Shown here one piece after another: positions 1 through 64,000 of a stretch of 64,000 bases of DNA; position 1 is the first letter of the stretch, and each line of letters starts with the position of its first letter. The translations under genes were made by a program, and so were the position numbers. The notes under the pieces were generated by a model. That model did not search any database. It worked only from the letters and a program-made list of their open reading frames with translations, and was not told where the DNA came from. Origin of the DNA: Paramecium tetraurelia (lineage: Eukaryota); NCBI GenBank assembly GCA_000165425.1, contig CT868015.1, positions 186,001 to 250,000 on the forward strand, read 5' to 3'.

Positions 1-1
1 A

Positions 2-142
2 AATGCATCATCAAAAATCAGCAACGGCAAAGGCTATTGGGAAATCCATGAAGTAGACGAGCACTTTCGATTCTCAACTGTATAAGGTAGCACTTAATTT
101 GGCAGTCAAATCAGTTAGGAGCAGGAAATAATGAATGAATGA
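2..142 (+). CDS. 3' end of a hypothetical protein (partial)
   Basis: Open frame in ciliate code NASSKISNGKGYWEIHEVDEHFRFSTVQG...IMNE ending at TGA 140-142. Confidence 0.6.
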
Positions 143-199
143 ATAAAAATTTTTATGTGTGTTACTTAGATTAATTTAAATCTTAGATATTTAATTAAA

Positions 200-545
200 A
201 TGGAATCACGATCATACAATTTCTCCACTGCCAAAAAGAGATCAACTCAAATGGAAAGCAAAGTCATTTTGTAATATACTCATCCTATTTCATCAAATAG
301 TTTCCCAAGAGAAGATGAAAATGCCCCCAGAACAATTATTTTGAAGCAAGAATGCCCAGGAGAGTTGGCTGCATTTAAAGAAGTAAAAAGTACTCCAAAT
401 ATGATTAGTGTGTTGTAAGAACTAAGGATGAATCAAAATGCATGCAATTCAAGGATGGTACTCCATGAAATTAATAATAGCATTATTGGAATGTGGTAAA
501 CCTGCTTTTAGAAAGGCCAACACTACTCCAGATTACCAATTCTGA
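200..545 (+). CDS. Small twin CX9C (CHCH-like) protein, probably mitochondrial intermembrane space
   Basis: Removing GT-AG introns 271-300, 383-408 and 458-480 gives ...CPGELAAFKEC-VVRTKDESK-CMQFKDALLEC...DYQF*, i.e. two exact CX9C motifs. Confidence 0.75.
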
Positions 546-642
546 GCAGTATTAAAGTGCATAACATAAATATAATTTTAATCACAATATTTACAATACT
601 CCCTTTTAATCTTAATTTTATTGATTTTATTTTGATTTATCA

Positions 643-2510
643 ATGTTACCCAATTCCTACGTCCAATCTATGTACATAAATCCACAGTAACAAGTAGCCC
701 CCCTACCCTTCGGATATACTACCAACACCCCCAGTATCTCACCAATACTTATTATTAGCTAAACCTGTATATCAACCCTAACCACCAATTGAAACTGAAT
801 ATTAAAGTAGTTATATGCTCTATTCCTTTAGTGAAAGTGCAACCTGAGCCTCATAGAGAGCAGATAATTGTCCAGCAACCAATGCCAAACAAATCTATTA
901 CTGTAGTGAAACCAAAGAAGTACTCTTATGTAATCGTTAAATTTGAATTTGTAGTTGATAGATTGGTTACTTTACATATTGCCAATAGCTTTCTTTATAA
1001 TAATTCTCCTAATTATGGCATTACTTTTTGCTTCCAAAGTGAAACATCTCAACCCTGAAGGAGCACATAACACACTTGAAACTTTGAAAAATAATATGCA
1101 ACTGGCACCAATTGAAGATATCGTCGTAGCAACCCCATCTTCATCTGCTTCAACTCTCAATATGATATCATATTTTACACACGATGCAATAGAGTGTCCA
1201 GACGGCTATGGAAGAACTCATTTAGGTTAATGGGACGGAGTGTCATCTGGATGCATATGTGAGAATGGGGATATCAGTCATTCTCTCACTTGTTTCTACA
1301 AATCCAATTGTAAACGAGTGAAATCTCATGATCCTGAATTATTTACAACATGGTAATAAAAATAATATTGTACTAAATTATATGCTGAATGGAAAACATT
1401 GGAAGGTGCTGCTTGTTAAACTTCTTATAAGTAATGCGGAAATGTTTGTGTTCCAGAAAATAAAAACTGTCCACTCTCAGGATTACTAAAAGACAATTCA
1501 AGATAGAATGATAGAAATGCAATTAAAATCGGAACTGACAATTACATCAAACAATTCGAAAACTCTTCTCCCATTGTTAGCATTGAAGTTGTACCAGGAA
1601 TTGGAGAAGCTAATTCATCACCATGTTATAACCATAAATTGAATCCCAAATTCTAATCCGCCAAATACTATCCTTTGGCTAAGAGACCTGAAATCGGTTG
1701 TGACGACTACAAAGATTTACAACCCCATAGAATCACTTTGAATACATTTTCAGCCCATCAAACCTACTAATAAAATGGCTTAGCAGATGTACTATCTTAG
1801 TTGCCCTTCTATCAAAATTATGAAGACAACCAAGATACGTATGCATTAGAAGCCATCAAGAAAATTCAAATTAATACCAATGAGGTTTGCTAAAAATTGT
1901 CACCCAAAGACATTGATCAAATCTCCAAGAGCGGATAAAGAGTCTACAATTCAGAGAGAGCCATGTCCTTAATTATTATTATAGGAGTCGGAGTTGTTCT
2001 CTTCTTGGTTCCTATTTTATATCTGATGAAAAACAGAGTATGTTTACTCAATTTTATATTAGATTTTCTAATGGATTGACATGACTGATTTCCATCAACC
2101 AAAGTTCTTATGCGGCATTGGATTGATCATAGCCATCTTATGTATCGGATTAGGTGCAGTTTATCTGAACGAAGTAGATGGAAATGTAATTTTTGTAATT
2201 CTATCTTAGAACGGACTCAGAGAACATAATACTCAATTTTCTAAATATCTGGAGAAAAACTGTTTCCCTGACGAAGGCTTAAAATAGGTATTAAATAATT
2301 GAATTATAATTTTAGGCTATTACTGAAGTTAACCATTTTGCAAAGAATGCTTACTCTAGCACTTATTCTCTTGTTGTTGCAGCATTTTATGTCAGCATCA
2401 TTTTTATTGTCCTTCTAATCATTTTTGTTGCTTACTAATACTATGCTCATAAATCATTGTTCGACAATCCTTGGACTTCCAGATAACAGGAATATTCAGA
2501 ATTTCATTGA
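643..2510 (+). CDS. Multi-pass membrane protein with P/Q-rich N-terminus and Cys-rich loop
   Basis: ATG 643, several tiny introns, hydrophobic segment WLLYILPIAFFIIILLIMALLF, Cys-rich region (WDGVSSGCICENG...CGNVCVPENKNCPL), three further hydrophobic segments, TGA 2508-2510. Confidence 0.75.
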
Positions 2511-2552
2511 TACATATTATATAACAATAGCCATTATTTAGTATAATATAAT

Positions 2553-3347
2553 TCATTAAATAAACGTTATGATTACAACGTATAATAAATAACAAATTAT
2601 TGTGAGAATTACCAACAGGGTAAAACCATATAATATTACTTTTCTTTTGTTTTCCTTCCCTGTCTTCCTCATATCTTATTCATCATCTTCATAAATTTCT
2701 ACTGCAGTAAACTTTTGAATTGTTTTGCATGAAGACCAATATACTCTATCATTTTAAGTCAATCCTTCCTCAAATTTTTACAGAGAGTCTATTAACACAT
2801 CAAGGTAGGTTTTCATCGCTTTGTTTGTTGAGATGTGAACGAACAGTCTAGTATCAAATGATCCTATTCTTAATTGCTGAGTAATCCTCTCTAATTCCTG
2901 ATCTACATTTTAAATCTCAGTATCTATAACTCTCAAACTACATGGAAATTGCACAACTAGTTATCTTAGTTCCTTTAGAATTGGTTTACGATTATTATTA
3001 TTTAATATTATAAAGTAGGTTTTTAGATTTAAATTAGTACACTCTTACAGTATTTATTTGACATTCTCTACTTTTTATGAAGAGCTATCTTAGTACTCAC
3101 TCAAAAAGATTATGGAAGCTATCTAATAACTATAATTTTCCTTTATTGTCATATTCCTCATCATTTGATAGAAGTAGTAAACTTAATCTTTAAAAGCAAA
3201 ATGTAGTTTATTGTTGTTGTCAATTGATTTTTTTAAATCAGACAATATATCAATTGTTCTCAGTTGAATTGGTGATAATGTATCATTTGTTTATTAATCT
3301 GAAATTGGAGAGCCTAATTTACAAGTGAGGTCATCAATTGAATCCAT
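2553..3347 (-). CDS. Hypothetical tail-anchored membrane protein (264 aa, intronless)
   Basis: Continuous frame MDSIDDLTCKLG... ending VILYGFTLLVILTIICYLLYVVIITFIQ*. Confidence 0.7.
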
Positions 3348-3574
3348 ATAATTTTATCAAATAATAATAATTTTAATTGAATTAAATTTTTCATTTAAAT
3401 GATACATTCAATAATTTATTATTGTAATTGACTGATTTTCCCTCTGAAATTACATTCATAATTAAGGATATTGTCGTTACATCCTTTACTAGCAATAAAA
3501 ACATTATTGGAAGAGAATATCAAAAATGTATTTGTAGAGTAATAGAAAATAGTTAAGAAATTTAAATATATATT

Positions 3575-4597
3575 TCATTAAATCATACAACATAGATTTT
3601 ATTCCTTTTTAATTTCAGCCATCGAACATGATTTCGATTCTTTTTATTCAAAAGGTAAAAATGGAACAGGATCTTTTGCCATACTAACTTACAAACTGCC
3701 TGTCTGAGTTGATTGTCTTGCAGATGATGTCGGTACAACTACAGGTATTGGCACTTACATTTATGCCATAGAAAACCTTGAAGCTGTTCTTGAAGGTGCA
3801 ATAATGGGTTCGATACCATCTTTTGCAAATTCCTACTTCACTGCTGCTTACAATAATCTAATGAATATGCTTGAACTTCTCTCAATGCCTGTTTTGATAA
3901 CAGCTGAAGTTTCTGAGTAGAATCTAATTAATCCTTATAAAAATCTTACACATTGTTCGGCAATTTATTTTTTGCAAATTCAATTATATTGTCGTCATTC
4001 CATTTTGCTGACTATCTTATGTATGCCTTATCTGTAGGAAATGGCACTTACTATGAATTTTTCTCTATTTTGAGTTCTTAGCACTTGTCTGCAATTATCT
4101 AGATAATATCCTAATAAGATCCGCAGAGATGCTCTTTATCACTCATTGTGCCAATAAAATAATAATAGTTATTTGTTTCCCTGGCATTTTTATAACACTG
4201 AGCGAACCAAGTGTTTACTGCATTCTCAAAGGATACTGGATTGTTGAGGGAAAATGCAATAACATAGATGTGACTCTTTATTAAAAAGGCTCTAATGAGA
4301 TTTCTATGATAAGTATGATGAGGGTATATTGTTACATATTTTTGATTTCCCCTGTGGTAACCCATATAAATATTTTCTGTTCTGAATTATCAGGTAGAAT
4401 AACACGAGAGATGAAAAAATCGACAGTTTAGATTTCCTTGTCATTGACTTTGGATTCTACATTTAGCAGTTACTCGAGGAGCTTACTTTTACCCACACTC
4501 TGATCTCCAATCAAAATAACTCTGAATGAATGATTACTAAATACTTAATCCTTCTTTCCTTGGATTGCGAAAGAATGGTGATACTATCTTATTCCAT
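3575..4597 (-). CDS. Divergent Ras-superfamily (Rab/Rho-like) small GTPase with CaaX end
   Basis: KVILIGDQSVGKS P-loop after intron 4522-4544; VIAFSLNNPVSFENAVNTW; YSETSAV (G5-like); ends CCMIQ*. Confidence 0.8.
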
Positions 4598-4666
4598 TAT
4601 AAAAATTATTTGAATAATTTGTTACAATTGAAACATATTGTATAATCAGTCAGTTCATTTATTAGA

Positions 4667-5652
4667 TCATATTAATTAGCAACAAAATCCAGTCTCTTTT
4701 TTGGCCTATTAAGAACAGCTGCTCTATTCTAAAGTCAAAAGACTGGGATTCATCGTTGATTAAATAGGTTAAATATTCAATGAATAGTCTATTTTTAGGG
4801 TTTGAACTATTTCTGATTGTCTCTTGTCCTTAACGCTCTTCGAATTTTCGGTCCTCTCCATAAACTCTGTCTTCTGTAGGTACTCAGATACAGACTTTTA
4901 TAACTGAGGCATTATGTTTGGAGATATGGGTGCGCTGATTGAATACAACATTTGTCGTTCATTACTAATCACATTTTAGATCGAACTAATTAGCACTCTC
5001 TTGAACGGCTAATGCTCATAATCTTTGATTTCCAGGTATTACACATTCTCTGGCAGTGATTCGTCAATAAAATCATCAACGTATGCAATAGTTTTTCTAA
5101 TTTCCCTTAGAGTTGATTCGTTTTAAATCTCCTCCAAGTTTGGCGAGGATCTGATCATTTTATTCCTTATGATCTTGATGATATCATTGAACGAACCACA
5201 TTGTCTCGACTCACCGCTGTCCGAACCCAAAAATATATATTGAGCATTCCTTTTTTAGGAACTCAATTAAAACCAAACATGAAGCGCGTTGAATAAACTT
5301 CTGTTCTGGTGCAGGCTGAACATGATAACGTAGATGTCACTCTAAGGAATAAATGGCATGGTCTTAACCCTTTCCTATTTACAACATTATACTGTTATTA
5401 ATTTGAATCCAAATTGACCACCCAGTAGTGAATCGTTTGATATTGGCAATCCCCTATCCATATATATGATATAAAAAAATCAATCGACATTATATCTCTG
5501 TCATTTACTTTGGTTTCAACATCCAGCATTTTCTCAATTAATTAATGTTTACCAACTCCTTTATCTCCAACTACAGCAACTCAATTTATGAAAATTATTT
5601 AATACTTAATTGCTTTTTATTTTGATGTAGAAATGATCGGATGCATATCCAT
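4667..5652 (-). pseudogene. Tandem paralog of the divergent small GTPase; first intron acceptor is TTG, so possibly non-functional
   Basis: VAVVGDKGVGKH and VETKVNDRDIMSIDFFISY align with the neighbour's VESKVNDKEIQTVDFFISR; ends CCQLI*; intron 5582-5605 lacks the terminal AG and retention gives an in-frame TGA. Confidence 0.6.
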
Positions 5653-7079
5653 TGTATGTAGATTTTAATTATATTAAATATAAAATAGCATTATTCATTG
5701 TGGCCAATTAGACATCCACTAAGATATGATTCATCTCCCCATAGTCCGTATTTTATAAACCTCAAAAGTGCTAAACTTCCTCTTACTTTCCTTCCGATCT
5801 CCATACACCCTATAAGAGGAAAAAGGTAATTCGATTTATACAATAACTGAATTTATGCTCTCTCCTCTAAATCAATAATTACTGAAATCAACTTTTCAAA
5901 GAATATATCGCCATCTCCCTTTTTACAAATAAAAGCTTTATTATTTAAAATAGATTCCCCTTATTTTTAAAAATAGTGTAAATAGTTTATTGATTAAAAC
6001 TGATTTCTTGGTGAAATGAATTAATACATTATTAATTATTTTATTCTTTATTACAATTTATGAGTCTAGGGTGTATATTAAAACACCTAAATACTTATTA
6101 ATTAACGAACATTATTCCTCCTTCAATCCTTAAACTCTTTTATTGGAATTTTAAAATTGTGTTGAGTATCTCATTTATTCAGCATATGAATTTAATTATT
6201 CAACTGATACAACATAACTCATTGAATTTAATCAAATTTTTCCTAATTATAGAAGTTTTGTTTATAAATTTTATGTATTTGCTTTGAAATATTTTTAAAA
6301 TGTATTTGATTTAATTTTGAGACTTTTAAGTATTCTTTAATATCTGAGTCTAGTTTATCTTCTATTTCAATGTTAATTCTCATCTTATACAACTATAATA
6401 GCTTATATGAATCAATTCCACAATAAATCATTATAAAAAATGTTTATGGATAATAGATACGTTCCTTCTGGAAAATATTATTAACAATAGCTATTCTCAA
6501 GGCTTTATTGTGGTAATTGTATTATTTTAATAATTATTATGTCATTTGAAACTCTCTCAGAGCACCTTATGTTTTATTAGTATTGTAATTTAAAAATATC
6601 ACATTTTTTCAGAAAAGGGTATTTCTTTTCTTTCAAGTATTGACAAAATTTTCTATCGTAAATCTTGATGAATAAAATGTAGTTTAGCAATCCATGTACA
6701 CTTTTTAGATAAAGAAGGGATGACTGTTAAATCCATTATCACTTCTAATCGTTTATCTTATTAAAATTGAGAACTTTGATTTGATAGCCATAAGTTAAAT
6801 TCCATTTCTATGAAATTTTGAATCAAGTGTCTGAATCTATTAGTGGAGATAAGTGCTCTTTTATAAGACAGAATTTTTGTAGAATTTTATACAAAATTTT
6901 TAATGAAATATATTTTCCATAATTTGTGAGAATTATATAGTGGTGATCAATGGGAGAAGTATAATATAAAAAAAGATGAAATGTAAGCATATGATTAATA
7001 TCATTTTAATATGCCTATTCATAAGATTTTAACATTATATTATTGGAATATATATTATTGTGATTAATATCAATCTTCA

Positions 7080-8969
7080 TCAAAATGAAGAGAATTCTTT
7101 ATGAAGTTCTTCTAGGAGTTGTTCCATTTCTGAATTATTGTAATGTTCATAAAATTTATTGAAATCTGGAAATTCTTTTTATTGTCTAAAATACATTTCA
7201 GGACTTAAGCATAAGACCAAATATCTAAGGGCCAATAGGAAGTTCTTATTTTCTGTAAGTTTTTTTTATTAGCATAATTGTTCATACATTAGTCTTTAGG
7301 TAATTTTCAATGTCTTCTCGTAGACTGAGTTGAATGCTAGATCTTAAATTAAACCATTAGCCATGATGGATAAGAACTCGTTCAAATCCTACTACTCTTA
7401 TTCGTTCAATTTGTTTTATGCGATTTGATTGTTCAAATATGTTTAGGTTCTTTTGGCTATTTCTTCATAGTATGGCTTGATGTAATATTTATCAGTTTTG
7501 ATGGCCTTGAGTGTGGTGAAGTATTGTTTATTTTTTTTATAGAGTTTCCAATCTTGATCTGTGAAGCCATTATTAATTTAAATCTAGAGATTATTATAGT
7601 TTGAGTACCTTGCTGGCCATGATATTTGTAAGATCTTCGAAGATAATCATCTACTTTTTCTAAAGAATAAAAAGAATTCTATAAAATAAATGCGTAGGAA
7701 TGCTGATAAGTTACTCTTTATACAAATCAAAAATGTAATTGGTTGATAGATTCACGAATATTCCAATATTTCTCTAAAGTGTTAAATAAGCATCTATTTT
7801 ATTATTGGTAATTTGTTCCTGTAACTTTTTGGTCTACACCTCCATAATGTCATTATAGGTCAATCCCTTCAGGTCTTCAAAAGTCTATTATCCCAGATCC
7901 TTATCTGCTGGAGTATTTGCTTCATCACTTTCCTTAACTTCAAATAGTTCTTGCTGCTGCTTTCCTTATTCCAAGACAAGATTGTTGTCAATATAAAATC
8001 TATTGACTTGCACCGACTATTCAAGAGTGTCCTAAACACTATCGATGATTAGATTCAATTTGTTCTTCAGCTCTTAACTGTTGCTCTTGATTAGTTGATG
8101 TTCGAAAATATCATACCAACTGATTCTCTTCTCCTCATCAATGATCAGCATTTGAGAAATCAACTCCTTGATAATTTGTTATCTCTTTGGTTATTCAGGG
8201 AACACCAGAGGCTTCTTCTTGATTTAATCCAACAGAGATAATTAACTATTGGCAGTCCAAGGAGTATGACCATAAAGCATTTCGTAGAACATGATTCCCA
8301 AAGACCATATGTCACATTTAGAATTGAATTTGCTTTATTCCAAGATTTAGGGTGTCATATACAAAGGAGTTCCCAACAGTGTGAATCTGTCTTATCCTTC
8401 CATATCATCCACTATTCTGGCAAATCCAAAGTCACTGATCTTAGCAATACCTATTAAATCATTATTGATGTATTACCATTGTGTAATAAAATATTAGCTG
8501 GTTTAATATCTCTATGCATCACATTTTCTTGATAAATTGCTTTGAATCCCTCTACAATCTACTTGAAGTATGTTAGAGCGTCTTATTCTGACAAATACCC
8601 TCCTTTCTGTTTCATCAATTCTCTTAGATTGCCTCCATTACAATATTCTAAAAATATGTAAAAATTGCGTGCCGTTCTTGCTGCGTGATACATTCTTAAC
8701 ATTTAAATGTGATTGTTACTAAACGATATATTAGCTCTTTATTTTTCCTAATATTTCTATTTCTCTTTTAATTGTTTTCATGAAGTTTTTATTATTCGTT
8801 GCTTCAATCATTGGCAATACTTTGACAGCACAAATCTGTTTTGGATCATTCTCCTTATATCCTCTATAAACAGAGCCAAAGGCACCCTTATAAACATATT
8901 TAATACTGATCCCAAGAATTTTCCTGTTACCACGTAACCATCAACAATCTTAAATTCAGTTCCAATCAT
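7080..8969 (-). CDS. Ser/Thr protein kinase (ULK/ATG1-like group) with helical C-terminal extension
   Basis: GSGAFGSVYRG, AVK, HRDIKPANILL, ITDFGFAR, VGTPLYMTPQILE, DIWSLG; TGA at 7080-7082. Confidence 0.9.
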
Positions 8970-11844
8970 ATTTAAAATAATATTTTTTATAATTCATGTA
9001 AATTTATAAACTTAATCCTCTCAATTAAATTTATGGTCATAATCTAAACAAATAAGCCTCTTTGAGAAATCTATATAATATTTAATTCAATTTTATGTAT
9101 ATAAAAACACTAGAAACATGATGTACTGTTATCCCTTTACTTTAATTACTAAAGTAAATTAATTATAATTAATAGTAATGGAGACAAACATCGGACATTC
9201 AGTATTAATAGAAATAGATTTACACCACATAAAATATTAATGAACTATGTTTGAATAGTATACCTGGTGATTTCAAGAATAAAAGCAAGTGTTAAAAGAT
9301 TAATATAAATTAATCTAAATAATTGATAAAAGCAAAGGAAATCATTCTTTCACTAAATTCATGATGAATATTATCCCAAAAAACAGTGCTACTTCAATAA
9401 GTAAGCAAAGATCTTGAATAGAATCTGAACGCGTACTTGAATATTATTAAAATCGATTTCACCTCCATTAAAAATATTAGCAACTTTCTCTTTAATACAA
9501 TCTATTATCAAATTTAATGGAGAAATAAATATGATATTTCTAAAAAATTTATAAATTTAAATGCTAGACTGCATCAGAACAATAGAATTTTAATACGTTT
9601 AATTCAAGAGGATCTTTATTATCAGATTAAGAAACACCAATCATATTCTTTATCAAAATATAACAATTTCTAAAAATAATTTATTAGTAACATCCTTTGA
9701 TAATTTTGAAACCTTGTAGAAATTGCGTTTAGAGTTTTTATTTCAATCTTTCCGTATGGACATAAGTTAGAATCATCGTTTAATATAGAATCTCAAACTT
9801 AGGAATTTATTTAATGATCAATGATTTACAAACAAAAAGTAATAAGAAAAAAATAAGAATCCTCCTGAATTTGTGTAAGGGAAATGCATTCTATGCAAAA
9901 AATGATGATATGAAGATTATTCCAAAGACACAATTAAGATATCCTATTTGGTTTATTATTTATCTTGTAGGTGAAGGCTTCGTCAATTTTTAAAAAACTC
10001 TCCAGTTTGATAAATTTTATCGAATTTAATCAAGAAGGATATAGGTTCTAATAGTAAAATTGTATAAAATGAGAATGCCTTTGTTATACAACTGGAATTT
10101 GCATAAAAATATTTTGAATAGGATTTTTAATCCAATGATATGCCATATAATAATCCCTACCATTTAATCCTTACTAATATTCCAATGAGGTAGGTATGCA
10201 TATATTTCCTTAATATTCGAATGACCTAATAATAACTAACCCATTTTTAACGTATAACACAATAGTTCTTTTCTTACACTCAAGTGTCTGAGTATTTGAA
10301 AATTCCAACTCTTAATTGACACTCTTGAACATTATATAATCTAAACAATTCGAAGTTTATATTTAGGAATAAGGTTGACAAAATAAGCATATAGATAGGT
10401 TTCTAAACCTGGATCCACTCCACAAACCAAAGCTATTTTTTTGAATTAAATTATTGTATTACACTCACTATCTAAACCTCTTACAAATCCTCCAGCTAGC
10501 TTAAATAAATTTTATAAGGACTGACTGATAAATAAACTTTGATTTCTGCCAAGAGTAGTACTTCTCTACAGTTCTATATAATTTTTGTTTATTAAATATA
10601 ATAAACGCTTTAATTAAAAAAGAAATTAAGTTAATAATTTTATCAGTTTTCTGAATAAATCACTTTTAAATATAAACTTATGAGCTAATACAATATCTGT
10701 AACATTATTTGTAAGCTATATTAATCTATTATAAATTATCTATTGCAAATTGACTTTGTAGCCACTCTTTCATTTGTTGGCAAAATATTTATAAATTGAG
10801 GAAAGTAATTTTAAGCAAAATTAGAGAATATACATAACAAAATCATTATTCACTAGTACTGGAAGAAATTGTTTTTAATCCAGATTTTTAAATTATTTTC
10901 AAACTCAAGAAAAGATGAAAATTACCTTAAAAGACTAATTGTGAATATATTCAACGATGTAGTTATATTTATTTAGTTGAAAATGAATAAATATTATCGA
11001 TAAAAAGAGTGGATCAAAGCGAGAGTTCCTTGAACTTTAGATATTTAAGGTAACTAAAAAACTAGCTCCTAATAGCCAGAATTATAATAGGATTTTTAAT
11101 TAGAAAAAAAAGGAGACCAATAATTTGATAAAAATATGATGTGATTATTTAATAAAAACAACATACTAGTCATATTAAAGCATAGCCTTTATGAAAGCCT
11201 CACAAATTTTGGAGAAAATTCCAATTATTATTCCGTTCCAAAATTTGTTATATTTCCTATAATTCTAATTCAGTTATAACAAACTTATTTATTCGGATTT
11301 ATTGAAATACAAGAACAAAATTAATGCTATATATATGTATTTCAATAATTATGATTAATATATTTAACTATCACAAATGAAATTTGTAGCTTTCTTATTT
11401 AATTTTTTTATTAATTAATTGTTGATGATGTTAAATGGGTAAGAATAAAATAAGAATTTGAACAGCAAAAGACATGCTCTTTAAGTTTCGTTAACGATTT
11501 GTTTGAATTAATTTGAATCATATATACATTAATATTATACAAATCTTTAGGCTATTTTGGTTTGTTCGGATTCTTAAAAATGAAAGAAAAAATAAGGTAT
11601 GATTTGTATAAAAGAAAATTCCAAGCTACCGATCGAAATTCAAAGGATTTAAATAACTAATGTTATAATATATATTAAAAGATTAAAAATGATTAGAAAA
11701 TATTATTAGTGAGATTAAAAACATCGCAATGCCATTAACATCTTTGAATTTCCTATCAAGATAGATCATAAAATTATTAATATTTCAATAATACAGTTCA
11801 TGAAGATAATATCATTTAAAATCAGTTTTAAGAAACTTTGTCTA

Positions 11845-14800
11845 TCAAAAGATGCCGCAATGGCATGCTTGCTTATTCTAATTTTTCTTGGCTTTAATAC
11901 AAGATGTTGGTTAACTATTTTCACCTGTATTGACATTAACTAATATACTGTTTTCAAGGTTATCATGCCCATCTTTTTATATCCATATGCTTTATTTTTC
12001 TTTATTATTCATTAATTATTTTAATAATACACATCAATCACTTCATATTGTATCTCAAAAGCCAAATTAAATTTACTGTTCCTCAATAACAGCTAAGGTT
12101 CACTAAGTAATTTCTTGTCACTCAATCTTAACCAAGTACCATTTTTTGAATTTTAATCATCAATAATAAATTTTGGTTCTCCATCCTTTGAAACATAAGA
12201 AATTATGCAATGAATCTAAGATAATAGTTGATGAATGGGATATCCTATAAATTAATAATGGGTTCGCTTTAAATCCCTCCCTATAGACCAAGTTTCCCCA
12301 ATCTTAAGATTAACTTATTTTGTATCAATCAATTCCTTATCAAATGCAAATGTTAAAGTTCCCTCTATTTCATTAACCTCTAAAATTTGAAAAGCTTGCT
12401 TGTCTCCGATATAAAACACCATAGCCTTTTTTATCCTCATTTTATTAGCATTTAAGAAAGTCCCTCTCTTGGACCCTAAATCCTACAAATGAAACCTATC
12501 TTTTCTATTTCATAAATATACCATTTACAACTGTGATCCTTGCATGTTTGGAGGAGATCTTTGATTAATCTTACAAAACATACTGATTATCTTGACTTCT
12601 ACCGAAAGTTGCACCAATCAAATTTATAAGCAATATCTATTTCATTTTATAATTATCTATACTTTATGAAATTGCTCAGACTTTATCTTCATTTAATGAC
12701 TGACATTTAAAATAAATGGATTTGTTATAACACTTTATAAAGATGCTTGTTCAATAGAAGTAATTAATTTAATTCTTTTCTATCTTGTTGGAGTTCTATT
12801 TTGAATTTCTCCCTTCTTCTTTTCATCTCCTTCTTGAAATGACACTTTTAACTTTACACTCTTTTGTTATTTTTTTTTATCCTAAGGGTATTACACCTCC
12901 TAAATGATTTGTTCTATATTAATGGATTATCCCATAGGATCTGGATTACTTTTAATATTTGGTTTATTATTACTAGTGTTATTAATATTATTATTAGTAA
13001 ATGTAGATTAACCCATCATTATTGATTATCCCACCATTTCAGATTAACCTAAACTATTACTTTTAGGATCCTGCAACATTACCGATTATTGCATTTATTA
13101 ATTTTGATTTCCAGGAAAAGCCACTGATCCTTGCATTTGATTTGAAAAATAAACAGACCCTTCCATCTTTTATGCCTATTGTTCTTATTGAGGAAAATAA
13201 ACTGATTCTTACATTTACTATTTTTGAGGAATAAAACATACTGATTCTTGCATTTACACTTACTCTTTTTAAGGGAATATTACAGATTCTTACATTTATT
13301 ATTGCTATCCTTATGTTTAAGAAAAATACACAGATTCTTACATAGGCTTAATATCTTGTTGTATAAAATACACTGACTCCTGCATTTATTATTATTATTC
13401 TGGATTAGAAAAATATACGCTCCCTTGCAATTCTTATTTTTATGGAAAATAAACTGATTCTTACATTGGTTTTTAGCTATCTGCTGTATTCTTAGCAGAA
13501 TCAATTAGTGGAGTCCCTTAAGTAGTAGTTGTTTCATTTGTAATGCAATTCTCAGACGAAGTATCCTAAGCTTTATACTCTAATTCTTTTTAGCAATACA
13601 TGAGATCCTATCTTTAACGTACACTGCTTTCAATACCTGAATTAGCCTTTTGAATTTTCTGCAAATCCTCATTATTTTTAACATGGTGCTACACACCTAC
13701 AGAGTTTGATCTAAAAGCATCTATGGCAATGGATTCATGACGACCATCTTCTAAATTAAAGACTTTAAAAGTTTCCAAGTCATCTGAAGTTTAAGCTTTT
13801 TTATCAGGAGATTTCTTCCAAACTTATGGACATTTTACATTAAAATAGAATAAATCATAATAATCAAAATGACTAATTTGTTAACCCTCTGTTTAAAATT
13901 GATCTATTTCTAAACAATTATAAATAGTTTGGTTCAATGTATTGGCTAAGTAAAATAAAGTTAAAAACACATTTTGAATATATGTATATTTTTAGAGTTG
14001 AGTAAGTTTAGAATGAGTTTGAAGTCTAACATTTTGAATTTTTGTGTTATGTTATAGGTCAAAATTAAATAATTTTAGCAATTAACTTGTTTCTGTAAAT
14101 GGACATTTTCCTAAAACAGAAATTACAAATCCATCAATTAGATTTTATTTAAAAAGCTCATCTAAGCAATTCAATTTAATAATTTTTAATAGAACACTTA
14201 CTTATTCAACATCCCAAAAAAGAGGAGATTCTTTAGGCAAATATTACAAATTAGTAAATAATAGTTTGATCAAATTGGATTTAATATAGATATCATTATT
14301 TCTTCTATGTTCAATAGTTTTATCTGCCATAAAAATTTGTTTAGTATAACAAGTAATTTATTATAAAATCTCCTACAACAATTCACAAGTACATTTTCCT
14401 TCAGGTCCAGAACACCTACAACATTTTCCTCGTGAACAAATTCTACTTCTATGCAATCCTTATAATCTTTTAAGTGAAAAACGATTGGCCTCATAAATAT
14501 TGAGGAATGAATGACCATATTTTCAATTTAATGATTTGATAATGAATGTTTTTATCGCTATAGTTTCGATAAAAGAATTGATTTGCCAAACAAAATTTCT
14601 TTTATAACATCATTCTATAATCCTTAAGCCTCTAAAATTGAGATTTTATCCTAGACCTTCTCATGATGTCTTTTTTGTTTTGCACCAAGCACATTGTTTA
14701 TAAGTAGATGATCTACGTTTAATTGTTTATTATTATGAATCTAAATATGATAAGCGTGAATGTAATACTCTTAAAATCTCTTTGGCCCATTCAAGTTTGT

Positions 14801-14903
14801 AATGATCACAAAAGTTACGTATTTAGTCAATAGTCCATTATGAGGGAGGGGTTTTTTGAGAATTGAGTTATTAAAATATGGACTCTAATTATGTTAAATT
14901 CAT
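11845..14903 (-). CDS. Tandem FHA-domain protein with internal MQESVYF repeats and CaaX-like end (5' end uncertain; alternative ATG at 14790)
   Basis: FHA1: TFGRSQDN...ISSKHARI...DLGSKRGTFLN; FHA2: SIGRD...LSQIHC...DQNSKNGTWLR; ends ACHCGIF*. Confidence 0.75.
13070..13467 (-). repeat. About 10 imperfect coding repeats of consensus MQESVYF plus Q-rich spacer
   Basis: Recurrent + strand motif gattctt(a/g)cat; units MQESVYF, LQGSVYF, MQESVYF, MQESVYF, MQESVIF, MQESVCF, MQESVYF, MEGSVYF, MQGSVAF, MQQSVML. Confidence 0.85.
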
Positions 14904-14940
14904 AAGAAAAATTTAATAATATTGCAAAAAATAATTCATT

Positions 14941-16485
14941 TCAATAATGTGGACTTTAAACAAGAGAACTGCTTGTTTAAATCGATTGTTTTCTTTTTAT
15001 TTATGAAACATTGGAAGCATTTTAATCAATTTCGGATAATTTTTTAGTTGTTTTATTAAGGAACGGCTTTTGAAAAGTGTTAGCTAAATGTTCACTAAGG
15101 ATTTATTAACTTTAGCTAGAGAAGAATTAATCACTCTAGGTTCTAGTATGTAGCTGAAATGGACATAATTTTGGCGAATGATGCTATTGAGGTGATAAAT
15201 TATTAGCAGCAACTGTTTTATATGGTGTTTGTATAATATTTTAATGATTGCTATAAGTTGAGACACTTCTGTTATATTCTGTTTTGAACTAGTAGATGTT
15301 TCCTCTTCTAAAATTAATAAGCTTATTCACAATATCCTTGTATTCTTGTACTGAATACAATTCATTATCATTTTTTAAAGCTTAAAATTATTATACTGAA
15401 GGAGATGGTGGCATAGGAGATTATCTTCCTAATTATGCCTCAAATATAGGAGTTAAATTTTTAAGATATGGATGCTTTAAAGCTTCTGAAGCAGACATTC
15501 TTTATTTAGGATTATATTGAAGACATTTTCTTGAAATAATCAACATAATATAAATACCGTATAAAATCTCTCTCTAATGGATCAAATGAACTCATCATTT
15601 CATACAACTTTGGATATTTCTTTTCTACACCTGTAGTGAGCGATTAAAGAGTTTTCAAATTTTTTTAATTAAGTTGAAACGATTTTATATCTGCATATTT
15701 TGGTACTCCTAGAATTTCAAACATTTCGGCAATTTAACTAAAATCTTATTGCTATTTGAACAAGGCTTAACCAGAAATCATCTCGTATAAAATACAGCCC
15801 ACATTCCACATATCAACTGAGGAGGAATAAATTGATGAATTAAAGAGTATTTCTGGAGCCCGATATGTTTTCGTGGCCACATTTTAGGTATAACCGCATA
15901 TTGCTTTTAAAAATTTATTGAAAAAGTACTCTCGTCGGTATCTTAATATGTTCGAGCTAAGCCAAAGTCAGCTAGCTTAATATGGCAAGTCTTCTATATT
16001 AGTATGTTCGAGGGTTTTAAATCTCTGTGAATTAATCCACCAGAATGAATATAGTCTAAGGCTTTTAATAATTAGTAAATGATAAAATTTTGTTGAATTG
16101 GCATCAGTTATTTTGATTGAATTACCTAGATATCAAGATTTTGTACTTTATGGAGATCTGAAAATACATATTCAAAAACCAAATAGAGGTCATTCGAATT
16201 TTTTGATTGGATAACTTTATCCAAACAAACAAAACTTTAATGATTAGATAATTAAGAAAGAAAGCACACTTCTCTAACAGTTCTTTTTGCATCTACACTA
16301 TTCCTAAATGCACCTTTGATCTTAAATTAATATCTTATTTATACTTTTTTTATGGCTTATATATTGTTATTGCTACGATCGATAGCTTTCCATACTTTAC
16401 CATACGATCCCTCTCCTAAAACCTTCTGGATCTCATATTGCTACAAGATATGACTTTCTATCTCATGCTAATATTATATACTCAT
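14941..16485 (-). CDS. MAPK-like (ERK7/8, MAPK15-type) CMGC kinase lacking the TxY motif
   Basis: [71 protein letters not shown]. Confidence 0.85.
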
Positions 16486-16566
16486 ATTAATTTATAATCT
16501 TTTGCTCCATTTAACATCCTTAATAATAACAAAAACAGATAGATTAATAATATATTTATATGACTA

Positions 16567-16915
16567 TCATTATTTAATCTCCTCATTGACTCTTTTTTTT
16601 CCATCATCAGTTACCTTTAAAGTAACAATAATCTTGGCTTTGGTCCTATTATCTTCAAATTTCTAAGTGAATGTATTGATATTCTCAATTGTCACGTAAT
16701 CTAAGTGTTATTTTAGAGCAAGTACTTTGTCGTTAAAGTTATTCAACCACTTTTACTGCCTTTGAAATGGTTTCACCCAATGCATGTACTTCCACAACAT
16801 CAAATTTCTTGAGATATATTTTTGCAATAAACACTGATGTTTTTGGAAGAGTCTTTCCATTCAAGTTATAAACATTAGTCTCTGGATTGAAGGGAGTCTT
16901 CTTTGGTATGTCCAT
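16567..16915 (-). CDS. Alba-family nucleic-acid-binding protein
   Basis: VEVHALGETISKAVKVVEQL...TKAKIIVTLKV matches the Alba pattern (x-A-x-G-x-x-I-x-K-A-V); one tiny intron. Confidence 0.75.
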
Positions 16916-16980
16916 AAGTGTTGAAAGATTTGTATTAAAAAATAAATATTGGTAAATTTGACAATAAATATAACATTATG

Positions 16981-18107
16981 TCATGCAAGTTTATTTTCCA
17001 CTGCATCATCCTAATGTAAAGCTTCTTATTCCATTCCTTCATGTTATTTAGCCTCAGGTCTCTTAAATCTTCCAATATTGGATAGTTCATATTAACCATA
17101 GACGCAAACAATCAATGCAAAAAATAAGCATGGAATGATTGATGCAACCCAGGTAGCAGCCCATTCTACAGTATCATCATAATCCTTCATGTTATCTTCA
17201 CCCTCATAAATGAATCTCTATTTAAAATTACAATAAAATTTTACTCCTTTTATGAAATTCAAATTCTTGCCTTCCAACGAAGTTCTTTATAAAGTTTTCT
17301 CAAAATTTAAGCCCAATAATCCAAACAATAATGATTGTTTAATGAGTTAAGGTTATGTCAACACAAACCAATTGGTATTTCCACATGGTCTATTAAATAA
17401 TATGATTAGATATTTACGGGATATTGAGAGGTGCCTTATAAGATACAAAGCTTGTCATATCTGAATTATATGCACCAAGTATATTTTATTTGAAATCGAA
17501 ATCTGGAATTTAATCAAGATTTGTTGTAACATTCATGTTTATTGCATATCTGATATCCTGGGTCTCTGTTAATCCATAGACTGGTATTGATAATACTGCA
17601 TAAAGAGGTTCGACATCACATTATTGATAGATTTAATCCTAAATGAAAAACACTTGAATTTCAGCGTCAGGAGCTTTTGACCAAAAATCAAAATTATGCT
17701 CTGCACTTCCAATTGTGAAATACACAGATTGATATCTTGCAATGTTAGTGGCTCCCCAGGATATCAATTTGATTTAATCAGTCTTATATTAAGCCAAAGG
17801 TCCTGAAGCATTATCCATCACTAACTAAATCATGTCTTCAACATCTAAACTTATTTTGGGATTTAGTAAGGAAACTTGAGAGATGTCGAAGTTTTTTGTA
17901 TCTGATGTTATTCCTTATTTACACTGTTCAAATGCTAAATTTAGATTATATATTAATACATGTTATGGATTGGTAATTCCATTCATTATTTTAGGTGTTG
18001 GGACTGCTAGCTTTGTACTTATAGTTCAAGACTGAGTTTGTTTCCGTGCACAATTAAGCTGTTACAAAGACTACTTCAAAAATTAGAAATAGTAAAGCGT
18101 ATTTCAT
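16981..18107 (-). CDS. Type I membrane protein with alpha-carbonic-anhydrase-like domain (catalytic His absent)
   Basis: Signal peptide MKYALLFLIFEVVFVTA; GSAEH..AEIQVFF; YAVLSIPV; SYKAPLNIPPCGNTNWFVLTQP; TM WVASIIPCLFFALIVCVY. Confidence 0.7.
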
Positions 18108-18254
18108 TTAATTTAGATATTTATATTTTTGTAATTATCTGTTATTCATTAAATATATAAAATCTATTTTTAGCATACTCCGATCAATTTCCAAACTTAA
18201 ATCATATTTGTAAACTTTATCACAATTATTATAACATATTATTTTTATTAGAAA

Positions 18255-18735
18255 TCACAATTAAACAAGCAATTCATTGCAAACATCCATGATTTAAGAA
18301 AGGATTTGCACTTTTTAATCGTCGAGGTTCTATTTTGAGGACTGCTCAAACATTTTAATCTCTAATTTCATTTATTCTATAATGGAGTCTCGATTCCTCA
18401 TTTGTTGATGAATATTTTATAAATCAAGCTAGTACTGTGTTTTTAATTTTTACAATTCTTTATCCTTTTAATCATCCATTTTTTATTTTTACATCTCTAA
18501 ATTCTTTATGTCTTGAGTTTTATCCTATTATTCAATATGATTCTCTGAAGATGCATTTTTTAGATTTTGTAATACAATATCTTTTTATTGTGATTCCTCT
18601 GTTAATAATTATATTTTTGTATTCAAGTAATTAATCTAATTTCAATATTAATAATACTTTCTTTTCATAAATCTATTACATCAACAATATTTCTTATTAC
18701 TTGAGTTATTCAAGCTTTTTTATTTCCTAGTCCAT
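18255..18735 (-). CDS. Small coiled-coil hypothetical protein
   Basis: MDQEIKKLEQLKQQEILLMQQIYEKK, one 22-nt intron, Q/E/K-rich heptads to TGA. Confidence 0.65.
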
Positions 18736-18763
18736 AACGATATCTATTTTATTAAATTAATAA

Positions 18764-19416
18764 ATGGGAGTTAAGATAAATAAACAAATGGGTAAATTTA
18801 TTGTTAACTAAAGAACTAAAATGCTATAACGGTATCAACAAAATCTAAGGCAGTAAATAATAAAAATTTAAATTGCAAACTTCTCTTTTGATCCTAAAAT
18901 TTAAAAGAACAAAAAAGGTTTTCTTATAAATCAACAATCTATCATATAAAGGATTAAAATGATCTAAAATGCTAGAGTTTTAATTAGTTTTTATTGAACT
19001 CTCAATTGCAAAAAGTGCTGTTTACGTTTAAAATTATAATTTAATTTTTGGTGAATTTTTTTTAAATAAGAAAAAGGTAATACTTTTTATTGAATGTTTT
19101 AAAAAGCGGGTAAAAGAATTGATTTTTTTAAAGAATAACTAAATAATTATAAAGAAGAGGTGCTCGAGAAATGGTTTGGTATTTTAGTAAGAATTTCGAT
19201 ACAATTATGTTATTGGCAATGATCTAAAGAATTGTAAAGACTGTATTCACAATTTTAATTCTGTTGAAGTTAGAGAAGATTAAAATAAGAGGAAAAACAT
19301 ACAGAAAATAGTTAAATCAAATGAGTCAGGTATTAAAATTAAATGATAAAACATCAATAAAGCGAAGAAGGTCTAATTTTAAAGAGAAAATGAATTAGAA
19401 GAAATTTTAGATGTGA
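18764..19416 (+). CDS. Possible hypothetical protein or decayed gene
   Basis: Coding-like segments and two plausible GT-AG introns, but I could not join all exons in one frame. Confidence 0.25.
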
Positions 19417-19432
19417 AATTTGATTATAATTA

Positions 19433-20206
19433 ATGATAATTTTTTATATATTTGGATTTCTGTATTGTATAAATGCAGCACTTGATTATCCAACAGCATG
19501 TGATTGCAAAGAGCACATCGATTAAGATGCTTGTGAAGGTCATAATTGCCATTGGGCATAGTCAGAATGCAGAGTGTCCGAATGTGATGAAAGGTCATTA
19601 TCGAATTGCACAAGCGCATCCTAATTCTTGAGTTAAAATCCTTATTATTGTTTCATAAAGAATGGGAGATGTGAGAAATTGTCTAAATGTGAAGATATCC
19701 AAATAAGTTAAAGTAATGTTGGACAGGCTAGAGAATAATGCTAATTATATTAATGTGCTTATGATTTAGTAAGTGGATATTGTTTCAAACCTGAGAAGTG
19801 TGATGATATTTATGATTAATTTACATGCGATAGTTTCTTGATTGCTAAGAGTAGTCCATTGGAAATAGATTCTATTTGTTATTGGGACAAGAAATGCAAG
19901 GCTAGAAGTTCTTTTATTAATAATTGCAAATCCATTTATGACAAAGATGTCTGTTAATAAGGGGGATGTTAATTTGAAAATGATTAGTGTAAGGAGATTG
20001 ACTGCATTAATAGGAGTATCAAAGAGTGTAATGGAGAGTATGTGGATCATCAAGGGAAGGTTTTTGTATGTTATGAGAATAGTGATAAATGTGAGAAGAT
20101 TGAGACTGAGAAGCTGCACAAAGAAGTATGCAATTCTATGATTGGTCATACATATAAGGATAAACAATGTAAAAAATGCATTTCATATGCTGATCATTGG
20201 AAATGA
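19433..20206 (+). CDS. Secreted Cys-rich protein (257 aa), surface-antigen/mini-antigen-like Cys periodicity
   Basis: Signal-like MIIFYIFGFLYCINAA then regularly spaced Cys (CDCKEHIDQDACEGHNCHWAQSECRVSEC...), intronless, ends ADHWK*. Confidence 0.8.
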
Positions 20207-20565
20207 TTTAATTATATTAAATAAAGTTAGTGTTGTTTAAAATTAATTGTTTTTGCAAAATTTTTATATTTGAAAGGTTAATATCTAATTTCAAAGTTCT
20301 TGGAGACGAAATAATTTTTTTTAAAGGTATACCTTACAACACGAATTGGATGTGCAGATATGAATTTGCAGTAGAATAAAAAGGCGAGAGAGACAGCTTT
20401 TCTATTATTTAAATGAATTTTGATCAAATAAATTAGAATTTCATATAATCAAATGAAAAAGATTTAGTAATTGGGAAACATAATAAACGAAGTGATTATA
20501 AATACCTCATTTATCACTTTTCAATTCCAATAGATAATCTATATATAAAAATAATTAAAAATCAA

Positions 20566-20955
20566 ATGATTTCGAATCCTATGATGGAATCAGATTAGAA
20601 CAATCAACAAACCAGAAGTGGACAGTCCCAGGGAACTTATTAATTGGTAAAATCTAGTTAAATCGAACTATCAGTCAGGAATAAACTTATTGAATAGGAA
20701 ACAGAATATCCAAAAGTGCCACAGTCAAGATAAAAAGAAAAATTACTTTGCACTAGCTGCAATCAAGTGGTAGAATCAAACGTTCAGTATGAAATGGGTA
20801 GATGTAGTTATATCGTAATGATTATCCTCATTGCGGGTATAATTACTGCTATTTTGGCTTTCCTCCCATGCTTACTTGATAATTGCAAAGATGCTAAACA
20901 TAAGTGCTCCAAATGTGCATAGCTTATTGGTACCAAAAAATTTATATGTGGATGA
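20566..20955 (+). CDS. LITAF-like zinc ribbon protein (129 aa)
   Basis: CTSC...hydrophobic IVMIILIAGIITAILAFLPC...CKDAKHKCSKCAQLIG. Confidence 0.85.
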
Positions 20956-20998
20956 TAACAATTACTAGTAAACTATATATATTATTATTAAATATTTT

Positions 20999-21703
20999 AT
21001 GATGATTCGATCCTTTCATTCAATTTCGTTTCATCAAAGTTCATACACCCCTTCTTAGAACTAACTTCGTAGGACCAGCTGCCATTGTTCCCATTGTTCC
21101 AGTACAAATATTAAACAAATAACATTGCCCAATCAATTGTATGAAATACAAATGCACAGAAAAGCAAGGTTAGCCAATTTACTTTTAAATACTCTTAAAC
21201 CCAACGATAAATATATTAGGTCTAATCAAAAATTCAAGAAATTCCAAATATACTCTCGTAATCATCAACAATTGCATTCTCCTATCAATCATCCTACACC
21301 TCAACAAACATCAACTCCTCGCTCACCAGTTGAAATCAAAGATTGTTCTAAAAACAAGAAAATATCGTCCATGTATTCGCAAAATTAACATCCAAAAAAA
21401 TCAAATACCTACTTTTTAAATATACTTAAAACATAATTGACACGAATAGATAAAAACATAAATTAATTAATTCAAACTAGTAGATAACAAATCACTGAAC
21501 CAGATGATCTTAACATTACTTCAAAAAGAACCAAATAAACTATTATTAAAACAATTAAAAATCATCCTCCATACAAATCTGAAGATAGTATCGCCCTAAA
21601 TAAACGTATTCTTCCTCAAATAAAAAAGCATACTCCACCTAGCAATCTTTTAGCAAGAACTTAATTACGCCTATCTAGATTTGCTGTCCATTGTATTAAT
21701 TGA
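20999..21703 (+). CDS. Hypothetical basic low-complexity protein (234 aa)
   Basis: Continuous ciliate-code frame MMIRSFHSISF...RRTSCHCSHCS...VHCIN*. Confidence 0.7.
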
Positions 21704-22182
21704 TGATTCTATCCAATATTTATCTTTTTTAAATAATATAGAAATCAAATCTCCATATATTAGTTCCCTATAATAAACTTAGATTTTTTCTTTTTTGTAA
21801 ACCTAATGGTGTTTACACTTTTATTCATATATAGTTAAACATCAATATTTAGTATCAGAATTTTAATAAATTGGAGAAATTATCTTTAAATGTGTTTGAA
21901 GACATATTCAACTGTTTATTTCTATTGAATGTCATTTCATTCTTAAATAAATTCATATATGTCAATTATAAAGAATAAATTATTATTGCCTTTTAGTATT
22001 TTTAAATCTGAATATTTTTAATTTCTTTATGTTTAAAAAGACTCTTAACTTAGAATCTAAAATAGTTTTTAAGACTTTAGAGATGTATCCATTTTTAAAT
22101 ATATATAAAAAATTAATAAACCAAATTTTAGCTGAAATAATGTAATTTAACTTATTTATTATAATATATATATATTTAATGT

Positions 22183-23517
22183 TCATTTGACTTTCACTCT
22201 ATCAAATAATTTATCAACCACTCCATTCAAATTATTAATCAAACTAAGGGAATGTTGATATAAATTATCGTGCTTAACTGTATCAAACAAGATCAAACAA
22301 TCATTTCCTTAATCTAAGGTTCCATCGATTTTCTTATCCAAGATCAATTCAGATAATCTAATGTAATGAATTGATACTATACTTTCTTTAGATAATTTCG
22401 ACATCAATTTACATTCTTTAAGTAATATAATCGATTTAAACTTTAGAGTATGGTTGAATGACTTGAAACAGGTTCATTTCCAATAAGACTTCATATAACT
22501 ACTTGATGTGTAATCTCATGACTTTATCGCCTTCAATTTCTTCCCTATATTCTTCTAAGACCTTAGTAAATTCAATAAGAGATTTCTTTTAATTGCTATT
22601 GGAAATGGCTTTCATGGCTTCTAAGTGCTAATATTATTTAGATATATATAATTACTCTGCCTGCATATTTCAAACCATGCTTTCCAGTTAAAATTTATTT
22701 GACCTCATCAGTGGCTCCAATCATAATCTTACATAGCAACATGTATTTAAGGGTACCAAGAGCTCTCTTGTCTTCTAAATTATTGAATGCTTCAAAAGCC
22801 TCATAGAAATAGGAGTAGGAGGTTCTATAATCTCTTTCCTCTGCATAGAGAACACCAGCCATCATATCGATTTCAGCTTAAACGTGTGGGGGACAATAGA
22901 TTGTGTTTGAGCAGGCTCTGGCTGCTGTTAAGGAGGCTTTGGCCTTAGCGAGATTGGTTTATCCGAAATGCAATTTGCTTTCAATAAGATAGATTTCCAG
23001 AAGCAAATGCTTATCGTCAGCCTTTCTCACTTCGACTACAATCTTATCTATGATTTCGATTCCTTGTGAGAATTTCTCTTATTCATTATACAATGTTGCC
23101 AATCTGATTTGCATCTTGTGTTTTAGGTAATTCTTCTTGTCTCGTGCACATTGATCGATTAAGAATTGGCACATTTCAACTTATAATTCAACAGTGCCTT
23201 CTAATTATGAAACTTGATCAATCATTTGTCTCATAATTTTCGCAGCTCTTGTTTGATTGAATCCAGAGAAATCATGGGTTTTCATAATCTGAAATACTAA
23301 TTGTGGTTTGTTCTGTTTGCAATACAACGAGGACAATTTATTATATGCACTTTCTTTGTGTTTCAAATGCTCCTCAGATTTTGAATCTTTTCTATCATGA
23401 TTAAAACATACCGAATGTCAGCAATTTCAATAGTGCTGCTTCCAAATTGTTAGTATCAAGTCTAGCATTGTCTACTTCTTGTAAGAGAGCTTGAAATTTT
23501 TCTATAAGTGTTGCCAT
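22183..23517 (-). CDS. RPN6: 26S proteasome lid subunit RPN6 (PSMD11), PCI domain
   Basis: [75 protein letters not shown]. Confidence 0.95.
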
Positions 23518-23743
23518 TCCTATATTAATCGATTGATTTAAAATTAAATATTAATGATAAAGAATACTAATGTGAACTCTTTTTAGGTTTGATTTTAATT
23601 TATACTATTAAGATTTTTGAATCAAATGTCAATAATATATGGTGTCAATTTTAAATGAATATTCTGTCATCTATATAAGTGTTTTGATAATTTAGAAGTA
23701 AATAAAAAGATTTATAAACTAAAATAATAATCTTGTTCCAGAA

Positions 23744-24651
23744 ATGAATACTATAAAAGAGTTAAGTGAAGTGACATGTGACAAACTAGAGAATACTGAG
23801 ATTGAGAAAGAGAACTCATTCACATATGAGGAACCTCATTATGTTGTTGGTTAAGAGATGGTAATTATTTTATTTTAAATGAACTAGTTGGAAGAATAGT
23901 AGGATGATATTCAGTTGTAAGTCTATTCACCATAGTAGTTATTACAATTAAAAAAACCAAACCCTGTTAATTTTGATGAATTCATTTTGGACGAAGATCC
24001 TAAAAAGAAAGTGTGCACCTGGTAGGAAAACACTACGGCCGAGCAATCAGAAGTTCAAATGATGGGAGATTTGGAGAGACTAGCCCAACAATTGCAAAGG
24101 GATAATCAGAAGAGATATTCTTATCCTAAGAATCTCCCTGCTCCTTCCAATGTCGACTATCATTTCGAGGAATTGAACATGCGTTTTACTCCTTCTTAAA
24201 AGCAAGATGAATTTATTTCAAATTACGTAAAAGGAGACGACCTGCTCAGAATCAAGGTTGGATTGTGTGATGAAATTTTGAATGATGAGGAGACCCTAAA
24301 ATTTGAAGATTGGGTTGAATAATTGTGCACATCAACCAATTATGAATCTCTTAAGGAAATGGCAAGGAAATAGAAAGTTAAGAGATATTTAGAAAAAAAA
24401 CATAATCGTACTTATGAGAAGAAAGTCCACTATCACATTAGATAGAAGGTTGCTGAAGAAAGACTGAGAATAAAAGGGAGATTTGTCACTTGGGGTTAGG
24501 TAATACATTTAAATCATTCTTATAGGCATTAAACATGTTGAATGAACAGGACTAAAGGAAATCTTGGAGTTATAATGACTATGTCAAAATCAAAGGGTTA
24601 TTAAGTGAGAGGTTTGGAGGAGTCAAAAGCGAGAAATCATTAAGATTTTGA
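23744..24651 (+). CDS. CCT-domain protein
   Basis: RKQKVKRYLEKKHNRTYEKKVHYHIRQKVAEERLRIKGRFV matches the CCT consensus. Confidence 0.85.
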
Positions 24652-24690
24652 TTGTTTCAAACTTTCGTGTATTTAATATTATATTAATTA

Positions 24691-26141
24691 ATGGATAAGC
24701 AGTGTTCCATATGTATTAAAGAATTCTCCTTTATCAAACAAAACAAATCAAAATGTAAAAGATGCGGACTTGTAGTTTGTCTTGATTGCAATAAAAATGA
24801 ATTCAAAGTAGCCATCTACCTCATTCTACTTCCTAGATCTCTTCCTCCATGTTGAAACCCCTCAAAAAGGAAAAAGTGTGTCTACAATGCAAAACTGATT
24901 GTTTGTACATGGAAGATTTATTAGAACAGTTGGAATTGTCCTGGAACAAGGAAACAGAATTGTAATTCGAGCTTTTTCAATAATCCCTTAATTAGGAGCA
25001 ATACAAATAGCAAATTAAAGATGCCAAAGTTCAAGAGAATTTTAAACAGAATCTTGAGCAAATCAAATCTGATCTAATCAAAGTATATCAATCTATGTAG
25101 TTTAGTGTTTCATTACTTAGGAAATGTTTAACTACTCATTTTAGGATTGGATTTGTCATTCCACCAACAAAATGAAAGTCAATCAAATTTTTGATGACAT
25201 CGAGAATCTCCTAATTGTATTTTTGTATAGAAATTCAGAAGTGGGATATTCTTGCGAATTATTATAAATTTCAATTGTTTTGTTGACATTAATGAAGGAT
25301 TTTGCAGCCCTATAACTATTAGAATAAATCTATGAATTAATGCCAATTGAATATTGGCCTACTTCCACTCAAGAACCTAATTTACAAACTCTAGTCCAAG
25401 ACTTCCAACTTGCCTTCAAAATTGATTCAACCCAAATTTCTTAAATTAAGAAGTTTATGGAATTCTTTTCCACTCCCAATACACAGAGCTTATTCATTAA
25501 AGGACTGAATTTCTCTTGTTTTCATATCATATTCTAAGAATTAGTTTAGTCGATGAATTTTGAAGTCATCTAGAAATATCTGATTGTAGTTGCTAAATGC
25601 TGTTTAAAATCATTTGGATAATTTGGATTTGATTACAAAACAATAGGCAAGCAAATCCTTAACAAAACTGATTATAAATGTATCTTATTTATTCGATTAT
25701 ATTTGAGCTATCACATAAATTAAAACCTTATTGGACTAGAAACTCGGAAATTCTTAATTAACTTTTTCAAGTCCTAAAGGTAGTATGATTCGAAAACGCA
25801 ATTCTGTTTGTAGCATTGAAAATAGTAGTTTTACTGATACTCTTCCTTAAATAATGACACAATAGAATTCTTAGAGAGAGATAAAAGTCGAAGATAATTT
25901 TATTTTTAATTTTTAGAACGAACAAAACTTACAAATTATGCAATTAATGAAGATGATTGAACAGAAGAAAAAAGAACTTCATGAATTATAGATTAAAAAT
26001 AACGCTCTAAAAAATCAAACAGCAAATAAGAAATAAATTTCTAAATAAGATCATGAAAACTATATAACATTGATCGAGAAGGTCTCTCTTGAGATCTAAG
26101 ACGAGTTAAAATAAGGATTATAGCTATGCGATTAAAAATGA
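24691..26141 (+). CDS. FYVE-like zinc finger plus degenerate TBC (Rab-GAP)-like domain and coiled coil
   Basis: CSIC..EF..KSKCKRCGLVVCLDC...VCLQC; IKSDLIK; IENLLIVFLYRNSEVGYSC. Confidence 0.7.
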
Positions 26142-27096
26142 ATATGATTTCAATATTTATAAATTATGTTTACGATTCTGTGTATGATTTATGGAATTAT
26201 GAAATTTTATAAAATAAAATTATTAATATAACTTAATTTTATATAATTTATTATATATATCAAAAATATAAAAATGTCTATTGTTTTATTTAGTATTATT
26301 AGTATCTTCTAAAATCATACGTATAATTAAAAGAGGAAAGGATTATGAGAAGAATTAAACTTTAAATTTGAAAATGAAACTATTGAAATAGTTTCGTGTA
26401 CATATTAATGAATTCTTATTCATTCACCTTTTCCAAATTATAGGTCTACTGTATTGATGAGAATCTTAAAAGGTGTGGATAACAAAAATTAAAAAGGCCA
26501 AATTTAGATCAACAGTTTAATAATGAAACTTTGGTAGAGTTATAAAGAAATTACTTCTTGAAATCTTAAATAAACGCTACCCTTAATAATTTTAATAAAG
26601 CACAAGACGTTAAAAGACATCTTAAACTTAATTAGATGAATTATAAAACAGATGAATTTATAATTACAGTTATTCCCCTAATATTATAAAACACAACATT
26701 CTTTCCCAACATAGTTGTCTCTTTATAAACTATAAACTAAGCTTTTCCGACTCAAAGAAGTATATCAAACTATTTCGAGACGATTTCGATAGGTAATTTA
26801 CACTATATGAAGAGGCGGTTACATTAATTAACTCAAAAAAACCGAAGTAAAATATTGATTATTAATTAATTTACTAATTAAAATGCTTAAATGAAATTCT
26901 ATATTATCTAAACTCTCCTTAAATAGTAATGCTTTCAGTTCAGATCTGTGGTGAAGCCTTTAAATTTAAATAATTTTATATATTATTTTACAAATTTACA
27001 ATTTATGGGGGGGGGAATGAAATTTAATATATTATAATACGGCTTATGACGGTAGTGTGAAGAGGGTAAATATATTATTAATTTTAATACCTATAT

Positions 27097-27843
27097 ATGG
27101 AGGACATCTGCGTCTTAAATTTGCTACCATTTGCATCTCTCTCTGTTGAAAATTAATATCCCAGATAAAATGAATTAAGTGACTCATTAAGCAGTTAAGG
27201 AACTAATAATTAGGGGGAATAATCATGTACTTTAAACGTAAATTTTCTTCTTACTATGAATAGGAAACGAGCAAGAAGTCTTAAGTCACTAAAAAGAAAA
27301 TCAGCAAGGAGCAGCCTTAGGATGTAAAAAAAAATCAAGGACATTGGTCAACTCAAGAACATCTAATTTATGTTGAGTTCCTCAAACAACATCAAAACAC
27401 AACTATGCAAAATCAATAAAATAGAAAAAATAACAAAATCTTCAAACTCATGTCAATGACCATTGGGACTAGATCCCCTTCACAATGCAGGTATAGAGTA
27501 TTTATATATCAAGATCCCACCATTAAAAATTCAATCCATTTACATTGGCTGGGCAAAAGAGAAACAAGAAGAACAAGAAGAGAATCAGTAATTTTCATGA
27601 ATAATAAATTTAGATGCTGAAAACATAACATATGCTAACGAAGTCTAATAGTACTACACGCCAGAAATCAAATCTCAAATAAGTAACAATAAATTATGAA
27701 AAACAGACCCCTGTCACTTCGAGTACCTGTCTAACAATGAAGACTCCCGTCCTTAGTTATAAAACTTTTGTTGTAACTCTAATGATGACAGTGATAACTG
27801 CTATCGAAATGATTACTAGTACCTGGAGGAGCTAATTAATTGA
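27097..27843 (+). CDS. SHAQKY-class single Myb-like DNA-binding protein
   Basis: NQGHWSTQEHLIYVEFL...IGTRSPSQCRSHHQKFNP across one tiny intron. Confidence 0.85.
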
Positions 27844-28238
27844 AGTAGATTGTATTATATTTGTTCTGTTTTAAATAAGTTTATATCATAATCAAAGTAT
27901 ATATATTATTTTACATTTGATCGTAACCATTCTCCCCAGCTTTATTGTATTATTTAAACTAATGGCTCAATTTCAATATTTATAAACTTAAGAAATACTT
28001 TTAATATTTTATATTTATAAATATTAATAAAAGTGCTTCAAACATCAATTTAATTACTGCTTTGTATTACTATGATTTACTTCACAGATCACAAGACCTT
28101 ACATTCAACTTACCTAAGTTGTGGTTTTACAATTGTTTTAATGCATTAATTCAGTCTAAATAGAGTAGATGCATCTAGCTCAAAATTGATTCCAACTCAT
28201 TTGATTAACTATTCAATATTTAATTTATTAATAATTCT

Positions 28239-28819
28239 ATGGATTCTGATTCTTTATCTTTATTTAAGAAGAAACAACAAAGAGAAATATCATAAGCACT
28301 GTTATATGAAAGACAAGTTAGAGAAAAAGAACTACAAAAAAGTTAAATTATTTTGAAATCTTGTGAAAGAATGTCATTGATTACTGATAGATAACTATAG
28401 AAATTAAAATAAAGCCAAATATCCACAGTTAAGCATCAATTAAATGAGCATAGGTTTAAATCTTTAGAGAGTGATGCAATTCATGTAAGGTAATCGATCT
28501 TCCTGCAGTTCTAGGCCGAAATTAGAGTTGGATTAGGAAGCGTATGATAGATGGATGAAATTTCAAAAAAGATAATTAAATAGAATATAGACAGAAAAAT
28601 TGAGGAAATTTGAGTAGAAAATTGAAAGAGGAGAAAAAATAAGAATGATGAAAGAATTAGAATAAAAAAATAAATAAAAATTAAGAATTGAAACAAACAT
28701 CTAAAAGGAGAAAATTCACGATGCATATACTCAAAGGCTTCATGTATATATTCTGATATAGCATTTTAATTTAGAAATTGCAGAAATAAGTATACGCAAA
28801 GTCAATCAAATTTGTTTGA
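28239..28819 (+). CDS. Hypothetical coiled-coil protein
   Basis: MDSDSLSLFKKKQQREISQALLYERQ; two GT-AG introns restore the frame to TGA 28817-28819. Confidence 0.6.
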
Positions 28820-28918
28820 CCCTTATAAATTTAATTATAAATTCTATTCTAATATCGGTATTATAGTAAATATATATATGTAAATATTGTAATTAGATTA
28901 CTGTGATAGATATCTAAA

Positions 28919-31199
28919 TCATGATTTTCTTTGAATTGAGCTGATAGGTCTTATCTTTTATAATATCCTGCTTTGGGATTCGATTACAACTCTATTTTAA
29001 TTGTATCTTCTATTTTCGATATTGTACTTCTGAATAGCTTCATCACGTTCTACAAAATAATCAATAAACTAACCTCTTTGCATCTATGCAATTTACTATT
29101 TACATTTATCCTATACCACAATCATTTAATCTTATAGTTCTTTAACCAGATCTCTCAATTTATTTGCATACGATCTTAAAGTACTTAAATCCATAGATGT
29201 AAAATTAATTTAATCAATTTGATTGTAGTCAATTTCGATAGCAAATTAACTTTGAGATTATTTTAATTATTTGGTTGTAGTTTTAATGGTTTTTTCAATA
29301 GTCGAAGCCTTTTTAGTAATCGTGGCTGAAACACTTTTTGTGTCCAAATATAAAAATAAACTAAATAGGAATATTCCATTACTTTTTATGTTTAATTTTA
29401 TTTGGAAGAATAGGCTTATCTTATTTAGGAATGCTAAAAGATTTCAATCCTCCACTATAGCCACCTGTTTCGATTTTGTCTATGACCTTGTTTTGCTTTT
29501 GTACGATATCATAAAGATCAAGTAGTTCATCCACAATGTCATTGATTTATTATCTAAGTAATTTATGAATAGTGATTACTTTTTTCTTTCTCTATACTAC
29601 TTGAAGGAAGAGAGAAAGTTCTCGATTTCCTTATTTTTTTCATTTAAATGATATTCATACTATTATTTACAAGTATCCAACCATTTTTAATGTTCTAGTT
29701 TTATCTAGTCCAATTACTTGTTGAATTCCTTTTCAGCTTCATTTCTTGCTTGTCTTCTTAGATCTTGTAACTTTTGATTTTCTGAAAGCTTGGTCAATGC
29801 AGTTTAAGGGAGATTAATGATTGAAGTGACCTTATCTTCCAAAAGATTTTTGGACTCATCTTGCAATTTCTTGATAAAATGATCTCTTTCAGAATTTAAT
29901 TACCTCAATGCATCATCTCCACTCATTTTTGTCATATTAATTTAATCCTTCAATTTCTTATTAATTTCTCTCTACTCTATTAATTAGGATTGATATCTTT
30001 CCACTTTTTGATGGAAATCTTATTTCAATTCTTCATTCTTTCTGACTAATTCAGCAATTTCATAATGTTGCTGCTCCAATTATTCTTAAAGACTAACATT
30101 CTTCTACAATGCTTCCTATTAATTCCTAAAGATAGAGATGTCCTTAGCATTTTTTGCAGATAGTCTTTCTAAATCAATATCTAAACCAAGTAGCTTCTAT
30201 AAATCCATAAACCTTTTCTTTCTATCCAAATTCAATTGTTCTATTTTCTATTTGTATTCTTATATTTCTTCTTACAACCTTTTGATTACTTTATCTTATT
30301 GTGAATTATTAGGGGTGTCTAACCCTTAAGGAGATTGCTATTTTCGAATTTAAACTTAGACATTCTTTGTCCTATCCAGATATTATAATGTAAGTAAACA
30401 TTCTTCATAATTTGATTGACTTGGATTGATTGTTCCAATTAAAATGACTTAAGTATTATTATCAATAATTAAGGCTGAAGTTAATTTTGACTCTCTTTTT
30501 GGAATAACCTTATTTTGATTGAATAAGTTTAAACATTTGTTCAAAACCTGATGACTTGATGTTACCATAATGGCTTCTTAATACTTTTCACCTTCCGTTA
30601 TATTCTTAGCCACTCTTTCAGATCCTGCCAAATCTACAAACTAAATTTTAGTATCCTTGTTCAAATACAATGTAATTATAACATGTGTCCTCACTTATCG
30701 TTTAATGTCTGTTTTCCTAACAATTTTGATCATATCCCATAGATCATTAATTAACATAATTTGCCTTCTTGTGAAATCTTCAGTTACAAGATTAGTATTA
30801 AGATCCTTGATCTAATCAATGTAGATCTCCTGAAATGATGCTTCAACCACCTGACTTTTTTCTAACATTGTTTATACAAATAATGGAACTATCCCTGGGT
30901 TTTGGACATTTCCAAATAACGAATAACTTTTTCCACTTCCTGATTAACCGTACGATAGAATGCAGGCATTTTTATTTAAACAGTCAAAATTGAACACCTC
31001 ATCGAAAAGCTCTTTTTGAGTAGAAGTTGATGGAAATATCTTATCGTAACAGTACTATTACCACTCAGCTTATTTATTGGTAGGATCCTAAGTGCTTTAC
31101 AAGAAATACTTTGATGGAAATGGTATTCTAGTTGATATTCATCATGGATTAATCATAATCAATTGGTCTTACTCTTAAATAAACTTTATAATTATTCAT
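28919..31199 (-). CDS. Divergent N-terminal-motor kinesin with long coiled-coil stalk
   Basis: KVYLRVRP; YGQSGSGKSYS; FVDLAGSER; RESKLT; IGTINPSQSNYEECLLTLQY. Confidence 0.9.
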
Positions 31200-31204
31200 A
31201 TAAA

Positions 31205-31970
31205 TCAGTATATTCCAAATTCTCCTGCTATTTAATATTTCCCAGGACCAGGAGTAATTGTTGCGTTGCTTCCAAAACGTTACACTTTTGAAAACTTGGT
31301 TACTTGACAATTACTCCAATTAGAATTAGCATATTTTGGTGACATTTCAGTTCTGGGTCTATATTCCAAAGGTCCAGGGGTATCCTCTATTGTCTACCCT
31401 GATCTCCCAGAACCAAATCCAGCCACAAATGATTTGGAATGTTCTTTTACTTGAATATCATACTTCCCAGGCCCAGGAGCACATGTTTCATTCTCTAGTA
31501 TAATGAAGTTCATGTACTTGGCAATAACTTTAATCCAAAATGTGGAGCCTTATTAACCTAAACTAAACTTTAGGTTACTTAATAAAGTCCCACTGGAGGC
31601 ACTTCACTCTTCTGTTTTGTTTATATTCTACCCACTCCCATTGTATGCTTTTTCAAATTGGATTCTTGAGTAGTCTTTGATTATTTGATTTAGTAATGTC
31701 CTGGTCCTGGAGTTTTGGTTCCCAATTTAGAGAAATCTACCTTGGAGCCTGATCCAAAAGAGACACCTTTATGAGGGGAAATTAGATCAGTTTTAATAGT
31801 GTAAAATGATGGTGAGTTACTAAAGTTGCTATTTACATGTTTTACTCTCTCTTTTCCTTGTAATTGAATCTGGGAGATTTTGAAAAGCTGTATAACTATT
31901 TGCTTCTTGAATTATTTAAGGGGTTCTATTTCACCTATTTGAATTATTCATAATTTTATAGACTTTTCAT
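31205..31970 (-). CDS. SHIPPO/STPG-repeat (ODF3-like) axonemal protein
   Basis: Repeated TPGPGHY, APGPGKY, TPGPLEY, TPGPGKY with intervening FGSG motifs. Confidence 0.85.
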
Positions 31971-32004
31971 TGATAAATTTAATGAATAGAATAATTATAT
32001 GCTT

Positions 32005-32538
32005 TCATTTTAAATAAGCTTCAACAAATTACTACAAATTTATTTGAGGTGCTTTATCCTTATCATCATCCTTTTAATTCGATGTATTGGCTGCATACTA
32101 TAACATACCTTTTAAATCCTCTTCCGAGATATTCTCCCCTAAACTCTTTGCTACCATCATCAGTTCCTCCAAACCTATATAACCATTTGCATCTCTGTCA
32201 AAAACTTCAAAGGCATCTCTCAAATCATCCTCCCCACTCTTTGCCTTCTCCTCCTGCATTAATAACAAGTTCTTGAAATCATCAAAATTTAATTCTTTAT
32301 CTTCTGCTCCTTCTACCTTCTAAGTTTGCCTCAATTCTTTGACCATCGATTAGATTTCATCCTAAGAGAAATTGTAACCCAAAGATCGAAAAACTGAAGT
32401 TAATTCCTAAACTGTTTTTTTCATAATATTTGATTTCTTACCAGATATACTTTTGGATTTATTTTTGTCAAATATTTCAAATGCTTCCTTTATCTCTGCT
32501 TCCTTCTCTGCCAAGTCCTCTATTGTTTACTATTGCAT
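32005..32538 (-). CDS. Calmodulin-like EF-hand protein
   Basis: EIKEAFEIFDKNKSKSIS..ELTSVFRSLG; DAFEVFDRDANGYIGLEEL. Confidence 0.85.
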
Positions 32539-32943
32539 TTAGAAATAAATTATAAAATTATCAATTATGATTTTAATGTTCTAAAATCAATTACACATTA
32601 ACACATTTTATTATTTTATATTGTCTTCCATTTAAGATTACTATACAACATCGTAATCCTAAAACTAAACTTAAACAATTTAAATATCAATTTAGGAAAT
32701 TACATTTAAATTTTTGCTTTAGCACTCAAATATATAATGGAATTTATAAGACCATTTTCAATTATAATTAATTAGTTGTTTGAAAAATTTGATGTTTTCT
32801 AAAGTAAAATTAATTTAGAATTCTAATCTATATTAATCAAAAAAGGGATTGAGGTCTAAGGATTTGTAAAATTAAACACAACCAAACAGAATTTCTATTG
32901 TTTTTATTAACAATTTATTATTAAATATTAATTGATAAAATAA

Positions 32944-34234
32944 TCATTTTCTTTAAAATAATGAAAGTAATGATTATGTTGAGCTCTATTCGGACAATTG
33001 ATTGGTCTTTGATTAGAGTAACTTTTACAATCCTTTACTATTGAAATTCGTAAGTTTACGGACATCATCATCAGAGTTAAATCTAGCTGTTTCAGGATTG
33101 TCCTCCTCTGTCAATTCTGTCAACTTAATCATAGTATGTTCAGTTGCCTTTAACAAAGGAGTTGATTTCTTAATTGGCTAAGTATTCTCTTTGTTGTTTT
33201 CTTTCACTTATAAGATACTAGAGTTGGTTTATTGAGTTGATAACTCCTTCTTAGAACTGTAGCATTCTTGATTCTTTTTTAATATGGATTGATTGCAAAA
33301 GCTGATTAGATTCTTCAGATGAATTGATATATCAGCATTTTGATCATTGGAATTTCCTGTAGTGCTAATTGTTTTCTAGCTCTACTAAGATTCCAATAAG
33401 GTTTTAATTTGAATATTAGTACCTGAGGAATTAGGTTTCAATTAGTGCTAGCCACTTGCATAGGAGCTAATTTGTCTTTAAATGCTTGTGGTTTCATTGA
33501 TTGGGGAGCTGCTGGTATTTTTATGTTTGGTAAAACTGTGAGAACTGACTTTTCGATTTAAATCTTCATGAGATTATAATTGTAATCTTTTTTTATGTGT
33601 CAATGATTTCCCAACTATTTCTGTGTGTTATTTTTTCAATTTGACATTCACAATCTTTGTGTTAGGTGATTTAGGTTGGGGCTATTGATTTAAACCGGTT
33701 GTCAATAATTATTTTTTGATTCTTGTTGTGCTCTGTGGATTTTGCAGACGGTCAGTATTGAATTAATATTGTGAGGGGGATTTTTGTAGTTTATTTTATC
33801 TCTGAGAAGATTAAATCAAATTGCTGGTGGACGAATTGATTTGATTTAGATCTAATTGAGGAATCTTCTTGCGTATTTGGATATCGAGATTGCTTTCTTC
33901 AATGAACTAAGGAAGGATGTCCTTCAATTATTGGGCTTATTGGGATGTAATGGTAATTTATTCAATATGATTTTGACACTGCCTTGACCGATAATAGCAT
34001 AATTTACCTTAAGCAATGGCAAAATCAATTAAAGCGATGTTGCTTTGACCAGAGTCAAGTCTAAATTTGAGTTCTGATTTGATTCTATGGTGGAAATCAC
34101 TTGGATCAATTAGTAATCTGGCTCTTATTCTTTGGATAGGCATTACTCTAAATAATCCTTTTTCAATTGGCTTAAGTATAGCATTCTATGTACTATGATA
34201 TATTCAAACAAATACTGTATTCTTTGGAATTCAT
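32944..34234 (-). CDS. Hypothetical protein with low-complexity S/P/Q/N-rich C-terminal half
   Basis: MNSKEY, tiny intron, long ciliate-code frame ending SLLSLFQRK*. Confidence 0.7.
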
Positions 34235-35197
34235 ATAACAAAATACAAATTATTTAATTTTAATACTGTTAGATTGATATAAATAATCATAATTCTTATT
34301 TTGAATAGTGACCCTCAAACTTTTAAGAATTTTCAATTCTATCATATTTCAATTGGTAACAATCTTGATTAATATGTGAATGCAGTACAACAAGACAGAG
34401 AAATTCACTTGTCGTCAATCATATTAATCTCACTTCCATTAACCTAAATTCTTCATTTTATTGTCATTAAAATATCATCCTTTCAATAAGTTGATATATG
34501 TAATTATGGATTATCCTAATCTAGCTATAAAATAATCATTTAATCATTAATCGTCATTCCTTTTAATCATTTCGTATTTTTGAACTTATTAATTATCTGC
34601 ATTAAATCTAGTTCTTACATTTATAACCTATCTTCTGCTTATTGATATAACATCCTTTGGTTTTCAATACATATTTTTGCTAATTTTACTGAACTTAAAG
34701 GAAATCATGCAGCAAATTTCGAACATGTAATTTGTAGTTAATTTCAATCCTATCCTGTGGGTATCATAAATTTAGACAATCAATCACAATCTAAGTACAA
34801 TTTATTAAATATCTCCAAACAAAATATATTATACAATAAAAAGTATTAGGAACTAAAACTAGAGACCTTTTCATTGTTAAATTTTCTATAATAAAGCATC
34901 TTGCAAAAAAATCAGACTTTTATTACAACATCATTGCTCCATAAAAAAATATCAATGAATTATGATCCATGGTAATTTCAAAACTCAAAAACAATACTAA
35001 CCCTCCTTTTAATTTAGAATATTCTTTAATTGTCCAATCTCTCATCTAAGGTCTAACCATCATAATAATAAATCAAAAGCTATCCTTCAAGTTATATTGA
35101 TTCACTCTCAAAATGAAATTGTATAAAGTTAATTATATTTAATTGATTCTTAAAATGAAATTTATTAATTTAACTTTATTAATTATTTATTCTGAAA

Positions 35198-36115
35198 ATG
35201 AGAAAAACACCTATAAACCTAAAATATTAATAAAATTATTCTCCAGATGGTTACCCTGATAATAAAGAATATAAGAAATAAGCTTAAGCCTCAACAAAAA
35301 TTGCTTCTAATAAATTATAAGAATTTTTTATAGAAATAACACCTACAACAGTCAAATAATTAACTGATGAATTAAGTTTGTCAATTCTGAAGGGTATTGA
35401 TGATGAGGTGGATCTCATTTATGTGCGTTTTGCAGAAACTGGCGGACATTGCATTGACCTAAAAAAGATGAGATTAATCAATACTCTTAATGGAAAATCC
35501 AGGCAAATTTATCATAAAGTTCCTTTCGGTAGAACACTACTTCAATCAAACATTAAAGTTTAAATATCACCTTAGCCCTCCAACAACAATAAATTATAAT
35601 ATACATAATACCATTGGTATGAATAGAGAAATGGCTAATTCAGACCTTTACAATAATAAATCAGCGATATAATTGAAAATTTCTACCAAAATGCTTCTTA
35701 GACTGGTCAATCAATTTGTGAATTCACTTGGCAATAACATAGATTTATAATTGATTTGAAAGAAAATACTCTTGAAAATACAGATACCTTAATTATCAAT
35801 CACATTTAAAGGAGAAATATTTAAAAGCCATACTAAGAAATACCTAAAAAACCCATTAGTAGAGGAGCTTTAAAGATAATAGTGTGGTAGTATTAATTAT
35901 AGCCAAAATCTTATGAATGGAATAATTATGATCAAGAGAATACAGATGCGCTTGAGAAAGCATATGAAAAATACTGCAAAAACTCACGAAAATCAAATAC
36001 TCTAAATGTAATGAGGAATACTTCAAAATACTATATTGATTTTGATAAGATGATTGAATACAATTTATTTAACAAAGAATCAAGATAAATTCGTAGATTC
36101 CTCGAGGAAGGTTGA
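35198..36115 (+). CDS. WWE-domain protein (up to three WWE-like units)
   Basis: WQYQLQPKSYEWNNYDQENTDALEKAY...YYIDFDKMIEYNLFNKESRQIRR; earlier units HCIDLKKMRLINTLNGKSRQI and FIIDLKENTLENTDT; start codon inferred. Confidence 0.7.
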
Positions 36116-36192
36116 TACAATGATAAATAATATACTGCTAAATATTGCTATTATTATTTTGGTTCATATAATTAAACATATACGTTAATCCA

Positions 36193-38255
36193 ATGTCAAA
36201 GAATCAGGAGAAATTAAAAAAGGAATTACTAGAATAGGTAAGCAGAGATGTTCAAAATGCCTAAGACCCTTAGAAAGAAGCATTTAAATTAGTGTAGAAT
36301 GCAAATGAAACCTTTAAATAATTTGAATCTGCACTCAAAAAGCCATTAGATGATGAGATGTTAAAGTAAAGGGGTTCATCAAAGAAAAATGTGTAATTTG
36401 CAGATACCATAAAAACTTCTGCAGAAATGGATAGACCAAAATCGGTTGAAAATAAAAAAGATGAAAAACCAATCCTTTAACCATTATCCAAGTAAAATGA
36501 AACGAAAGCATCCCAACCTGAAAGATAGAGCAGAGCCTCCAAGAAGGAAAGCAAAGTTGATAAGCCTTAATAAAAAATGAATCCAAAATAAGAAAAGCCA
36601 ATAGTAGTAATTCCAGAAAAGAAACCATAACCAAAGGAAAATTAGGAATCTAAGAAAAGTAACTTATAAGATTTGTCCTAAAAACCATAACCAATCACAT
36701 TCAATCAACAGTAGGTTTAGGAGAGAGAGAGAGTAATCTAAAATTAAAAGTAAGTATTCTCTGAAAGTGAATCTTCAAGTGGGTATGATGAAAGTAGAAG
36801 GGAGAAGGGAAATCATGGTCATTCTTGCAGAAAGCACTCAAAAGAAAGAGAAATAGCTAATAGATATGAAGAGATTATATTGAAAAATCAGGAATCTGCC
36901 TAATAATTATAGGTGTAATTGAACGAATAGAATATCGAAAAAAGTAAACTAATTACAGAAAACATCAAGCTGTAAAGTATAAACGATATGCTGTAATAAG
37001 AAATTAAAAACTTGAATCAATAGTTGAGTCAGTCCAAAAGACAGATAGATTAATTGGATAAATAACTATATGATCTAAAGCAAGCCTCTAGATCTGAATT
37101 ATTAATTGTTAAGGATTAATTATAGGAGTCTAAATTTCAATGTGCAGAATTGGAAAACAAGAATAATTATCTTAATAAAGCCAAAGATACATTTGAGCAG
37201 AATCTAAAGTAGTTTGAATCAGAAGTAGGAAGATTATAGAAAATTAATCTCTAACAAACTTAGGTAGCAGCTTAAGACAAATTAGCTATCTTAGAGAAAG
37301 ATGGTACAATTGAAAGATTAGAGAAATTAAATCATTAATTGAGTATTGATCTCAATTAGATAAATGCTTTATATAAGGAAGTGAATGAGAAGCACAAAAG
37401 TTTATTAGCAGCGTATAATAGTTTAGAGAATTAGAAAATTACAATAGAGAATGATTTAGAGTTTAGAAAGAAGGATCAGTAAGAAAATTTGAGTGCTTTA
37501 AAAGAAAAGATTTAGAAACTGACAAACCAGAAGGAGATATACGATGAGGAAATGGGAAAGATGCAACAAATAGTTAAAGATGCTAAGAGTGAGAGAGATT
37601 AATATAAATTATAATATGAATAAATGAAGGTGTTGTGTTCTGAATCTGAGGAATTGAGGAAGAGACTGAAGTTAAGAGAAGTAGAAAATGAATAGTTATA
37701 ATGTGAGAATGATAAACTGAAATGGAAGGTGAGAAAAGATCCCAATGGCATATTGTCAGATCTCAAAATAATGAAGTTATAAGCAGAAGATCCAAATGCG
37801 AAAGTATCGATGGAACAACTATCGAAGTTGGATAACCAAGTCAGATAATTATAGGAGGAGAATAATAGGTATTGATTTATTTGATTTAATATAGATTAAG
37901 TGCAGAAAATAAGTAGTTACTCAAATAGATTTAATAAACTGAGTTGTATGTTCAAGAAGTGAAATCGATGTTTGATAGGGAGAGATCATTTTTGGAAGAG
38001 AAGGTGTTTAATAAAGAGAAAGAAATTAATGAGATGATTATTCGACATCGTCATGAAATGGCTGAAATTGAAAACAAAAATCAAGATTTTTAAAGGAGGT
38101 TGGAGAATGAAAACAAAGCCAGACAAACTCATTAGGCCTATCAGCAATAATCCTACTCTCAGTACAATCCCTCTAGTGCGGTTCAACAATCGGCCTCTAA
38201 GGTCTCTCCTTATAGTGTGCCTTAACTATAAGCAAAAATTAAATCTTATATTTGA
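36193..38255 (+). CDS. Long coiled-coil protein
   Basis: MSKNQEKLKKELLEQ; E/Q/K-rich heptads over ~2 kb; intron near 37869-37899; ends KIKSYI*. Confidence 0.8.
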
Positions 38256-38276
38256 TTGACTTAAATATTATTAAAA

Positions 38277-39281
38277 ATGATTTATATTTATATTTTTGCT
38301 GCCCTTCTTGTGGTAGCCTTGATCAAATTTATATGGACAAGTCTTATCAGTCCAAAGGCTCCAAGTGCCTTAGAACCCAAGCATAAGCGGGAATATTTAA
38401 CTTGCTAATTGATAGAGAAAACCAAATTGAGTCATGACACATATAATTTTAAATTTGCTCTTCCATCTAAGAAACATGCATTGGGAATCGAAGTGGGATA
38501 ACACATTATCTTACAGTAATATAATTTCATAAATTTAGTGAGCAAATAAAAACAAGAGAGTATCCAGAAGGAGAGTTGGTGGAGAGGAAATACACTCCAA
38601 CCAGTCCAGTTGATTAGAAGGGCAATTTCGATTTATTGATTAAGATCTATAGAGCAAATGAGCATCCTAAATTTCCTGACGGAGGTAAATTAACTTCTTG
38701 GATTGAAAATATGACTGTAAGAATAAATTGATATTTTCAGCCAGGAGAATCCATTCACATTACTGGTCCTGGAGGTCGATTGATGTATTTGGGATATGGA
38801 AATGTTTAGATCAATAAAATGCCATAATTATATAGAAAGAAATATAAAAGAATTGTGATGATTGCTGGTGGATCTGGAATCACCCCTATGTATTAGATCA
38901 TCCAAGCCGTGGCCACAAATAATAATGATAGAACTCAATTAGCATTGCTTTTTGCCAATAAATCTGAAGTATTAATTAATTATTCTATCATGATAGTCAG
39001 ACATTTTATTGTACAATTAGTTGAAGGCATATGCTTCCTTGAAAAAGTTGACTCTGCACTTGACTTTGGACAATGTAAATAAATTGTTAATTTATGATTA
39101 GCCTCCAGCATAGTGGGTTGGATTCTCTGGATTTGTCACCAAAGATATGACTGAACAGGCATTTGGTAAATTGGATAGTCAGACATTGGCTTTGACTTGT
39201 GGACCTCCTATGATGAATTCATTGGCTAGAACAAATTTCTAATCTTTGGGAATGAATAGTGACGATATTTTTGAGTTCTGA
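38277..39281 (+). CDS. NADH-cytochrome b5 reductase with N-terminal membrane anchor
   Basis: SHDTYNFKFALP; RKYTPTS; KIYRANEHPKFPDGGKLT; AGGSGITPMYQI; LLFANKSE; CGPPMM. Confidence 0.95.
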
Positions 39282-39495
39282 GAAGAGAAAATAGTGTCAA
39301 TTGACAGTTTAATATATAGAAATCATATTTATTTTAATTCTTTGTGAATTATAATTGGATATGAGAGTGGTTTCTTGAGAGGGGAGACGAAAGAAAGGGA
39401 AGATGCAAACAGAATTTATATATATACTGGATAATATAAATTATAAAGTATTCGTTTTTAAGAGAATTGACGATTAGCATTAATATTAATATAAT

Positions 39496-41576
39496 ATGAA
39501 GACAATCCTACTTGTATTGTTGAGTGTGCAGATCTTATTAGCATAGGATCCTTGGGTAACCCATTATACAGCATTTACATCAGCTGAAATAAATGACTTG
39601 GATGGTAATCTTGCATGATTAATAATTAGGCTGGGTTGTAAAGAAAGCATTTAAAGGAAACACTTTTAGCAAATGTGACAAAGTCAGTTTGGTTGGTGGA
39701 TATGGAGCTTTTGGTAAAGGAGCAACAGCTTTGAAATAATTAGCACTTCCACCTCATTATAAATTAAAGATCAATGTACAATTGTGGAAGTAATATTGAT
39801 TAAATAACTAAAACAATAGAATTGATAGTTGGGATAACGAAATAATGTTTGTTTTGGTTGATGGTTTCATTTGGCAAGCAAAATGGCACTATTCTGAAGG
39901 AGCTAATTTATGTGGAGCAGCTAATGATTGGAAGGAAGCCTTTTATAACATTGAGTTTGAAGTTCCTCACAATTCACCCACAGTGAGCATAGTATTGACA
40001 TCCAATTTGGACGAAGATGCTTTGAATGTAAGGATAATCATATTAATCATAATAGGAATCATGGGCATTCAGAGATTTCAAATTGTCATTCTAAAGATGT
40101 CATTCAGAATGTGCAGTATGTGGAGATAATAAACCAGATAATTGTTTCTTTTGGACAAATGTAGCTACTAATTGGAATAAGTAAATTTCATTAGAAGGAT
40201 GGACATTGGATGGAGAAGGAAAGGCTGAATCAAATGAATGTGCAGGAGTACAACTCTTTGGTGGTTATGGAAAATTAGGAAGAAAAGCCAATTTATGGAA
40301 GAGATTCACTAATTTACCACCTCACTTTTAAGTTAAGGTCAAGGTATAAATGTGGAAGATTGATTCTTGGGATAATGAGCTGTTCTTAATGGAAATTGAT
40401 GATTAGGAGAAATTCAGATAAGCCTTTGCTTACAATGAAGGAGTTGATCTTTGTGGTGTTGATACAAATGCCAAATAAGGAGAAGGATGGGCTGAAAAGA
40501 TAGTTAATATCGAAATTAATGTCCCTCACAAATTCCCTGAAGTCAAAGTCTTAATGAAATCTACATTGGATGAACCACCTGAGAATGAATCATGGGGAGT
40601 TAGAGATTTCCAATTATTCGCTGCTCAATGTTTCAAAGGATGCACAGGTTGCACTGGACCAGCTAAATCTGATTGTACTTCATGTGGATAAGGTTTCGAT
40701 CTTGTCAATGGTGAATGCAAAGAAGGAAGTAATTTAATAGATATATAAATTTATTAGTTAAATGGATGACATTGAACAGATTCTTCTTTAATGATGAATA
40801 AGATTTCTAAGGATTGTATGATTGGGTTCCATCAAGTGTATTCCAAAATTAAAATCCATTTTCAACTTGCGGATAAAAGAAATTGTTTGGTGGTTATCAA
40901 AGATTTGGTGCCAAGGGTAAGGCTGAGAGAAATTTCAATCTTCCCAAACATTCAAGACTCAGAATATAATTCCAATTCTGGAAGATAGATTCATGGGATG
41001 ATGAGAAATTCTAACTCTTCGTTGATGGCAAGGTAGTCTTTGAAAGATCATTTGGATTCAGCACTCCAGGACAAGCCAAAATCTGCGGAGCTCCTTAAAG
41101 CACTTGGATGACTTACTTCTTCAATGTTGATGTCATTCTTGAACACACTAATCCTACTGCCAACGTTGTCTTAACTTCCACCTTAGACTAAGCTGCTGAT
41201 GACGAATCTTGGGGTTTCAGAGAATTCCAAATCCTTTATGAATTAAAAGAAGATTGTGTTGAATTGTATACTGAATGTGGATTCAAGGGAACCAAATTTG
41301 ATGTCTGTAGAGACACTCCATCACTTGCTAGAGTAATCATTTATTTCAATATCATTGTAGGAAAAGATCAGTTAAGTTAAATCAATTAAGATTCCTCCCG
41401 GAGTTGTAGTCTAAGGTTTTGATGAAGAGGTTTACAAAGGAAAGACTGTGAAGTTTTCATAAAGTTAAGATTGCTTAGAAGAAATCCAATTTTCTTTCAT
41501 CCAAAAAAAGTTTGAAATCATCTAAGCTGATGATTCTGTCCTTGCTGCAAATTTAAGACGTATCAGATTTGATTGA
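39496..41576 (+). CDS. Secreted protein: three repeated ~170-aa domains, Cys-rich linkers, C-terminal beta/gamma-crystallin-like domain
   Basis: Signal peptide; three units each with (F/V)GGY..(F/L)G, LP.H, WKIDSWD.E and LD...(N/D)ESWG.R.F; tail CVELYTECGFKG...VKSIKIPPGVVVQGFDEEVYKGK. Confidence 0.85.
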
Positions 41577-41846
41577 TATAAAATAAATAAAATTAATATT
41601 TTATAAGTTCTTTCTCTACATTATTCTCTTCATAAACAATGGGCAAACTAATATTTCATGATCATGATGAAGTCTTACCTTAAAAAAATATTATATAAAC
41701 TATTGCTTGATTATTATTCGAAATCTATAATTATAAAAACAATAAGAATTATTTAATTAAAGCATATTCATTTTCTTTTCTGTTTATCAAATATATTTGA
41801 ATTTATTATAAATATTATATTTAAGAATTTTTGCTTAAATTTATTA

Positions 41847-43766
41847 ATGGAACAAATAGAATAGAGTGTAATCTTAGATGATGAAGGAGTGAAGGAGATG
41901 AAAGAAATTTCTTAATGTTTAAATTAAACCCCAATTTTATTGGATTAGAATGTAATACCAAATAAATTATTTCAAAGTTAACGATGATATCCAATTTGAA
42001 ATTCACTTTTGCAATTGATGATTATGAATAGCGATAACAAAATAATGTCAATTAAAATGGGTATATTGTTCTCAAAATAAAATTAGGAAAACTCTAGATT
42101 AAAATAAGAAAAACAATCAACTTTACAATATGTAAAAAGATGGTTTTTTTCAAGAAATGAGTTTGTTGAAGAATATCAGTTTCTCTGATTTGGATTGCTA
42201 GAAGTTCAGATGTAATAAACTGATCTTAATTTAAGCTTAGCATTCGAATCAATATAATTAGATAAGAATTGCGAATTGACACTATTTAGTCATAATTAAA
42301 AGAAGGGAATCCAAAATGTATGAGTTTATTTGTAAATCCAAGATTTAATCAAATGGGTTATTGTCGAACCAAATTTTTAATAGCAAATTTCAATCAAACT
42401 TATTGTCTGGTCCCCATAGTTCGAGAAACCTTGAGTCCAAAAATCAATCCGCTCATTTAACATCCAGCGATCCACAATTGGAAGAAAACAATAATAGATG
42501 GCTTCACAAATATCCTTCTTATATAATTTAGAAAACTGAAAATAATGAAAAAAGCGAATACCCAACCCTCTTCAAGAATTATTCTTAAATAGGCAGAAAC
42601 ACAAATGATGCCAGTTTTGAGGACTAATAAATTAAATAGGAATTCTAAACGTTGATTAATGCAAGCAAAGCCTAAAAAGAATAATAATAGTAAGCAAATA
42701 CATCCATTAGTTCTATCAATAAAAGAAAGCAGGACTAATAAAAATAAAATTAGGATATACAAAATTAAAATAAGACTCGAAGACCTAGTTCACCAAAATT
42801 TAAATTTGTTGTCAAATAAAAGAAACAAAGCAAAAATTCTGGTTAACACATTAAATTAACATTTGAAAAAGGATAAAAGGTTTTTGACATCTCATCCTAG
42901 AGATTAAATAAGGAAACTTCGAAGAGTGTAGAATAACTTAAAATAAATGATCATTTTTTGAAATTGCAAAATGAATAAGAAAGAGAATTGTGTTATAAAC
43001 CCTTCGAAAATACCAAGTATTCAGAAATATCCAAAATATTTACCCGTAAAAATCATGAAAGTCCAACTGCAGCACTCTACAAAAAGAAGGCCAATAAATC
43101 AAAATAAAATATTTCATAAAACACAATAAATTCAGTGAATAATGTTAGCAATCATTCTTATGATAACCATTCTGGTCAAGAGTATGAAGATAGCTTTGAG
43201 AATGAAGCCTAAGATTAATATATTCATAAAGTCGATTTGTAATAGTTATTAAAAGAGAAGCAAGTTAGTCCTACCACTTAAAGTTAAGAACAAAGTCATT
43301 TCGAAAGAAATGTATTCTCTTTTAAGCCGTTGATAGATTTTTAGCCATAGAATGACTCTAAGTATTAAGAGAACATAGTTAATTAAAAATAGAATAATTA
43401 ATTTTAATTAACATTTTAACCTCAACAACAATATTAAAGGATTTCACCCATAAGAAGGAATGATGAGGATTTAAGAATAAAAAATGATTATTAGAATTAG
43501 TATCTTTCAAAGCATTAAAATCAATAGAGTTAATACTCAGAGCATAATAATTAATAATCTTAATAATAGAACGAGATTTAAGGAAATAAAAAATAACCTA
43601 TTTAAATTAAATTAAATATTTAACAATTTATGAATAATAGTAACTCTGAAAAATAACAATTTTAGGAAATCTCACCGCATTCATCTAAGATTGGTAAGTA
43701 ATTAATTAATATCTAGTTAATCATTCTAATAAAAATAGCTAAAATTTTAGAACACTCAAAAAATGA
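41847..43766 (+). CDS. Hypothetical Q/N-rich protein
   Basis: MEQIEQSVILDDEGVKEM; long ciliate-code frame; last intron 43694-43716 then ...FRTLKK*. Confidence 0.7.
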
Positions 43767-43825
43767 TTCTCCCTATAAACATGTGATTTTGTTTTCTTTA
43801 TTATAAATTGCAATATAAACAATTA

Positions 43826-44875
43826 TCAATGGGAATTCTTAGAGAAATCGGTTATAATTTGAACATCTTCGTCATCCTCTTCATCTATAATAATAATATT
43901 TCGATCTTTGTTCTACGGTTCAATGCGTTTTATAGAATTTTAAATAATGTTTGGATTAACTAATTATTATTAAATTTGCCAAGGATTAATATCCTGTGTA
44001 ATGAAATTAATTTTAGATTTTTTTATTGTATTATTTTTTTCATTATTCGGTTATTTCTTCTCTTCATTTAATTTAAGATTCTCGAAAAACTCTTTTATTT
44101 CCAGTTAATTAAAAGTATACCTTTTTTATTATTCTTCAATCTATTCTATTTCAACTTAATGTTACTTTTAGTCTACTTATGCTTATTAAAATTGAGGTAT
44201 TTATTTCTTCTTTTTTTATTATTTTTTCTTTTATTTTTGTTGATATTTCGGTTTATATTTTCTAAACTTCATTTTAAATTGTCTTTTTTATATTCTCAAT
44301 CTTGGTGAGATTCTCTTTTTTGATTCAAATTCAACATAATTTTGATTGGGTAGATATTCAACCTAAGACTCAATGAATTTGGCTTATTTCGCTTAATCCC
44401 AGATAAATTTAAATTGTTCTGTAAATTATTTTGCTGTTTTAGAATCTTTGATTATTGTAATATGCTCAAAGTTATTTGAGAATGCTTGAAATGTCCAATT
44501 TGCACTACCTAGTATTGTTATTTTATTGTCAATAACACAATATTTGGTATGCATTAGACCTTTCGATTCAATCAATGAAACATTCACTTTGAATCCACTC
44601 ATCACTAATAGCTTATTAATGGTTATCTTTTTTCTTTCCTCTTACTCCTCTGAGTTTTAATCCATAATTATGTCAACTCTACATCCTTAGGTAGCTAATG
44701 AAATTAAGATGTCAATAATTGTCTGATGAGTCAATTAATAAATGCAGCCCAAAAATGTTGACTTACATTTCCTTAGTTTCCTACAGAACCTTGTGAAATT
44801 GTCTTCATCGGGAAAAAACAGGTGTTAAACCTTTGCTGTAAAATGTTTACTAGTAATTGATCTTTCTTTAATCAT
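43826..44875 (-). CDS. Single-HKD phospholipase D superfamily nuclease (PLD6/Zucchini/Nuc-like), 349 aa, intronless
   Basis: LFFPD; CIYQLTH; GCRVDIIMD; MHTKYCVIDNKITILGSANWT (exact HxKxxxxD-x6-GSxN); NNFEH; FTEQFKFIW. Confidence 0.9.
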
Positions 44876-44881
44876 TATATT

Positions 44882-44906
44882 TATATATATATATATATAT
44901 ATATAT
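44882..44906. repeat. (TA)12 microsatellite
   Basis: Perfect TA dinucleotide run, 6 nt upstream of the PLD6-like start codon. Confidence 0.95.
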
Positions 44907-45049
44907 TCATTTGGCTTAATTGTTTTTTACAAATTTTCGATTCTAATTGCCAAATTTCTACAGGATTATTTTCTTTGATTAAATACAATTGTTATTTATA
45001 AAATACTTATTAAATCTATAATTTAAGTTTTCGAAAAAGAATAAAAATT

Positions 45050-45780
45050 TGGCTAATGAATCATCTGTGGAACATCATATCCTACTAAACTTTTTTGGAC
45101 TAAATACTTACTCATGATCACATATTTCAATTAATTCTTTGAGTTTACCTTTGAAGTCAGAAATACAGTTATTTTTTGGATATTAAGAACTAGTCAAAAC
45201 TTTCTCTGGAGATAGAGTACTAAATTTAGTTTTTTGTTACTTTTAAAAGGAAGATAATGATTCTATTTTGGGTAATGTGTAATCTGACTATGTCGTTTTC
45301 AGTTTGCTTTTATCAGAAATAACAATGGAATTATAAGGAATTTAATCGGATCTATATAATTAAGTGTGAATGTACGAATTTTAAGATTTATATTTTTATG
45401 ATTTCCTTTATTATTATCTCTAAATTTCCAAGATGGAACTCACATTATTGAGTTTGGAGACCTTCTACACCACGTGGTTGTACTTATAACTCCATAATTC
45501 ACATATCTAGCTAATTCTAAATAGATACAATTACAATTTTTTGACATCAATGATATCCTCCTTCGGTTTTTGAAAGGATCTCTTAAATGGGATTTATCCA
45601 GATTTCAGGAGGATACTTTGAGGAACAATTTTCTAATGAGGACTCTCATCTGCTTGGAGCTTACGAAATCTCTTTTTATAAAAGGTCTTATAGGTTTCAA
45701 CTCGATCCAAATCGGGGTTATCATTGGTATTAAAAGGATTAAATTTGGAGATCGTTAATCTTTAGGACATTATATTGTGA
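45050..45780 (+). pseudogene. Decayed coding sequence, weakly TBC-like
   Basis: Fragments ELVKTFSGD..LNLVFCYF..LGNVQSDYVVFSLL and FYTTWLY interrupted by TGA stops and frame changes. Confidence 0.25.
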
Positions 45781-45943
45781 TACAATATAATTTAATATAC
45801 CAAATTATATATAAAATATAATTAAACAAAAAATAGCTTATTATATTAAAATTGTATTTAGTACATTCAATCATCTAAATTAATGTGATTTGAATGAACA
45901 TACAGTATTCCTAAAACAAAATTTATTAATAAAAATATAAAAC

Positions 45944-46694
45944 TCATCTTTTGCTATAGGAACTAATGGATATAATAAATAGTTAATACTTGTATCTTAA
46001 AGTTCCAATGCCAGCCTATTAGATGATCTGATTCTTTTTCTCCACCTTCTCAGATCTTTGCTTAATGAACGGAGAAGGCTTAACTACTTGATCAAAAGTA
46101 TTCTGCTTTCTCAGTAGAGGCGTCTAATTATAACTTGTGCATTTCGTAGTAATTTGAGGGGATAATTGAGACAGTCTACCTTAATGAAATAAAATACTCA
46201 ACAGGGCTTTTTTTATCAATTCTAAAACTTTTCGTTAATCCGTACTTGTCAACGCTCATTTATTGACGAAGTTAACCCAACATTTTTTTTGGAATGGCAA
46301 CAATTTCGTATTCATCCATATCCAGCTAATTGAAGTCCTATTGCATTCTCAATTCATTTAGCTGTCTCTTGGGATCATCAAAATAATAATGGTGCTCTGT
46401 CTTAACATGGTGTTATTTAATAACTTATGACCCAGCTTTTGAAAACTTTTGTGTATAGTTTGTTAAAATCCTTTTGCTGGGAGAGGTTTGAATATTAGTA
46501 AAGATGTGAGATTTGGTTTCCCTTATTCCCTCAGTGTATTGACCGAGATTCTATAAGATCGGAGATTGTTCATCCTTTGAAGCTACATATTAGTTATTTT
46601 TGACGATGGGAATTGAGGGCTTGTTTACCATTCCTATGACTCCGTCCTTATTCATTATGGTCATCTTTCCCTTAAAACGAGATTTAAAATCCAT
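45944..46694 (-). CDS. Hypothetical protein
   Basis: MDFKSRFKGKMTIMNKDG; two tiny introns; ends NSYSKR*. Confidence 0.7.
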
Positions 46695-46788
46695 TATATA
46701 AATAAAATAATTATAGGATGAAAAAATAATATGGCAATTCATTTATCTTGGACACTTCGATTGTAACTTACATTAATTATAAAAGGGA

Positions 46789-47946
46789 ATGAATAACACA
46801 ATTTACTTGAGTCCTAATGCTAAAAACCCTGGGACTAAAAGTTTTTCAAATAAAACAGATCTGTATGATTAAAATTTGCAATGCAATATATTTCTCTTTC
46901 TTTCAATTGTTCATGGGAATCCTCAATTGAACAAACTATTTATTCAAAGATGTGGCAACAAAGATAAATTTTTGCAGATGTTTGATACATTGTAATACTC
47001 AGCTCTACTTACAAAAGTGCTCCAAATAGTGAATCAATATTTTACAGAGACACAGTCATAATGTTATGAGCATTACCCTACTAGCAATAATAAATCATGG
47101 TACTCTTCTGATCAAAAATACACGCCAAAATAAGGGAGCAATGACAAGTTTTAATCGATGATAAAGAAAATTATAACCACTGATCTAGATCCTTTAAAGT
47201 CTTTAATTAATCGAGTTTAAGAGTAAAATTCCACTTAGTATCAATCTTCGAATAAATTGGCATCAGCATCTCAACTTTCCAATAAGCTGAGTGAAAAGCT
47301 GATGAAAACCAATATACTCAAGGATCAACTAAAGGAAAAGATTACAAAATTGGCTATGTAGAATAGTTACAATTATTAATACAAAGTGAGCAAAACTGAA
47401 TCAGATGCTACTTAATCCCAACCTGCACTTTTGAGAGATACTCCAAGTTAGACAATTTCTTAACAAGACCCAATTTTTCATAAACCAAATAGAATTTCTT
47501 TTGGATAACAATAATTGTTTAATAATGCATCAAATGGGGATTAGATTATTGAATATTAATAAAATGGAAAAAATTAAAAAACATTAATTGAATCTTCTCC
47601 TACGTTTCTATATCACTAATAGAAGGATCATGCTATTTAAACATCTGAAACTGAAATAAATGTTGAAAATTCCAATATTCGAAAGGAAGACCACAGCAAC
47701 GATCACTCTTTAGATTTATCGCAAGAAAGGTCCAAAAGATTTGAAGGAACGTTTGGTAAAGTTAGAAATAGAGATGGTAAAAACAAGAAAAAATCGAATA
47801 GTGTCTCTGGCAATGTATCACCCTAAAGGAGTGAAAGACAGAACCATGAAGTCATTTCGATAGACCAAATTCAACACAAAAGGAAAATTAGTATTAATAG
47901 TGTAAATAGAAGATATAATATATTAACAAATGAATAATTGGAATGA
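46789..47946 (+). CDS. Hypothetical low-complexity protein (upstream part of a frame continuing past TGA 47944)
   Basis: MNNTIYLSPNAK...NIFLFLSIVHGNPQLNKLF; open to TGA 47944-47946. Confidence 0.6.
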
Positions 47947-47982
47947 TTAAAAAACAAAATAAAATTTAATAACATATTAAAA

Positions 47983-48943
47983 ATGTCTATTTTAACAATG
48001 TATTAATCTAATACAAAATCAACCCTATCAAAGGTGCAATCTCTTGGGGCTGTTACATCTACTCCTCTTAAAACCAACAAATCTCTCCAACAAGACAGAG
48101 AATTATTGTACAACAGTCAACTGATGCAAAAAGCATTAATAGAATCATGCAAAAAGGCAAAGGAAAACAGAATGAACTCTCCTACTTATAAAGTTACTGA
48201 CACCATTGTTTAAGTAAATTATTATCCTACTCAGGCCAATTAAGATACACCGATATAGAAATCAGGCAAAAAGAAGGCTTTATTCAGCGGAATCGACTCC
48301 CAAATCGACCCAGTTCGAAATGTACACACCTCATCAAACAAAACGAATGTGAAATTGATGATGTTTAATGAAGGACATTACATGAAAAAATATCAATAAT
48401 AATCAACAGAAATTCATTAAGAAAAAGATTACAGGAGTTCTATTAGAGTTTATAAGCAAGAACAGAAAACTGAAAGCGAGTAAAAAAGATTAAGAAAGAG
48501 TGTCCCTGGTTAACCAACAGCCAAAGATCCCATTTTATCGCCAGATTCTAAAGTTGATAAAAAGGTACGCAAATTTTAAAATGCTAAATAGTTAAGAATA
48601 TCTTGTCTATAAAAATCAGAATAATAAGGCAAAATGGAAAGTATTAGAACTTATGGTCATGCAAACTCATCTTTAGGATTTCGTAATAGTGTAGCCTAAG
48701 GTCAGAAGGATGATACTAGTCCTATGAAAATGAGAGAAAGCAACACTTATAAAAGTGATATGAAAAGTATATTAAGTTAAAATGAAACACTTTAAAAATT
48801 AGTAATTTAATTAATTTTACAATATGTTATAGTATTCAAGAACTGATTATAAAGGATGCGACAATATAAAGAAATCAAAAAGAATAAGCATTAAAATGGA
48901 TGTTCCAAGACCTACATCAGCATTTGCTTTATTTGATAAATGA
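47983..48943 (+). CDS. Hypothetical low-complexity protein, or C-terminal half of the preceding gene
   Basis: Same frame resumes MSILTMYQSNTK...; one intron near 48802; ends PRPTSAFALFDK*. Confidence 0.55.
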
Positions 48944-49560
48944 TATATATTATCAAATTAAATTTGCTTTTTTATTGTTATAAATTGCTTAATACCACAA
49001 ATACTTGGTAACATAAGTTCGATACAATTATATAATCAAATCCTAAGCTTTTCTCTCCGATTTTAATATAATTCCAAATGATTAGTTTTTCTTGATTCAA
49101 TTAAGAAAATGAAAGAGAAAAGCAGTAAGTCTGCACAATCTGTCTAGGTTTCTTATTCTTATAGTAAAATACAAACACATGATGAATTAATTGTAATTAA
49201 GGCTTTCCATCAATATTTTATTTTGTTGTCTATCCTTTGAGATTTGGAAGGATTTCATTGTTGCCTTTGTAGTGATGCAGAAGATTTCCAAAAAGATGGT
49301 TGTCATTAGAGAAGCACATTAAATTATTTAACAAGGAGACGGAAGGAAAATTAAAAGATAAATAAATGCTAAGGGAGTGGAAAGTTCATGAATGGCTGAC
49401 TGTTTTCTTCTGAGAATGTTTTAATTAAGTAATGTAACTATTCAGTGCTTTAGATTATAAGGGTTTAGAATTATTTAGAAACAAATTAATTATTTTCAAT
49501 AAGCATTATTCATTTTTAGATAGGTTTCTGCTTTTGATTATACGTAGTTGGCAGGAAGTA

Positions 49561-50735
49561 ATGAGCGATCTGTCTGATGAAAAGCAACAAAATAAATATA
49601 ATTGTACTTAATTCGAAGACATTAATGGACTCGATTTAAGCATACGGAAAGTTATAAAATTGGATGGCAGTGGTGAAAAGGCTAGTACTTGTATCCACAT
49701 TAATTTAGCAATTAATTTGTAATGCAACTCCTTTAGAGTTAAAGAATAGCATAAATCAGTCATCTAGTAAATTAAACATCTTGCTAGACAAGGCTCTCAT
49801 ATGTAAGTAACCATTAATCTATTTCAATTTTTAACAACTACAAATGTAGTTTTTCATATTCCACTCTTATATTTTAATTGCTTCCTTTATTATTATTTTA
49901 GTACCGGATATTTAGAGCTTCCAACGTAACAAATAAATCAATACAAAAAGAGAAGTAACGCAGATGCATTAATTGACGAAGTTTTATTAGAGTAAGACCA
50001 TTTTCAATTCAATCTCAACTCCAACCCATATATACATCATTTATTTTTTCTTATTATTTTTACTTAGTAAGTTTTTACCGCCAAACTCAATCACTCCACT
50101 CATATTCACCAAGAAATTGCCACAAGGAGGACAATATAGATTTAAAGGAACTCAACCTTTGTGGGTCAATGCATTAGAGAGTCTTCTAAGTGTGGTGGTC
50201 CAATTGTATTACAAGAGCGATCAAGAATTGGCAGAGTTTATGAAAGAGAAGGTCTTGATCGAGTCAAAAAAGGAACTCAAACAAGTTTATATCACATTAT
50301 AAATTCAAGGAAAAGAAACCTGGAAGGAAAAAGAAGATCCTTGATAACGATTCACCTAATCAAGAATAAACTGAATAACAACAATAATAACCATCAAATA
50401 CTAATGTCTATTCATTACTGCAATAAGATGTCTTAGATATTCTAATATCTCCATTAAGAAGTGATTTTCCTTTTGGTAAATTTCATCATTTCTAATCTTT
50501 AAGAAACCTGGACAACCAAAGAAATTGCCATCTTCGAATGTGGAATGTGTAGATATGGTAAACAATACGAATTCTTATCCCATCTTGTAAATTATTTCCA
50601 TTATTTAAGATTAAAACCAAAAATGCTCAAGACATCATCTAATTTTACTACTTCTGGAAATTCACAAGTCATTATAAACTATGGAAAATTAATAAAGCAT
50701 ATTATCACCGCAGTAACCTAAATAACTATGTTTGA
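49561..50735 (+). CDS. SANT-domain protein (MTA/RERE/MIER-type SANT); 5' end uncertain
   Basis: ETWTTKEIAIFECGMCRYGKQYEFLSHLIKTKNAQDIIQFYYFWK assembled across tiny introns; TGA 50733-50735. Confidence 0.7.
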
Positions 50736-50858
50736 TTAAACTTTGATCTTGCAATATTTATGTTTTAACAATTATAATATTGTATTAAAATTAATATGGA
50801 ATTCATTTTTGGCATTATTATAAGATAATGTGACTGTAAAAATAATACAATAAAATTA

Positions 50859-53225
50859 TCACATTATCTCTATTTCTGCATTTCCATTAAGCATAACACA
50901 TGGAGACATTTTTAAGGTATTTTTCACTAAATCAACATCATAAGTTTTTCCAACCTAATTCATAAACGCTATTTATACATTTAAATTTTTTATCTTTAAT
51001 TTCAAACCTTTTGGGTCATATTAACAAATTAAGATCTAATTATCTTCAAAATTTAAGTTAGTAGTAATCTTGGTATATCCTAATTTACTTGAAATTTATC
51101 CACCAGCGCATACAAGATATACATTATGGTCTTTAGATTAATAATTTTTTTCCATATTATAATTAAAAAGTTAAGCTGTTTACGAGTTGCAAATTCCAAC
51201 CCCGGCTAATGAATGCGATTTCTAGATTTACCAAATATTGTACATTTATTTTAAAAATGAAAGTTGTAACTTTATTATCAGGCAATGGAGGTTGCAAAAC
51301 AGCTAATCCAATTCCTCCTTAAGAGGCTAAGATTCAATTAAAAATAATTACAATTGATTAACTTAGAATTTACTAATTAGAAGGTAGATAATTTTTAAGT
51401 TTCATCATATTTAGGAAAATATGTATTACTTTCATTTGATTTATTAACTTCAAGCTTATGAATTATGTCCTTATACTAAAATTAATATGATATACTCAAC
51501 CTAATTAACTTCTTTATCATATGTTTCTTTCGTTTCATCGGTCAAAACAGAAGCATCGTTTTACATTTTATTGCAAAAAGAGGTTAAAGTAATCTTGGAC
51601 TTTAATCTTTCTAAGCAATTATTTTTCTTTTCTAAATTCATTTATATAATTTCTTTTTCTTGTTCACATTTGTTATTTTGTTCTTTTTATTTATTTTATT
51701 CGTCAGTTATTTTCTAAATTAATTTTGCTTATTCTGACCAAAGCTCATTGCGATTTTCAAATTGTTATTAAAATTATTAATACATTATGCAAAGTTTAAT
51801 TTTTTTAGATAGAAAACTATCTATTTCATTTTCTAAAATAAGAATTCCTTGATCACTTATAGGTTCAACTTAATTTAGATTGTTGCCACTATTATCTTGA
51901 TTTAGTTTTTATTCTTCGATTTTTTTTACCAGTTTTTTCAATAAGATTTCATGCTCTAAATATTCAGTATAGATTTAGTAGAATTTTTAATAACAAATTT
52001 ATTCAATTCTTCCATACTTTATTCTAACTTCAAGGTTAAACTTTTATCCTAATCTAATTATCTTTTAATTATTTAAAAATAATGATTTGGACTCTAATTG
52101 GAATATACAGGTTCTAATAATTTTAATTATTGATCTTGATCCATTTACAAAATATTTTAATCCTTAAATTATAAAGTTGCCTCAATAATCTTTTCGAAAG
52201 ACTTTTCATTCTCTTCTAATTATTTAACGCATAGGTTTATATTTTAAATTTACATATCACGTATTTTATTTAAAAATCCTATATTTTTATTTTTCGATTC
52301 CTTCTTTAATAATTAAAACTTTTTTAATGACTTTTCTTATTATAATTAATAATTATCAAAAGATTACTTTAATTGAGCAGGTGATATGTATTTTCCTTAT
52401 GTTTCTGATATACATTCAACACAGGCAAATTTTTTAACTTAATTTTTTTCATCAATTAAGAGCATTTTAATTTATTCATTATGAGTTTTACAATTTTAGG
52501 ATATTGTTTTCTATATTTATATCAATAAATACCTTGTTTTATAGTGAAGAACTATCAGAATTATTATTATGTAAATTTTAGATTTTATCAAATTACTAAA
52601 GAATTTCATTCAGTCTTGTTTGATAAAAAGAGAATTTTATTTAAAGGAGTATCTATTTCTTCAATTAATCATCGTTATCTTCTGATGTTGATAAACCACT
52701 CTCTTCATCAATCAATAATTGTAATTCTTAATTTAGATTCTCAGTTTCAGAATTAATCATTTAACTTTATTACAGTTTGTTATAAGTTACCTTCTCTAAT
52801 TCCTCAATTTCTCCTGTGATTTATGTAAAGACTTATTTTAAAGGTAATTGCAATTCTTCTAAATTATTTTTCAGATTTTATATTAAACTTATTTTTTGTT
52901 AGCATTCATCTTAAATAGTTTTAGAAACTTATTTTTTTTTAATTTGAATTTATTTGTTAGCTTAGCTTATTAGTATCAAATCTTTAGTAGTTACAAGTTC
53001 GATTAAGCATTAAGGACAAAAATACTTGTTCTCCTCTATGTTTTCTAAACCAATTTGAACAGCTAAATAATCCTGATCATGTTGAAGACATTTCTATTAA
53101 AGTAAATTCTCCTTTAAATTATATTTAATAGAAAGTTTGAATAGATTTAAGCCAATTAGTAAAATTCTATTATTTTATTAATTCTAACATATTTAATATT
53201 AATTTAAATGTATTTATAATCTCAT
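50859..53225 (-). CDS. Zn-finger-like (CxxH...CxxC) x2, coiled coil and C-terminal SPRY/B30.2-like domain; broken at ~51940 (one frameshifted gene or two genes)
   Basis: CLQHD...FCPQCL; CKTHN...ACVECI; LQPPLPDNKVTTFIFKI..LAGVGIC..LICQYDPK..MSPCVMLNGNAEIEIM*; in-frame TGA at 51938-51940. Confidence 0.55.
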
Positions 53226-56200
53226 TTATATTTCTAATGATGGTAATATCTTAAAATTGCTAAATAGTTGTGATTAATGGACAATACTCCTTAATCATTA
53301 AATAGATTGATTAAAATGGCAATGTTTTCATGAGTTAATTCTGGTACTATTGTTTCATATTTGGCCAGAATATCTGGTTCATTTTATTCTTGCATAAAGG
53401 ATTCTGATTTTTTGAATGCTACACTCTTTTTAACTGTTTCAGTTGCTTAACCATTTTGCATTTAGATTGTGCCTAAATATTGATAATTATCATACTTGGT
53501 TTTTAGAAGAAATAGAATCCAATTTATTCGATAAGTTTATAAAATGCCTTTTTATGATGTTTGTAATCTCTTTCTTTCATCTTTTATGATTGCTGATCTG
53601 ATTCCTTCATTTTCGATTGTAAATTGAGAGCATCTTACAAAAGCATAGACACATTGGCATCAGTAATATATATGTTTCCATACAACACATTTTTTTCATC
53701 TGAAATAATTAATTTATCCTTTTCTTCTTTGGATAATGAAGTAATTATTTTTTCTTTGTTTAATCCACCCAAAACATAAAGAATCTTAAATTCATGAGCC
53801 ACTGGATTGTATAATAATTTAGTAACAATTGTGCCTTCATCAATAAACACAGCATTCACATCATTTTTTGGGGCAACTTCTAATGAAGTTATCAAACATT
53901 TTTGATAGGATTACATGTGTAACTTTAAGAAACGATGGGTTTTAGAAATCATTCTTTGTAAATAAGCTCCGCTAAATGTCATCACTTTCGCCTCTCTCCA
54001 CACTTTTTAAATGAACTAAAGCACATCCATTGAAGAAACACCAACCTTTTTCTTGGATTCATCAAATAACATTGGATTATACTTTTTCTTATATTAATAA
54101 TCTTATTCGATTATCTCAGTATAAATTTCAAGTGCCAGTTTATTAACATCTGGTAATGGTGTAAGTGCAACTGCAGCAAAGTTCTCCAATAATTCTTATC
54201 TTGCTTTAACTAATTCAATAGCATATTTAAGATAGCTTTGTGCTTCCAATTCTAAATTTAGTTATTCCAACCTATCTGATCTTTCCATGCTAATTAATTA
54301 TTATTCCAAATCAATTTTATTCTACTCAGTATCTAAATATAAATAATAATTATTACTCTTTGAATTTATTAGGGATTGTAAATAATCTACCTTAACATAT
54401 CTGTATCCTTATCTCACTCTATATTCTCTAATGAATAGACAAATTTCAGCCATGGCAACCAAGATGTCTTCTGGTTTTCTATTGTATTCGAATAATACAG
54501 CTTCTCCTCTGATTACACTAATAGCCTTCGATAGGCTTTCCTTTGCCTACATTAAATATTAGAGTCCCTATTCTTTAAGTAATTAACAGAAAGGAGGAAC
54601 AAGCAAAAAGTATTTATTCCTTACTAAATCCCTATGAGGTCTTTTTTCATAGAATTCCGCATATTTCTTATTTTTACCCGACAGATATTTCATAAAGTAC
54701 TTTTGTTGCAAATTTAGTAATAATTATACGAATCTCATCTTGAAAATCTTGCTTTATTAGTAATACAATTCTAATCTGAAACTTATGGGTACATTAATGC
54801 TCTTACTAATTGAAGTATCTATTTTATTAACGATCTCACTAATTACGTTAATATCGAAAATGTCTTTAACAGAAGACTTGTCACTTTCTGAATCAGAAGC
54901 GAGTGATGATTCTTGAGAATCTATTGATATAGTGGAATTTTCATTGGCCTAATTCAATGTAATCATTATGTCAACATATCTTAATGATGCCCTTTACCAT
55001 AATTCAATGTTCTTTATATAGCAATTATATTGATATTATGTATTATTGATTGTATCAATATCCACTGTTGTATAAGTGAGCTTTGTTGGTTAAATGAAAT
55101 TAAAATTAGGTAATTAATTTAATCCCTTTATAGGCATTTGAGGTTTATCAATATTTTCTTTTTTAGTTTGCTTATCGGCTCCCTTTCTAGCAAATTTGCC
55201 ATCATCCTTTTTCTTTTCATCCTTCTTAGTTGTCTTGATTTACTTATCTGTCTTTTTTAATATTTCTTATTCTATTTCCAAAGGAACACACAAGTCTTAA
55301 CAAATCTAAATCTTCTCTTGTCCACATTTCTGATTCCAATTAGGTACTACCCCATATCCATAATTGATCATCTACATTAATTGTTCAGCCATTTAATAAG
55401 CATCATAGAATTATTGTTTGGCTTCTTACAATTCATTTTTTTCATAATAGATTTCCCCAAGATCCCCATATAACACTATCATTTGAGGATCTTAATGGAA
55501 ATTCTTTTACCCTATTTCGATTGCCTCTTTAAACTTCTTAATTGATTCTGTTGATTTTCCCTTCTTAAATTGAATTCTTGCTTGATACTCTATGATTAAT
55601 CTTTAGTGATAATTGTCATTAAATTGTTTGCAATCATTCATCAAGGCTTCCATTAATTCCAAAGCTTCCTCATGTCTATTATGTCTGTATAATAACAGTG
55701 TCAATTCAGTTCTTAATTTAATCCAATAATAGATGTTTAATGAATGTCTTGTTTTTCTGGCTTCTACAATTTGTAGGATAGTTTCTTCTAACTTAAGTTA
55801 TGCATCCGTTTTCACAGCGGGTACTTCATCTGCAATAGGTTTATCCTTGGATTCTTTTCCTTCCTTTCCTTTCTTCTCAGGTGCCTTCTTAGCTCCTTTC
55901 TTATCCTCGACTACTCCCTAAGGTTTTAATTAATCCCATGGTAAATTTTCCAATTCCTCACCATTTTCATTGGTGGACAATTCAAGTGTGTATGTTTACA
56001 AATTCTCAATAGCATATTTGAATATGTACAATGCCCTTGTAATTTATCCCATACTGACATTCACTTTTGCCATCAAATTTCTGGATCTTGCCATCATGTA
56101 CATTCTCTCTTCTCTTTTTTATAAGTATGTTAAGGCTTCCTAATTATTGGTTACTCCAATTTATTTGGATGTTCCTTACAAATGGTAATAATCTTCCATT

Positions 56201-59200
56201 TTTGGATCAGCTAAGATTTCCTCTTTAGGTTTAGTCAGTATTCTTTGTTCGATTTATTCTTCCTAATTCAACTTATTCAAAGTGTTTCTCAATATAGTTT
56301 CAACTTTTATTAGGAACTTACACCTTAAATCATTAATTTCCCATTTCTCAATTATATCTCCAGAATGGATATTATAGACTAAAAGTGCAACTGCATAATT
56401 GAAGATATTCTCATTCTACAAACCGTATTTCAAGCCAAATTCTCTGGTTAATTCCAATTCTTTCAGTATTTTTTCTGTTAGTTAGGTGTGTTTTTCATCG
56501 TAAGGAGGTATTGAATTATTCCATTCTAGATTTGAATACCACCATTTTCCAGAAACTCTAGATTGCCAAAGCGAAGTAGATTAATCTGGTAGATCCTTCT
56601 CACTTGCAATTTATAATAAAGCCTAATAAGCTTAATTTATGTATCCAATTGAAGACAAAGCAATTGATCTTAACAATTTAGCACGCACTGAATAGAAATT
56701 GCTTTATAATCTATTGCTTAATTCACCAAGTAGATTGATTAGAGGGACAGCCCTTAAGGCCTCATCTCTATCCAATAACAGCCATGCACATCTTTCACAA
56801 GACAATGCCAATTCAGCTGGATCCAAAACATATCTATCATTGAAGATATTTCCGATTGCAACTTCCTTTGTATGAATAAATGCTTGCCAATCCAGCCCAT
56901 TAATCATTTGTAATTTTAATACTGAAGACACCAATTCAGATGCCAGAATTGCACTCTCTCTCTGTTGATGGCAATTAGAATAGTAGCAATTATAGGCTAG
57001 AATGGAACACAATGTAACTCCAATTAAGCATTATTAAATGCCATAAGTTTATGCAAGCAATTAATTATTTTTGTTACACTCCTATATTATCTATCTGAAT
57101 GCACTACTTTTCAATACAAAGATTCTTTGGAATATTGTATCCAAACTCTCACTCCAAGATTCTTCAGCCTAAGCATAATTCTACATAGCAAAATTCAATG
57201 ATCCCAATTCCTTCAAAGCCAGCGCCTGTGCAAATTTCTCCTGTCTTTTATGCAATAACTCACATGTCAGTTTATATTTTGAAATGACTTACATACCAAA
57301 CTATTTGTGATTCTTCTTCTTTTATTTCAAAGTTTAATCCATCAATTACAATTGCTTCTTATCCAATGTAGTCTATTTCAATAAATATTATTCAGAATTG
57401 AATTCTAATTGTATACTTTCCTTGCTTAACAATTCATCATCTATAGCAAATTTTTCATATAGTTTTCTAGCTTGTTTTAGGTTTTCTAATGCTTAATTTG
57501 CATCTCTATTTATTTCTTAAATAAGTTTTTCACTAACTTTTAATTAATTCTCAATGAAATCTTGTTTTTATTGTAACAAATGAATTTACTACAACAACAT
57601 TTCTTTATCTGCACGATAATCTTGTTCTTCCTAAGGTATTTCTTGAGTTAATAATGATGATCTAGTCTTCTTCTTCTTTGTTTATTCCCAGACCTAGAAT
57701 GCTTGTGTTCTTGCATTAAGTTCTTCCTATTTGAGCTATGTTTTATTCTAGGCTTCTTTGAATAGAATAGTCTAGGCATGAATTGTAAATGGTAAAATAT
57801 ATTAAGAATAGTAATGAGTAGTCAAATTGCAAAATTATCTTGATATTCCAATTAAACTATTCCATTTTTATTCCACCATTAATGATTAAACAATGTAGGC
57901 CATAATATTGGCCAACAAATCCATATCCTTGTATTTACTGAACCAGCAATCTTTGGATAATTACGTAAGTAAAGATGGTCTGATGGGTTCAGTGTTAGGC
58001 AAAGGTGGTTCAAAGACATAATCTTATTATTGCATGTGAGGTTGCAATGCCAATTCATTTTCTGCTTATTCCTTTACTTAAAACCAACCATGATCTTTGA
58101 CTTCTTTGATTAAAGTGTTGATACAATTTCCAATGAAACACAAGTCCTACCAGCATTATCCTTAATGAATAAATGGAGTTATCTGTTCTTTTAATAAGAA
58201 ATTGTATAAAAACTTGACATGATTTAACATTACTATATATTATTTACTCCAAACAGCAAAACCACATGCATCAGCAACATTTTTAATTATTTAAGTCGAT
58301 AATTAAATTAATTCTTCCTCCTCGCTTAATTCAACAACTGGCTATTGCACTTATTATTTTCCAGGAGGTTACTTTGCAGGAGGTTACTTTTATTATGCTT
58401 GTTGTTAAAGCTATTATAACTATTGTTCTTTTTATTATTATAGTGCTTATTATTATTATTTAACTTGTTTCTAAGAATCATTTTCATTTATCAGTTCTTT
58501 CAAATGTTCAATATCTAAATTGAAGACAGATACAAAACAATCAACATCAACTAGTCTAATTCTGTTGCTTTTATAAGACAATATAGCTTTCAAATAACTT
58601 AACTCACTTCTCCATAATTATACGTATTCAAATCGTTTTGCCTTTGACATGATTCCAAATCTATTTATTGTTTAACCCTCATTTTTTAGTTGTTCCAATA
58701 ACTATGTCTTTTTTGTATTATACTCCTCAAATAATTAGATGGCATCATCATTTCCTACTTTATTAGTGTTTTTGTCTATAATCAATTCTGGTAATAAGGC
58801 AGGATAAAACTCAATATCTAATTGTATGCATTTTTATTAAATTTAAGTGATATCATTTGCTATTGCAACACTAGGTTAAAATTGCTCATTAAAGACCGCT
58901 AGCGGTTATATAATTTTATAATCTATGTTACTTTAAATCATTCTCCTGATTAATTTACATAACATCTCTATATATATTGGGTGTTATTTTGGTAATTTTT
59001 AGGTAGCTGTTGATAAATCTTTAATGCATTCCCAATATTCTAGCCGTATTGACAATTCACTAAATATTTTATCAATTTGATCGGCTGGGTTTTCCATGTA
59101 GGGAATCAATTGATCTATTTATTCTTTCCACTTTTCAACGAATGAAGGAACATAATCACCGAACTCATCGTTCATAGCCAATAGAGTTTCTTCCAAATAA

Positions 59201-62200
59201 TCTTACACGGTAGAATTCACTTCATATAGTTCTCTAATTAATTTAGGAACTTATTTAGGTGGTTATGCAGGTTCATCTATTTGTTATGGTTTACCTCCCT
59301 TTTTGACATCCTTTTTTGTATCCTTTTTGGTGTCTTCTACTTGTTCGATCATGATTATCTTAGGTACTTAATACCACTTTCTATTGAATGATTGTAATTC
59401 TGCAGTTATGACTCTTCTACCCAATGTAATTTCATTTAGTTTCATGCAGACCTTTAATATTTCGTATGTAAATTTAGCTGATAGAATACGCAGATTGGCA
59501 TCCCAATATTGTTTAGGGATTTCAACTATAATTATTTATGCTTTAAGTAATAGATGGAATACTTATAATGGTTTTTCTTACTAGAAGGATTCTAACATGT
59601 TATATAATTCTGCTACTATTCTTTTGGCAATAGTGAAATGTCTGCAACATAGAGAAGTCTCTAATGAAAGCAGTAAATAATTGCAGATTTTTAACAGCAC
59701 AATATGTTTTTATGCTTAAGTTCCAGTATTTGCAATCTTCTTTTGTAGACATTTAGCTTTGATTAATAAGGTTTCAGTTAGATTTTATATTTCCATTAAA
59801 CTAACAGATTTAATTCTCTATTATAGCAATCTCTTGATATGAATGGGATTGAGTTCATTGTGCAATTAACGATCTATAAATTCACTGTCTTCTGTGAATT
59901 ACATAATACAGAAATCAGCAGCCTCTTCGCAAATATCAAAATTAGATAATTAATATGCCACTTTGCATAAATAAGATGCTAACAAGGGTAATGGTAATGG
60001 ATGTAGTGTTGTGATGTCATCTCCTGTTTCTCCTATTCCATTTGAAACTCCTTCAGTACCATCATAGGCTGCAACAGCAAAACAGTACTTCTCATTTCTT
60101 TGTAACCCATTCATCGTGACTATTGCTCCTATCTTCTATCTAATACCAGTGTTATTAAGATCATTTACAAGTGAGTGATACATTTTACTCCATTTGCACT
60201 TATTTTTCCAAAAATTGCCATACTAGTTATAGTCTTTTTTGCTTAATCTATTGCTATCATATCTAATAATTTTGGTTTGAAAGGAGGTAATTTAAAAGTG
60301 ACTGATTCTGAGTTCCTGCTAATTAAGATTGGTTTACGAGGCACTTAAGTAGATTTAATATATTGTGGATTGTACAACATATTATACGGGAAAACGTTAT
60401 TGGAAGTAGTTTGAGTATCAATATTATCACATAATGTAGACATCACAAAGATGGCATCATTTATTCCGTTTTCAATATGTAATTACTCTTCTTTCTCTGC
60501 TTGTTGCAAGTACTTTAAAGAATCCACTAAAAATGATCGCTACTCAGTTTATTTCTGCTTTATACTAGCCATAAGCATAAACAACAAACAGTTGGCATAA
60601 GGGTTTTTGTTGGCTTGATTCATTATTTCTGTTTCAAATTAGTGAATCACAGGTTTTGGTGGTTTTAGCTTCCCTTCTTTTTAAAGAGTACTTTATAATT
60701 GGTTTACATTCTTTTTAATGGTTTATGCAGTTTCCCCTTACATAATTGACATCTTCTTTTGAATAGCCTAAGAAACTCCCTCGACTTCTTCTTCTAATGA
60801 AGTTTTCTTTATGGAATTCTTCTAAATATCTAATCCTGCTTTTAATTGACATCTATATAATGCAACAGTTAGATCTGCATGTAAAGCATTTATTATCAAA
60901 TCAGTTTCATTAATTTTCTATTAAATTGAAAGAGTGCTTGTGTCTTTATTATCATCACCCAACAAAGATTGATATGCTTCAAGTAATTCATACTCCTCTT
61001 CGTTTAACTCATCATCTTCTAATTGTTATTTTTTGTTGTTTGATCTATTTTTTATTCTGATCTCTCTATTAATTTAATTTTTCTGATTGATCCAAGCTTC
61101 CCTCATTCTATTCATCATTTCATCTATTTTATAGTTTGAACATGTGGCTGCAAATGGTAAAAATAAATCCTTCGAAGAGTCAACACCTCTTACTGTTAAA
61201 GAATTTCTATGCTGAATTATTCTATCAATACAAATTTTCAAATTCTCCTCTGCTATTTATGCTTCCTTCTCTTCCTCCAAAAATTTAGCAAGTGACAAAT
61301 TCACCTTGCATAACAGTATGATATCAACATAAGGGATTTTAAATAGTATCTCATTCAAAACTAATAATCCATTCTTGAAAATCTCCCTTGCTGTTTGAAT
61401 CAACTTATCATAACGACTATAATCCTGTTTACTCATCTCCTAAGTAATAAGCAACTCTTAAATAAATTGCATTTAATAGAGCGGCGGTAAGAAATACTTT
61501 CTCCATAACAAAAATACTAATTATGATAGAAAATCCCTCTTCTCTTTTAAGAAATGGATTCCCAATGGTCCTACCAAACAACTGCTTATCATATCCATTA
61601 ATTCCTTTAGGGATTATAAATCGTAGCATATTTCCAATTCCAATCTGCTGTCATCCTCTATACTTTATGAAACATCTTTTTGATATGACTTTTCCAATTT
61701 AATGAAATGAATCAAAATTTATAACTCTCTCTCCTTTACAAAATAGTACTTATCCGTTTTGTATGTAAAGTAAATGTAATCCATCCCTGGACTTCTAATA
61801 AACTCTTTTGGAGTTTGTCTGAGGTCTAAATTGATTTTTTGAAATCCAAAATCTGGTCGAATGAGAGGGTTCTTACCAAATAATGGCTTAATTCCAACCA
61901 ATAGCGTCATTTTTTCATTTTCATCAGATAACTCATTCATAGTATGTTTGAGTAACAAATAAGGTACAGTTTTGTACTTTTCCCTGACTCCTGTATATTA
62001 TTTTATGGGTATTGCAATAGCCCGATACCCTTGATTCATTTTTTCAACAGGACCTTGTTCTTCATCAGCCATCACAACATCTATCTCATAGATGGCATTG
62101 TCGGGAGTCATAGATTTCTTATAAACTAAATAAATATAATTGTGATTGATCTATGCCAATTCTGAATCTGTGGCCTGGACTCCCAACCCAACCTAATCAG

Positions 62201-63640
62201 TCTATTATTTTTCTTGCTCTTATTATTAAGGTTATTTTTTATTATCTTTTTTGTCATCCTTCTTTTGAGTCTATTGTTGTTATTACTGTTAGTCCCCCTT
62301 ATTTTTATTCCTAAGTCGTTTTAATTCTGTTCGAAGATTGGCTTCATTTATATCAATTTAAATCTTATCATAACCATTAGGAATGTTTGGATAAGGATTA
62401 GTACTTATCAATATGTTCACATCTTAAATATATGGACATTCAATTCTTCTATATTTACATCTGACATAAGCTGAATTGCTGATATCCTCGAAGACTTTGG
62501 TATTACCAACATCATAAGCATGATGCGCTAATTCAATTTAATATTCCAATGGCAAACCATCAGCCAATGCCCTCCATTCTTTTTCCTTAATTAATGATGC
62601 TTCGAATTCTCTCCTCTTTTTGGTCATATCATTTCTCTCTAATTCATCCAATATATTTTTAGATTTAAATTCAACTGTTTTAGTGATTCTGTCCATCTAT
62701 TATTCTAGTGCTATTGCAATTCTTTCCATATCATTTTTCAATAGATCAAAACTAACCTAGACTAATTACTCTTTCAATTAATTGCCTACATGTGTTTATT
62801 TGACAGTATTCGATAAATTTGGGGGAGAGAATCGCAAAGACTCAATGATTGCCAAACATCTAGCTTCTTTATCCTATCCAAACTCTTCAATCTTCTTTTT
62901 CCATTAATCTACATTGAACACTCCAGCTTGCACTTTAAATTTCAACTCCAATATCTTGAGCAATCTTGTATTTTATTTTAGAATCTTATCCATGTAATCC
63001 ATCAAGGGTGGATCCATTTCTTCCAACTCTCTCAATTCTTATACTTTTTACAACCCCAAATCAATCGTCCTGTATGCACACGCCTTTGATTAGAGGGAAT
63101 GATAGATGTGTGCCAACTCAGCATAGAGTTTGATCCTCCAATCCAAGTATTTAATGGATGTCAGCACCAAGCATCCCTCCATCGAGGTGATACAAAATGC
63201 CAGAAATTCGATTGCGATATATTAATATATTGACTATGTAATTATTAATGAACACATTACTTTTCTTAAGACTCTGCAAATATCAAATATATAAACTGTT
63301 CCATTATATATGAGATAATAATTTGAATTCTTGTCCTCGAATGTTCCTATGTTCAAAACTTGCATGCAATCTCTTAATGATGCTAGCAAAGATTTTAAAG
63401 ATTATGCTGTGTCCTTTCTTATACATTGCGGATCTGATGCTGTGTATGTTTTAAATAATGTTTACACCTAAATTCAATCAAAACTGTTACTTTATTAAAT
63501 TACTTTAGTGCTTGATCCTTCTATTCAGTTGCATTCTTGTAAATTACTTATGGTTTGTTTTCAACTTACTGGACACCCGCTGGTTGATCCTAGAATTTCA
63601 CTCCTGGTTTTGCTTACGCCTATTACTTTTTATCAGCCAT
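53222..63640 (-). CDS. CFAP54: Cilia- and flagella-associated protein 54 (central pair C1d), apparently complete
   Basis: MADKKQQAQAKPG start; YLIYNGTVYIFDICR..FCITSMEGCLVLTSIKYLDWRIKLY (CFAP54 N-domain); PRKPILISRNSESVTF; GLQRNEKYCFAVAAYD; ends YYHHQKYK*. Confidence 0.9.
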
Positions 63641-63653
63641 AATAATTTAATAA

Positions 63654-64000
63654 ATGAATGGAGCATATATGGCAAATGGATTAATTCTTCTCAATCTATG
63701 TGGAGATGTCCTCTACATCATCGAATAAAGATTGAGAGCACAAGGCATTGATAAGGAAAAAGGTGAATCTTAAAATCTATTCCCTTAGGATTGACTGTTT
63801 TGAATGATCTTGCCATCAAAATTTACACACACCCAAATCTTTAAAAAATGTTCACTCCAGCGAAAACATTGTCAAACAATGAGATATTTTAATAGATTGA
63901 TCAAGTCGTCCATTGTTCAATCATGAAACTAAATGAAGATAGCTTATCAAAATTATTTGATTTGGTTATAATGACTTTGAAGTCATATCTAATGAAATCC
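63654..64000 (+). CDS. OSCP1: OSCP1/NOR1 family protein (5' part, runs off window)
   Basis: LILLNLCGDVLYIIEQRLRAQGIDKEK / VLNDL / VVHCSIMKLNEDSLSKLFDLVIMTLK matches the OSCP1 N-terminus; intron 63772-63797. Confidence 0.9.

Follow-up and report, generated by a model that had tools for sequence, protein, structure and literature searches.

A putative Nuc/PLD6-type nuclease with a basic tract and a conserved SIM-like tail in Paramecium, and its conserved dead paralogue

The 64-kb window, i.e., the whole stretch of DNA that was analysed, is overall AT-rich ciliate DNA and carries at 43826..44875 on the minus strand a gene, referred to as clade member A, for a single-HKD PLD6/Nuc-type protein of 349 aa. 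The question arises what a protein that joins a nuclease-like domain to a basic tract and a SIM-like tail could do in Paramecium, and whether it represents a genuine member of a known enzyme type. The gene call combines an open frame, a Pfam domain and a homologue alignment. The frame (43826-44875, minus strand) comprises 349 codons followed by TGA in the ciliate code (NCBI table 6), and the intronless structure that the earlier note had proposed is supported by this uninterrupted frame and by annotated homologues of 320-355 aa that align over their full length; three RNA runs contained no splice joint within the gene, at a depth too low to judge splicing. A wrong frame or an artefact is ruled out by the Pfam domain, the homologue alignment and the selection pattern, and a pseudogene by the overall dN/dS of 0.21 against the ohnologue (Nei-Gojobori, for the single pair of the gene and its ohnologue, dS about 1.1). 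Out of 2298 candidates, a full-length protein search retained 12, namely the query itself, seven Paramecium aurelia homologues of clade A (53-85% identity to the query) and four distant ones. All five aurelia species that the searches returned have two copies of clade A. We conclude that the gene encodes a real, selected variant of a known nuclease type that is apparently undescribed.

The PLD/Nuc domain (aa 14-167; 44375..44836, minus strand) was delimited by Pfam, a structure model and fold matches, with Pfam PLDc_2 (PF13091) spanning aa 31-159 at an E value of 2.2e-30. Its active-site signature HxK(x4)D(x6)GSxN (aa 109-126; 44498..44551, minus strand), located by motif scan, is the signature of PLD-superfamily endonucleases (PMC5714352). 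It is complete and occurs only once in the 349 aa (H109, K111, D116, G123, S124, N126), in agreement with the one intact HKD motif claimed previously, and is intact in all 11 proteins inspected from clades A and B. The domain has a dN/dS of 0.056 against the ohnologue, a column identity of 0.83 in an alignment of eight sequences, and a net charge of +5 to +8 in all eight aligned clade A proteins. By fold, a structure model derived from a 74-sequence alignment (pLDDT 89.7) matches best Nuc (Z 22.7, rmsd 1.6, 151 aligned), NucT (Z 20.9) and mouse Zucchini (Z 19.9, and 19.8 for a second structure), followed by the inactive FAM83B (Z 18.9), while lipid PLDs reach 15.7 or less; Foldseek concurs with the Z ranking (NucT, E 5.5e-13). 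Since FAM83 domains are inactive and yet adopt the same fold, the fold is no proof of activity. At the sequence level, the best PDB match is mouse Zucchini (E 3.5e-14) with NucT next (1.5e-12), the best NCBIfam matches are NucT models (E 2.5e-17, far below the model cut-offs), and cardiolipin-synthase HMMs match weakly (E 9e-10, far below cut-off). PADLOC matches to DrmC/DpdK were attributed to the common PLD domain. Overall, we consider A likely to be a nuclease and not a lipase.

Zucchini has an N-terminal mitochondrial membrane anchor and a Cys/His insert, named CCCH, which in mouse Zucchini (4ggj) lies between FFP and the first helix. No N-terminal anchor was found in A, as the top 19-residue hydropathy among the windows starting within residues 1-22 is -0.35, compared with 1.69 and 2.69 for the same measure in two anchored-looking homologues, and the N-terminal maximum stays below 0 in all eight clade A proteins. 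Likewise, the Cys/His insert is absent after FFP, which in sequence and model, set against 4ggj, runs directly into the first helix, so that the lack of a membrane anchor and of a CCCH zinc segment had been read correctly in the earlier note. Its view of A as a Zucchini that has been rebuilt fared only partly as well: The single-HKD fold of the Nuc/Zucchini type and the intact signature stand, but bacterial Nuc and NucT match this fold at least as closely. Since, in addition, other Paramecium single-domain paralogues also begin just before the FFP strand without an anchor or a Cys/His insert, and since the deep nodes of our tree stay open, a rebuilt Zucchini is not supported. The tree is a quick one of 93 rows with no named animal Zucchini among them, and 46 of its 90 inner branches are left open; it likewise lends no support, with its deep nodes open, to a recent bacterial transfer. 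Judged by the model, A is best described as a PLD-fold protein that resembles the Nuc/Zucchini nucleases in fold and active site but fails two Zucchini features, the anchor and the zinc insert.

Downstream of the domain, a Lys/Arg-rich tract (aa 186-224; 44204..44320, minus strand), which by its composition could bind nucleic acid and/or mediate import into the nucleus, and a two-part SIM-like tail (aa 327-341; 43853..43897, minus strand), recognised by conservation and pattern and composed of four aliphatics, an acidic run and V-Q-I-I, both read as previously described. The earlier note had made its proposal depend beforehand on the conservation of the SIM and the basic tract in orthologs, and both are kept in all eight aligned Paramecium aurelia homologues. 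The tract is maintained as composition in the eight-sequence clade A alignment, with 13-16 K/R among the richest 30 consecutive residues of 8/8 homologues, a column identity of 0.40 and a dN/dS of 0.32. The tail core (aa 325-333), in contrast, reaches a column identity of 0.81 compared with 0.29-0.40 in the linkers and the basic tract (0.29-0.38 for the three linkers), and the dN/dS of the last 25 residues (aa 325-349) is 0.13, calculated from 13 synonymous sites, compared with 0.56 for the linker. The conservation of the core together with this dN/dS identifies the tail as a selected motif, the end of which is under purifying selection. Of the two aliphatic cores, 10/10 clade A proteins have the first and 9/10 the second; one sonneborni homologue (P0008) terminates immediately past the first SIM core.

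A SIM consists of an aliphatic core next to an acidic run, conserved within a variable region. The tail conforms to this pattern, with an aliphatic core and an adjacent acidic run conserved amid variable sequence, and from the pattern we lean towards its predicted binding of SUMO. Written as a DNA pattern that was fitted after the fact, [VI]4-D-[DE]3 has at least three matches in the 72-Mb genome, gene A included, and the control at least one, all counts being lower bounds. A K-K/R-x-K/R cluster, the strict NLS pattern, occurs in the tail of three of the five clade A proteins scanned and is missing in two. The motifs of A would make a nuclear location likely.

How might these parts work together? 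In our proposal, A would be a soluble Nuc/PLD6-type endonuclease, probably favouring single-stranded DNA or RNA, in which two copies of the domain would pair and, by analogy to the family, the two His109 residues would cleave the phosphodiester via a phosphohistidine. PLD endonucleases are described as dimers with two histidines in which the width of the groove sets the preference for single or double strands (PMC5714352). The basic tract may bring the protein to the nucleus and/or hold nucleic acid, and the two-part tail may dock the enzyme on SUMO-modified nuclear proteins. The likeliest use, which is also the weakest step of the proposal, would be sexual nuclear reorganisation, where A could clear or trim nucleic acid such as excised DNA, DNA of the old macronucleus or used-up transcripts. 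In this context, it is relevant that the genome contains SUMO genes, that SUMO genes are described to peak early in autogamy and to be needed for IES elimination (PMC5485702), that SUMO and Uba2 are included in the Pgm proximity proteome (PMC13092971), and that the degradation route of excised IES circles is stated as unknown (PMC5346157). A role in nucleic-acid clearance during sexual development is plausible and, as far as the sequence can tell, a reasonable hypothesis; that sexual development is its main setting, as the context would suggest, we put at slightly less than an even chance, and the whole chain of a soluble, nuclear, SUMO-docked nuclease clearing nucleic acid at that stage we advance tentatively.

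Expression of the gene was followed in three stranded poly(A) RNA runs chosen by species label and carrying no stage label, of which a third to two-fifths each was used. The gene is transcribed, if weakly, as sense (minus-strand) reads cover it in 3/3 runs at mean depths of 1.45, 2.34 and 0.26 (by estimate ~26, 39 and 4 reads). Such low depth is compatible with stage-restricted expression, and it says little because three neighbouring genes are similarly low in the same runs, in which a multi-copy neighbour reaches depths of 64-248. At about 38400-41580 of the window, the plus strand carries a gene with many introns, high expression and repeating units rich in Trp and Cys; at many of its positions reads and contigs show a second letter, which points to several near-identical genomic copies.

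Upstream of the gene, an intergenic block conserved with the ohnologue in the alignment (44930..44969, minus strand) represents a candidate promoter element, the 19-nt core of which has only two matches in the genome, the gene and its ohnologue, from both of which the pattern was built. Immediately before the ATG lies a (TA)n run (44882-44906) that is absent upstream of the ohnologue. The Co-PGM promoter motif, which spans 18 bp and is given for 98 of 180 Co-PGM regulated genes (PMC10711438), was scored in nine promoters by mismatch count against 200 shuffles and not with the published matrix. Its best match upstream of the gene has four mismatches, with 85% of shuffles as good and none nearby within two mismatches, and that in the ohnologue promoter has three (28% of shuffles as good). 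In the catalytically dead pair C, introduced below, a Co-PGM-like motif is located at -63/-64 from the ATG with two and three mismatches (5.5% and 23.5% of shuffles), within a block that is nearly unchanged between both ohnologues. Since the promoter of a SUMO gene scored equally (two mismatches, 5% of shuffles) and nine promoters were tested, the motif of C is a lead only.

IESs are common in this organism, and A probably carries one in the germline: One contig of a DNA-like run departs right after the TA at 44291..44292, inside codon 195, and continues for at least 255 letters, its other end not being seen, while a second contig is uninterrupted there; the TA frequency in the region is 0.10. 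Loose contig ends also meet the TA at 41579, a possible second IES boundary, and further, less clear ones lie at 41767, 43393 and 47233.

The domain matches eight places in the genome that fall into four groups, A to D, and beyond these a Pfam scan of the genome found two-domain PLD-type genes only. One of the paralogues encodes a protein identical at every position to an NCBI entry of Paramecium tetraurelia. Group A comprises the gene at 43826-44875 and its ohnologue, whereas group B comprises an intronless gene (L003) with the active signature and a distinct tail of acidic and basic residues, together with a copy truncated at the 5' end. The latter (L006; G000:C347, about 55700-56730, minus strand) starts inside the domain, is identical to L003 at 1040 of 1046 positions including downstream DNA, and is a recent duplicate, a pseudogene or an assembly artefact. 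Group D (L007 and L008; G000 C125 and C291) is a pair with the active signature and a single intron, in which long repeats of Pro, Lys and Glu are combined with a strongly acidic C-terminus; the quick tree places this pair elsewhere, while A, B, C and a 78-aa fragment form one clade (SH-aLRT 96). The fragment (P0132, from a Logan contig) is 53% identical to A and ends at a point where one would expect a glutamine encoded by TAA/TAG; it probably belongs to the clade as a more distant ciliate representative.

The most unexpected addition to the family is the conserved dead pair C (L004 1435-2028 and L005 1438-2058; G000 C682 and C22; plus strand, from domain matches), which, like the paralogue clade to which it belongs, had gone unmentioned in the earlier account. 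Both genes are intronless, and the catalytic His and Lys are replaced (His>Pro, Lys>Asn) in 10/10 proteins. C is a stand-alone domain of 200 aa with a dN/dS of 0.033 and 90-94% identity across species, it occurs twice in all five aurelia species returned, and its alignment with A spans 166 columns with 31% identity. The retention of two copies of both A and C in all five species suggests dosage constraint and perhaps a complex. Outside Paramecium and the 78-aa fragment, the best matches show 23-39% identity (best 150 of 8430, from 1.84 billion representatives), and in a metagenome scan the best 80 of 548 loci showed 24-54%, with none of those inspected (GC under 0.36 or in-frame TAA/TAG) reading as a ciliate gene. 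Among longer proteins, 0/7038 candidates matched, which is weak evidence, and the ESM Atlas matches to protein A, all under 0.9, are leads only.

Several other explanations have to be set against the preferred one. The same anatomy of fold, basic tract and SIM-like tail would fit a housekeeping nuclear phosphodiesterase that SUMO recruits to damaged DNA, protein-DNA adducts or R-loops and that has no special role in rearrangement, for which TDP1 and SIM-bearing repair enzymes can serve as a working model. Reads in all three RNA runs and the lack of a significant upstream match to the Co-PGM motif would agree with this. However, A has one domain and one motif and is not a two-domain HKN enzyme, and among the matches listed its close relatives are confined to Paramecium and one 78-aa fragment, which is odd for a core repair enzyme; we regard a housekeeping function as rather unlikely. 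A cardiolipin or phospholipid hydrolase, as stated by the automatic UniRef name of the homologues ('Mitochondrial cardiolipin hydrolase'), could draw on the weak cardiolipin-synthase HMM matches and on the lipase activity reported for mammalian PLD6. As the dead paralogue bears the same name, it was apparently auto-transferred; A moreover has no membrane anchor, and a conserved basic tract with a SIM-like tail appears ill-suited to a mitochondrial lipase, and we regard a lipid substrate as very unlikely.

With mouse Zucchini as its best PDB sequence match and FFP before helix 1 common to both, A could also be a nuclease that acts on Piwi-bound scnRNAs or iesRNAs in the manner of Zucchini, making, trimming or destroying them, which was the first option of the earlier note. 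In Paramecium, Dicer-like enzymes produce both kinds of small RNA, which leaves their biogenesis without an obvious Zucchini step and makes it the weaker branch, whereas turnover would be possible. Zucchini and NucT are described as single-strand selective (PMC5714352), but anchor and zinc insert are absent from A and the quick tree does not settle orthology with Zucchini, so that we consider a function in small-RNA metabolism distinctly unlikely. Finally, A may join the active B and the dead C in a heteromeric complex of PLD-fold subunits, in which C would scaffold, target or restrain the enzyme. The common clade, the alignability of C with A, the selection and duplicate retention of C in spite of its lost residues and the Co-PGM-like motif in both C ohnologues would speak for such an assembly; the motif match is borderline, however, and an A-C pair would miss one of the two catalytic histidines, so that C could be regulatory only. 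Such a complex we consider quite unlikely. Its most far-reaching version would be a heteromeric nuclease of the intronless trio, i.e., the SIM-tailed active A, the second active protein and the dead one, recruited by SUMO to developing nuclei and destroying excised germline DNA or spent guide RNAs. This is a long shot; if true, the trio would carry out the disposal step so far missing from programmed DNA elimination and, next to Pgm/PgmL, be a second nuclease machine that combines active and dead members.

Within the full-text literature, in which few subscription papers are covered, we found no paper on the gene or its family in ciliates, and two paralogue IDs, other than those of the dead pair, returned 0 papers. 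Term searches revealed no PLD row in the supplements of PMC4503560, PMC11385659 and PMC11602119, nor in those of PMC5485702 (apart from its genome-wide expression table), PMC13092971 (46,464 characters, with the Zenodo MS table outside it) and PMC10711438 (its first 4.0 million characters, with Tables S5-S7 outside them). As candidates for the disposal of excised DNA, we list gene A, GSPATT00033709001, GSPATT00015646001 and the dead pair GSPATT00024632001/GSPATT00030516001. If the preferred reading is true, a SIM-docked, anchor-less PLD6-type nuclease would connect an enzyme with the known need for SUMO in IES excision; should expression turn out to be flat and a knock-down silent, A would be just a lineage-specific representative of a widespread family of nucleases.

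Compared with known systems, the Pgm/PgmL complex provides an analogy only, as its fold is unrelated and a complex of A, B and C is hypothetical. The paralogous partners of Pgm are catalytically degenerate. In DNA elimination, Pgm itself is described as an endonuclease that acts together with five paralogues (PMC13092971). The pseudo-PLD domains of FAM83 (5qhm, 4urj) have the same fold as A (Z 18.9), which in contrast retains the catalytic His, and they are a precedent for His-less PLD domains (PMC5714352) that is relevant to C, although C, unlike FAM83, consists of the 200-aa domain alone and belongs to a Paramecium clade. Zucchini/PLD6/MitoPLD (4ggj, 9lkx, 4gel) is the best sequence match of A, has a fold match of Z 19.9 and has the FFP motif and an NWT-x-A-x-x-N-x-E segment in common with it, but possesses the N-terminal anchor and the Cys/His insert, whereas A has neither and carries a long tail instead. 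Salmonella plasmid Nuc (1byr) and Helicobacter NucT (6ehi) are, like A, single HKD domains with the full signature and no insert, and they are its best structural matches (Z 22.7 and 20.9) at 20-28% identity, with A below the NCBIfam cut-offs. NucT is described as periplasmic with a signal peptide (PMC5714352), whereas A has no hydrophobic N-terminus and extends the domain by a 180-aa basic and SIM-like tail.
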